62,695 nt of DNA from Chiloscyllium plagiosum. Taxonomy: Eukaryota. Below the pieces are notes generated by a model. It worked only from the letters and a program-made list of their open reading frames with translations, made no database searches and had not been told where the DNA came from. Made by a program: the position numbers and the translations under genes. Each line of letters opens with the position of its first letter. The first letter of the stretch is position 1. The stretch is from contig NC_057719.1 in the NCBI RefSeq assembly GCF_004010195.1, forward strand, positions 32,239,028-32,301,722. The letters are read 5' to 3'. Below, piece after piece: positions 1-62,695 of the stretch.

Positions 1-632
1 TGTGGGGGGCATGTCAGCAGAATGCAGGTGAGTGGCATTCGTGGGGGGCGAAAGTGGTGGCAGACATGGCAGTATGGGTGGCGGAAGTCACTGAGCGTGT
101 GACATCAGCGATGATGTGAGGGACCGAAGTGATGTCATGTGTGTTGCATGAGGAATTGTGAGGGGCGGAAGTGGTTGTGGGACTGGCCATGATGGGGGCG
201 GAAGTGACATAATCAATCAGCTAGGGGGTGGCAGCTGCATCAGCCGCCTGGCTAATGGCGTCCAAATAGTTCCAGAGGCCGGGGGAATCTTCTGGAATGT
301 TTGAGGAGTGCTGATTATGGAGGTGGGTAGATAAAAGTTTGTTGTACTTGCAGTTTTTGATGTTTGAGATGGAGTTGAAATACTGTTTGTTGAGAGTATG
401 AATTCTCCTGATGATGTAGTACAGAGTGGGTCCTTTGCAATTCTGAGAGAGTGTGGCCCTCAGCTGAGGCAGGGCTGACTGTAGAGAGGTTAGGTGCCGG
501 CGCATTGCTGCAAGCGTGGAGCGGAGGATCTTGAAGGAGAACTGTTGCTGGTGGTTTTGAATCTATAGTCTGCACTGTTTGTCCTTTTCAGGTCCAAACT
601 CTGCTGGTTTGGAGATTAGAGGCACGCTGAGT
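1..632 (-). mobile_element. Penelope-like element, N-terminal ORF region (runs off window start), decayed
   Basis: Minus-strand translation KPAEFGPEKDKQCRL*IQNHQQQFSFKILRSTLAAMRRHLTSLQSALPQL... resembles the PLE N-terminal domain preceding RT. In-frame stops, followed by a Thr-Ser-Ala-Pro-rich linker at 1-220. Confidence 0.6.
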
Positions 633-1128
633 TTTCAGATGGTTATAGAATGGAAGGAGGTACAGATATAGCGAATGGCATTTTTGGGAGTTTTTACATA
701 TATTAACAAGACTCTATAAATGTGTACTGTTGTTATATTCTTGGATTGCAGATAGTTAAAATGTAATTCAAGTAACTGTTCTCCAATAATTAAAACAATA
801 CACTACTGGAGCACCTCTACAGCTCTGTGATGAATATACAAATGTATGAAACTAGGAAGAATGAATAAGCAAATCAAACATGGCCATTTAACTAGAGCAT
901 GGCTGATCTACAGCTGAACTCCATTTAATTGTCTTGACTTAATATCCCTTGGAACCCTTTCACAATGGATATCTTTTCATCTCAGTGTTAAACATTTCAA
1001 GAGTCCTTTTTTTGGAGGTAATAAAGAATCATAAATGCCCTTTTTTTGTGTATTTCATGTAGAAAAAATGGTTTCTCTGTGCTGATTCCTATGTTATTGT
1101 GGCTAAGTGAGACTACTGTTGAATATTT

Positions 1129-1940
1129 GAAGGTTTTTCACCAGAAGGCCCAATGCGTTTTCTCATCTCATTAACTGTCTACCCTGCCCCAGTGTTACCC
1201 TTCACATTTGATTACAGACCCATCGTACCATGCCCCTTTTCCTAACAACCCATCAGTACTGAGATATCCTGGATTTCACTGCCATCTCTTGCACTTGTGC
1301 CATCTTTAAAAGCCCGTTGTAACCTGGAAAAACACTATCCACTCAGAGCTACTCTGTATGTTTCCTGGCATTTGCCCTGGCAGACAGAGAGAAATTGGCA
1401 GCCTGCTTTGTGGGTAGGGACCTGGAGTTCCAGCTGGATGGGCTGGTATAAACACAGGATTTTATTATTCCCCAGAGCCAGCAATGGAGACAACAAAAGT
1501 ATACCACACCAGCTTGGTCTGTGTTTGCCACCAGATCTCAGCAGTTTGGACAAATACACAGCAGTTTGGATGAACATCAGTGACCTTCTCCACTCTGCAA
1601 GCATAAGTGCCATAAACATCTCTCTAATACCTCCCACTCACTCTGTCTCTGCTATTGTATCCATCTGTCACAAAGGCTCATGTATAACTCTCATGATTGT
1701 CTGCCATTTCTTCCCTCACTCAACGTCACTCACACCAATCCCCAACATCACTAACTCTGCATGCCCTCTGTGCTGACTATTCACTCCCTTAGAACACCTC
1801 CCCATCTGCACTAACAGTAATAACTGTGTCACTCACTCTCATCTCTTGTCATACCAGCCTTTCTCTCATTCTAGGAAGGAGTTGGCAGAAAGAGTCAAGA
1901 GGTGGGCTGCCCAACATTCAGCTCTTCAACTTTTTTAGAA
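1129..1940 (+). pseudogene. Decayed PIF/Harbinger-type Myb/SANT-like accessory gene (exon 1, intron, start of exon 2)
   Basis: Frame fragments AACFVGRDLEFQLDGLV..PAWS..ISAV..ISDLLHSA (about 1397-1603) resemble the Myb/SANT-like domain of Harbinger ORFs. Degenerate donor ataagt near 1603, acceptor ttctctcattctag at 1861-1874, then ..AERVK..GGLPNIQL. The upstream region aligns by eye to the element end at 35990-36360. Confidence 0.55.
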
Positions 1941-1944
1941 TTCT

Positions 1945-2752
1945 TAGAAGTTGGTTTATTGTCACACGCACTCAAGTTCAAAGTACAGGAATACAGTGAA
2001 ATGTGTGCAATATCGTCACACAAGGCACCATCTTCGGTACAAAGTACCTAGCTACTAAAATAGATTAGGAACAAAAATAAGAGAAAAGTCAGGAGTTCTA
2101 CATTACAGTTTTACATAGCAGAAATAAGGAAATTAAAGAAATAAAGTTAAAAGATAAACATTACATTCCTTCTATAGCTTACAGTCTCACCATGCTGTGG
2201 ACATACCACACGTGGTTTCGCTACCCCCACATTGCTGGACTCAAGATCTGTGACAGGCTCACTGCACTAGGTCCCAGCTTGCTGGCCAACCCCTCCAAGG
2301 CTCCAGCCTGCTGGCCACTCCGCTCTGACCCTGCACTTGCTGGCTGTCCCACTTGGCTCTGGCCTATCAACTACTGGCTGCCCTACTCCCCTCCGGCCCG
2401 CTGACCACTGCCTGTCCTGCTCTCCTTCGGCCGGCTGATCACCGGCTGTCCTACCTTGCCCCAGCCCACCAAAACTCACCGTCCTGGTCTGCTCTGATTC
2501 ACAGACCACTGTCCATCCTATTCTGCTCTGGCCCACTGACCGCTGCCCGTCCTACTCTACTCCGGTCCACCGACAACTGGCCATCCACTCTGAGCCCTCA
2601 GCTGTTGCAACACTGCTGCTCTCTTAAGGGCAAAAGAAAAGCACATCAAATGAGGAAAGAAACTACAAAATGAGGGAAAAAAAGAGAAGCAGACAGAAAG
2701 GACAAACCCTGAGCTGAGCCTGGACGTTGCCTACTTCGCTACTACCATCGTG
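1945..2752 (-). mobile_element. Non-autonomous LINE-derived element (Rex1/L2-like 3' tail) with internal minisatellite
   Basis: Left end ttattgtcacacgcact..tacagtgaaa resembles the tail of the LINE at 53612-53643. Right end ctactaccatcgtg is a degenerate reverse complement of a CAAGATGGCGGC-type LINE 5' end. No coding capacity. Confidence 0.45.
2323..2593. repeat. Diverged 34-bp minisatellite, about 8 units
   Basis: Unit starts at 2323, 2357, 2391, 2425, 2459, 2492, 2526 and 2560; consensus approximately CTCYGGCCCRCTGACCACTGCCYGTCCTACTCTG. Confidence 0.8.
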
Positions 2753-3929
2753 GATGGGAAAGAGAAGAACTATCTAGCTTCCATGTCTTGTCATCATAAA
2801 AGAGGCAGCTACAGACAGGAAAGTATCTGACTCAGCCTCCCCATGTACCTAAGCCCCACAGACTGATCACAGAGGTTTCCCTTGATTTACCAAGCTGGGA
2901 CAATACAGGTGAAGACCCCACCATGCTGATCACATTCTAACACATTCCCTGGCAACATGCTGTATCACTGCCTCTGCTTTTATTTATATTTGATTCCTGT
3001 TGGGGTCCATACAAGAAGGCACAGGTCTGAGAAAATATATAACGTAGTTGTAAGGATTGTAGTCTGCTGGGAGTGTGCAGGTAGCAGCAGAAGTTTGGTA
3101 AGCAAAGCACACTGCTTTTTTTATTATTTTATGAAACCGTACAAAATACAAATAGTTGACAAGAAACAAAAAGCAGCAGTTCATTAAAAAAAACACTATT
3201 TACAGGTGAAGGGACAGCAAGGCCAAACCCCAAACCCAACTGTTCAATTAGTTAACAGGGAAATGAGGGTGAACCTCAAATCCCACCTTAAGTCATCAAA
3301 AAGAAAACAATAACAAACACAGACAAGACAACCAAATGAGAAACAGTGCACAGAACACAGACCCCCCTCCCCCCAGCAATTCAACAAGCCACCCACCCCT
3401 CCCACCTTCTGGCCAACAGGCAGCCCCACCCCCACCACGCCCCTTTCTGGCTCTCAGTCTGCCCATGCTCCTTCTGACTCCCAACCCACCCCCACGTCCC
3501 TATGCCTCTTCCGGCTCTCGGTCCACCCCTTCTGGCTCTCGGCCCACCCCTATGCCTCTGTGATTAGGAGGGCAAACCCATCTAGCACACTACTTTATAG
3601 AGAGAGTGAGAAGTAATGGGACATTGCATGGGTTTTTAACTTCTTTGTCTACAGGTGGCAGAAAGTGAAAGTTGTATCGTAGCAGCTGAGGATCAGATCA
3701 ATAAATTGTTCTCAGTATTACAATCCCTTGCAAAGTGATAAGGTTGGATGTTCACCTATTCTGCTGTGCGTGCCCATTGTGCTGGGCAATTTGCCTGGAC
3801 ACCGTTTCACCTCCTTTCTCCTGTTCCCCTCCTCTATTAATTGTTCCAGAGCAGGACCTAAAATATCTCTGACTGTCATTCTATTTTTTTTGCCAGCTCT
3901 CAGAGTGAATAGGATGTCTGACACTCCTG

Positions 3930-4405
3930 TTCTTTCTTTTTCTTTTTTTTCTTTTTATAATCCATGCACTACTGACCTACAGCAGTAGTGCTTATTTTCC
4001 CCAGCACCTATATTGTGTGTACAGGTGTAGGACATACACAATGAACAACGAGCGCAAAAATTTTTATTCATTTTCCATCACCAAGAAGAAAGGAAACACC
4101 AGGGTGGCCGGTGACAAGCAGTGGCCCTTCTCGTCAAAGGGCAATGCTGCGTGATCAAACAGTGAAAGGGGAGGGCGGAGACTAAATCAAAATAGAGTTG
4201 GAGGGGGAAATAAAAACCTCCACATTCTGCAGTGCCCACCTCTCCCTAAAAACCTCGAGGTGTTGGTAGACACGTGTGCTCCTTCTCCAGGGACACATGG
4301 GCTCGAACGTAACCATAGAAGGGGACAGGCAATTGGCCATAACAGCCCCCTCCACGGCCCACTGCCTGGATCTGTTTATGACCAGTTTGATCAGGCCCAG
4401 GAGCA
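3930..4405 (-). mobile_element. Tx1-like (L1 group) LINE 3' end
   Basis: ORF end ...LEVFRERWALQNVEVFISPSNSILI*, then a 3' UTR and an A-rich tail (T-rich on + at 3930-3957). Homologous to 7370-7745. Confidence 0.7.
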
Positions 4406-5832
4406 CTGACTGCCATTCATAATGTTTACCAATTTACTGCTAATTTATGACGTGGTGAAAGATTGTGAAGATATATGCAAAGGAGAGATTGAGAGATACA
4501 ATCAACCTTTAAATGGTGCCATTGTCTTATGATTTCCCAATCCTCATCATTGAGTTTGGCACATAAACTGTGTGGATAGTGCTGAAAGTTGTCATTTTTA
4601 GTTAATTCAGGTCATTATCTGACTTGCCTCCTTTTAAGCTCCATCCCCAGTTTGTTCTTAAAATTGTATGCAAGTAGGGGGTTATTCAGCAAAACATCAG
4701 ATCTCTTGAGCCATTACTTTACCACATTACAACCTAACAGTAGTAATTCCCTTTCCATGCTGTTACTGTTTGATAAAATATGAGACTATTACTTGTTATT
4801 AAAGTTGTTGTCAAATATTAATAATTAGTTTAATTGTTAAAAGTAGTTAAGGATGTAAATCTACTATTACATTGCTTTTTAGCCTTGTTCATATGGTCCA
4901 TGAACGATTTATCATAATTACCAGTTTACTAGCTCTTCTCTGAGCAGTAATCTAACTATGAACTTTTATTATAGTTCCCCGCAGCTCTGCTGAGGGCTGT
5001 GAAGTGTGGAAGCAATTCAGCAATAAACAAATAACAAATGTGAGAACTCTGATGTAGGAAGAAGAGATGAATGTAATTTACTTTGATCTGGAATAAACAA
5101 GATGACTCAGAGCAAAACTGGAACAAGTAAAAGAAATGCCCGCGCTGGGCTTTTGATCTCATAATTGCAATACTTACTGGCTTCATTAATAGCATGTGAC
5201 CAGAATTAATTAACATGTAAAAATGTCTTGTAGACAATCAAACCAGATAGTGCATAGTTTGTGATTCAGTGTAGAACAGTTATTGCAGATTGTGATGGGT
5301 TAGCATCTATTAAAACTATCATTATCAATGCCACACACAGGATACTTTGAGAATTATGATTCAAGGTTGATGGCAGGCTGAAATGAATCTCACACCATGA
5401 TCTCAAAGAACATTTTGTTTAATTAGATGAAACACTAAAACCCTCACTGCTCTACGAGCAGAATTTTCTTCCTAATAGTATAACATGAGCTGTTATAAAA
5501 TTGTTAAAATGGCAGGGAGCAGGGATAAGCAGCTACATTTATATAGTGCCTGTGCATTAGAAATTGTACCCAAATGAATGTAAAAGTATAAAATTCCATG
5601 TTTAGATTGTTCATGCTCCTTGATCTCAATTTATTAGATAATCTATTATGATTCCAAAGTCTAGTATTTCCATACACAGTAAACGATACATATAGTACTG
5701 TCTCACAGCGTGATTAGTTTGTATGTGGTTTGTTTTCTCCCAGTAATGTCTATGGAATCAATCACAACAGCAGCTAATAGTTTTTACCCTTTTAATGATG
5801 TTCAAAAGTTTTATTATCCCCTTTTCCTCTAG

Positions 5833-5883
5833 GCTCGTTCTTATTTCCAAGGTGTAGTTACTTACGGTTATTACATCAGTTAG
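5833..5883 (+). other. Possible short terminal coding exon (ARSYFQGVVTYGYYIS*), gene unknown
   Basis: Pyrimidine tract plus tag acceptor (cccttttcctctag) and 16 open codons in sequence with no repeat I recognise. No protein recognised. Confidence 0.15.
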
Positions 5884-7369
5884 CATAAATTCTGAGGAAA
5901 CCTTGGATTCCGGTTCAGTTCTGGATGTCCACTGCCTGGACTACACTATGTAGACAATAGTGGTTCAATATTGAATGAGTGCTGTGGTTTTAGAGCCAAA
6001 AATTGGATATTCTAAATTCTAATGCCAGAGAAATTCGGCCTGACAGAAAATTGGTGAAAGCAAATTAAATAGCTACAAGCAGTTATTGACTACAGAGAAC
6101 AGTGGAAACCAAGATCAAAGGGATTACAAAGATTCAAGGGAAATCTGTCATAACTAGCCCATGGGCTGTGCCTTGGAGAATATCGATCAGACTTTCTGGC
6201 ACCTTGACAGTCTGAATATGTGCATTTTATACCTCCGAGTATAGCAACTGTGAAAGGGTTTGCATGACCCATTGGATAGTTTGAACCCAGCTCATGACCT
6301 CATTTGGCTAAAGGTTGCCGACCATTCATGAAGGTTAAGGGTGAGAGGAGATAAGAATACACACCTGGAAGCCACACCTTCACGAAGTCTCGACCTGGAC
6401 CAGCAGTGGAGCTCCAACCACCTAGAGAGACAGTGAAGATCCATTTTGACCTGCAAGACCCACCTTTGTTGAAGAGAGCCAGCTCCTTGTTGGAAGGAGA
6501 TTCCAATGGCCCAGCTCAAACATGTTGATTGTGGTGGGTAATATTCTCTCTTAGAGCAATAGAGCTTGATAGCGAGTAAATATGGTTGGAATTTGGGAAA
6601 TGCTCTCATAATGCTTTTAATGTTTTGTTAAGAAAATTGAGTTGAACCACAAACTGAATTCTGTGTCCCTTTGTCCACCTCACTGATAACAGCGCTTGGG
6701 TGAAGTGTTTTTTTATATTATAACTGGACAAAGTGCCCAAAGAATGGGCAGCAGCTGGACATTGCTAGGGAGTCATCGAGAAAGGAAGGCAGGCAATTGG
6801 GACCTTGCTCATTGGGTTATGGTGCTGGAGAGTGAACAGGAGAGGATGATCTGGCAAAAGTAGTTGGAAGTAGGTGTGGCAGTCAATTGTTTGGGTTGAT
6901 CAGTAAGGGAGCAAGTGATGGTCACTATGCAGAGATCCATGGTTTTAACATGGAGCCAAAAAGAGAACTCCTGCCGCCTCCAAGTCCACATTCCTGTAAG
7001 CATTTTTAATGAATTATCCTTTTTGATGCTTGCCTCTAGAGTATCTTAAAAAAAACACTGGTAAGGCTGCATGAAGACTTTGTTTTCCAAAGTCCATCTG
7101 GCTACCTCCAGTCAATCAATTTTGCAAAGGCCTCCTGAAACTGGCATTAAGTTCCTTATTTGAGCATATAAAGTACCTACTATCTATTTCAATCCCTTAG
7201 CCAAGATATCTGCATTTTGTGTTGATGTGAGTGCAGTGGGGGTGGCACTCTCATGGCTTGTATTAAGTGTATGATCCAATGTGTCATAATGGAGGGTTAG
7301 GACCTAGCTTACTCCCAGGGAATCTTTGTGTGTTAAATGCCATAATGAGCATGTCCTTATAAAACTCCT

Positions 7370-7745
7370 TCGAGCCCCGGAGAAGGAGCACGAGGTGTCC
7401 ACCAACACTCTTGAGCTGTTCAGGGAGAGGTGGGCACTGCGTGGACTCGAGTGTTTTATTTCCCCCTCCAACTCTATTTTGATTTAATCCCTACCCTCCC
7501 CTTCACCTTTTTGATCACGCAGGATTGCCCTGTTTTGAGAAGGGCACTGCTTGTCACTGGCCACACGGGTGTTTCCTTTCTTCCTAGTGGTGGAATATAA
7601 ATAAAGATTTACGCACTTGTTCTTCACTGTGTCCGACACCTACACACACACACACAATATGGGTGCTGGGGAAAAATAAACACTACTGCTGTTAGGTGGT
7701 AGTGTGGGGATAAAAAAAAAGACAAAAAGAACAAAAAGGAAAAGA
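7370..7745 (+). mobile_element. Tx1-like LINE 3' end
   Basis: EKEHEVSTNTLELFRERWALRGLECFISPSNSILI*, then a UTR with AATAAA, (CA)n and an A-rich tail. Same family as 3930-4405. Confidence 0.7.
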
Positions 7746-9002
7746 ATACTCCTTGATCAACTAAGTCAACCTCACATATTCTTTTGGAAGTTAAATATTG
7801 TTAGATTTAGAGATTTGGAAAAAATAATTTCAAGAAATGGATAATATAACATTGAGAATTTATGCAATTTAAACTAGCATAAAATCAAAGACAAAAGTCT
7901 TAAGATGTTACAGTCATGGGGTCACGCCAATGCATCACCCATGGGTTATTGATTAGACTGGACATCTTCAGTTGTTGTTCAACTGGTAAAATAAACACCT
8001 TCAGAATTTCCATCATATTACTGAAAAATTGCTGTTTCCTCAGCACCATCTCTGTTACTGGCAGTACTGTTCTATTCTAGAGAGCATTTTCAACAGTCCT
8101 GTGAAGTCTTTGACTTTATGTCAACAATGTTAAACAATTGCCTTATGCCAGCCGAAGTGATTCTACTGGATTCTTTCTTCAATTTGGGTTCCACTACAAA
8201 TCTGGGAAGCACAATGAATTCTCCTACTGGTTGCCCCTTGACTGGTTGGACAATAATGCTTTGTTCTTAAACCATGTTTGGATGGCTGTTTACTTCTGGG
8301 CTAATTGTTCTCTGGAAGGTTGATATACTCTTCTAGCTTTTCCACAGAAGTTGAGGTCATGTGTGCAGGCTCAAAGGGGAGTATGTTGAATGTCAACAAT
8401 ATACACATTTTCAATTCTCTTATCTGTGTTATGGTGGGATAACATGGTGGCAGCAGTTTAAATAGTAACTTACAAATGAGAATTAGACAGATACTTGAAA
8501 AAGGAAAATATCTGTTGGGTTACAACGGAAGAACACCAGAATGGGACTATTTACATTTCTCTTAATAAGTGGGCACATAAATGATGGGACAAGTAACTTT
8601 CTTTAGTACTATACGGTTTCAAGGTATCCCGGAGGCTTAATTTCCTCTTTCAGGTAAAAGGGAAAGAATGGGAACTGATATAAAGCAATGAGTAATTTAG
8701 GCAAGGTAACTATTTAACTTCTAATCACGATACATGACTCATGTAAATCCTACCACTTGGTGAAAGCTTTCTGTATCTAATAATTAAAGGATAAGAGTTC
8801 AATTAACACACGCTATGTAATATGATTTTGTTTTCAAACCAATGAATATTTCCAATGACCAATCTCTATTCGGTAGCCCTAATAATAATAATATGAGTCA
8901 AACATAGATTTTGGAAGAAACTATTACTCCAACTAAAATATGAACAAATCAATATAATGAAGAAAGTGAATATTAAAAAAAAGAAAGAATTCTGATCCCA
9001 TT

Positions 9003-9523
9003 CATAGAATCTCCACGGTATGGAAGTTGGCCATTCACCCATCGAGTTCACACTGATCCTCCGAACAGCATTCCACTCAGATCTACCATATCGCTGTAAC
9101 CTTGAATTTCCCATAGCTAACCCTCCTAACCTGCACACTATGGACAATTTAGAACCACCAATCCATCTAAGCTGTACATTCCTGGACACCAGGGGCAATT
9201 TAATTGCCGATAGTGTTCAAGGAAATGTGAGTTAAATGCATTAGTCAGGGATAAATTTAGAATAATGGTGTCGTGGAATAGGTCTGGGTGGGTTACTCTT
9301 CAGTGGGTTGGTGTGGACTTTTTGGGCCAAATAGCCTATTTACACACCAGCAGGGATTCTATGAATCCATTCTAACCCGCACATCTATGGACTGTGGGAG
9401 GAAACCAGAGCACCTGGAGGAAGAATGTCTAAACCTCACACAGACAGAGCCTAAGGCTGGAACTGAACCTGAGTTCTTATCACTGTGAGGCAGCTGTGCT
9501 AACCACTGAGCAATTGTGCCAGC
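9003..9523. mobile_element. HE1-like SINE pieces: minus-strand tail (9003-9190) and head (9365-9523) interrupted by a plus-strand 3' half (about 9200-9363)
   Basis: Segments match the full-length SINE at 24672-24992 in alternating orientation. Confidence 0.75.
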
Positions 9524-9541
9524 CTTATACATCAATTCTCA

Positions 9542-9612
9542 TTCCCTGACCGGGAATCCAACCAGGCCACTCTGGTGAGAGCATCAAATCCTACCGACTG
9601 GGCCACCAGAAA
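9542..9612 (-). pseudogene. tRNA-Glu(CTC) pseudogene
   Basis: Reverse complement ..tctggtggcccagtcggtaggatttgatgctCTCaccagagtggcctggttggattcccggtcagggaa aligns to vertebrate tRNA-Glu-CTC, with substitutions in the acceptor and D stems and the B box. Confidence 0.75.
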
Positions 9613-10114
9613 AGGTGAGTTCCTACAATATACAGTGCATGTAATGTACATAGTATTGTAATTCCAATTTGTATGATCTAGTGCTCATATTTATATGGTA
9701 AGCTGCATAAACAGATCAGTTCCCAATGCTTACGCAACTGTTCCAAAAGCTCCACTCAAAGAAGATATGAGTTTGCCTTTAGCAGAGTGGAAATGCTATA
9801 AGATAAAAAAATCAGGCATGAATGTCATGATATTGAAGAATTTAACAGCCATTTATTTGAGCTAACTATTATGCAAAAGTATTATATTCCTCAGGAACAT
9901 AAATATCTTGGGCTAATTTCAGGCTTTCGGTTTACAATAGAGGAGCATGCTTCCAGTAAAATCATGTTTCAAATGATTTGAGGTATAGACAGAGTATGAA
10001 ATCTTTACATCCTCAGATCACATGTGATGATGGAGTAAGCATACTCTGAGTATGTCTTTTAAAGATATGTTGATGAAATAATTGCACAGAGGCAGGCATT
10101 TACATGTACACAGC

Positions 10115-10341
10115 ACACTAGCTGTGGCCAGCCAGCTCAGCTCAGTCCCTCAACTGAGGAGATTCTGAACCCCCAACTTGTATATTTTTTTTAGGAGATT
10201 CTAATCTCCTGTTTTTTTTTCCTATTTTTCCTAAACAACAAAAAAAGCCAGAAGGCAAATGTCTCTCAGTCCAGAGAACTAACACTGGCTGTGACCAGCC
10301 AGTTCGGAGTCAGTACTCAACTGAGGAGATCCTAATCTCCT
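10115..10341. repeat. Imperfect ~60-bp direct repeat (10115-10174, 10282-10341) in an unclassified interspersed repeat
   Basis: acactagctgtggccagccagctcag..ctcaactgaggagattct vs acactggctgtgaccagccagttcgg..ctcaactgaggagatcct. Partial third copy at 10193-10210. Confidence 0.65.
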
Positions 10342-10874
10342 GGGTATTTATTTATTTATTTATTTATGTATTTGTACTATCTCCTGGTTATATTGGTCAG
10401 CCGGGGCTCCTTGGTTGGCCCAGGTTAACAATCCCAATCGAGGATCTTGTAGTCAACAAGATCCAATTGATTCCAATCACTTCAATTGACATCATGACTG
10501 TGACACATAACTCAAAATGCCCCCTTTTTTAGCGATGAATATTTATTCGAGACAAATTTACATGGCTGTCTTAAGATGTGTGTTGCAATTTGACAATTAC
10601 ACAAAGGGGTAAAACATAGTTTACAAGACTAACATTTTAAACTTCAATGTAACATTTTGGACGGTTGCCAACTCATCCTGATCTGATGATCATAAGTTAT
10701 CTGAAAAGGTATGCAATGGTGTAGTTGTGTAACATCTTGGTTGTTCTGCTCCTGGTTGCAGTCACTCAACATCATCACACAATCACATTGTAAGAGAGTT
10801 CTGCCTCACTCTCGTTGAGCATGATTTGCATGCTGTAGATTGGTCTGAGCTGAGCTCACTTTCGTTTCTTTCAA

Positions 10875-11023
10875 ATGTATGAATGAGTAGGTGGGGAGCA
10901 GAGGGATACAGATGCTTAGGAATTGACCGACTGGTTTAGACAGTACTTTTGGATCGGCTCAGGCTTGGAGGCCGAAGGGCCTGTTTCTGGGCTGTAAATT
11001 TTCTTTGTTTTTGTTCTTTGTTC
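10875..11023 (+). mobile_element. CR1 LINE 3' tail
   Basis: CR1-type 3' UTR (gaggccgaagggcctgtttctgggctgta) and a (TTTGTTC)-like microsatellite tail. Confidence 0.7.
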
Positions 11024-11236
11024 AAGTTGAAAGAACTTTGTCCAGATATTAGTGTAACTCATGACAAAAGGAAAAATTGAGAGATTGTCCAAAATGTTAT
11101 TCTGCTTCTGAAGATATTCTATTCTCACATGCTGCTAGCAATGGGATTTCATCCTGGAACAGTTGGATTTGGCTGAATTCCCTTTGCATTAGGCAGTGAG
11201 GAGATTCCAATAAATTCTGGTCAGGGATCGCCCAAA

Positions 11237-11571
11237 GGGTGGCATGGTGGCTCAGTGGTTAGCACTGCTGCCTCACAGCACCAGGGACTTGGGTTTGATT
11301 CCAGCTTCGGGTACTATCTGTGTGGAGTTTGCACATTCTCCCCTTGTCTGCATGAGCTTCTAATGGGTGCTTCAGTTTCCTCCCACAGTCCAAAGCTGTG
11401 TAGGTTAGGTGGACTGGTCATGCTAAATTGTCCATAGTGTTCAGGGATTTCTAGGTTAGGTGCATTAGTCAGGGGTAAATGTAAGGGAACAGGTCTGGGA
11501 AGGTTACTCTTTGGAAGGTTGGTATGGAATTGTTGGACCGAAGGACCTGTTTCCACACTGCAGGAATTCTA
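11237..11571 (+). mobile_element. HE1-like V-SINE, full length
   Basis: tRNA-like head (tggctcagtgg, ggtttgattcc), V-domain tgtgtggagtttgcacattctcccc and a CR1-derived tail. Confidence 0.9.
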
Positions 11572-11890
11572 TAAAATATCACATGACCAGTTCTACCCTA
11601 TTATATGTTGGTTGCATATTTTGGAAACCTTTGCTGGTATTAGTATTTGTATTGAGAGAAAATGAGGTCTGCAGATGCTGGAGATCAGAGATGGAAATGT
11701 GTTGCTGGAGAAGCGTAGCAGGTCAGGCAGCATCTAGGGAACAGGAGAATCGATGTTTCGGGCATTAGCCCTTCTTCAGGAATGAGGAAAGTTTGTCCAG
11801 CAGGCTAAGATAAAAGATAGGGAGGAGGGACTTGGGGGAGGGGCGTCGGAAATGTGATAGGTGGAAAAAGGTCAAGGTGAGGGTGATAGG

Positions 11891-12101
11891 ACAGACCTGG
11901 AGTACTGTGTGCAGATTTAGTTTCCTTAATTAAGAAAGGATGTACTGGCACTGGAGGGGGTGCAGAGGAGGTTCACTAGGTTGATTCCGGAGTTGAGGGG
12001 ATTGGCTTATGAGGAGAGGCTGAGTAGACTGGGATTATAGTCATTGGAATTCAGAAGAATGAGGGGGGCGGATCTTGTATAAACATATAAAATTATGAAG
12101 G
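11891..12101 (+). mobile_element. CR1 RT fragment abutting the gap
   Basis: Matches the CR1 RT C-terminal motifs LEYCVQ..RKDVLALEGVQRRFTRLIP..YEERL. Confidence 0.85.
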
Positions 12102-12483
12102 NNNNNNNNNNNNNNNNNNNNNNNNNNNNNNNNNNNNNNNNNNNNNNNNNNNNNNNNNNNNNNNNNNNNNNNNNNNNNNNNNNNNNNNNNNNNNNNNNNN
12201 NNNNNNNNNNNNNNNNNNNNNNNNNNNNNNNNNNNNNNNNNNNNNNNNNNNNNNNNNNNNNNNNNNNNNNNNNNNNNNNNNNNNNNNNNNNNNNNNNNNN
12301 NNNNNNNNNNNNNNNNNNNNNNNNNNNNNNNNNNNNNNNNNNNNNNNNNNNNNNNNNNNNNNNNNNNNNNNNNNNNNNNNNNNNNNNNNNNNNNNNNNNN
12401 NNNNNNNNNNNNNNNNNNNNNNNNNNNNNNNNNNNNNNNNNNNNNNNNNNNNNNNNNNNNNNNNNNNNNNNNNNNNNNNNNNN
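12102..12483. other. Assembly gap (382 N)
   Basis: Run of N. Confidence 1.
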
Positions 12484-12957
12484 GGGGGGCATCGTCGACC
12501 ACGTCGGGGGGGGGAAATTGCGGTCCTTGAAGAAGGAGGCCATCTGGGATGTGCGTGTTTGGAACTGGTCCTCCTGGGAGCAGATGCGGCGGAGTCGAAG
12601 GAATTGGGAGAATGGGATGGCGTTTTTGCAGGGGGCAGGATGGGAGGAGGTGTAGTCCAGGTAGCTGTGGGAGTCGGTCGGTTTGTAGTAGATGTCCGTG
12701 TTGATTCGGTCGCCTGAGATGGAAATAGAAAGGTCGAGGAAGGGGAGGGAGGAATCTGAGACTGTCCAGGTGAATTAGTATTTGTATTCCCATTTTCAAT
12801 TTATATTCTCTGCCTAATGCAGTTTTGATAGTTCTGCTCTGACTCATTTTTTTTGTGTTTCTTTTACATTCCTTTATCTTTGAAGAGAGATATTTTGTGT
12901 CTCAGAACTGTTGGACAATTGGTTGCTTGACAAGATAATTCACACTTGCCTTTCAAG

Positions 12958-13047
12958 CGGGACTAGATTTGGTTGGGATATTTGGTCGGCATGAACGAAT
13001 TGGACCAAAGGGTCTATTTCCGTGCTGTACATCTCTATGACTCTATA
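12958..13047 (+). mobile_element. CR1 3' tail
   Basis: gactagatt..ggaccaaagggtctatttccgtgctgtacatctctatgactctat, the same tail as at 38130-38217. Confidence 0.8.
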
Positions 13048-13149
13048 ACTCATAGGTTGTTCTGGGATTGGCAATCCCCTCGCTATTTGGTGGTGCATGA
13101 AAATTCAGCACTACAATACAAAAATCCTGCTTTGTTGCTTGACACTTGG

Positions 13150-13325
13150 CATTCCTAGCTACCTTCCCCCCAATCCTACCCTCCCATTCATCTCAGCCCT
13201 CTTGGTACCCCCCCCCCCCCCCCATCCCAACATTCCTGATGAAGACATTATGCTCGAAACATCGACTCTCCTGCTCCTCGGATGCTGCCTGACTGGCTAT
13301 GATTTTCCAGCGCCACATTTTTTGG
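13150..13325 (+). mobile_element. PLE terminal fragment (family A) with degenerate HHR
   Basis: CTGATGA at 13236-13242 and GAAAC at 13256-13260; stem II mutated; typical downstream arm. Confidence 0.8.
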
Positions 13326-13760
13326 CTTGGTCACTGATTTACAAACTTCTGACTTAAAAATATTCATACTAATGAATGTGATCCTATTACAAAGGTGTAA
13401 TTTTAAAGATCCCACATATGAACAATTTCTACATGTAGGAGCAGCTGCTCTCTCTTGCCCTGTCTGACTCACATACAAAAAGACATGTGAACCGATTCCA
13501 CAATGGAACCTGTTTGCAACCCAGAGACTGCCTGTTTCTTGAAATAGTCTCAAAATTAGTGGTCATTGTGTCACATGGTCAGTTTTAGAGGAGTAATCTG
13601 TCATGAGGACATTTTTCTCCCTATGCACTGTGAATGCGTTTGTTGCTACTTTCATCCAAGAAATATGTTGAACATTATGTAGATGCACAGGCTTACTCCA
13701 CTGCTGAGGCTGGTACAATATCCAGATTCTTATCTTTGTTCATTACATGGACTCACTTAC

Positions 13761-13858
13761 ACAAACACAGGGAATACTGGACAAACCCAGCAGGTTTGGC
13801 AACATCTGTGAAGAGAGAAACAGAGTTAACATTTCGGTTTCGGTGCAACCCTTCTTCA
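13761..13858 (-). mobile_element. PLE terminal fragment (family B), degenerate HHR
   Basis: Similar to 15203-15330, 21467-21560 and 61740-61835; reverse complement contains tgaagaa..cgaaatgttaac. Confidence 0.6.
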
Positions 13859-13954
13859 ATTCAAGTCCTGCTATTCTCTATGTCTTCGCAACAGTTAAAG
13901 ATTTTATAAAATTTAAAAATATACAGAATTCTACAAATTATACAGCTCTCAAAG

Positions 13955-14745
13955 ACATAGTAATAGAGTTATACAGCTCAGAAACAGACCCTTCAGTCCA
14001 ACTAGTCCATGCTGACCAAATTTCCTAAATTGATCTCAACCCATTTGCCAGCATTTGGCCCTTTTCCCTCTAAACCTTTCTTTTTCATGTACCCATCCAG
14101 ACACCTTTTAAATGTTGTAATTGTACCCACCTCTGGCAGCTCATTTCAACACTTGCCAACCTCTGCATGACGATTTAAATCTTTCACCTCTCTTAAACCT
14201 ATTCAATCTAGTTTTGGACACCCTTACCTTGGGAAAAAGATCTTGGCTATTCACCCTACGCATGCCCCTCATGATGTTATAAACATCTATAAGATTATCC
14301 CTCAGCCTCCCAGGGAAAATAGCTCCAGCCTATTAAGCATCTCTCTTTGGCTCAAACCCGCCAATCCCAGCAACATCCTTGTAAATCTTTTCTGAACCAT
14401 TTTAAGTTTAACAAAATGTTTCCTATAGCAGGGAGACCAAAATTGAATGCAGTCTTCCAAAAGTGGCATAAACAATGTCCTATACAGCTGCAACATGACC
14501 TCTCAACTCCTATACTCAATGCACTGACCAATGAAGGCCTTCTTCACTACCCTGTCTATCTACAACTCCACTTTCAAGGAACTATTCACTGTATCCCTGG
14601 GTCTCTTGGTTCTCCCATTCACAGGGCCTTCCAATTAATTATATAATTCCTGCAGTGGTTTACCTTACCAAAATGAAACACCTCATATTTAGCTAAATTA
14701 AACTCCGTCTGCCATTCCTTGGTCCACTGGCTCACCTGATCAACA
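13955..14745 (-). mobile_element. CR1 LINE 3' portion, decayed
   Basis: MLQLYRTLFMPLLEDCIQFWSP..VQKRFTRML (ORF 14302-14496) plus CR1 tail. Confidence 0.9.
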
Positions 14746-14750
14746 TCACA

Positions 14751-15725
14751 TGTCATCAGAAATCATGGACCAGGTTTTGGTACTTAACATGACAGACTAT
14801 TTATTACAACTAAATGGATTATAACTATAAGTAAACAATTTTAAACTATTGACATACAACTCTATTGGTTAATACTCTAACCATCTTCTAAGCTGCCCCG
14901 ACCCCCACCTCTACACATATACACATGTACAGACAGACATAGACAGAAAGAAAGCCCTTCATGTGATAGATAGATGGGAAGACTAGGGTGGCAGTTCAAT
15001 GAACCGTGTTCACAGGGCTTGCTGAGATACTCCTTGTTAGGATGTCTTGTTCCTTAATTCTCCTTCTCCAAATAATTTCACTTGCTTGCAGGAAGTACAA
15101 GGTTCACATTTATAAAGTCTCTAGCTTACTGGCTAAAAACCATCACACAACAATTGATTAGGGAAAAACACACTGGCTTTCTTCAGCCTTAAATTAAAAA
15201 AGGAAACTGCAGGTGCTAGAGATTGAACCCAAAAAAAAACTAAAGTGCAGAAGAAATCCTGCAGGTCTGGCAGAATATGCGGAGAGATAAACAAAGTTAT
15301 CGTTTCGAGTCTAGCGACGTTTCTTCAAGGTTATTGTTTTAACTGTAGAGAAAAGAGACAGCTCCTTCCCCTGTGAGATCTGATGGTTTCTCCCAAATAT
15401 TCACACCCACAAGCTACCTGGGAGACAATCACATAGTTGTAGGAATACAGAAGATAATTGGTCACTAGTCCACCGACTAATCAACTACATGTTGCCAGCC
15501 GAGGCTTCATTCTTACATGGCTCCCCTACTCCATTTTGTCTGTAACTTGGCTTCCACTACTGAACGAACATGCAGCTATGAAATAGCACTTGCAATGAGT
15601 GACCAGTTATGTGCTTTTATAAAGTATGACAATTCTTCAACAACCCTTGATTTTTAAATTATTCCTTTTCTAATTTCAGTTCACAATCAAAAATACAGAA
15701 AAATAAATAAATACTGTCTTTATAC
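14751..15725. mobile_element. Probable LTR-like repeat, boundaries uncertain
   Basis: Starts TGTCA, non-coding, reverse polyA-like tttatt near the start as in the LTRs at 47802 and 50617. No clear TSD. Confidence 0.3.
15203..15330 (-). mobile_element. PLE terminal fragment (family B) with HHR remnant
   Basis: Reverse complement ttgaagaaacgtcgctagactcgaaacgataac. Confidence 0.65.
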
Positions 15726-16639
15726 CTCGTACTTCATACCCTAGTCAAGGTAGCAAATGCCACAAGGTGTGAAGGATGGTCACCTGGGAAAATACCACAG
15801 GAAATTCCATGTACTTTTGACTCTCAACATAACTATGTCTCACCCATTCTTGGTAAGAATTTGATAAATGTAGTCTTCTGCACCCTTTTCTACCTGGCCA
15901 CATTTCCTAAAATGTAATGTTCAAAGAAGATACAAATTGATTTGTAATGTTTTATATTGTTTCTTAGCTTTTATACTTGAGAAAGCCTAGTATCCCATTC
16001 GTGTTCTTAACAGCTTTCTCAACCAGTTTCAAAGATTTATGTTTAAGAACAACCTGGATCACCAGTAAAATTGTTCTATTTAGGTTACGTTGCCTCTCCA
16101 TCATTCTTGCTTTCAAACTCCCTCACTTCATTTATTTGCACCTACAGTGTCCACCAGTTTCACCAATTCTCCAGAGGTTGGTTCCGATCTTCCACACTGT
16201 TTATCAAACTTCCAAGGATTCTATCATCCTCAGACTTTGAAATTGTGCCATGAATTCTCGCATTTATATTATTAACATACGTCAAAATATCCGTTTGTCA
16301 TTATAGCATTGTATATTTTCCTCTAGTCTGTAAAAGAATCATTTATCACAACTCTTTGATGGGTGTCCTTGATCCATTGAAGGTAATATCCACCAGAAAG
16401 AACAGCAATTATTGTAATTTTGCTAAATGCATCTCATCCTATCACTTGTTTGATCTTTTCCACAAAATTGGCATCATCAGATTCTTCCGTTCTTCATCTC
16501 CACATAGAAGTTGATTTTCCGCTAATTTTTGTTTTGGCAAAATCTAATACCTAACACTTCCCTCTGCCAACAGGATAATTTGTCGTATTTTTATAACATA
16601 AGCAATTGGATGAGTTATCTGATGTTGTGAATCTTGTTC

Positions 16640-17300
16640 AACAACAGCATCTTATATTTACATAGCACCTTTAATGTCACAAAAAAGCCAAGGCACTTTA
16701 CAAAAGCATTATAAAACAAAATATACCACCTAGTCACAAAATGAGGTATTAGGTCAAATAACTAAAGGTTTGGTAAAGGAAATAGGTTTTAAAGAATGTC
16801 TTGGAAGATAGAAGTAATGTGGCCAGACTGAGAGGTGTAATGAGGGAATGTCAGTGTTTAGGTTTTCAGAAACTGAAGTCATGTTTATCAAAGGTGGAGA
16901 AATTAAAATTGGGGTTGCTACAAAGGGCTGAATCAGATAAGCACTGATATCTTGTAGGGCTGGGGCTGGGCTCGATGGGATGATAAATATAGCAAGGGAT
17001 GAGGAGATGGAAGAATTTGAAAAGAAGTTTGAAAGTTCTGAAATTAAGAACTTATTTGATGGGAAGCCAGTCTGGGTCAGTGAGCACAGGGATGGCAGTG
17101 GAATGGGACTTGCTAAGAGTTCAGAGACAAGCTCCAACACTTCGGATGACCTCAAGTTTGCAAAGTGACATATGTGGAAAACCAGCCAGGATTTGTTGGA
17201 ATAGTCAAATTAAAAACTACGGGATATATGTGCTTTGGCGTATAATTTTGGCCAATAGACAACAACTTGACCTAAAAGGTTGCTGCTTACTGGAACGTTA
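16640..17300 (-). mobile_element. Old L2-like LINE 3' fragment
   Basis: L2-type tail atttacatagcacctttaatg..aaggcactttaca followed by decayed purine-rich antisense RT-like sequence. Confidence 0.55.
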
Positions 17301-18283
17301 TGTAGACTGCACTTGGCCAACTGGCTAATCCTGCGTGTTACAGGTTTAAATGTGAAAGAAAGGTTCTTCCTCTGCATTGAAAATCTATGACTCAATGCTT
17401 CAACACACTAGTTCAATCCTGGCACAAGCAAAATTTAAACTATATGAAATTATTTCTAGGTGCAGGTTCTAGCAAAAGGTGGTCAGGCAATGCATACAAT
17501 GCAAATATTACCTACTGAGAACACTTTTTCAGATTTAATTGGTTGAATTTATTACATGCAAATGGAACTTATAAATTTCTTTTATAATGAGTAGATATAA
17601 AACATTAATATTTCACAGTTTGAAAAGCATATTAGGCGGAAGCGATGCAGCAGAATGATCACGAAAAAAATCCTAAATGATTCTCTTCACTAAATTTATT
17701 CACAATATTAATGTGGTAGCATAACTGACTAATAGAATGGTTAATGAAATTTTCTTAATTTGATAGAGGTAAATAAATCATGAAAGTTGTGATTTGACAG
17801 GAGGAGATGTGATACTGAAATGAACACCTACAAAAAATACCAGCTTACTGTCGGGGATGAAGTCCTGACACTGCATAGCCATGCAGGCTGAGGAAAAACA
17901 ACAACTACAGTATTGTTAGGGCTGTTCAATTAATGAGTGAGAGCCATGTTAGCCTGCCAATGAGACAACATTGGCAGGAGGTATTTCCCAGGTCATGCTA
18001 GGCTGGTGCCATACCTAAAAGGCTATTGCCTTAAAGACATGACTCCCAACCTAAACTAAGAGGGTGCTCTGCTAACTGCAGAAATTTGGAAATGTGTGGT
18101 TAGGTAGCTAGCACAGGAAATGTTTACAATATGGTTAAGAGTTAACAATCAAGCATGCTGGGAATTTACGTCAAACTACTTTAAACTCTAACCTTAGTTA
18201 AAACTGCTGTTTCTGGTGCTGACCAAGTAAGGCAAGTGACACAGAGCCTCTCGACAGACTGATGCCATATCACCTTATATTGA

Positions 18284-18575
18284 TGTGGAGGTGCCAGCAT
18301 TGGACTGGGGTGTACAAAGTTAAAAATCACAAAACACCAGGTTATAGTCCAACAGGTTTATTTGGAAGCACTAGCTTTCAGAGTGCTGCTCCTTCATTAG
18401 GTAGTTGTCAAACACACTGTGTCATTAACTTAAGTTTGGTTTGAATCAAATACTGCCTGGATTCAAGTAAAGTTGTCAGAACTACCTGATGAAGGAGCAG
18501 TGCTCCGAAAGCTAGTGCTTCCAAATAAATCTGTTGGACTATAACCTGGTGTTGTGTGATTTTTAACTTTGTACT
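18284..18575. mobile_element. PLE family C inverted-arm insertion with ~70-bp captured spacer
   Basis: Arms 18284-18406 (-) and 18480-18574 (+) are inverted copies. TSD ttatattga at 18275-18283 and 18576-18584. Confidence 0.9.
18483..18517 (+). ncRNA. Minimal type-I hammerhead ribozyme (family C)
   Basis: uac-CUGAUGA-a-GGAGC-agu-GCUCC-GAAA-g-CUA-gug: intact core, 5-bp stem II, palindromic AGCU mini stem III. Confidence 0.75.
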
Positions 18576-20363
18576 TTATATTGAGCATGAAATGTGGCTC
18601 TTTAACATTTGGGAATTTTTTATCTAGTAAAGTTCCATTGACTGGAATCAAACAGTCTGATCAAGCTTTGATCAATTCATTGGCTGAATGCCAGACAACT
18701 TTCTGGAAACTGAACATATTTTTGAGATAACAGTTAGCAGAACAAAGAGTCTTTGTGAGAAGCCTGTGTGAACATATTTGAGAAGCACGTGCCCTGAAGT
18801 GATCTTCAGAGAAGATCTGAGGTGAGACCTACGCAAAGTTGATGATTTTACTTGAATTCGGGCAGTATTTGTTTCAAGTCAAACTTAATTAAGTGACACA
18901 GTGTGCTCTATGAAGGTGAGAATAATGCATAACCTTAAGTCGTAATCCTAAATGTGACAAAAGATTAATTTAGATTTGGAAAAGCTTTCACATCCAGTCA
19001 GGGTCAATAACGAGATGGCAACATGTGCTGCTAGCTCTCTTAGCCTCTCTTTGGTGGACACTATTTGCACAGAATTCACAATGGTCAGAACTTAATTGCT
19101 ACATGGAGTCGAAATTGTTGTGGCACATAATGGACACTCAGGCTGCCACCAACATAGGTTCAGTATTTGTTAATGATGGGTGAAGGATAATTATTCATGT
19201 ACTTGAAGAAGAAAAGAACTCAGACCATCAGAATAAGTGGTTAATCATTCAGGACTGAGATAATGAGAAACCTCTTCTGCCAAACAATTGTGAATCTTAG
19301 AAATTCTCTACATAGTGGAATATAGATGCTCCATTGTTGAGTATATTGAAGACTGTGATTGGATCGCTCATGCAATCAAGATTTTTTTGGTGAGTTGGTG
19401 GGATTGTGAAGTTGAGGGAGAAGACCAGCTATGACTGTACTGAATGGATCTGGATCGTCATATAGTCTATTTCTGTTTTAATGTTAAGTGTTTTTGTGAT
19501 TAATTTTTATATCCATTTGTATGGTTGATATTTAGCCTCTTCCCACTGTAAAAACAGATATGCAGCATTCATGTATCAAGTTTGTCCTTCCCTGATTTCC
19601 ATCTCATATGTGCTTTCAACATATTTATGAAAATTAGTTCTGTATCTTTTCTGTACCTTAATCTTCTGATGCAGTAGTGACTTAGATACAAAGTTTTTTT
19701 CAGTATCCTATTTGAAGCAATTATTTGCATAACATGGAATATTAAGTGTTCAACCTTACCCAAAGTCACAAATGAGATCATTTATCATATCATACTTATG
19801 AGTCTGGACAGGTTAGTATGGTGAAAGTCAATAATAAATATTCACAGCGACTGCTTTTTCCAACATACCAGTCTAACTGTGGCAATTAATGCTGTTACTG
19901 AAGTTTTACTACCTTTTAATGCTGAGAGTAGCATAAATCAATGTAGTGATGGCAATGTAGTGCTGTGAAGCACAATTAATTTCCCTAATGCTTTCAGCAA
20001 GTCAGCCTTGCTCCAAATCCCAGACTATAAATAGAATCATGTCCTTGTTTTGCCTGAAATTGATTTTTCTTTCAACCATTCCCAGTCATCTTGGATGACA
20101 ACAGATCTTCACCTTGTTTCCAACTTATTCTTTGTCAATTTTCTGATCCTGGTGATATTAGAGTGTGTTCTCAGACTTGATGTCTCTAATCGTCCCAACT
20201 CCTTTCTTTCCACCAATGTTGACCTGACACGTGCATGCTTGCAGTCCTTCCCCTCTCAGACCAATTGGAGGATGAAAGTGAGGTCTGCAGATGCTGGAGA
20301 TCAAAGTTGAAACTTTATTGCTGGAACAGCACAGCAGGTCAGGCAGCATCCAGGGAACAGGAG

Positions 20364-20399
20364 ATTCGACGTTTCGGGCACAGGCCCTTCTTCAGGAAT
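20364..20399 (-). ncRNA. Minimal type-I hammerhead ribozyme (family A)
   Basis: Exact reverse complement of 21937-21972. Confidence 0.85.
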
Positions 20400-20545
20400 G
20401 AGCAGAGAGTGTTCAGCAGGAGAAGATAAAAGGTAGGGAGGAGGGACTTGGAGGAGGGGCGTTGGAAATGTGATAGGTGGAAAGAGGTCAAGGTGAGGGT
20501 GATAGGTCGGAGTAGGATGGAGGCGGAGAGGTCAAGAAGAAGACT

Positions 20546-21466
20546 ACTGCTGTTTGTCATTTTTATACATGACCTGGATGATGGCGTAGAAGGATGGGTT
20601 AGTAAATTTACAAATGACTCTAAGGTCGGTCGAGCTGTGGACAGTGCTGAAGGATATTGCTGCTTACAGAGGGACATAGATAAGCTGCAGAGTTGGGCTG
20701 AAAGGTGGCAAATGGAGTTTAATGCAGAAAAGTGTGAGGTGATTCATTTTGGAAGAAGTAACAGTAATACAGAGTACTGGGGTAATGGTAAGGTTCTTGC
20801 AGTGTGGATGAGCAGAAAGATCTCCGTGTCCATGTACATAGATCCCTGAAAGTTGCCACCCAGGTTAATAGGATTGTTAAGAAGGCATATGAACCATGGG
20901 GTTATGTTGCAGCTGTAGGAAACTATGGTGTGGCCGCACTTGGAGTATTGCGTACAGTTCTGGTTACCACATTATAGGAAGGATGTGTAAGTTTTGGAAA
21001 AGATGCAGAGGAGATTTATGAGGATATTGTCTGGTATGGAAGGAAGGTCTTCTGAGGAAAGACTGAGTGACCTGAGGCTGTTTTCGTTAGAAGGAAGAGG
21101 TTGAGAGGTGACTTAATAGAGATGTGAAAGATGATCAGAGGATTAGATAGTGTTAGCAGAGAGAGACGTTTTCCTCGGATAGTGATGGCTAGCATGAGAG
21201 GACATAGCTTTAAATTGAGCGGTGATAGATATAGGACAGATGTCAGAGGGGTAGTTTCTTTACTCAGAGAGTAGTAATGGCGTGAAACTCCCTGCCTGCA
21301 ACTGTAGTAGACTCACCGACTTTAATGTCTTTTTAAATGGCCATTGGATAAACATATGGATGATAATGCAACAATGCAGGTTAGTTCAGCTTCAGGCTGG
21401 TTTCACAGGTCAGCACAACATTGAGGGTCAGAGAGCCTGGACTGTGCTGTAATGTTCTGTGTTCTT
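20546..21466 (+). mobile_element. Decayed CR1 RT 3' portion (cargo inside the composite)
   Basis: LLFVIFIHDLD..SKFTNDSKVG..LQRDIDKLQSWAERWQMEFNAEKCEVIHFG, with frameshifts and a deletion. Tail at about 21450-21466. Confidence 0.9.
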
Positions 21467-21560
21467 TGAAAGCAAGATAATATTTCGAGTCTGGCGATTC
21501 TTCATCAGAACTGTTAACAGCTCAGGAAAGGTGGTAATATATTGAAGTGACGTTTGTGGG
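21467..21560 (-). mobile_element. PLE family B terminal fragment with HHR (cargo)
   Basis: Reverse complement ttctgatgaagaatcgccagactcgaaatattatc. Confidence 0.65.
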
Positions 21561-21599
21561 AAGGGGTTGGTCTTGCACAAGGTGACTTACTTGCCGATT

Positions 21600-21913
21600 T
21601 ACTTCCTCCAACCTCAGTATCCAAGGCCTCAGGCACACCTTCCAGGTGAAGCAGCAGCTTACCTGCACTTCTCTCAACTCATTTATTTCATTCACTGCTC
21701 AGAATGTGGTCTCCTGTATATCGGGGGAGATGAAACACAGATTTGATGACCGCTTTGCTGAACACCTACACTCTGTCTGTAAAACATGACCCAGAGTTTC
21801 CCACTGCCTCCACTTCAACACACCACTGTGTTCCTACACCAACATTTCTGTCCCAGATCTGTTGCAGTGTTCCTTAACGCAAGTTCAAAGAACAACACTT
21901 CATTTTCCACTTG
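21600..21913 (+). mobile_element. Decayed Penelope GIY-YIG endonuclease fragment (cargo)
   Basis: Frameshifted FQVKQQLTCTSLN..IYFIHCSECGLLYIG-EMKHRFDDRFAEHLHSV..EQHFIFHL. Confidence 0.8.
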
Positions 21914-21936
21914 CTCCTGCTGAACACTCTCTGCTC

Positions 21937-21972
21937 ATTCCTGAAGAAGGGCCTGTGCCCGAAACGTCGAAT
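21937..21972 (+). ncRNA. Minimal type-I hammerhead ribozyme (family A)
   Basis: AUUC-CUGAAGA-A-GGGC-cugu-GCCC-GAAA-C-GUC-GAAU: stem I AUUC/GAAU, stem II GGGC/GCCC, palindromic ACGU stem III. Predicted cleavage after C21968. Confidence 0.85.
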
Positions 21973-22084
21973 CTCCTGTTCCCTGGATGCTGCCTGACCT
22001 GCTGTGCTGTTCCAGCAATAAAGTTTCAACAATTGGAGGATGAACCAACTTCTCATTCGCTGATTTGATGATGTTTGGTTGTCA

Positions 22085-22160
22085 GTCATAGAGATGTACA
22101 GCACAGAAACTGAACCTTTGGTCCAACTTGTCTTTGCCAACCTGATATCCTAAATATATC
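22085..22160 (-). mobile_element. CR1 3' tail
   Basis: gtcatagagatgtacagcacagaaac.. is the reverse of the CR1 tail. Confidence 0.75.
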
Positions 22161-22857
22161 GAACAAACTTTATTCATATCTCTAATACTTTCATACTGAA
22201 TAGGTGAAAGTGCTCAAGAAAATGGAAATAGAAACCTCCCAAATTGTTTGGATGCTCTCTGATTTTTCATCCACATTGTTCACGACAATTTCCAGAGACG
22301 TGGAACAGTTCTGGAGGGTTGGCAAGACAACAATATCCTGTGACAGAGACTTTTTCTAAGCTGAACCTTACATGAATCTTCAAACCTCATGCCTCACAAG
22401 TAGCCCTGTTTTGTTTTTGCTAATTATTACTAATCTCTATTGCTTGTCCTTGTGTAAATGTAATGAATTCTCTTATTTGAATATTAAATTTTGATACAAC
22501 CTCATTTCTCCTGACTATCCAAACCTCTTCAACTCTATATATATACCAACTCACATCAGTTAATTGCACTTTATCAGAGAACAGCCAAAAGCAAAGTCAC
22601 CTCTAGACGAGTCCTCTGTTGGTCTATTTCATTTTACTAACCAAGTTGATGATTGACAGTACAGGGCGACGGTAGGGTTGAATGGGGGAATGATGAAGTA
22701 AGAGCAGTTTAGGGTTAACTATATCTGCAACTGTGATGATATCTAAAGGGTCTTCTGTGTGACATGCCAAGGCCAGTTAATCCCATAATCACTTCCTCCT
22801 AAATGTCACAGATGAAAATAGCTATCTGCGCCAGCAATTGAAACAAACAAATTATCT

Positions 22858-23468
22858 TAGAGTTATAGAATCATAGAGATGTATAGGAGGGAAACAGACC
22901 CATCAGTCCAACTCATCCATGCTGACCAGAAATCCCAACCTAATCTAGTTTCACTTGCCAGCACTTGGCCAATATCCTTCCAAACACTTCCTATTCGTAT
23001 ACCCATCCAGATACCTTTTAAATGTTGCAATTGTACCAGCCTCCACCACTTCCTCTGGCAGCTCATTCCATATGTGCACCACCTTCTGCGTGAAAAATTT
23101 GTCCCTTAGGTCTCTTTTATATCTTTCCCCTCTCACCCTAAACCTATGCCCTTTAGTTATGGACTCCCTCATCCCAGGGAAAATACTTTGTCTATTTATC
23201 CTATCCATGTCCCCATGATTTTATAAACCTCTATAAGGTCACTCTCAGTCTCTGACACTCCAGGGAAAACAGCCCCAGCCTGTTCAGCCTCTCCCTTTAG
23301 CTCAAATCCTCCAACCCTGGCAACATCCTTGTAAATCTTTTCTGTACCTTTTCAAGTTTCACAACATCCTTCCAATAGGAAGGAGACCAGAATTGCATGC
23401 AATATTCCAACAGTGGCCTAACCAATGTCCCGTACAGCTGCAACATGACCTCCCAACTCCTATACTCT
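22858..23468 (-). mobile_element. CR1 LINE 3' portion
   Basis: EYRSWEVMLQLYGTLVRPLLEYCMQFWSP.. and ..FFTQKVVHIWNELPEEVVEAGT, plus tail. Confidence 0.95.
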
Positions 23469-23871
23469 TCTTGAATCAACATTAGAATGAAAGACACCAT
23501 CCAAAAAAGAAGTGTTGTATTTGTCGATAAACTTTTCCAACTCCATTGCTTTATGTTAAATGGACCAAAAAACCAAATGAGAACATTATGATGGTTAGGT
23601 GAACCCAGAAGTAGATTTATGCCATATTTGCTTAAAAAAAAGCTAGATTGAATACTGACTCCACTACTAGGTGATGTGGTGCAAGCGCAAATCTGATTAA
23701 TTACAGTGCGTAATGTCAGGAAACATAATCATTAAGTGCAGAATTGCTGAGATAAGGGAAACAAAGCTAAGCTAAATGCAGTGGCCGTCAGAATGACTCC
23801 GAATGCAAATCTAATTGGAAACTGTATATGAATCGGAAAGGCCTCTTCCTGTCTATTTTCAACGTTTGCAG

Positions 23872-23894
23872 AAGTGTTACTGACTACGCGACAG
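23872..23894 (+). other. Candidate 23-nt microexon, host gene unknown
   Basis: ctcttcctgtctattttcaacgtttgcag|AAGTGTTACTGACTACGCGACAG|gtgagt: good acceptor, consensus donor, retained CpGs, context with no recognisable repeat. Confidence 0.35.
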
Positions 23895-24202
23895 GTGAGT
23901 GAGCTTTGGAGCTACTGGTGAAGCAAGTCAGAGGAGAAGACCATCCCTCGGTCAGCTGATAGCAAGAAGATAACGTCATAAGCTTTGTGGTAACAGAAGC
24001 TAGATCAGCCCAATGATACAAGAGCCAAGCAGCTTTGCTTCATCTTCCATTACCCGTTGTGTTAGCAGTGTCCTCCTTTTCACTTCCTGCTTCCCAATAT
24101 TCTCCTTTTAAATACTATATTCTACATACAACATCACAAGCTACAGATCACACTGCACCTTCTCCTCCCCACTTGGAAAGTCTGCATCTGCTTATGTTCG
24201 CA

Positions 24203-26490
24203 GAATCACAGAGATGTACAGCATGGAAACAACCCTGTCAGTCCAACTCGTCCATGCTGACCAGATATCTGCAATTAATCTAGAACTATTTGCCAGCATT
24301 CAGCCCATATCCCCTAAATGCTTCCTATTCATATATCCATCCAAATGCCTTTTAAATGTTGTAATTGTACCAGCCTCCACCACTTCTTCTGGCAGCTCAT
24401 TTCCTACATACACCACTCTCAGCATGAAAATGCTGCCTCTTTGGTCCCTTTTAAATCTCTCCCTTCTCACCTTAAACCCAAGCACTGTAGTTTTGACTCT
24501 GCCCATCTTGGGGAAAAGACCTTCACTATTCACCACATCTATGCCTAAATGATATTATTAACCTCTATAAAGTCACTCCTCAGCCTCTGACGCTCCAGGT
24601 AAAACAGCCCCAGCCTATTCAGCCTCTTTCTATTGCTCAAACTCTCCAATCTTGGCAACATTCTTGTAAATGGGCGGCACGGTGGCACAGTGGTTAGCAC
24701 TGCTGCCTCACAGCGCCAGAGACCTGGGTTCAATTCCCGCCTCAGGCGACTGACTGTGTGGAGTTTGCACGTTCTCCCCGTGTCTGCGTGGGTTTCCTCC
24801 GGGTGCTCCGGTTTCCTCCCACAGTCCAAAGATGTGCAGGTACGGTGAATTGGCCATGCTAAATTGCCCGTAGTGTTAGGTAAGGGGTAAATGTAGGGGA
24901 ATGGGTGGGTTGCGCTTCGGCGGATCGGTATGGACTTGTTGGGCCGAAGGGCCTGTTTCCACACTGTAATGTAATCTAATCTAATCTAATCTAAATCTTT
25001 TCCTATAGGAGGGAGACCAGAATTGTACGCAATACTCCAAAAGTGGCCGAACATGACCTCCTAACTCCTACACTCGATGGTCTGACCAAATAAAGGTAAG
25101 TATACCAAACGCCTTCTTCACTATCCTATCTAACTGCAACTCCACTTTCAAGGACCTATGAATCTGCACTCCAAGGTCTCTTTGTTCAGCAACACTCCCT
25201 AGGACCTTACCATTAAGTGTATAAGTCCTGCCCTGATTTACTTTTCCAAAATGCGGCACCTCACATTTCTGTAAACTAAACTCCATCTGCCACTCCTCAG
25301 CCTATTGGCCCATCTGATCAAGATCCCATTGTACTCTGTCAATGGCAACCTCAAATGTTGATATCATCTGCCAACTTATTAATCATACTTCCTATGTTCA
25401 CATCCAAATCATTTTTGTGAATCATTCCAAATCCAAATATAATTGATGAAAAGCAGTGGGCCCAGCACCGATCCTTGTGGCATACTACTGGTCACAGGCC
25501 TCCTGTCTTGAAAGCAACCCTCCACTCACACCCTCTGTCTTCTACCTTTGAGCCAGTTCTGTATCCAAATATCTAGTTCTCCCATATTCCATGTGATCTA
25601 ACCTTGCTAACCAATCTCCCATGAGGAACCTTGTCTTACTGAAGTCCATATAGATCATGTCCACTGCTCTGTCCTCATCAATCCTCTTTATTACTTTTTT
25701 AAAAAAAACTCAATCAATTTAGTAAGACATGATTTCTCATGTACAAAGCCATGTTGACTATCCCAAATCCGTCCTTGCCTTTTCAAAAATGCATGTAAAT
25801 CCTGGTTTTCAGAATTCCCTCCAACAACTTGCCCACCACCGATGTCAGGCTCCCTGGTCTATAGTTCCCTGGCTTTTCCTTACCACCTTTCTTAAATAGT
25901 GGCACCACGTTAGCCAACCTCCAGTCTTCCGGTACCTCAGCTGTGACTATCGATGATCCAAATATCTCAGCAAGGGGCCCTGTAATCACTTCCCTCGTTT
26001 CCCACAGACTTCTCAGGTACACCTGATCAGTTCCGAGGGATTCATTCATCTTTGCGCATTTTAAGACGTCCAGCACCACCACCTTTGTGATATTGACATT
26101 TTTCAAGTTGTCACTTTATTTCCCCCAATTGTTTATCTTGCATGTTCTTCTCCACAGTAAACACTGACACAAACACTTGTTTAGTATCTCCCCCATCTTC
26201 TGTGATTACACACGTAGACAGGCTTGCAGATTTATGAGGAGCCCTATTCTCTCCCTAATCACTCTTTTATCCTTACTGTATTTGTAAAAACCCTTTGGAT
26301 TCTCCTTAACCCTATCTGCCAAAGCTATCTCATGTCCCCTTCTTGCCCTCCTGATTTCCCTCTTAAGTGTACTTATACTGCCTTACACTCTTCTCGGGAT
26401 TTGCTTGATTCTTGCTGTGTATATGTGACATATGCTTCATTCTTTGTCTTGACCAGAAACTCAATTTTTCTCGTCATCCTGCGTTCCCTG
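24203..26490 (-). mobile_element. CR1 LINE (RT region to 3' end), decayed, interrupted by a SINE
   Basis: EVPEDWRLANVVPLFKKGGKEKPGNYRPGSLTSVVGKLLE; MEFSLQKCEVPHFGK; CR1 tail at 24203. Confidence 0.95.
24672..24992 (+). mobile_element. HE1-like V-SINE, full length, young
   Basis: gggcggcacggtggcacagtggttagc head, B box gggttcaattcc, V-domain, (TAATC)n tail; CpGs retained. Confidence 0.95.
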
Positions 26491-26502
26491 CATCATGTTA
26501 TG

Positions 26503-26680
26503 CTATGGTAGTGTAACAGTAATATCACTGGATTAACACTCTCAATGGGCTAATGTTGTGTGAACTTGGATTCATAATCTCACCTCAGCAGCTGATTGAA
26601 TTTAAATTCAATTAACAAGAATGGAATATAAAACTCATCTCAGCAACATGACCACAAACCTATCATTGATTGTTGTCGTG
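26503..26680 (+). mobile_element. Old tRNA-derived SINE 5' part (related to 62090-62360)
   Basis: gtaatatcactggattaa..ttggattcataatctcacc..tgaatttaaattcaat matches the reverse of 62090-62360. Confidence 0.55.
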
Positions 26681-29072
26681 TTCATGGTAAAACTCTTGTC
26701 TTTAGATAGCTTGACATCCAACAGTCTAGGTGGGAGAGGCAAAATGAAATCAACACAATTTGAGGAAGCTGTACATTATTAAATGCACAATGCTTGAACT
26801 GACAATTACTCATGCTCTTTATCATCTCAAAAACTTAAACAAAATCAATTCTGCATTGTCTCTTCCTCATTGTCAATATTACTAGTTTTTGTAGTCCTCA
26901 GTTACTTATCTGAATTGCTGTGATTTTATTTAAACAGAGAGGTGAAGATTTATTAAATTGGTCAGTACAGATGGGAAAAGGTTACCTTAGACCTACCAGC
27001 AGGGTAAGAATGAACATGGTGATAGTGCACACATTTTATTTAAGGGATGGAGTTGACACGTATACATCATTGGCAAAAGAAAACATGCAAATCTGTTGGA
27101 AATAATATAATTGTGTTTGGGGCAAAGGCAGAATAGCACTGAGGTTGCTGTGCTTAAATTATATTATTCTGTGCCATTTGGAAAATGATGCCCACACTAT
27201 TTGACTCCTGCAGAAATTATGCATATATTGCCTCTATTTGCATAATGTTCAGTCCTGTTCAGCAATTTCTATTCTCTCTGATCATTTGTTCACACTTAAT
27301 GCATCAGCGCTCTGACCTGTCAGCAATTACTCTCATTCACTTCAACAATTTCGAATGATGGCAATCCCACTTTAAGGTGGCACTTTCACCTGTGAGGCTT
27401 TATTGATCTAAGCAAGATTGAATACATGATAACTAACCACGGTGTGACAATATTCTTCATAATCACTTGAAATAAAAACACAGACTACTTAATTCAAATC
27501 GTGATGCAGAGACCTCCGCTTTCCATGCAGTTAGTTCAGCTTTCATTTCAATAACTCTTTCAGTTCTGTGTTTCCTTGCTGAACACTGAGCATGGCTGAT
27601 ATTTGCCCTCATTTTCTTTTGTAGGGGCAAGGAAGGATGGATACAAAACATTTCTCTTAATATTGAAAACAATCTTTATTTTCCTTTTCAGCATATAAAT
27701 TCCAAGAACTGATAAATAGTGAAAAAAAAGTTCCAGATTAACAAACAGTTTTAATTGTGTTCTTGTAAACAAATGTCTTAAGCAATCACGTGTATGATTT
27801 GAGAACCATTGTAGAAATCTGGTTAAAAGATTGCCAAATCAGGACCCTGAATAATCAACTGCATCAAGAAACAATAGGGTTTGTAAAAAGGCACTGCGAA
27901 AATAGCGCTCAATTTCAATCTTCATCTTGTTTGAATGAATCAAATTTGCAAAGACAGCTCGGAAGATAAATTCAGGACAAAACGTATTCATAGTAAAAGA
28001 TCCTCTGAACAACTGCACAATTAATACAATTAACTTTCGCATTCAGTTTGACAGTGAGTAATATGGATCTAAAACTTTCCGTCTTAAACTTCACATAATT
28101 ATAAAAGTTATGAAGCCAGGTTTGGCTAAGAGGATTGGAAAACACAAGGCTAAAAGATTAGACAATACAGAAGTATTGGCAGACATTTAAGGAGATAATT
28201 CATAACTATCAACACAGATTCTATTGAGAAAGGAATGGTTGCACCATCCACAGCTATCTAAGAGAGGGAAGATTCATATCAAATTGAAATAAAGGTTTTC
28301 AGTACTGTGAAGATTAGTGGAAGGCCAGATGATGGGAAACCTTAAGAAGTGAGTAAAATATGACAAAAACAGGAAGGATTAGGATAAGACCATATGAACT
28401 AGGAGCAGGAATAGGCCATCTGGCGCTTCGAGCTCACTCTGTCATTCAATAAGATCATGGCTGAGCTTTTTGTGGCCTCAGCTCCACTTACCTGCCCTTT
28501 CACCATAACCCCTTAATTCTTTAACTGTTCAAAAAATTACCTATCTTAGCTTTAAAAACATTCAATAAGGAAGCCTCAACTACTTCACTGGACAGGGGAT
28601 TCCATAGATTCACAACACTCTGGGTGAAGAAGTTCCTTCTCAATTCAGTCCTAAATCTGCTCCTCCTAATTTTAAGGCTATGCCCTCTTGTCCTAGTTTC
28701 ACCCGCCAGTGGAAACATCCTCTCTACATCTATCTGATCTATTCCCTTCATAATTTTGACTGTTCCTATACGATTCCCCTCATTCTTCGAAATTCCAATG
28801 AATATAATTCCAGTCTACTCAGTCTGTCCTCTTAAACCAACCCCCTCAAATCTGGAATCAACCCAGTGAATGTCCTCTGCACCAATTCTCGTATCAGTAT
28901 ATGCCTTCTCAAAACTGTACACAGTACTCCAGGTGTGGCCTCACCAGCACCCTATTAGGCTGCAACATAACCTCTCTGTTTTTAAACTCAATACCTTTAG
29001 TAATGAAGGAAAAACTTCCATTTGCCTTCCTAATTATCTGTTGCACATGCAGACCAACCTTCTGTGATTCAT

Positions 29073-29980
29073 TGTATTGAAGATGTGGGTGCATTGTACT
29101 TTAGAGAGTTAAAAGCTAGTAGAACTACCTGACAGCACCAAGTGTTTTAAATAAGATAGGATGTAACATGTGGCCCAGCAGCCAGGGTAGCTGGTTGCCT
29201 GGAGTCAAAAAACAAATTTGAATTAGGACAATCAAAAAAAAACTCCAAACAAGTTTGAATTGATAATATTGACAATATTAAAAGCCAATGACACAATCTA
29301 ATGTTTTGTGCCTATAAGACCGAGAAAAAATTGAATAGTTGGGAGAGAACTGCCGAAAGACCAATAGATGTAGGCTACTAGTCAGAACTGAAAATGTGTT
29401 GCTGGAAAGGCGCAGCAGGTCAGGCAGCATCCAGGGAACCGGAGAATCGACATTTCGGGCATAAGCCCTTCCTGAAGAAGGGTTTATGCCTGAAACGTCG
29501 ATTCTCCTGTTCCTTGGATGCTGCCTGACCTGCTGCGCTTTTCCAGCAACACATTTTCAGCTCTGATCTCCAGCATCTGCAGCCCTCACTTTCTCTACTA
29601 GTCAGAACTCTCTGAGAGGGACCTGTCTCGTGAAAGAGTTTGCACAGAGAAAAAAAAAATCATCATGGACTTGGAGAGCAAACCCACAAAGAGAAGATTC
29701 GATCGCTGGCTGGTTTTGAAATTTGAATTTTTTGGTAAATCTTAATCAGGTTTCTTATCGGACCAGTGTTATAGAAGGGAATGTAAAAGATAAGTTAGAG
29801 GAAGGAGTTCTAAATAGTTGTTAGTTAATTATTCTCTGTTATACTTTAAGAAATAAAGTTGTTAATTTTTACTCTAAATAGTTCTTGGCCTCCAAATTTT
29901 CACAGATTACTGCATGGGATAAATCGTTTCTGTGTTGCTGGTTTAAAATTAACAGAGGGGGTTTACCCCATGTCGTAATG
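29073..29980 (+). mobile_element. Solo LTR (Gypsy-like) with nested PLE
   Basis: Starts TGTA, ends tcgtaatg (degenerate ..taaca). 5-bp TSD ttcat at 29068-29072 and 29981-29985; AATAAA near 29852. Confidence 0.75.
29390..29594. mobile_element. PLE family A palindromic (inverted-arm) insertion
   Basis: Short minus arm plus long plus arm with HHR core CTGAAGA 29472-29478 and GAAACGTC 29492-29499. 15-bp TSD ctactagtcagaact at 29375-29389 and 29595-29609. Confidence 0.92.
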
Positions 29981-30720
29981 TTCATACACAACGTCACCCA
30001 GGTCCCTCTGAACAGCAGCATGTTGCAATTTTTTACCACTTAAATAATAGTCCTTTTTATTATTATTCCTACCAAAATGGATATGAGAGGAAATTGGCAG
30101 AAAGGTTTAAAAAAAAAGCAGAAATGGATGCAATTAGCATAGCATCTCACCGAGAAAATGCTGGACAGTAGCAATTAAGACATTTAGAAAATCAGCCAGA
30201 ATAAATATAGTTTGTGGAAGAGAAATCATGTTTGCCAATCTTATTAATATTCTTTGAGAATGTAATATAGAATCATAAAGAAAAAACAGTAAATGTGCAT
30301 TTGGATTTCTAAAAGACATTGGATGAAAAGCCACATAAACACTTTCTAAAAAAGATAGCTCATGATGCTGAGGGTGATATGTTAGAGTGGACAGAGAACA
30401 GGCTAATGAACAGAAAACCAATGATCAGCTTCTTCCATGCCCTTCCTGACATTTTGTGTTCAGGTGCTTTGCTAAGCAGCAAAGGCTTCCCATACACTGA
30501 CTCTGTTGGCAATTAAACGGAGGACTCTCTTGCTGATGTCTAATTGCATTGGAGAAGTGCAACACTTTGGTCTTATGCTGGTAGCAAGCTCACCATGAAG
30601 CAAGTCTTTGAGAATGCAGCCATCACCCATCGTGCTCACGTGACACAGACAATGAAATTGTGGCTGACCCGATAGAGTCATTATGTTGGGGATCCCTGTT
30701 TGCTGCTACACCTTCATATT

Positions 30721-32745
30721 TGGTTAGAGCCAAGAAAACTACAGATGCTGGAAACCAAAGTAGACAGGCAGGAGGCTGGAAGAGCACAGCAAGCCAAGCA
30801 ACATCAGGAGGTAGAGAAGTCAACATGTTGGGTGTAACCCTTCTTCAGGACTGGGGGTGGGTGTAGGAGGAGCTGCAGATAAAGAGGGTGGCGGGGGCAG
30901 GGTGGTGAAGTAGGGTTGGGGGAAGATAGGCAGAGGGCATGACCTGGTTGGTCAATGGAAGGAATTAATCCAGTAGGTGGTCAGGAGGAGTGGAAGGAAG
31001 GAGGTGGAGCTGCGAAGGGAGTCAGGGAAGGGAGGGAGGTTAGTTGAAACTGGACAACTCAATGTTCAGTCCTCCGGGCTATAGGCTGACCAAGCGGAAG
31101 ATGAGGTGTTGTTCCTCCAATGTGCGGTTGGGTTCATTGTGGCAATGGTGTAGGCCAAGGATGGTCGTGTCGGAAAGGGAGTGGGAAGGGGAATTAAAAA
31201 TAGGCGGTGACTGGGAGATCTGCTCGACCCCTACGGACCCGGCTGAGTTTATGTTTCATCTCCCTGATGTGGAGAATCAGGAACACTGGATACAATAAGC
31301 TAGATTGGAAGAGAGGCAGGGGAACCTCTGTCTCACCTGGAAGGACTGTCTGGGACCTGGGATGGCGGTGAGGGGGGTGGTGTACCAGCAAGTTTTGCAT
31401 CTTTTCCAGTTGCAAGGGAAGGTATCTGGGGATTTGGGGGAGTTGGCGGGGAGAGTGGTGCAAACCAAGGACAGTCGAAGGGAATGATCCTTGAGGAAGG
31501 CAGAGAGGAGTGGGGAGGGGAAGATGTTCTTGTTGGTGGGATCTAGTTGAAGTTGGCTGAAGTGTTTAAGGATGATGGGTTGTAGGTGAGGACAAGGGGA
31601 ACTCTGTCTTTATTGAGTTTGGGGGGAGGAGTTTAGAGCAGTGGAGCGGGGAATGGAGGTGGTGCTGTGGAGGGCTGTCTGGATGACAGAGGGAGAAAAA
31701 GCTCATTGTTCGAAATTGGTAGACATCTGGGATGGTTGGGAGTAGAATGTCTCCTCATCTGAGCAGACGTGGCAGAGGCAGAGAAATTGGGAAAATGCAA
31801 TGGAGTTCTTGCAGGATACTGGGTGGGAGGAGGTATAGTGCAGGTAGTTGTGAGAGTCTGTGGGTTTATAGTAACCATCCATCTGGAGACTGTCACCGGA
31901 GTTGGAAATGGAGAGGTCATGAAAGGGGAGGGAGGTGTCTGAGATGGACCAAGTGAATTTGAGGGCAGGGTGGAAATTGTGGGCGGAGTCAATGAACTGC
32001 TCCAGTTCAGTCTGGCTATGCCAATGCAGTCATTGATGTAACGGTGGAAGAGTTGGGGTACAGTACCTGTGTAGGTACTGAAGAGGGACTGTTTGATATA
32101 ACTGACAAAGAGGCAGGAGTGCCTGAGGCCCATCCGAGTGCCCATGGCCACCCCCTGGATTTGGAGGAAATGGGAGGAGTTAAAGGAAAATTTATTAATG
32201 GCGAGGACCAGTTTGGTGAGGCAGAGGAAGGTATTGGTGGGGGGAGTCTGGATGAGTCTATTGCAGAGGAAGAAGTGGAGGGCCTTGAGGCCATCCTTGT
32301 GGGTTATGGATGTGTTTAAGGATGTAGATCCATAGTGAAGAGAAAACGCTGGGGGCCAGGAACTACAAGTTAGTGAAGAGTTGGAGGGTGTGGTTGGTGT
32401 TGCAGATATAGGTGGGAAGTGCCTGAACCAAGGGGGAGAGGACTGAGTCAATGTAGGATAAGATGGGTTCGGAGGGGCAGGAGCATGCTGAGACGATGGG
32501 TCAGCTGGGGTAGATGGGCTTATGGATCTTGGGGAGCAGGTAGAACCGGGCAGTGCGGGGCTGCAGGATTGAGGCTGGAGACAGTGGAGGGGAGATAGCT
32601 GGAGGCAATGAGGGCATGGACAGTGTGAGTGATTTTGACATGATGGGTTTCAGTTGGGTCGTGGGCAAGCGAGAGGTAGGATGTGGTGTCGGAGAGTTGG
32701 CGTTTGGCCTCTGCGACATAGAGGTCCATTCTCCAGACTACCACC
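30721..32745 (-). mobile_element. Penelope-like element: RT, GIY-YIG and 3' terminal repeat; 5'-truncated and frameshifted
   Basis: GGVVVVWRMDLYVAEAKRQLSD; PRTARFYLLPKIHKP; FSFNSSHFLQIQGVAMGTRMG; FHRYINDCIG; TFPCNWKRCKTC..FQVRQRFPCLSSNLAYCIQCS. Degenerate HHR arm at 30735-30850; degenerate TSD (10/13) at 30708-30720 and 32746-32758. Confidence 0.95.
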
Positions 32746-32979
32746 ACGCCACCATATTCAGCACTCCGGTCCTGCCAGAAGATGCTCACAATTAATCTAA
32801 AGCAGAATTCATCTGAAGGAAGTGAAACCATTCATCTGTTTTTCTTGGCTTGTAGATGTTGTCCCTGATTCGCTGCAGTAAAGCAGATGCTGACAACACA
32901 AGCATAGACCATACTGAGCTCTGTATCTTCAGTTAGTTTGCTGTTTGTCCAAACTCATACCACAATGTGGACATGATGG

Positions 32980-33140
32980 TTAGATTAGATTAGATTAGAT
33001 TACTTACAGTGGAAACAGGCCCTTCAGCCCAACAAGTCCACACCGACCCGCCGAAGCGCACCCACCCATACCCATTCCCCTACATTTACCCCTGCATCTA
33101 ACACTACGGGCAATTTAGCGTGGCCAATTCGCCTAACCTG
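32980..33140 (-). mobile_element. HE1-like SINE 3' half
   Basis: (GATTA)n tail and body matching the reverse of 24845-24992; tggtt on both sides. Confidence 0.9.
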
Positions 33141-33354
33141 GTTGATGTGATGCTAATCCTGGTGCTGATTTCGAAGAAATTAAAAACTTCTGATCAAAGG
33201 TATATGATACTGTTGACAACCACTAGAATGGAGTTGTCAATGCTGAAGTAAGTTGGGCACTTTTTAACCTGACCCATAACTTTGGTCTTCCTGTTGCTGA
33301 TTGTCAATTCAACCACCCATATACACGAACTACAATTTCATTTCCCACCCCCGT

Positions 33355-33525
33355 GCTGAATTAATTTAAACCCACCCGAAGATCATTAGCAAATTTCCCC
33401 CCAAGGATATTGGTACCCCTCTGGTTTAGGTGACGACCATCCTGTTTATAGAGGTCCCAGCTACCCCAAAAAGAGCCCCAATTATGCAGGAATCAAAAAC
33501 CTTCTCTCCTGCACCATCCCTGCTT
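33355..33525 (-). mobile_element. CR1 ORF1 (SGNH esterase-like) C-terminal fragment
   Basis: Reverse translation GWCRREGF*FLHNWGSFWGSWDLYKQDGRHLNQRGTNILGGKFA. Confidence 0.75.
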
Positions 33526-33714
33526 CCCTGAATCCATTTGGGATTCCACGTATGGAAAATATCCTCTTCAGAGGCAAGCTGATTGAGCATTGGGACTCCA
33601 ATTCAATAGTAATAATAATCCATCGGGATCAGAAAGACTGTCACCTTGAATCCAAACAGATCAATGCTAAGACATTCTCATGACCTGGCTGGGAAAGAGG
33701 ATGGTAGAAAGGGT

Positions 33715-35000
33715 TGGAATCATACAATCATACAGTACAGAAAATGCACTTCAACCCATCAAATCTATACAGCCAGATATGTACTCCTAATTACACTAGC
33801 TCCACTTTACTGCACAATGCCCATAACGTTGAATGTTATAGCCTTGAAAGTCCAAGTACTTTTTACAGAGATTTCCTGCATCAACTACCCACATAGGCAG
33901 TGTCTTCCAGATTCCAAACACTCTTTGGATGAGAAAGGTTTTCCTCAAATCCACTCAAACCTTGTGCCTTTCACTTTGAAATTATGCACTTTTGTTATTG
34001 ATCCTTTTTTAAGGGGAAAGGTTGTTTTCTATTTGGCCTGTCTGTGCCCCTCTCAGACTCTCTGCTCTATAGAAATCAACTCTAGCCTACACCACCTCTT
34101 TTCAAAGCTGAAATGATCCATCCCAGGCAACATCCTGGTGAATCTAGTCTGCACCCCCTCCAGTGCAATCACATCATTCTTTTAGTGTGGTGATCAGACC
34201 TGCACATTCTACTCCAGCTGTAACCTAACCAGAGTTCAGTACTGCTCAGACATGACCTCCTGCTCATCTCATCTTTTCCATGATTGATAAGGGCAAGTGT
34301 CCCATATGCCTTCTTAATGATCTTATTAAACTGTCCTGCAACCTTCAGGGATCTGTGGACATGCATCCCATGGTCCCTCTGTTCTCATGAGCTTCCTAGT
34401 GTCTTGCCATTCATTGAGTACTGCCTTGTCTTGTTCCTTCTTCCAAAGTGTATCACCTTTCATTATTCAGGGTTAAATTCCATCTGCCACTGATTTGCCC
34501 ATCTGAATAATCATTTCATATCCTCCTATAAACTAGTACCTTACTCCTCACTGTGAAGCACCTAGCTAATCTTTGTGTCATCTACAAGCTATCATCTCTC
34601 CCACATTTTCCTCTATATCATTTGCAAATATCACAAACAATAAGGGACCCAACGCTGGAGTGCCACTGCACACCAGCATCTAATCACACAAACAACCTTC
34701 TAACAGCACCCTCTGTTTCCTACCACTCAGCCAGTTTTAGATACATCTTGCCAAGTTACCATGAATCCCATGTGCCTTTACCTTCATTCTCACGTGAAAT
34801 CTTGTCAAAGGCCTTGCTGAAACCCATGTAAATCACATCAATTGCACAATCCTCATCCAAACACTGGGTCATCACTTCAAAAGATTCCACTGGATTTTTA
34901 GGCATGATCTCCCTCTGATAAAGCCATGCTGACTATCCACAGTCAAATATTGTTTCTCTAAATGGAGATGAATATTTTCCTTCATTGTTTTCTCCAATGG
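33715..35000 (-). mobile_element. CR1 LINE RT/3' portion, decayed
   Basis: DSQHGFIRGRSCL; VHRSLKVAGQFNKIIKKAYGTLA. Confidence 0.85.
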
Positions 35001-35989
35001 TTTCGCAACCACTTTTTTGTTCTTTTTGCTCCTGGCCTTGAATAGTAGACAGGGCATAATTTGAGGTCATTTACTTGAACAAGCATGAGATACATGGTCA
35101 CTATCCAGATTGCTATGTCCTTGTCCAACACTTGGAAATACTCTGATGTCCTTAATTAGATTTTGTGTAGGATGTCCGATGGAGAGCTTGATGGAAAACA
35201 AACCTCCCATCATAATCCAAGAGGTGATCAATGATGTTGATGTGGTGATGTTGCCTAGGACAGGATCACTGGGGACGTACTCTGACAGCAAGGCAGTGTA
35301 TGTGAATTTGTCTATATTCTTCATCACGCAATCAAGCCTCTCCAAATTATTACAACTTTCTTCTTGTTGTTAGTAAATATCGACTGGTAACACTGTAAAG
35401 GCTTTAACTTCTTGGTCAGAATTCTAATCATTGACTGGGTAGTTGGTGGGTATCCTTGATAAAGTGTCAACAGAACCCTAATATTTTCCTTATGCATGTT
35501 CAGTAAATTCCCCAGTGACTGTCATCTGCTCCAGGTCCACCACGGTCTTGGCTGCCGTAATAACATGGTCCCAAATTGATATCGGAAGTTTTGAAAATTC
35601 ACACCTGTGATTACATGTTAACCTAGCATCTTGTATTATTTTCAAGATTCCTCATTCTCGTTCTTTACTGGGGCCATAGATTGGAATGTCATCCATATGG
35701 CATTCCATAACTTGTCGCACTTGGGTATGGTTCTTTGTAAACCTGATGATGTAGATGCGATTGCAAAAGGTAGTTACTTGAAACAATAATGTTCAAAAAG
35801 GGTGTTATGGAGATATTGAAAAGTTTAGATTAATCTAGTCGATGTTTCCATAATTTGCTTTTGGCATCCAGCGCAGTGAATACTCTGTGAGTTTAGCTAG
35901 ACTCTCATCTACAGCCAGCATCGAGTGTGTTTCACATTGTGTGCTCTGTCCAAGTTTGTTGAGTTGATGTAAATTTGAAGGGGATGTCC

Positions 35990-36360
35990 CACCTTTGCAC
36001 CACCCCATCCACCAGGATGTCATTCTTTCCTTCTCTGTCATGCCTGGGGCAAATGTCAGGAACAATGCAGGGCAGCTCTGGATTAGCAGTGCTTGTTAGG
36101 GGCTCAGTGGCTTTTTAAAAATGGTGCCTGCACCAAGGATGCTGGTCCATTCCCAGATATCCTAGCAATAGTGAGTTGCTCCAGGTACGTTTAATTGTTG
36201 AATATGTGAAGGTTGGATGAGAGAGGTGCTAAATGGTGGGGCAGGTAATGATTGAGGTGGGTTTGATAAGATACCATGAGATACTCACTAAGTCTCCTGG
36301 AGAAAAAGCCTTCATGAAACTTGACAAAATTGACAATCAAAAATACGTAAAATTCAGCCC
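35990..36360 (-). mobile_element. Harbinger-like DNA transposon left end with start of Myb/SANT ORF
   Basis: Terminus GGGCTGAATTTT (36360-36349, minus strand). Aligns by eye to 1129-1450; includes MTEKE and LVDGVVQR in shifted frames. Confidence 0.55.
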
Positions 36361-36850
36361 ATTATTTCTAGAATTTCACTTTTTTAAATTTAATCTTAAT
36401 GCCAACTGAGGCTGACCTTTAACTGTGAGCCTGATTTGCCCTGGATCTTGAAGTTTTGACAGATGAACGCTGCAGGGTAATTTTTGTACACTTAATCTTT
36501 TTTAAGCTTATAGGAAAGGGCCATAACTCCTTGCACCTGTGTCTAATTTAAAATTTGTATGATGTTAATTGACTTCAAAGTTAGTCCTCCAGTATTGTTT
36601 TTCATTTTTCATGATTTCCCCAGGGAAAGTAATCTCCTGTGTGGGACATGCTTTAAAAGACTTTTGTCTTGTGCTTTATAAACACAAGCTTTACACCTTA
36701 TAAACACAGGCTTACTTAAGCCATTTTAAAATGAGCATTCTGATTTTTTTTCATGGTTTGCGTGAGTATTCTTCCTGCCATTGTGAGGACCTTATAAGAC
36801 GTGAAAGTTGGATGAGAGGAGTGCTAAATAGTGGGGCAGGTAATGATTGA

Positions 36851-38217
36851 GGTGGTGGGCAAGTTGTTGGAGGGAATCCTGAGGGACAGGATGTACACGT
36901 ATTTGGAAAGGCAAGGACTGATTAGGGATAGTCAACATATCTTTGTGCGTGGGAAATCATGTCTCACAATCTTAATTGAGTTTTTATGAAGAAGTAACAA
37001 AGAGGATTGATGAGGGCAGAGCGGTAGATGTGATCTACATGGACTTCAGTAAGGCGTTCGACAAGGTTCCCAATGGGAGACTGATTAGCAAAGTTAGATC
37101 CCATGGATTACAGGGAGAACTATGCATCTGGATAGCTGAACTGGCTCAAAATGTGGAAGACAGAGGGTGGTGGTGGAGGCTTGTTTTTCAGACTGAGGCC
37201 TGTGACCAGTGGAGTGTCACAAGAGTTGATGCTGGGTCCACTACTTTTTGTCATTTATATAAATTATTTGGATGTGAGCAGAAGAGGTATAGTTAGTAAG
37301 TTTGCAGATGACACCAAAATTGGAGGTGTAGTGGACAGTGAAGGAGGTTACCTTTGATTAAACAGGATCTTGATCAGATGGGCCAATGGGCTGCGAAGTG
37401 GGAGATGGAGTTTAATTCAGATAAATGCGAGGTGCTGCATTTTGGGAAAGCAAATCTTAGCAGGACTAATACACTTAATGGTAAGGTCCAAGGGAGTGTT
37501 GCTGAACAAAAAGACCTTGGAGTGCAGATTCATAGCTCCTTGTAAGTGGAGTCACAGGTAGATAGGATAGTGAAGAAGGCATTTGGTATGCTTTCCTTTA
37601 TTGGTCAGAGTATTGAGTACAGGAGTTGGGAGGTCATGTTGCGGCTGTACAGGACATTAGTTAGGCCACTGTTGGAATATTGCGTGCAATTCTGGTCTCT
37701 TTCCTATCAGAAAGATGTTGTGAAACTTGAAAGTGTTCAGAAAAGATTTACAAGGATGTTGCCAGGGTTGGAGGATTTGAGCTATAGGGAGAGGCTGAAC
37801 AGGTTGGGACTGTTTTCGCTGAAGCGTCAGAGGCTGAGAGGTGACCTTATAGAGGTTTACAAAATTATGAGGGGCATGGATAAGATAAATAGGCAAAGTC
37901 TTTTCCCTGGTGTGGGGGAATTCAGAACTAGATGGCATAGGTTTTGGGTGAGAGGGGAAAGATATAAAAGAGACCTCGGGGCAACTTTTTCACACAGAGA
38001 ATAGTTCATGTACGGAATGAGCTGCCAGAGGAATTGGTGGAGGCTGGTACAATTGCAACATTTAAAAGGCAGTTGGATGGGTATATGAACAGGAAGGGCT
38101 TGGAGGGATATGGGCCAGCTACAGGCAGGTGGGACTAGATTGGGTTGGGAAATGTGTTCGGCATGGACGGGTTGGACCGAAAGGTCTGTTTCCCTGCTGT
38201 ACATCTTATGACTCTAT
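36851..38217 (+). mobile_element. CR1 LINE RT to 3' end, 5'-truncated
   Basis: VDVIYMDFSKAFDKVP, LGPLLFVIYIN, KFADDTKIGG, LVRPLLEYCVQFW, plus tail; few frameshifts. Confidence 0.97.
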
Positions 38218-38339
38218 GGAAGTTGGCGCCTTTTCCAATGTTTCCATCGTTGCTTCTGTAGCTTGCTTTATGTTCTGGAGCTTGCATGGTGAAAGTCTTG
38301 AAATGGTACTCTGCCTTTGTTCAGCCTGTCTAATAGGAA

Positions 38340-38705
38340 TGTAGGATCATTGGGAGAGGAGTAGGCCAGTCAGCTCCACCATTCATGGTTGATCAAACAC
38401 TTCAATGCCTTTTGCCTCCACCATTACTCTGTACTGCACAGTAATCATAATTTTATTGATCTCTACATTAAACAAACTCAAAGACTGAGCTTCCCCAGCC
38501 CTCTGCTAGAGAGAAATCCAAAGCATCTCAATCTTCTGATTAAAGAAAAAATTCTCATCTTGGTCATCAATGACATCCCTCTTATTTTTAAATTGTGATC
38601 GTTAGTTCCAGACTCCTCAACCAGGAGAAATAATATCCTGCATATACACTGTCTATTCCTTTAAACATTTTGTAAGTTTCAATGAGATCAGCTCTCCTTC
38701 TTCAA
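38340..38705 (-). mobile_element. Old CR1 3' end
   Basis: Similar to 28385-28800 (gagtaggcca.. tail, ..aagtttcaatgagatc). Confidence 0.65.
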
Positions 38706-39574
38706 AGCTTTGGTTCCAGGGCCTAAATTAAAAAGCAGAACTAAAAAGTTACTAATCTTCAGATTACTATCTGACCAAATAGCACAGCATCAACAAGATT
38801 AAAACTTGGTGTGGCAGAAATGGGCTCAAATTCATGGGGTATTGCCATCGGAACTGGGAAGGAGGGAACGATTCCAATGGGACGGGCTCCAGCTGATTCA
38901 TTCTGGGACCAAAGTCCTGACAAATCACATAATGACGGCTGTGGATAGCGCTTCCAACTAAAAGGGTCAGACGATTTGGTTGTGTGGAAAACTATGAAAG
39001 AAGTTTAAGGGGGCAGAGTTGCAAGGAGATCAGGGCTGGGATCTAAATATCCGAGGTTACACATCCTATCAAAAGGACAGGCCAAAGGCAGTTGGAGTGG
39101 GGTTGTCTTGTTGATGAGAAATTAAATTACATTGATAACAAGAATTGAAATTGAGTCAGAAGGCATAGTATCTGTGTGGGGAAAGTTAAGGAACTGTAAA
39201 AGAGACAAGATCCTAATAGGAGTTGTCTACAGCCTTCCTAGCAGTGGCCAGGATGTGGAGAAGAAAATAGATAAGAGATAAAAAAAGACATGATGTCAAC
39301 AACGATAGAGAAATTTCAAGAAACAGGTAGGCTGGGGAAATCAGATCATTTGTCGATCTCAAGGAAAGGATTTTGTGGAATGTCTAGAGGATGTTTTTTG
39401 GTGTATTTAGCAGTAGATCCTGCTAGGCAATAGGTAATTCTGGATTTGGTGATGTGTTATGAGGCAGACTTGATTAGGGAGCTTAAGGTGAGGGAACCCT
39501 GAGCGAGTGACCATAATATGATAGAAATAATTCTGCAGTTTGAAAGAGAGAGAGAAGATGGAATCAGATGTTAC

Positions 39575-40306
39575 AGCAAATACCAGACTAATGCCATTTA
39601 CAAGTTTGCTGATGACACCACCATAGAATTTCAGGTGGCAATAAAACAGACTACAGATGGGAGGGGAAGACCTGGAAAAATGGTGAACTGATGACAACCT
39701 AGCTGTCAATGCCAGCAAGACCAAGGAACTCATTAGTGACTTTCAGTGAATTTACTCATGCCCCCTACACATTAACAGCACAGAGGTGGAACGAGTGGAG
39801 AGTGTCAAGCTCCTGGGAATGGTCATCCAGAACAAGTTTTCTTGGACTCTTCATGTGGACGCACTGGTTACAAAGGCCAAACAATGTCTCTTCTCCATCA
39901 GGCAGCTGAGGAAATTTGGCGTGACAGCGAATACACTTGCCAACTTTTATAGGTGCGCCATCGAGAACATTCTGTCTGGATGCATCACTACCTGGTATGG
40001 TAACTGTACCATTCAAAATCGGAGACAGTTACAGAGAGTGGTGAACTCAGCCCAGACAATCACAAAGGCCAACCTCCAATCTGTAGAATCCATCTACTGG
40101 GCCCGCTGTCAACAAAAGGCCACCAGCATTCTCAAAGATCCATCCCACCCTGGCAATGCTTTTCTACAACTTCTACCATCGGAGAGAAGGTACAGAAACT
40201 TGAACACATGCACCAGTCGGTTTAGTAATCATTTCTATCCTACTGTTGCTAGAATACTGAATGGACTCATACACGCAACAATAAATTCAATTCAATTCAA
40301 TTCAAT
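39575..40306 (+). mobile_element. Rex1/Babar-type LINE 3' portion
   Basis: YKFADDTT; ORF 39786-40403 ..FYRCAIENILSGCITTWYGNC..LQRVV..ILKDPSHP..LLPSERRYR..RFSNHFYP; (TTCAA)n tail at 40285-40305. Confidence 0.9.
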
Positions 40307-40756
40307 ACAACTGAGTAAAGGTAAGAATAAAGGCGTGAGGGAGGAACTGACCAGGATTGATTGCAAGAGGACCGTAGCAAGGAAAATGGTGGAACAGCAA
40401 TGACAGGAGTTTCTGGGGGTAATTCAGGAGGCACAGTAGAAATTCGTCTCAAGGAAGAATATACATACTTAGGGAAGGACGAGGCGACCATGGCTGACAA
40501 GGGAAATCAGGGACAGCATTAAAGCAAAAGAAAAAGTGTATGATGCAGTAAAGATTAGTGGGAAACCTGAGGCTTGTGAAACCTTTAAAAACCTGTGGAC
40601 GACAATGAGAAAAGCAATGGGGGCAGGGTATGGAAGATGAAATATAAGATTAAGCTGGTTAGTCATATAAAAGACAATTTTCTTAGATTCTAAAAGGTAA
40701 GAGAGACACAAGAGTAGACATTGGACCGCTGGAAAATGAAGCTGAGGAAGTAATAA

Positions 40757-41000
40757 TCACAGAATCATAGAATCCCTAGAGTGTGGAAACAATTTGGCCC
40801 ATTAACTCCACACCGACTTTCTGAAGAGCATCCCACTCAGAACCATCCCACTACCCAATCCCTATAACCCTGCATTTCCATGTCTAATCCACCTAACTTG
40901 CGCATCTTTGGACCGTGGAAGGAAACTGGAGCATCTTGCGGAAATTCACGCAGACACAGGGAGAATGTGCAAACTCCACACAGACATTTGTCTGAGGCTG
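40757..41000 (-). mobile_element. HE1-like SINE, 5'-truncated
   Basis: Reverse V-domain cagacacaggggagaatgtgcaaactccacacagac plus tail. Confidence 0.9.
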
Positions 41001-41879
41001 GGTAAATAATGTTCACCAAGTAATGGGGAACAAAGAAATGGCAGACCAAGTGAAGAGGTCCTTTGAATCAGTCTTCATGGTAAAAGACACCAGCAGCATA
41101 CTAGAACTTCAGGAGAGTCAGGGGCAGAGGTGAGTGTAGTAGCCATCATGAAGGAGGAAGGTATTGGGGAACTGAAAGGTGTCAAGTTGGATAAATCACC
41201 TGAACGAGATGGACTGTATTCCAGAGACTGTAGTGGCAGTGGTGGTGATCTTTCCAGAATCACTGACATCAGGAAGGGTCCAGGAGGACTAGAAAGTGTC
41301 TAATGTAACACACTTGTTTAAGAAGGCAGGGAAGCAGAGGACAGGTTATTATAGGCTACTTAGACATCCCATGATCATTGGTAAAATTTTAAAGTCCATT
41401 ATTAAGGATGAAATTGTGGAGTACTTGGAAGTGCATGTAAAATATGGCTGAGTCAGCAAAGCTGCACCAAAGAGTGGTCATATCTGATAAACCTGTTAAA
41501 TTCTTTGAGGAAGTAATGAGCAAATTTAGCTAAAAGAGAGCTAGCGAACATGATCTATTTCAATTTTCAGAAGGCTTTTGACAAGGTGCTACACAGCAGG
41601 CTGCTAAATAAGATAAGAACTGATGGTGTTAGGCACAAGGTACTGGCATAGATAGAGGACTGGCTGACTGGCAGAAGGCAAAGAGCGAGGATAAAAGGGT
41701 CATTTTCAGGATGGTAGCCGGTGACTGGTGGAGTTCCACAAGGATCTTTGTGATGAGGATGAATTTCTTCAGCCAGACGCCAAATTATTGTGTGTTTTTA
41801 AGATAGAGATGGATAGCTTCTTGATTAGTAAAGGGACCAAGGGCTATGGGGAAAGGCAGGAGAATGGGTTGAGAAGCCA

Positions 41880-43045
41880 TGAATTTATTAGGTGCATCCA
41901 GGAGGGCTTCTTGAAGCCAGATCTAAATAATTCTACTAGGACCTTGTACTAGGGATTGAGCCTGGCCAAGTGATCAAAGTTTCAGTGGGGGAGCATTTTC
42001 GGAACAGTGATTATCATTTCATAAGTTTTAAGATAGTTATAGATAAGGATAAGGGCATTCCTGATGAAGGGCTTTTGCCCAAAACGTCGATGTTCCTGCT
42101 CCTCGGATGCTGCCTGACCTGCTGTGCTTTTCCAGCACCACACTCTCGACTCTAATCTCCGGCATCTGCAGTCTTCACTTTTGCCCATGGATAAGGATAA
42201 CACTAATCTTTGGATACAAGTGCTAAAATGGCGGAAGGCTAATACTTACACTATTAGGCCAGGACTGGAGAAATTAGATTGGGTCTGTTTGAGGGTAAAT
42301 CCACATCTGACATTTTAAAGGCCAGTTGATCTGAGTGCAGGACTAACATTTTCCTGTGAAGCTGAAAGGTGAGAATGGCAAGATTCAGGAACCCTGGATG
42401 ACAAGAGATGTTGGAAGTTTAGTCAAAACGAAAAGGTAAGTTTATGTAAGTTTCAAAAACTGAAATCACACAAGACCCCTGAGGATTATAAAGGTAGCAG
42501 GAAAACAAAATTAAAACGGCATTTCATATGAATATTAGATGAAAGAGGGTAGCTAGGAAAAGGGTCAGTCTTTTCAAGGACAAAGGATGAAATGTATCCA
42601 CAGAGCCAGAAGAAGTAGTGAGGTCCTAATAAGTTTTCATCAAGGAGAAAGACATGGATGATAGTAAGATTAGAGAGCGATGTGTTCATATTCTAGAGTA
42701 TCTTGATATTAAGAAGGGAGAAGTGTTGGGTATCTGAAAAAACATTAAGGTAAATAAATCTCAGGGCCTGATCAGGGAGTGATTGCTTGGACCTTGACAG
42801 AGATCTTTGCATTCTCTTTAGCCACAGGCCAAGTCCCAGAAGCTTGGAGAATAGCCAGTGTTGTTCTTTTGTTCAAGAAGAGCAACGGGGATAACCCAGA
42901 AAATTATAGGCTGGTGGACCTTACATTAGTGGTAGATAAATTATTGGACAAGATTATTAGCAACAGGATCTACTTGCATTTGGAAAAGTATGAACTTAAT
43001 AGGGATAGTCAGCATTGTTTTCTGTGGGAGAGGCTTTGTCCCCAA
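41880..43045 (+). mobile_element. CR1 ORF2 (EN end to RT start), decayed
   Basis: SVGEHFRNSDYHFISFKIV; GQVPEAWRIASVVLLFKK..PENYRLV. Confidence 0.85.
42053..42186 (+). mobile_element. PLE family A single arm with mutated HHR
   Basis: CTGATGA at 42061-42067, GAAA mutated to AAAA. TSD at(a/g)gataaggataa at 42039-42052 and 42187-42200. Confidence 0.9.
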
Positions 43046-43049
43046 TAAC

Positions 43050-44340
43050 AAGATTCAGTACGGCCACTTCTCCTCCCTTGCCTCCCTTAGTAGCCTGGGA
43101 CACATCTTATTTGGGCTTGGAGTAAATATATTTAGTCACCTTTTTAAAAAAGCTCAGTTGAATTAGTTATCCAGGATCTCCATCTAACAAATCCTTGCTG
43201 ACTATCCCTGATCAATCCCTGCCTTTTCAAGTGTTGGTTAATCCCATCCTTCAGAACTTTTTTCCAATAATTTTCCTACCCTGAGATCAGACTAACTGCT
43301 TTGTAATTATATGGCCTATCCCTGCTATCCTTCTTGAACAAAAGTACTATATTAACTATCCTCCATTTATCTGGCACTTCTCTTTAACCAGCAAAGTATT
43401 AAATATCCCCAGGACCCCAGCAATCTCATCTGTTGCCTTCCTTAGCAGCCTGGGATACATCTCATCAGGCCCTAAGGAGTTATGCATCTGCCTGCTTGAT
43501 AAAACATCTGAGCCTTCCTCTGTATTAATATTAACATGCTCTAGAAGGTCACCATCCCAACTGAAATCTCCAGCTACAATGTCTTTCTCCTTTGTGAGTA
43601 CAGATGAAAAATATTAATTTAAGACCTCACCCATATCCTATGGTTCCATGCAGAAGTTGCTTTTTTGTCTCTAATACCTAATTTAGAGTTATAGAGAGGC
43701 CCAACCCTCTCCCTGGTAATCCTCTTACTATTAATATACTTATAAAAAAGCCTTGAGGTTTTCCTTGATCTGATCTGTCCAATATATTTTGTGTTCCCTC
43801 TTTGCCCTCCTAATTTCCTTTTTAAGTCCCCTGCTATACGCTCTACACTCCAGAAGGACCTCCCTGATGTATCTTTCTTTTTCTTCATCAAAGTCTTGGT
43901 ATCCTTTGACATCCCGGGTTCTCTGGACTTGCTGCCTTTGCCCTTCACTTTTTGCACTCTGGCCCTGAATTCTCAGTGTAATGCTTTTAAAAGACTAGGC
44001 GAAAGTGAGTACTGCAGATACTGGAGATTAGAGTCAAGAGTGTGGTGCAGGAAAAGCACAGCAGGCCAGGCAGCACCCGAGGAGTAGGAGAATTGACTTT
44101 TCAGGCAAAAGTTGTTCATCAGGAATTATGAAGGGCCTTTGCCCGATATGTCGATTTTCCTGCTCCTTGGATGCTGCCTGACCTGCTGTGCTTTTCCAGC
44201 ACCACACTCTTGATTCTAATTTTAAAAGACTCCCACTTTCCAAATGTAGATTTATTTGCAAGTAGCTGCTCCCAGTTTATGTTCACCAGATCCTGTCTAA
44301 TAATATTGGAATCGCCCTTCCCCCAATTTAGACACAACTA
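43050..44340 (-). mobile_element. CR1 ORF2 middle portion, decayed
   Basis: FYKYINSKRITRERVGPL; LNWGKGDSNIIRQDLVNINWEQLL. Confidence 0.85.
43997..44219. mobile_element. PLE family A inverted-arm insertion
   Basis: Long minus arm plus short plus arm. 12-bp TSD ttttaaaagact at 43985-43996 and 44220-44231. Confidence 0.9.
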
Positions 44341-44794
44341 TCTTTATCCCTTATTATCCGCTGAAGATGGATATCTTCTAGCTTTGGAGAAGGAAATCAA
44401 GAGTAGTATTAATATCATCAGAAAAAAAAATTCTATTGATGCAAACAGCAAGTAAGATTGCAATGTGATTTCACTTTTGATTTTTCCAAACAGGCCATTC
44501 ATGCTGAGCAAACGTCTCTGATAATCTGAGAGCAGAATGTAATCCTGTCACTAGTACATTCATCAAAACCATCCATTAACATCTCAAATCATTGTGAAGT
44601 GTTTACATTTTTCATTTCATTTGTATGCGTAGTTTCTGGTACAATCCAATTGATAGAATTAGCTATCTCCTGAGTTGAAGATGCTAAAGGCATGAATGTG
44701 TTAATGACTGGATTTTGACCTCTGTGATTATTTGAAACATAAAAAGGGGGCTGAAATCAATCTATCCTGGGCATGGGAATAAGCTTGTAGTAAA

Positions 44795-45545
44795 TTTGCT
44801 GATGACATCTTTCATGACAGTCAAGCACCATCCACCTGTGCCTGGACAAGACCCTTCACGAAGGTATCACAAAGTCATGGACTACCACAGTATATGGTGT
44901 CTCATAAAAGCATATGCAGTGTGTTCCACAATGCCAGCGCCAAAACTGAATTGCATATTTACATGGATAATCAGGAACAAATGCAGGATTCAACAAACAT
45001 TTTGTGCAAGTGACTCTAGATAGAACACTATCTTTCTGGGAACCCCTGAAGAAAACAACAGTAAATGTTAAAACCAGAAATAATCTGGATTTATATGGAG
45101 CACTGCTAATACAATACTCTGGACTGTAACACTTGCCCGAGAAGAGAATTGTGCACTTGCTGCATATGTCACACACATCTTGTTGACACTCGATTGAATG
45201 TAATGATGTGTATCATAACTGGAACATTACACAAAACACCCCTCCCTGGATTCAAATTCTTAAAAGCATCACTGTCCCAAGTACCTGAAAGTAGTGAAAA
45301 CCCACAAGCTGGTGAAACCATCCATGCAAAACTCTTACCCACTCCATAATTGAAATTGTTCAAATTACGTGATGCTCAACTTCTGTCTCCATACCCCATA
45401 TGGAGCAATGTTCTTGAGCAAGATCTACCAGCAGATAGTCTTTGGAACACAAAATTAGAAATATGGGAAGTAATATACCATATGTTAAACACATATGTCA
45501 AATGATAGGTTTTGAATTATGATGGCAAGAGTGATTCGCCATTGC
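44795..45545 (+). mobile_element. Old Vingi/Ingi-like LINE RT fragment
   Basis: Frameshifted FADDI..FHNASAKTELHIYMD..VKTRNNL..HTHLVDTRLNVMMCIITGTLHKTPLP. Confidence 0.55.
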
Positions 45546-45982
45546 TGAGGTGTCAGTATAAATTCCTTTGGTACTTTTGTAGAAAAACATAAAAAATACT
45601 ACTCATGATAAAAGTGTACCTTTATAGGCTGTTTGGTGGACTATTCACCTGACACACAACAAATGAGGAGGCATTGGCTTAGCTCTCGAGACCATCTGAA
45701 TTTTGTGAAAGTCCGACACCTAGGGCAAGATCAGGTAGTGGTAGATGCATTTATAAGCATAAATGTATAAAATTAACAGTTGTATAAGGAGTAAGGATCT
45801 AAATAAGTTAATTCTGAGGACAGACCCGCTATGATGATATTGTACAAACTTGGTGAGAGAGCAGCTTAGTATCTCAAAAGTGGAAGACCAACCATGCTGC
45901 TCTTCCTCAGGGTCTCTGGAACAACATCTATCAGATCAGTGTAACTTGTACTTAGTTTCTAACATACAATAAACTATATCAT

Positions 45983-46295
45983 TTAGAGTTATAGAGTTAT
46001 CCAGTAGTTTAGTACAGAAACAGATCCTTCAGTCTAACCAGCCTCTGCTGACCATTTTCCTAAGCTAAACTAGTCTCACTTGCCTGTGCATTGCCAATAT
46101 CTCTCTAAACCTTTCCTAGTCATGAACTTATCTAAATGTCATTTAAACATTGTAACTGTACCTACATCTATTACTTTCTCTAGCAGTTCATTCCATACAC
46201 GTACCACTCTCTGTACAAAAAAGTTGTCCTTCATGTCATTTTGAAATCTTTCTCCTCTCACCTTAAAAGTATGCCTCCTAGTTTTGAACTCCAGC
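45983..46295 (-). mobile_element. CR1 3' end
   Basis: Same pattern as 22858-23160. Confidence 0.8.
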
Positions 46296-46502
46296 TTTTA
46301 ATTATCAGACTAAGGTTTGCCTCTTCCACTCAAATCATGTTGGCTCTGTAGATCCCTACTCCAAGAAAGCAAACCTTCCCTATGTTGATTGCAGACACCC
46401 ACATAGAATATGGTGAGCAGAGTGAGTACTGATCATGCAACAATTACTAAAAGTAAGTAAATGCTACAGAATATATTTCAGTGCATACATCTTTGGAAAA
46501 TG

Positions 46503-46592
46503 GGGGTCAAGAGTGTGGTGCTGGAAAAGCACAGCAGGTCAGGCAGCATCCGAGGAGCAGGGAAATCGATGTTTCGGGCATAAGCCCTTCAT
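46503..46592 (-). mobile_element. PLE family A single arm truncated inside the HHR core
   Basis: Reverse complement starts at ATGAAGGGCTTATGCCCGAAAC; gaaaatg on both flanks. Confidence 0.85.
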
Positions 46593-47127
46593 GAAAATGC
46601 AGATATCGATCATGATGCAGTGTTACAAAGACTGGGATATAAATGTTCTGGAAGCATAGAAATATAAATGCTTACACTTGGTTCAAACTTGGTCAAAATT
46701 GAAAGGCATCTTCCATCTATGAAAGGCTAACTTCAGCCACATTAGGCAGAACACTCAGCAATGACAGGGACATTAAACTGGCAGGATCAGTTCAGCTACC
46801 CATTATACATCTACTCAATTTTTCTATTCACTCAGAGACCTTCTTTGGAAGACTGTCAGCTCGTCTTCAAAAATTGCTTCTGCACTAATCATTGTGCGCT
46901 GACCTAAAACTAAAGACTAACATCATAACTTGAAGACTGGGATCATAGCTTCAGTTTTTATTATAACCAAGATTTGTATCTATCTCTAATTCTAGTCCAG
47001 TTGGAACTGGAGCTAATGATAATAAATATCTGACTAGTGTAAAAGTTGTTGGTTAAATGTCTAGGTATGTGTTGGGAATATGACTCTTGCTGATTTAGTA
47101 ACAAGAAAGATGTAGCTAGCATAAGGA

Positions 47128-47525
47128 TATATTTGTACTTCTACAGTGTATTGCATGACCATGGGGCATCTCAAAACACGTTACAGCCAATGACACACTT
47201 TATGGTCACAGCTGTAGGAAATGCGACAGCCAATTTACACAACATTAACTCTCACAAGCAGCAATGCAATGATGTAGTCAGGGTGTCTAAATCCTGTGTA
47301 GGACACTGGAAATAACTCTCCTGCTCTTTTTCAGAATTCTTTTACATTTAGCCAAGCAGGCAGATGGGACCTCTGTTTAACACCTGTGCTAAATGACAGC
47401 ACCGCTACCAATGCAGCATTCCTCACTCCTGCACTGGAGCACCAATGTTGACTGTTGTGCTCAAGCTCTGAAATGGGACTTGAATGCAAGACCTTGTGAC
47501 TTAAAGACAGGAGTGCCATTAACAC
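47128..47525 (-). mobile_element. Deu-domain SINE (SacSINE1/AmnSINE-related)
   Basis: Reverse of a tRNA-like head (gggacttgaa), Deu-like core (cctctgtttaac..gacagcacc..gcagcattcctcactcctgcactggag) and L2-type tail. Confidence 0.7.
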
Positions 47526-47689
47526 CCATCAACATTCTGAGGGCAACCAACTATAAAATTATTTTTACAAAATTCAGGCGGTGTGGAGGTTTCACCCCCA
47601 ATCTATTTCCTTTGTGCTTGGAAGATTGGTGAATCTCTAATTTGTTGATATAGCTAAGATATAAATAATGTGTCTACAAGATCAGGCCA

Positions 47690-48875
47690 CAGACTGGGAA
47701 TTCCAGGCAGTGAGTGACTCATCTCCTGACTTTACAATGCATTTCATTATCTACAAAGCACAAAGGATGTGAAGAAATAATCCTCACTTATCTGGATGAG
47801 TTGTTCTGGACTAGGCAAGACCACTCAAAACATTCTTAAGCAGGCAGCCCAGACCAAACTTTGCAATTTGTTTCGGTAAGTGTACAATGAAAATTACCTG
47901 GTTAGCAGGTTAAGTTAGCAAGGTTGACTACCAGGTTTTAAAACAGACAAAAAATTATTCACAAAATTAAACAATGAAACACAAAGAACTGAATAAAGAA
48001 CTCCTACAGAACTCAGTCTATCCAAACTAAACTTAATTATGATGTTCTGAATATACACAACAATCCCAATGAGCAAACCCCCTGAAAACACAGTGAAAAA
48101 AAGGAACAGATGCTTACAGGTTGAAGTTAGAAGGGCAGAAAGCAAGAGAGAGAGAGAATTTTCACACAGCTCACTGTTGAACTCCTAACTAGTTCTGGAG
48201 TGAACTGCTCAGCTAGAGAGCTGACCACTCCTCTTTCATTATATCCGTCACTTCTAAAACACGACCATTTTGGCCTGAAGTCTCATCTGTTTATATATAA
48301 ACAAAAAGCTTCTCAAAATTGTTTTCATCTCTATAACAAACCAGTCTAATTGGAGCCCGGCCCGTTTACGACTCCTCTGAAAAAAATCAAGGTCGCAGTA
48401 CCCTTGAGAAAAGGAACAGCTTTTAGAAAAAAGGGGTCAGCTTTGTGACAGAGTGCAGCTGCAATGACACTCAAACTTGGACAAAGTTACTTGCTCGATC
48501 AACACTTTACTATCTTCAGCCGTATACCCACCTCCAAAGCACAATAGCAGCAGTGTTTACTGTGTATAAGGTACATTGTTACAACTCACTTTGACTCCTT
48601 TGACAGCATCTCCAAACCAATAGCCTCTACTATTGAAAAGGACAATGACAGAAGATACATCATCACCACCATTTGCAAGTTCTCCTCCAAGTCAAACATT
48701 GTCCTGTTATGGAGCTTTATTGCTGTTTCTTCACTGATGATGTGTCAAATCCAGGAATTCTCAAGGTATTGTGTGTGAAGCTACACTACATGACTGCAGC
48801 AGTTTAAGAAGGCAGCTCACCACATCCTTCTCAAGGGGAAAAGGAATGGGTAATAAGTGCTGACTTTGCCAGCTA
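47690..48875 (+). mobile_element. Old CR1-clade LINE 3' portion split by a solo LTR
   Basis: ctacaaagcacaa..tggatgagt|gcagc colinear across the LTR; tail similar to the reverse of 60400-60600. Confidence 0.6.
47802..48450 (-). mobile_element. Solo LTR
   Basis: TGTT..GACA termini, 649 bp, 4-bp TSD gagt at 47798-47801 and 48451-48454. Confidence 0.85.
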
Positions 48876-49504
48876 TACTCTTATCCTCTGATAGAAGTAA
48901 ATGGAAGCTGGACCATAGCTCACACTGAAGCTAATAGACAGGGACAATACAGTTAATAGTAGCAATGGTGATCACCTCCACCATATTCCATAATCTGTGA
49001 CATTGACTAATGATGTCTGCTGACTCCTACAATGGATACTGACTCTGAGCCTAACCCTTCACATCAGAGCTTTCCTCTGATAAAGGCTTCCTAATATCCA
49101 GGCTGCTACAAAGTAACAAGACACTTTGTGGGAATTTAGTCAGGCTCCTCACGCATAGTAAACAGACGAGGCTAAAGTTTCTTTGTTCAATGGCTTATTC
49201 AAGTATATGTAAAATGAATAATACACATCCAAAGATAGCATACGAATTCCACTGGTAAATTACACAGCCACTGTTATTCTGATACAACGCATCTAGGTTA
49301 GTTGCAGCTATCCAACCACAGAAATTATAGATGCCTGTTATCCAATTTAATAATAGTTATTAAACCATCCTATCGTGATCCTGTTCACATACATTCATTA
49401 GTTGCTGTAAGGTACATCCTGGTAGTATCTCTCAAGTCCCTTTGTATCAGCTAGACGATGATAACATATTGGTCTGAACCAGTTCTAGCAGTTGTATTGA
49501 ACTG

Positions 49505-49725
49505 GTTGGTTAGCTCAGTTAGCTGGGTGGCTGGTTTGTCGTACAGTGACATCAACAGTGTGGATTCAATTTCCACATACCAGCTGAGGTCACCATGAGC
49601 ATCCCACCTCTTCTACCTGTCCCTTGTCTGACGTGTGGGCATCCTTAAGTTAAACCACCACCAGTCATCTCTTTCTAATGAGAGAGTAACCCTATGGCCT
49701 GCTGGGACAATGGCTACTTTACTTA
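49505..49725 (+). mobile_element. tRNA-derived SINE (unnamed family)
   Basis: A-box-like tagctcagttagctgg, B-box-like ggattcaatttcc, actttactt tail. Confidence 0.6.
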
Positions 49726-49904
49726 TTGACCTGTTCTGAATATTTTATGTTCCCCTTCTAATTCCTCCTTATGGGCATCAGCAGAGCCCAATTAGACCAC
49801 AATGTCTGCTGATAATTCCTGCCATTTCTTCTGTTGGCCCAACATCTAGATGTTGAAAGGAATCCTAAATATTATCATAAATGTTACACTGTATGGGTCT
49901 CCGT

Positions 49905-50152
49905 GGTTCTTTTTTCTCCCATTTGAGGTGGTTTCATATATGGAATGAGCTGCCAGACGAAGTGGTGGAGGCTGATACAATTGCAACATTTAAGAGGCAT
50001 TTGGATGGGTATATGAATAGGAAGGGTTTGGAGGGATATGGGCCGGGTGATGGCAGGTGGGACTAGATTGGGTTGGGATATCTGGTCGGCATGGATGGGT
50101 TGGACTGATGGGTCTGTTTCCATGCTGTACCTCTCTATGACTCTATGATTCT
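49905..50152 (+). mobile_element. CR1 3' end
   Basis: IWNELPDEVVEADTIATFKRHLDGYM plus tail. Confidence 0.9.
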
Positions 50153-50616
50153 ACCTACCTGCACATACTCCTGTACCACAGAGAGTCAAGATCTTAGTAA
50201 TATCATCCTCTGACAACAACACAGATAAATTGTTGGGCATATGGTAACTCCCAAAAACTGCTGTGCTCCCTAACCTAAAGATCACCTGCTAAGCTATCAT
50301 ATGTTCTTCAGTGGGCAATGCCATTGCCAACTTGGTTAATCTCTTGGCGCTTTGAGTTTCTAAATTACTTTGCGTTTTCTCTTTCACCATGAGTCCCTTT
50401 GAAGTTGGTCCATATCTCTGAGCTGTCTGAGTAGACCATAACTTGGCTATTTGAATAATTTTGCCAGGGGCAGGAAAAGTGTGTGATCCCAACATGCACA
50501 AGTAAGGTGTCCCACTGTCGTTCCAAGTAAGTGGAAGTTTCCCATTGTAGAGGAGTCAGAAACCCAAGTGCAGAATCTTGCATTACCCACATACATCAAA
50601 TTTATCCATGGGATAT

Positions 50617-51274
50617 TGTTATGGACCAGGCCAGACCCCCTCAAAACATTTCAAGAAAGTAACCCAGCCCTAACTTTGCTAGTTGTTTTAAGCAGGTGCA
50701 ACACAGATATTCCAGGAGGGATGCAGTTGGTCAAGCCACATAGTTTTAAACAAAACAGAATTTATTTATACAAGATTACTGAATGAAACACAAAATAAAA
50801 GAGAACACGATACTGAATAATTTAACCTCCCTGAAAATCCAACAGATCATCCCAAATTAAAGATGCTGTTCCAAATATTTGCTACAATGCCCATAAACAC
50901 CTCTTGGCACAAAAAAGTAAAATCAAACACAGGGTCTTACGGGAGAGATATCAGACAGAGAAGAGGATCAGCATTAACCTACTTCTTTTGTCCAGCAGCT
51001 TTAAAACTGCATGACTGAGTTCAGTGAATAGCCAAACTCCAAAAATTAAATCAAACCAGAGAAGTGCTGAGCTGGCAGAACTGGCCACTCCCCTTTCACT
51101 GTACAAGTGTTTCTTTTTAAACTTGAAAGCTTTTCGCCTGAGGTAGTATCTGTTAGCTATAATCAAATTGGCCCTGAAACCCGTCCAAGCCCAGAATTTT
51201 TGGAACCTGTGTTTTTATGACCTCCTGGAAAAAAAAGGAAATCCTAACCTCATTAAAGGAAAAGCATCATCACA
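50617..51274 (-). mobile_element. Solo LTR (related to 47802-48450)
   Basis: TGTT..CACA termini, 658 bp, 4-bp TSD atat at 50613-50616 and 51275-51278. Confidence 0.85.
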
Positions 51275-52056
51275 ATATATTAAATTTCCTTTGACATAAA
51301 GCACTGCTGAGCTGGGACTTCCTGCGACTCAGTGGTGTCTATCATTCAAATAACAGTTTGATTCAAGGCCCTTAAAAATCCTTCTCCTTATATATTAGCC
51401 CCAAACCACACTTCCCAAGAATTTCCTGTGCCATCCAGGAGGCATAGTTATTAATGACAAACATACACCCTCGGTTTAGGGAATAACTGACACTACAGAA
51501 TAACTCACTGATATCTCCAATTAGATTTTCCCTTTTCCAAACATCATTTTCTGGCTTCTCCTTACTGTTGGTGCAAATCTAAACTTATGATTCTTAGTCC
51601 CACTGTATGCACTTTGACAATTATTACAGCTGTCAATCCTGAAACATTAAAATTATTTCAAGAGAGACAATGGTGACATCATGTAATAATGGCTTGGGCT
51701 CCACGATCTTAACCATTTCATCTGATGTTGGCTTTACAATTGTCAGGCATTTTGTGGGTTCTGATATCCACAATTACCTCTGTCTTATCATCTCTGAGAT
51801 CAATTTTTCATAATTTTGCTCACATTTTATGTTGTTCTTAACTTCTATAGAATGCCTATCTTCCAATAGTGGTGTTATGAAAAACAAGCTTGAATTTGAC
51901 TTCTACTGTTCAATGATCCCTCTGCTAAGCTTGTTTGAATTTCCTAATATTATATTGTGGCTAGTAATGAGATGGCAACACTTTAACATTTCCATGTGGC
52001 CGTACCTTTTAATGCTTTTGAATATTTGTCTGGTGTTCTGTGCTAATGAATGAATT

Positions 52057-52397
52057 CGAGATTGGATTACATTCCCTACAGAATGGAAACAGGCCATTTG
52101 GCCCAACAAGTCCACATCAACCCTCCAAAGAGTAACCCACCCAGACCCATTCCCCTTACCTATATTTACTCCTGACTAATGCACCTAACACTATGGGCAA
52201 ATTAGCATGGCCAATCTACCCTAATGTGCACATATTTGGATTATGTGAGAAAACTAAAGCACCTGGAGGAACCTCCACTGCAGACACAGGGAGAATGTGC
52301 AAACTCCATACAGACAGTCACCTGAGGCAGGAATCAAACCCAGGTTTCTGGCACTGTAAGGCACCAGTGCTAACCAATGAGCCACCGTGCCATCCCA
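52057..52397 (-). mobile_element. HE1-like V-SINE, full length
   Basis: Reverse complement matches 11237-11571 and 24672-24992. Confidence 0.9.
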
Positions 52398-52924
52398 GCT
52401 GTAACCTAGTCAAAATTGGGTCAAAATTATGAAATTTCTTCCTTAAGTGCATTGGGGGTCAACCTACACATCCAGATGGCTTTTAATATCTCGACTCATT
52501 AATTAAAAAAGATCATTAGTAAACTGAATGACTGGTTAATGGTTGTACTCTTTTCTCCTTTTCCTATCAATTCCTTTTCTCCAGCAATTACTTACTACTC
52601 TGGACTGGATGGAGATGTTTCAAACCTTGACAGAATTACTACCACAGTACAAGGTGTTCTCATTCTTATGTTTTAATAGTGAACATACCAGTTACCTATG
52701 GAATGTAAGAAAATTTCAAATTCCAAAGACCTGAATTCCAAAATAGTTGTCCTAATGAAAAGGTGTCAATGATCATTCAACTTGTGATAGTTCCTAGCCC
52801 TGTTACCAATCCTAGTTGGATCTTGCATATAACCGTTATTATGAGTAGTTCCATGAATCAGATGCATCTCTATAACAAATCTGTATGCTATATTACCACT
52901 AGATTACCAATGTCAATAGATGAT

Positions 52925-53512
52925 CAAATGTGAGCAAATGTGAGGTCTTGCACTTTGGAAAAAAGAATACAAACATGGACTACTTTCTAAACGGTAAGAA
53001 AATTCGTAAAGCCAAAGTACAGAGGGATCTGGGAGTGCTAGTTGAGGATTCTCTAAAGGTAAACATGCAGTCTATCTCATAATTGGGATTGTATTCATTG
53101 GAGTTTAGAAGATTAAGGGGAGATCTATTAGAAACTTACAAGATAATACATGGCTTGGAGAGGATGGACGCTAGGAAATTGTTTTGGTTAGGCGAGGAGA
53201 CTGGGACCCGCGGACACAGCCTTAGAATTAGAGGGGGTAAATTCAGAACAGAAATGCAGAGACATTTCTTCAGCCAGAGAGTGGTGGGCCTGTGGAATTC
53301 ATTGCCGCAGAGTGCAGTGGAGGCTGGGACGCTAAATGTCTTCAAGGCAGAAATTGATAAATTCTTGATGTCACAAGGAATTAAGGGCTACGGGGAGAAT
53401 GCGGGTAAGTGGAGTTGAAATGCCCATCAGCCATGATTGAATGGTGGAGTGGACACGATGGGCCGAATGGCCTTACTTCCGCTCCTATGTCTTATGGTCT
53501 TATGGTCTTATG
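52925..53512 (+). mobile_element. CR1 3' portion with internal deletion
   Basis: KCEVLHFGK; ORF 53083-53418 GLYSLEFRRLRGDLLETYK..; (TCTTATGG)n tail. Confidence 0.92.
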
Positions 53513-53599
53513 ATCTGTTGGTGCAAAGACACCTATCAGGGGAAAATGAATGCGCGCACATTGAAGTCCAGATGGATCCGTTTTCACAAATCTAAAAAT

Positions 53600-55465
53600 T
53601 TGATTTGCTTTGTTATTGTCACATGTACTGAGGTACAGTGAAAAATATTGTGTTGCATGTTAACCAGATGAATCATATCTTACATAAGTACATCAGGTTA
53701 AAAGAACAGAATGTAGAATTTTGTATTATACTACAGAGAAGGTGCAGAGAAAGATCAACTCTAATATAAGAGACAAGGTTAAAATGAGGACTGCAGATGC
53801 TGGAGATTAGAGTCAAGATTAGAGTGGTGCTGGAAAAGCACAGCAGGTCAGGCAGTATCCGAGGAGCAGGAAAATCAACATTTTGGGCAGGAGCCCTTCA
53901 TCAGGAATGAGCATTGGGGATGGGCAAGAAGCTGTCCTTAAATCTCTTGGTACATGTCTTCAAATTTTTTTATCTTTTGCCTAATGGAAGAAGGTGGAAT
54001 AGAGTATATCCAGGGTGGAAGATTATGTTAGCTGCTTTCCAATGAAACAGGAAGTGTAGACTGAATCAATGGAAGGAAGGCTACTTTTTATGATGGACTG
54101 GAATGCGTTTACAACTCTGTAATTTCTTGTGGTCTTGGCAGAGCAGTTGCCATACCAAGCTGTGATGGATCCAGATTGGACACTTTCTGTGGTACCTCTG
54201 TAAAAATTGGTAAAAGTCATTGTGGATCTGCGGAATTTCTTTAGAAGTATTGATGTTCTTTCCTGATGGAGGTATTGATGTGGATGGACTAGGATAGATC
54301 ATTGGTGACATTTATTCTTAGGCATTTGAAGCTCTCGACCACCTTCATCTCAACACCATTGATATGGACAGAGTCATGTCCTCCACTTTGCTTCCTGAAG
54401 TCAATAACCAGCTCCTTCATTTTGCTGACATTGAGGGAAGGATTGTTGTTTTTACACCATGTTGGTAAGCTGTCCATCCCTTTCCTTTACTCTGTCTCAT
54501 CATTGTTTGCCACTATGATAATATCAGCAAATTTATAAAGGGAATTAGCGCTGAGTTTGGCCACACAATTGTGAGTGTCTGAGGAGTATATTAGAGGACT
54601 GAGTACAAAGTCTTGCAGGGCATTGGTGTTGAGGATTACTGTGGATTGTTGGGTTGCCTATCTTTACTGATTGTGTTCTGTGGATCAGCAAGTCAAGGAT
54701 CCAGTTGCAGAGTGTGGAGCAGAGCCCCAGGCTTAGAGTTTGGAAATGTGTTTGGTTGGAATTATGGTGTTGAAGGTCGAGTTAAAGTCAATAAATAGGT
54801 GTCTGACAAAGGTGTCCTTGTTATCCAGATGTTCCAGAGATGAGTGTAGGGCCAGGGAAATAGTTCTGCCATGACCTATTATGATGTTAAGCGAATAGAA
54901 GCAGATAAACGCAATCTTGGAGGCTGGAGTTGATATGTGCCACTACTAACCTCTTGAAGCACTTCATAATGAGAGATGTCAGAGCCATTGGACAGTAGCA
55001 TTCAGGCATGTTCCTGAGTTTTCTTTGACTTCAGGATGATAGTGGTCTTATTGAAATAGGTGGGAACCTCACATCAGAGTAAGGAGAGGTTAAAGATGTT
55101 TGCAAATACTCCCGCTAGCTGGTCCGTGCAGAATCTGAGGGAACAGCCAGGGACTCCATCGGGGCCAGTTGCTTTCCTTGGGTTCGCCCTCAAGAAGGCT
55201 GATCTAATGTCTACGGTGGTGACTGTAAGTACAGGTGCACACAGGTGCACACAGGGTGGGTGACATCATTTCACTGACCTTCAGTTCAAAATGAGCATAA
55301 AATGCATTGAGCTTATCGGGGAGGGATGCATTGTTGTCAGTGATTCTACTCAACTTCGCTTTGTATCCCATTATATCCTTTCCACAGTCAAAGTGTGATC
55401 CTGTGGTTAGTCTGTGACTCTAGTTTAATCTGGTGTTGTCTCTTGGTGTCCCTGATGGCTTTAAT
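53600..55465 (-). mobile_element. Rex1/Babar-type LINE, decayed
   Basis: WCKNNNPSLNVSKMKELVIDFRK; FYRGTTESVQSGSITAWYGNCS; 3' tail at about 53600-53700. Confidence 0.85.
53778..53912 (-). mobile_element. PLE family A arm with mutated HHR
   Basis: Reverse complement cattcctgatgaagggctcctgcccaaaatgttg plus typical arm. Confidence 0.85.
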
Positions 55466-56285
55466 GTTAAAGGAATAATATTCTAATTTTCTTTAATGGT
55501 ATCCCTCATTGCAGCTGAGAAAAACTATTCCTGAGAGTGATCTAGCTTCATGAAATTGTCCTCATCCTTACAGTTTTACTTCAGTGCTTTTCCCACACTT
55601 TACTTGCCAGATCAAAATATTGCAAACCACTCTATTTAAAAATAATTATTCAGCTCAAGGAAATAGCAAGGTAAGCTCTGGAACACTAATCATAATCAAA
55701 CATTTTACTTCATCTTACTCCTTGCAGGTATTGACTATTTAAGTTTGAATAACAAGGATATACAATAAAATTAGTATGGATTCCAACCCAAGGTCAGTGC
55801 ATTGTGGTACATTTTTAACTTGTTTTTACATTGGCTCTTCACACTGAAATTCCCTGTTGAAATACTTTTGAAAGAAGAATGAACCTATTGTTGAGTAAAT
55901 TATCAAGCAGATTCTTTCTTCTAAATGAAAGCTAAATTATTGGTTTGATTTTTCAGTGATAATTGTCATAACTTCTATTGTATTGTAAAATCTATGTTGT
56001 GACAATTTTACATATAGGTGATTACTTTGTTACTAATCAATGTGCAATTGCATTTCTAATAGTACCTTGTGCTTTGTTGCTTCTTGTACATAGACTTACC
56101 TTGGAAAATAGAAGCACAGACAAGGAAGTCAATCTGTGCATTGTGCCCCTTTGATTGAGTTTTCCACTTAGTACCAGTTCTCTGCTGTTTCTTCACAGCA
56201 CTGCAAATGTCTCCTTATCATTTGAAATGTCCTCTGCAATCTGTTGTCATCTGCAGATAGAGACCTTGGCTGAACTTTCCCTGCT

Positions 56286-56481
56286 GTGAGTGTGGCGCTG
56301 TAAAAGCACAACAGGTCAGCCAGCATCTGAGGAGTAGGAAAACCGACGTTTTGGAATCCTGATGAAGGGTTTATGCCTGAAACGTCGATTCTCCTGCTCC
56401 TCTGATGCTGGCTGACCTGCTGTGCTTTTACAGCACCACATTTTTGACTCTGACCCAGCATCTGTGGTCCTCACTTTCTCT
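56286..56481. mobile_element. PLE family A inverted-arm insertion
   Basis: Short minus arm plus long plus arm. Degenerate TSD (14/19) at 56267-56285 and 56482-56500. Confidence 0.85.
56355..56390 (+). ncRNA. Minimal type-I hammerhead ribozyme (family A)
   Basis: AAUC-CUGAUGA-A-GGGU-uuau-GCCU-GAAA-C-GUC-GAUU: stem I intact, stem II with two G-U pairs. Confidence 0.7.
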
Positions 56482-56815
56482 TAGTTGAATTTTTTCTGCT
56501 CCCTGAATGACAATGTGGACAATGGGGAGTCACCTGGTAAAACATATGTAGGTTTGTAAAAATGAGATTATTGACATGAAGAAAAGGTTTGATTTTACAC
56601 CCAAAGTTCAAATGATGAGACAAGAATTTCATCAGTGAGTAGCAAGATAACTCTTTGCATTTATTAACATCTTATTAGTACCAAATCTTATTTTATTTAA
56701 ATGTAGTTTCCTGTTGTCTTATGCACTGGAGAGAAACTGGATACGACATGAAAATGAGAGCAGGTACATGGCAGGTCCAATACTCACTACTTGCTTCTCT
56801 CGCACTCCAACCTGG

Positions 56816-56989
56816 AGATAGTGAGGACTGCAGATGCTGGAAAGCCACAGTTGATAAAGTGTGTACCTGGAAAAGGAGCAGGACAGTCATCAGTCCTGAT
56901 GAAAGGTCCCGAGCTGAAGCATCAACTGTCTTGTTCTCCTGATGCTGCTTGACCTGCTGTGCTTTTTCCAGCTCCACACTTTATCAACT
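56816..56989. mobile_element. PLE (family A variant) inverted-arm insertion, older
   Basis: Inverted arms; TSD 16/19 ctctc(gc/ag)actcca(a/t)cctgg at 56797-56815 and 56990-57008. Confidence 0.8.
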
Positions 56990-57959
56990 CTCTCAGACTC
57001 CATCCTGGTAAGCACATGCCAGCAGCTCAGTTACACTCAATGGACAGGTGTCACCTGCAACTCCCCCATCCACAGAGGTTAGCATTGTTCTCATACCAGC
57101 CTCACCATGTCATCATGGCACATCTCTAAACCACTTAACATACAGTTCTGAACTTCAATGCTACACTTTGGTGCATGTTGACATCTGGCAATGTAATGCT
57201 GGAAGATTGTGTGCAGTGATAGGGACCAACAAGATTTATTTCATGGCTCTTTGTTTGCCATCTTCGTGCTCACTCTTTGTACCTACTTGGATGCTCACAG
57301 CATCTCTTCTTTACACTACATTTGTGCACCATGTGGCCTCATTCAGAATTTAAAGGCACACAGTGCATCTGACTGGCCTTGCTATTTGGCACATACACAA
57401 AGCCAGGCAGCTTGGCATAGTATTCAACAGTGATCAGTAAAGAGGATAGACATATTGATATATGGCACTGTGCTACATCAATGTCACACCTACAGTACAT
57501 GCCAGCAGCTGGATAGCAAATATACTATGTTGTGTTGTGCTTTAGCCAAATGGTCATAATTCAAAGTTTAAGGAACTACATCAAACTATATTATTACCTG
57601 CACCTATGGAACCAAGAGTGCAATAGTTGATCAATGTAAAAACATACATTAAGTAATGGAAATGTAATGCCAGGGTATCCACATCACTGTTATCCTTCAT
57701 TTACAGCATAAATCACTAAAATAATACGCAACTTTGCCTTAAATATAACTTACCAGCAGAGACCCTCCTCACTTGCACCCTCAATGAACTACTTGGACAT
57801 CACAATGATTGCCATAATACAGTAAACTTCTGGTATATAATATTTGGCAATTTATCGAGAGTGCTGGTTCATAAGGTGCCGGTTAAAACAAAGTTTTCCA
57901 TTGTCTTTGATCAAGTCATAAATGAGAATTTCCTGCCACAGTCAGCCCAGTGCAGCATC

Positions 57960-58046
57960 GACTTCACTGGAGGCTCACTGATGACATTACCTATGGTGGC
58001 GAAACATCTGAAAGTGAACCTTCCAGCTCAGCGAGCAAACCTACAT
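57960..58046 (+). mobile_element. PLE family D terminal fragment with HHR (57975-58011)
   Basis: uca-CUGAUGA-cauuaccuaugguggc-GAAAC-AUC-uga. TSD ccagtg(c/a)agcatc at 57947-57959 and 58047-58059. Confidence 0.8.
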
Positions 58047-58839
58047 CCAGTGAAGCATCAGAGTCTATTGGCTTGGACATGGTCATTCAGCTGCTTGGGG
58101 TGGTCAGGGTTAGGAGTTCTGTATCACCATAGACAGCCTGTCAAAGTGGTCAGAATGGTCAATCCTGCATGTCTGACTGCAACCAGTCCAAGAAATCATG
58201 CTAAGTCAGTAAGGGACATGCACAGGGATCAGTCGTTAGACCATAATAAAGGCTGAAGACATCTGTAATTGTAATGCCTTCCATGTAAAATGCACACAGT
58301 GTGCAACTGCGTATGATACAAATGCTGGACATATGCAATCTTGACCATGTCATTGGTCATTACAAGGAGATCACAGTCATCTCTGTGAAGCAGAAGTGAT
58401 CATAAGTGATGTTTAAAGTCTCACCAGTGGGCCACAATTCACAAAGACAATCCAAGATCTCATTGTCTGCTACAAGAGATTAGAGATAATTTCCTTTTAC
58501 CTTGATCTGTAAATATTCACCAACATGCTCTTATATGCAATGCTGTCTTTTTTGGGTAGTGGGGGGCGGCTGTGGATGGGGAACAAGTAATCAATAATTA
58601 TAGAGAACCATTAATCTTCTTTGTCTTTACATGGCACAGCTTGTGCTGTGTTCATCAGAATAAGCTTCATATGTCAGGGGTCCCTCTTGGAGTTCACCAT
58701 GTCCCACTGAATGGCGTATAGTAAACTGCAATTTCTGTGTGATGCGAATGCTGACTGCTCACTTTACTAAGAACCTGCTATTCATCATAAAGGTTGAATG
58801 GAAAGGTTCATGATGGCCTCAACTGGGGCAATCATCTGT

Positions 58840-59070
58840 GGATTTTTTTTATTGCAAAGAGCTATAGAGGCTGATTATATTAAAGTGTGTTAGCATTTAA
58901 GTATATTAAAGGCTGAGAAGGATTTTAATCAGGAAGATAATCAAAGGTTACGAGGACCAGGCAGGAAAGTGGAATTGAGGATTAGCAGATCAACCATGAA
59001 CTCATTGAATAGTAGAGCAGACTCAGTGAGCAGAATGGCTTACGTCTGCTCCTACATCTTATATTCTTAT
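58840..59070 (+). mobile_element. Old CR1 3' end
   Basis: Similar to 53290-53510. Confidence 0.7.
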
Positions 59071-59099
59071 GTTTTTCATGTCAAATGACGTAAATAGAC

Positions 59100-59600
59100 T
59101 TAGAGTCATAGAGATGTACAACACAGAAACAGACCCTCCATTCCAACTTGTACATGCCAACCAGATATCCTAACCTAATCGAGTCCTATTTGCTAGCCTT
59201 TGGCCCATTTCCCTGTAAACCCTTCCTATTTATATACGCATCCAGATGCCTTTTAAATTTAATTGTACCAGCCTCCACCATTTCCTCTGGCAGCTCAATC
59301 CCTACACGCACTACCCTCTGCGTGAAAAGGTTGACCCTTAGGTCTCTTTTAAATTTTTCCGCTGTCATTCTAACCTATGCCCTCTAGATCTGGACATCCA
59401 CACCCCAGGGAAAAGACCTTGTCTATTTACCCTATCCGTGCCCCTCATGATTTTATAAACCTCTATAAGGTCGCCCCTCAGCCACTGACACTCCAGGGAA
59501 AACAGTCACAGATTATTCAGCTTCTCCCGATAGCTCAAACTCTCCAACCCTGGCAACATCCTTGTAAATCTTTTCTGAACCCTTTCAAGTTTCACAACAT
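59100..59600 (-). mobile_element. CR1 3' portion
   Basis: VVKLERVQKRFTRMLPGLESLSYREKL plus tail. Confidence 0.93.
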
Positions 59601-59825
59601 TCAGAATCCAAGATGGAGGATGAGAAAAAATTGTGGCTGTAAGAGCCGCTCCTTTTTTGAGATATTTAGGTATTGCAGGTGATTTCCTCAAATTCCAGGA
59701 GCAGCATTTAATGTTTTATATGCAATTGCATTGTTTTGGAACTTTGGGAGGAAAAAAGGCTCAAAACAAGGACACTTTAAAAAGGAAGAAGACAGACAAA
59801 GGCAGTAACCACAAGATCAGTGAAA
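59601..59825 (+). mobile_element. Probable LINE 5' UTR fragment joined head-to-head to the CR1
   Basis: Begins cagaatcCAAGATGG (YY1-like LINE start) exactly at the CR1 truncation point. Confidence 0.35.
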
Positions 59826-60369
59826 GAAAAGACTTAATAAAGAATAGATGATTAGGTTTATTTTGCAGACTTGACAACCAAAGACTGAAGTTCATTCAGA
59901 AGGGGATATTGCACATTTGTAACCAATATGAGATTTTATGAAGTGAATGTTAATGCTTTGGGCAAAATTGTTGGAAGTGGAGAAACCCTATAAAGCAATC
60001 ACATAGAGCAAAGAGTCACTACATTGCTGAAAGAGACTACTCATGTACGTAGTGATGTATATGATAATGTAACATCAGCAGTCATGTGCTGGACTCTGAA
60101 AAGAGAGAAGGAACAGTCTGTACCAAAGAGAGAGAAAATGTACCACCTCACATACAATATGTATTTTGGCCTTAGTAAACGATGTGTTGCAATGACCTAC
60201 CGGAGTCAGACAATAGTGATGCAAGGAAGCTGTTCCAATATATAGCAAGCCACCAGCTGTCTGACCTTCAAATCAGATGCAAAAAGGGAAAATCAGCTTG
60301 ACCTCCCTCAAGTCCGTGCTGTCTTTCTGTAAACATTCCCATTTCCCCACTCCATCTTGTTTCACTTTT

Positions 60370-61560
60370 TTTACTCACTCAGGGGACGGGGCTATCCTGG
60401 CTGGCTAGCATTTATTGCTGGTCCCTAGTTGGCTTTGAGAAGGTGGTGTAGAGCTACCTTCCTGAGCTGCTGTAGATAGACCTACAATGCTGTTATGGAC
60501 GGAATTCCAGGATTTTGATGCAATGACAGTGAAGGAATGGTGATATATTTCCAAGTCAGGATAGTGAGTGACTTGGAAGGGAACTTGCAGGTTGCAGTTT
60601 TCCCATATACGTATTGCCATTGTCCTTCTAGATGGAAGTGGTTGTAGGATTGGAAGATATTCTCTGAGGATCTTTGGTGAGTTTTTGCAGTGCTTCTTGC
60701 ATATGAACATGGACTGCTTCAGTATCTGAGGAGTCGCAAATGCAATCATCGGCAAACATCTCCATTTCTGACTTTATGATGGAACAAAGGTCATTGATGA
60801 AGCAACTGGAGATGGTTGAGATGGACACTGGCCTGAGGAACTCCTGCAGAGATATCCTGGAACTGAGATGTCTGATATCAAACAACTATGACCATCTTCC
60901 TATGTGAGAGAAAATAAGGACTGTAGATGCTGGAGAGTCAGAGTCAAAAAGTGACATTTCTGATGAAGGGCTTATGCCCAAAACATTGACTCTCCTCCTC
61001 CTCGGATGCTGCCTGACCTGCTGTGCTTTTCCAGCACCACACTTTTCTACTCGTCTTCGTATGTACCAGGAATGACTCCAACCAACAGAGAGATTGCCCC
61101 TGATTCCAGTTTTGCTAGGGCTCCTTGATGCCACACTCAGCCAAATATGTCCTTAATATTAAGGGCTGTGACTCTCTCACCTCATATCTAAAATTCAGCT
61201 GTTTTGTCCATGTTTGAAGCAAGGCTGTAATGAGGTCAGGAGCTGAGTGGCCCTGGCAGAACCCAAACTAGGCATCATTGAGCAGGTTATTGCTAAGCAG
61301 GATCTGTTTGATAGCACTGCTGATGACACCATCCATCACTTTACTGATGATTGTGAGTAGACTGATGGGATGGTAATTGACCAGATTGGACTTCTTCCAT
61401 CTTGTTTGTCAGGGGGATGTCAATATTTTAACTGTAATGGAACAGCTTGACTAGTACAGCGGCAAATTCTGGAGCACAAGTCTTCAGTCCTGTTCCCAGA
61501 ATCATGTCAGGCCCAGTAGCCTTTGCAGTATCCAGTGCTTCCAATAATCTCTTGATAATA
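60370..61560 (-). mobile_element. CR1-clade LINE RT/3' end, decayed
   Basis: SCFINDLCSIIKSEMEMFADDC; tail gcatttattgc. Confidence 0.8.
60906..61051. mobile_element. PLE family A inverted-arm insertion
   Basis: Minus tail segment plus a plus arm with mutated HHR. TSD 11/13 at 60893-60905 and 61052-61064. Confidence 0.85.
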
Positions 61561-61739
61561 TGTATCCAGACAACTTCTGTTTGAAATTATTCATCTTCTC
61601 TCCCTTTGTCAACCTTGTACCAGCAAGTTCCAAGAGATAACCATTTATCGCATTAAAAATTCTTCCTCACATCTTGCCCTTGATTTCTTGCCTAAATCTG
61701 TGTCACTTAGCCCCCTAATGGAATCAATAATATATGATA

Positions 61740-61835
61740 TAAAAACAGAGTGTTGGAGAAACTCAGCAGATCTAGCAACATTTATGGACAGGATACACAG
61801 TGAACAGTTCAAATGTGGGATGACTCTTCAGAATG
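61740..61835 (-). mobile_element. PLE family B terminal fragment
   Basis: aaacagagtgttggagaaactcagcag..gactcttcagaa, similar to 13761-13858. Confidence 0.6.
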
Positions 61836-62089
61836 CAAAAGGGAACACCATTTTTACAGTCTCCCTTGCCTAACTCTGTCACATCCTTCTTCATTTCTAT
61901 TAAAGCTCCTCTCAATCTCCTTTTCGCCATGTTGAACAATCTTAGCTGCTTCAGTCTAAAATTGGGAATGAAATTCATCATTCCTAGAACCAATTTTGTA
62001 AATTGCATTTGCACCCTTTCAAAGATTCTCACATTACACCTAAAACATGATGACCAGAACTTTTTTAAAAAAATCCATTCACTACTGGT

Positions 62090-62360
62090 AGACATCACTG
62101 GCTAGCCTACATTCATTGTCCTAATTGTGCTGGGGTCTGGAGTCACATGTAGGCCAGACCAGGTAAGGACAGCAGTTTCCCTTCCTAAAGGGCATTAGTG
62201 AACCAGATATGTTTTTCATGTCAATCAGCAAGAGCCTCATGATCATTACTTGACTCTTAATTCCATATTTTCACTGAATTCAAATTCCGATTTTAACCCA
62301 GGTATCCACAATATTGCTTGAGCGTCTATATTAATAGTCGAGTGATAATATCACCAGGCT
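62090..62360 (-). mobile_element. tRNA-derived SINE with CR1-clade tail
   Basis: gggtctggagtcacatgtaggccagacc..cattagtgaaccagat..tgaattcaaattcc; related to 26503-26680. Confidence 0.7.
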
Positions 62361-62422
62361 TTCACCTTCAGTTTCTTTCCTAACCAAAGCTTTATATAGA
62401 TTCAGCAATGTCCTTGTGTTAG

Positions 62423-62695
62423 ACAATAGACAACAGACAATAGACAATAGGTGCAGGAGTAGGCCATTCTGCCCTTCGAGCCAGTACCACCATTCAATAT
62501 GATCATGGCTGATCATCCTTAATCAGAATCTGTTCCTGCCTTATCTCCATAACCCTTGATTCCACTATCCTTGAGAGCTCTACCCAACTCTTTCTTAAAT
62601 GAACCCAGAGACTGGGCCTCCACTGCCCTCTGGGGAAGAGCATTCCACACAGCCACCACTCTCTGAGTGAAGACGTTTCTCCTCATCTCTGTCCT
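62423..62695 (-). mobile_element. CR1 3' end, young (runs off window end)
   Basis: (GACAATA)n tail, CR1 UTR and FTQRVVAVWNALPQRAVEA. Confidence 0.9.

Follow-up and report, generated by a model that had tools for sequence, protein, structure and literature searches.

A reversed copy of nearby flank between the inverted arms of a dead Penelope-like stub, most likely a scar of DNA-break repair

Within a 62,695-nucleotide stretch of Chiloscyllium plagiosum DNA—the whole of the sequence analysed here, which we call the window—the unit at 18275-18584, together with the filler between its two arms, is a real, old and single event. The filler of this dead Penelope-like stub is most likely a scar left when a DNA break was repaired, a kind of scar known in yeast and at other retrotransposons, and it most likely arose by DNA synthesis templated on the nearby flank. 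What is new here is a filler that lies between two cDNAs and carries a repeat of an arm tip; in its working it resembles known fold-back repair insertions.

Anatomy of the fold-back and its filler

The first-pass annotation had placed inverted arms of one family inside a 9-bp target-site duplication, and this holds on both counts: the arms pair, and TTATATTGA stands on either side of them, at 18275-18283 and 18576-18584, with an extra T at 18575. The paired part extends over 95 nt (18312-18406 against 18480-18574) with 6 differences (94% complementary), three of which fall at likely CpG sites. The features discussed below are as follows.

18114..18890, no strand: host stretch with multi-hit patches at 18114-18224, 18632-18816 and 18854-18890; probably a dispersed repeat, old and of low copy number
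18275..18283, plus strand: target-site duplication, copy 1 (TTATATTGA); its final three letters also fit the family end, and loose ends of the family fall at 18281
18284..18408, minus strand: left arm, antisense end module of a high-copy, putatively Penelope-like family (pairing and read depth)
18403..18410, plus strand: AGTTGTCA, the left arm's last six letters and two non-family letters; recurs at 18471-18478
18411..18412, no strand: two letters that fit neither arm nor donor; capture end, without microhomology
18413..18470, minus strand: reversed copy of 18848-18905, 58 nt with 8 differences (BLAST and alignment; present in organism B)
18471..18478, minus strand: 8-mer identical to the left tip, the presumed primer, in register with donor 18840-18847
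18480..18574, plus strand: right arm, sense end module of the left-arm family, tail-less (pairing and family reads)
18483..18517, plus strand: minimal hammerhead-like motif (motif scan, helix II in the fold, and comparison with PMC4209133)
18576..18584, plus strand: target-site duplication, copy 2 (sequence)
18840..18905, plus strand: putative donor, made up of the priming site 18840-18847 and the copied stretch 18848-18905 (BLAST and alignment)

Family reads show the left arm spanning 18284-18408, so 18284-18311 is an unpaired tail; it is found on the left arm only and measures 28 nt, or 31 nt with the three letters common to the target copy, slightly below the quoted range of 30-40 bp. Both modules are 5'-truncated and stand head-to-head; without an ORF, they amount to two stubs. 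The right-arm motif comprises CTGATGA, a bulged A, a 5-bp helix II, GAAA, a palindromic helix III of 2 nt and a helix I of 3 bp, and the element ends lie 86 and 114-117 nt beyond the ATG in the hammerhead core. By its letters the right arm reads as a putative minimal hammerhead, much like the variants described in PMC4209133. An Rfam search of 18200-19000 with E values up to 5 returned no hammerhead match, only sub-threshold hairpin matches, and the right arm folds no better than shuffled sequences (z 0.65). The label 'Penelope-like' is thus used here as a provisional one, which rests on the inverted ends, the one-sided tail, the hammerhead-like motif and the 9-bp duplication.

The arm family is represented in the window by this locus alone, and abounds elsewhere. 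Four public runs were compared with 18040-19120 at 80% likeness—raw reads of organism A, contigs of organism B, and two runs from one sample of organism C. Unique flank has a read depth of 0-0.7 and the arms one of 27,000-31,000; for an assumed genome size of 3-5 Gb, the family is estimated at ~40,000-80,000 copies. At other loci of the family the arms are joined at many points (2,207 joints, of which 15 are listed); letters stand between the arm sides in 800 rows, the 12 listed having 1-26 nt, and some of these letters resemble arm sequence. Pattern scans of viral and metagenome contigs with the arms and with filler and donor gave 0 matches, and a scan for bacterial promoters found 2, with 1.7 expected.

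The spacer had been read as the reverse complement of 18840-18905, with its donor visible nearby, and we arrive at the same reading. Positions 18413-18478 differ from that stretch at 11 of 66 ungapped positions, or by 10 events in an alignment with two one-base gaps. When 18405-18482 is searched against the window with BLAST, there is one real match (59 nt, 86.4%, E 1e-15), the second being at chance level (E 0.49). Aligned locally to its 1-kb flanks, the filler scores 81, and 285 random 2-kb stretches of the window score at most 26; the match is unique in the window and far beyond chance. The donor starts 256 nt beyond the second target copy.

A direct repeat of AGTTGTCA, absent from the first-pass annotation, bounds the filler at 18403-18410 and 18471-18478. 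Such an 8-mer repeat occurs in 38 of 19,810 random window stretches, or in 60 of 19,810 when inverted repeats are counted too. Against the donor at 18840-18847 the right-hand 8-mer matches at five of eight positions, and at six of eight with the letter that organisms B and C carry at 18846; matches of six in eight are common in the flanks, at 5 to 8 per kb and strand. At the capture end there are two letters and no overlap, so microhomology was little or none. Because the 8-mer repeats the left tip and sits in register with the donor, the bottom strand is best read, from its letters, as the right arm, a single letter, a left-tip copy, 58 bases of donor, two more letters, and the left tip once more. 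Two other accounts of the filler were rejected: it is not part of a family consensus, given that family reads go on with other letters past 18408 and before 18480; nor is it an older stretch flanked by two separate insertions, for a single target duplication bounds the unit and none stands at the inner ends.

A second unit, at 20262-22044, had been taken for a product of the same process, and here we do not follow the earlier reading: its 1.37-kb middle has no donor in the window, and its best matches there (66-81%) are other repeat copies. The middle therefore derives from a more distant source or is a later insertion, and it may be a capture from elsewhere. The unit is a young inverted pair from another family, with arms of 117 nt at 100% identity and a 15-bp target duplication; its middle holds part of a decayed LINE-like RT, an old fragment from a third family with hammerheads, and a frameshifted stretch that looks GIY-YIG-like by eye. 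A Pfam search with pieces of this element gave sub-threshold matches only. Long filler is found in two of the five inverted pairs in the window, and a local donor is visible for one of these two. The three pairs without long filler lie at 29382-29603, 43993-44220 and 56283-56485; their target duplications measure 15 bp in the first and 12 bp in the second, with none clear in the third.

Some further observations concern elements elsewhere in the window. A stop-free stretch on the minus strand at 12505-12774 resembles HTH_animal clusters, and a Pfam scan of it came back blank; it lies across an assembly gap from an arm at 11658-11890, which belongs to another family with the same motif layout. 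The HTH_animal domain is linked to Penelope proteins. An inverted pair of ~370 nt, at 3927-4292 and 7375-7744, has 80% identity and is set 3 kb apart.

Age, copy number and divergence

Related organisms speak to both the reality and the age of the unit (24 of 281,737 contig pieces are listed). A contig of organism B covers 18381-18505, and with it the entire filler, with 4 other letters; contigs of organism C extend 41 letters past the outer junction on the left and 36 past that on the right; and further organism B contigs enter the arms by 25-28 letters, below the 31-letter rule for a crossing. Since the one organism covers the filler and the other crosses both outer junctions, the unit is not an assembly artefact. 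As B and C share the insertion, it predates the splits among A, B and C, whose flanks differ by ~3-6%, and as the B contig contains the whole filler, the filler predates the split of A and B. The pieces listed for organism C do not include the filler, and the 15 joints listed, out of 2,207, include no empty site. At 18846 organisms B and C carry the filler's letter; one filler/donor difference therefore arose late in the donor of A, and the older donor was closer to the filler.

That the filler might be a dispersed repeat had been named as grounds against the capture, and this applies in part: at 80% likeness filler and donor each attract other loci, from several up to tens, although a local donor is still the likeliest. 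Raw read depth is 21 in the filler bin and 8.6 in the donor bin, against 0-0.7 in unique flank, and spill-over from the arms may inflate the former. Contig depth is ~12-20 (filler) and ~5-14 (donor) times that of a single copy, with the proviso that summed contig depth is no copy number. Because both bins exceed single-copy depth, other possible donors exist. The neighbouring stretches 18114-18224 and 18632-18890 receive as many as ~90 contig-equivalents of other loci, whose deviating letters are consistent, and are probably one old repeat split by the insertion. With these patches multi-hit too, the insertion probably sits within a repeat that is old and of low copy number, which would account for the reads from other loci on filler and donor; six-frame reading of the flanks and a Pfam search with the 47-aa frame at 18587-18727 yielded no name for this repeat. 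In an assumed 4-Gb genome with 40 to 4,000 copies of the repeat, a filler picked at random has odds of between 7e-6 and 7e-4 of resembling the 700 bp that surround the site, and a local donor is favoured for this reason; we hold it to be highly probable.

Divergence fits this picture less neatly. Similar filler/donor and arm/arm divergence had been proposed as support for a single event; the former comes to 12-17%, about twice the 6.3% of the arms, with Fisher p values of 0.04-0.27 according to the count of differences used. The value is 0.15 for 8 differences in 58 (filler/donor) against 6 in 95 (arms), 0.04 when the 8-mer is included (11 in 66 against 6 in 95), and 0.09-0.27 for alternative difference counts. 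Given the arms, the predictive chance of at least 8 differences in 58 is 0.10, falling to 0.03 when the arm rate is treated as known exactly. The filler/donor excess over the flank rate between A and B has p 0.0007; the insertion, however, predates that split. The arms themselves are little more diverged than the A-B flank (6 in 95 against 22 in 570, p 0.27). We regard the excess divergence of filler and donor as a real but modest tension, which could be explained by chance, by conversion between arms that lie 73 nt apart, or by a different donor.

Routes to a locally templated filler

The original proposal was a nascent strand switching template onto nearby DNA during insertion. Its first half, DNA synthesis on the nearby flank, is likeliest; timing and nascent strand are less secure, as the 8-nt repeat also fits a later staggered break. 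We lean towards the view that the locally templated filler arose while two cDNAs were being joined, the right-hand 3' end folding back. On this account the element's protein would cut both strands, each 3' end would prime reverse transcription, and one priming at each of the family's two start points would leave the one-sided tail. The right-hand cDNA end would first copy the left cDNA's tip for 8 bases, dissociate, and fold back onto its own strand of the right flank, made single-stranded by ~320 nt of 5' resection; there it would prime at the imperfect 6-of-8 match at 18840-18847. After 58 bases had been copied and the end released, two untemplated bases would be added before end-joining to the same left tip. 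The polymerase could be a host repair enzyme (Pol theta or delta) or the element's own.

The fold-back model draws support from the two properties of the 8-mer—that it repeats the left tip and that it sits in donor register—which one model explains together. The donor template strand is the strand that bears the right-arm cDNA, and the reversed orientation of the filler is that of a right-flank fold-back. At yeast breaks, fold-back insertions are primed at imperfect microhomology and captured with little or none (PMC11724301). A Penelope-like protein from Anolis cuts and extends the two strands in vitro, and its two start sites, one of which lies 111-118 nt inside the ORF, set the tail (PMC11167929); twin priming is described as not yet validated in the review PMC10760644.

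The same local donor could also have served a later patch, a history to which we give distinctly less credence. Here a sealed hairpin would have suffered a staggered central break with 8-nt 3' overhangs, followed by fold-back, copying of 58 nt and end-joining; the break might come from cruciform processing or from the element's endonuclease cutting its own end module, and the repair would be purely the host's. Removing one 8-mer together with the filler does restore an ordinary hairpin joint with a 5-nt loop, and three of the five inverted pairs in the window are without long filler. An 8-nt duplication is what a staggered break produces, and the yeast events begin at such overhangs (PMC11724301); the Anolis protein, for its part, nicks its own pLTR DNA (PMC11167929). 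A patch younger than the arms should, however, differ less than they do, and it differs more (8/58 against 6/95). The filler was, moreover, already in place before A and B split, and as the arms have diverged little more than the A-B flank, the interval left for a later patch is short.

That the filler came from another copy of the old repeat, its likeness to 18848-18905 being family likeness, is in our judgement unlikely. Both filler and donor match other loci at 80%, the raw read depth of the filler exceeds that of the donor (21 against 8.6, with spill-over possible), and the 86% identity is below the arm-based expectation. Such a donor would, however, require a chance pick of the target's own low-copy family, at 7e-6 to 7e-4 for the assumed copy numbers, unless the choice was guided by homology; and a coherent family consensus for filler and donor was not seen: of the 40 difference rows listed out of 150, that at 18846 is the only one to fall in either of them.

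A little less probable again is an RNA template, in which the element's RT would jump to a minus-strand transcript across the site and copy 58 bases before the join. The product would have the same orientation as that of a DNA fold-back. RT jumps are compatible with one or two untemplated letters at each joint. A piece of local pre-mRNA has been co-inserted once with L1 (PMC10191854). Against an RNA template, no host gene or transcript was seen at the site, where ORFs of at least 110 aa resemble repeat fragments by eye; a search restricted to records of the DNA kind has no RNA holder; and a DNA fold-back requires no additional molecule. Chance or an assembly error we dismiss: raw reads of organism A, at ~0.5-fold, are too thin to confirm the joints, but the match has E 1e-15 and scores 81, where random stretches reach 26 at most; organism B contains the filler, and organism C both outer junctions.

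Known systems and the final step of Penelope integration

The layout of Pen2a_Av and of Penelope-like elements comprises inverted ends, a one-sided tail and a 9-bp duplication (PMC3846280, PMC8557442), and the unit described here is like endonuclease-bearing Penelope-like pLTR insertions in its inverted modules, 9-bp duplication, one-sided tail of ~30 bp and hammerhead-like motif (PMC3846280, PMC8557442, PMC11167929). It is unlike insertions of the Pen2a_Av type in consisting of ORF-less stubs, the gene capture documented there being between direct pLTRs (PMC3846280). The same paper reports, for a rotifer, non-coding DNA captured between solo pLTRs inside target duplications, with no local donor stated in the part available. 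Transduction of host DNA between direct pLTRs was rejected as a source for our filler: the arms are in inverted orientation, and the DNA that the filler matches is found at the target site. We found no Penelope filler traced to its target flank in the literature covered, outside which most subscription journals and supplements fall.

The closest parallels lie in break repair and in other retrotransposons. Local fold-back insertions at yeast breaks share with the proposed route a resected right end, imperfect microhomology, short synthesis, release and end-joining, and their templated inverted insertions measure 2 to about 150 bp; they differ in that the 3' end here would be that of a retroelement cDNA, in a loop of ~360 nt against 41, and in that the present case is known from sequence (PMC11724301). 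Four L1 insertions carry fold-back inversions (three alone, one with an inversion) with 52-220 bp of extra synthesis (PMC10191854), and local inverted duplications at L1 insertions are also on record (bioRxiv 10.1101/2024.12.14.628481). The likeness to L1 lies in a reversed copy of target flank, of similar length, made during the resolution of insertion, with self-annealing of resected ends (PMC10191854; bioRxiv 10.1101/2024.12.14.628481); in L1, however, the copy sits at the 5' junction beside the target, whereas ours is flanked by two cDNAs within a target duplication that has stayed intact (PMC10191854). In the 'snap-back' 5' junctions of R2, too, a cDNA 3' end primes DNA-templated synthesis, sometimes on nearby target, although those cases concern engineered R2 in human cells, with one cDNA that is mostly self-templated (PMC11371274).

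How the inverted structures of Penelope-like elements form, and how their insertion is completed, is stated as open in the parts available of PMC8557442 and PMC11167929. A filler that can be traced to the flank and that comes with a tip repeat is a direct clue to this step—one that points to a join at a resected break, with synthesis of the repair type. One old locus cannot settle the mechanism of the join, and each ingredient has already been described for L1, R2 or yeast. Tentatively, Penelope fold-backs may arise from priming at both ends of a true double-strand break, with the last join routinely made through a resected intermediate in which a cDNA 3' end tries out both the tip of its partner and the flank on its own side as templates. 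If this were true, tens of thousands of fossil joints would record the final step of Penelope integration, and reversed local fillers with short tip repeats would be its recurring signature.
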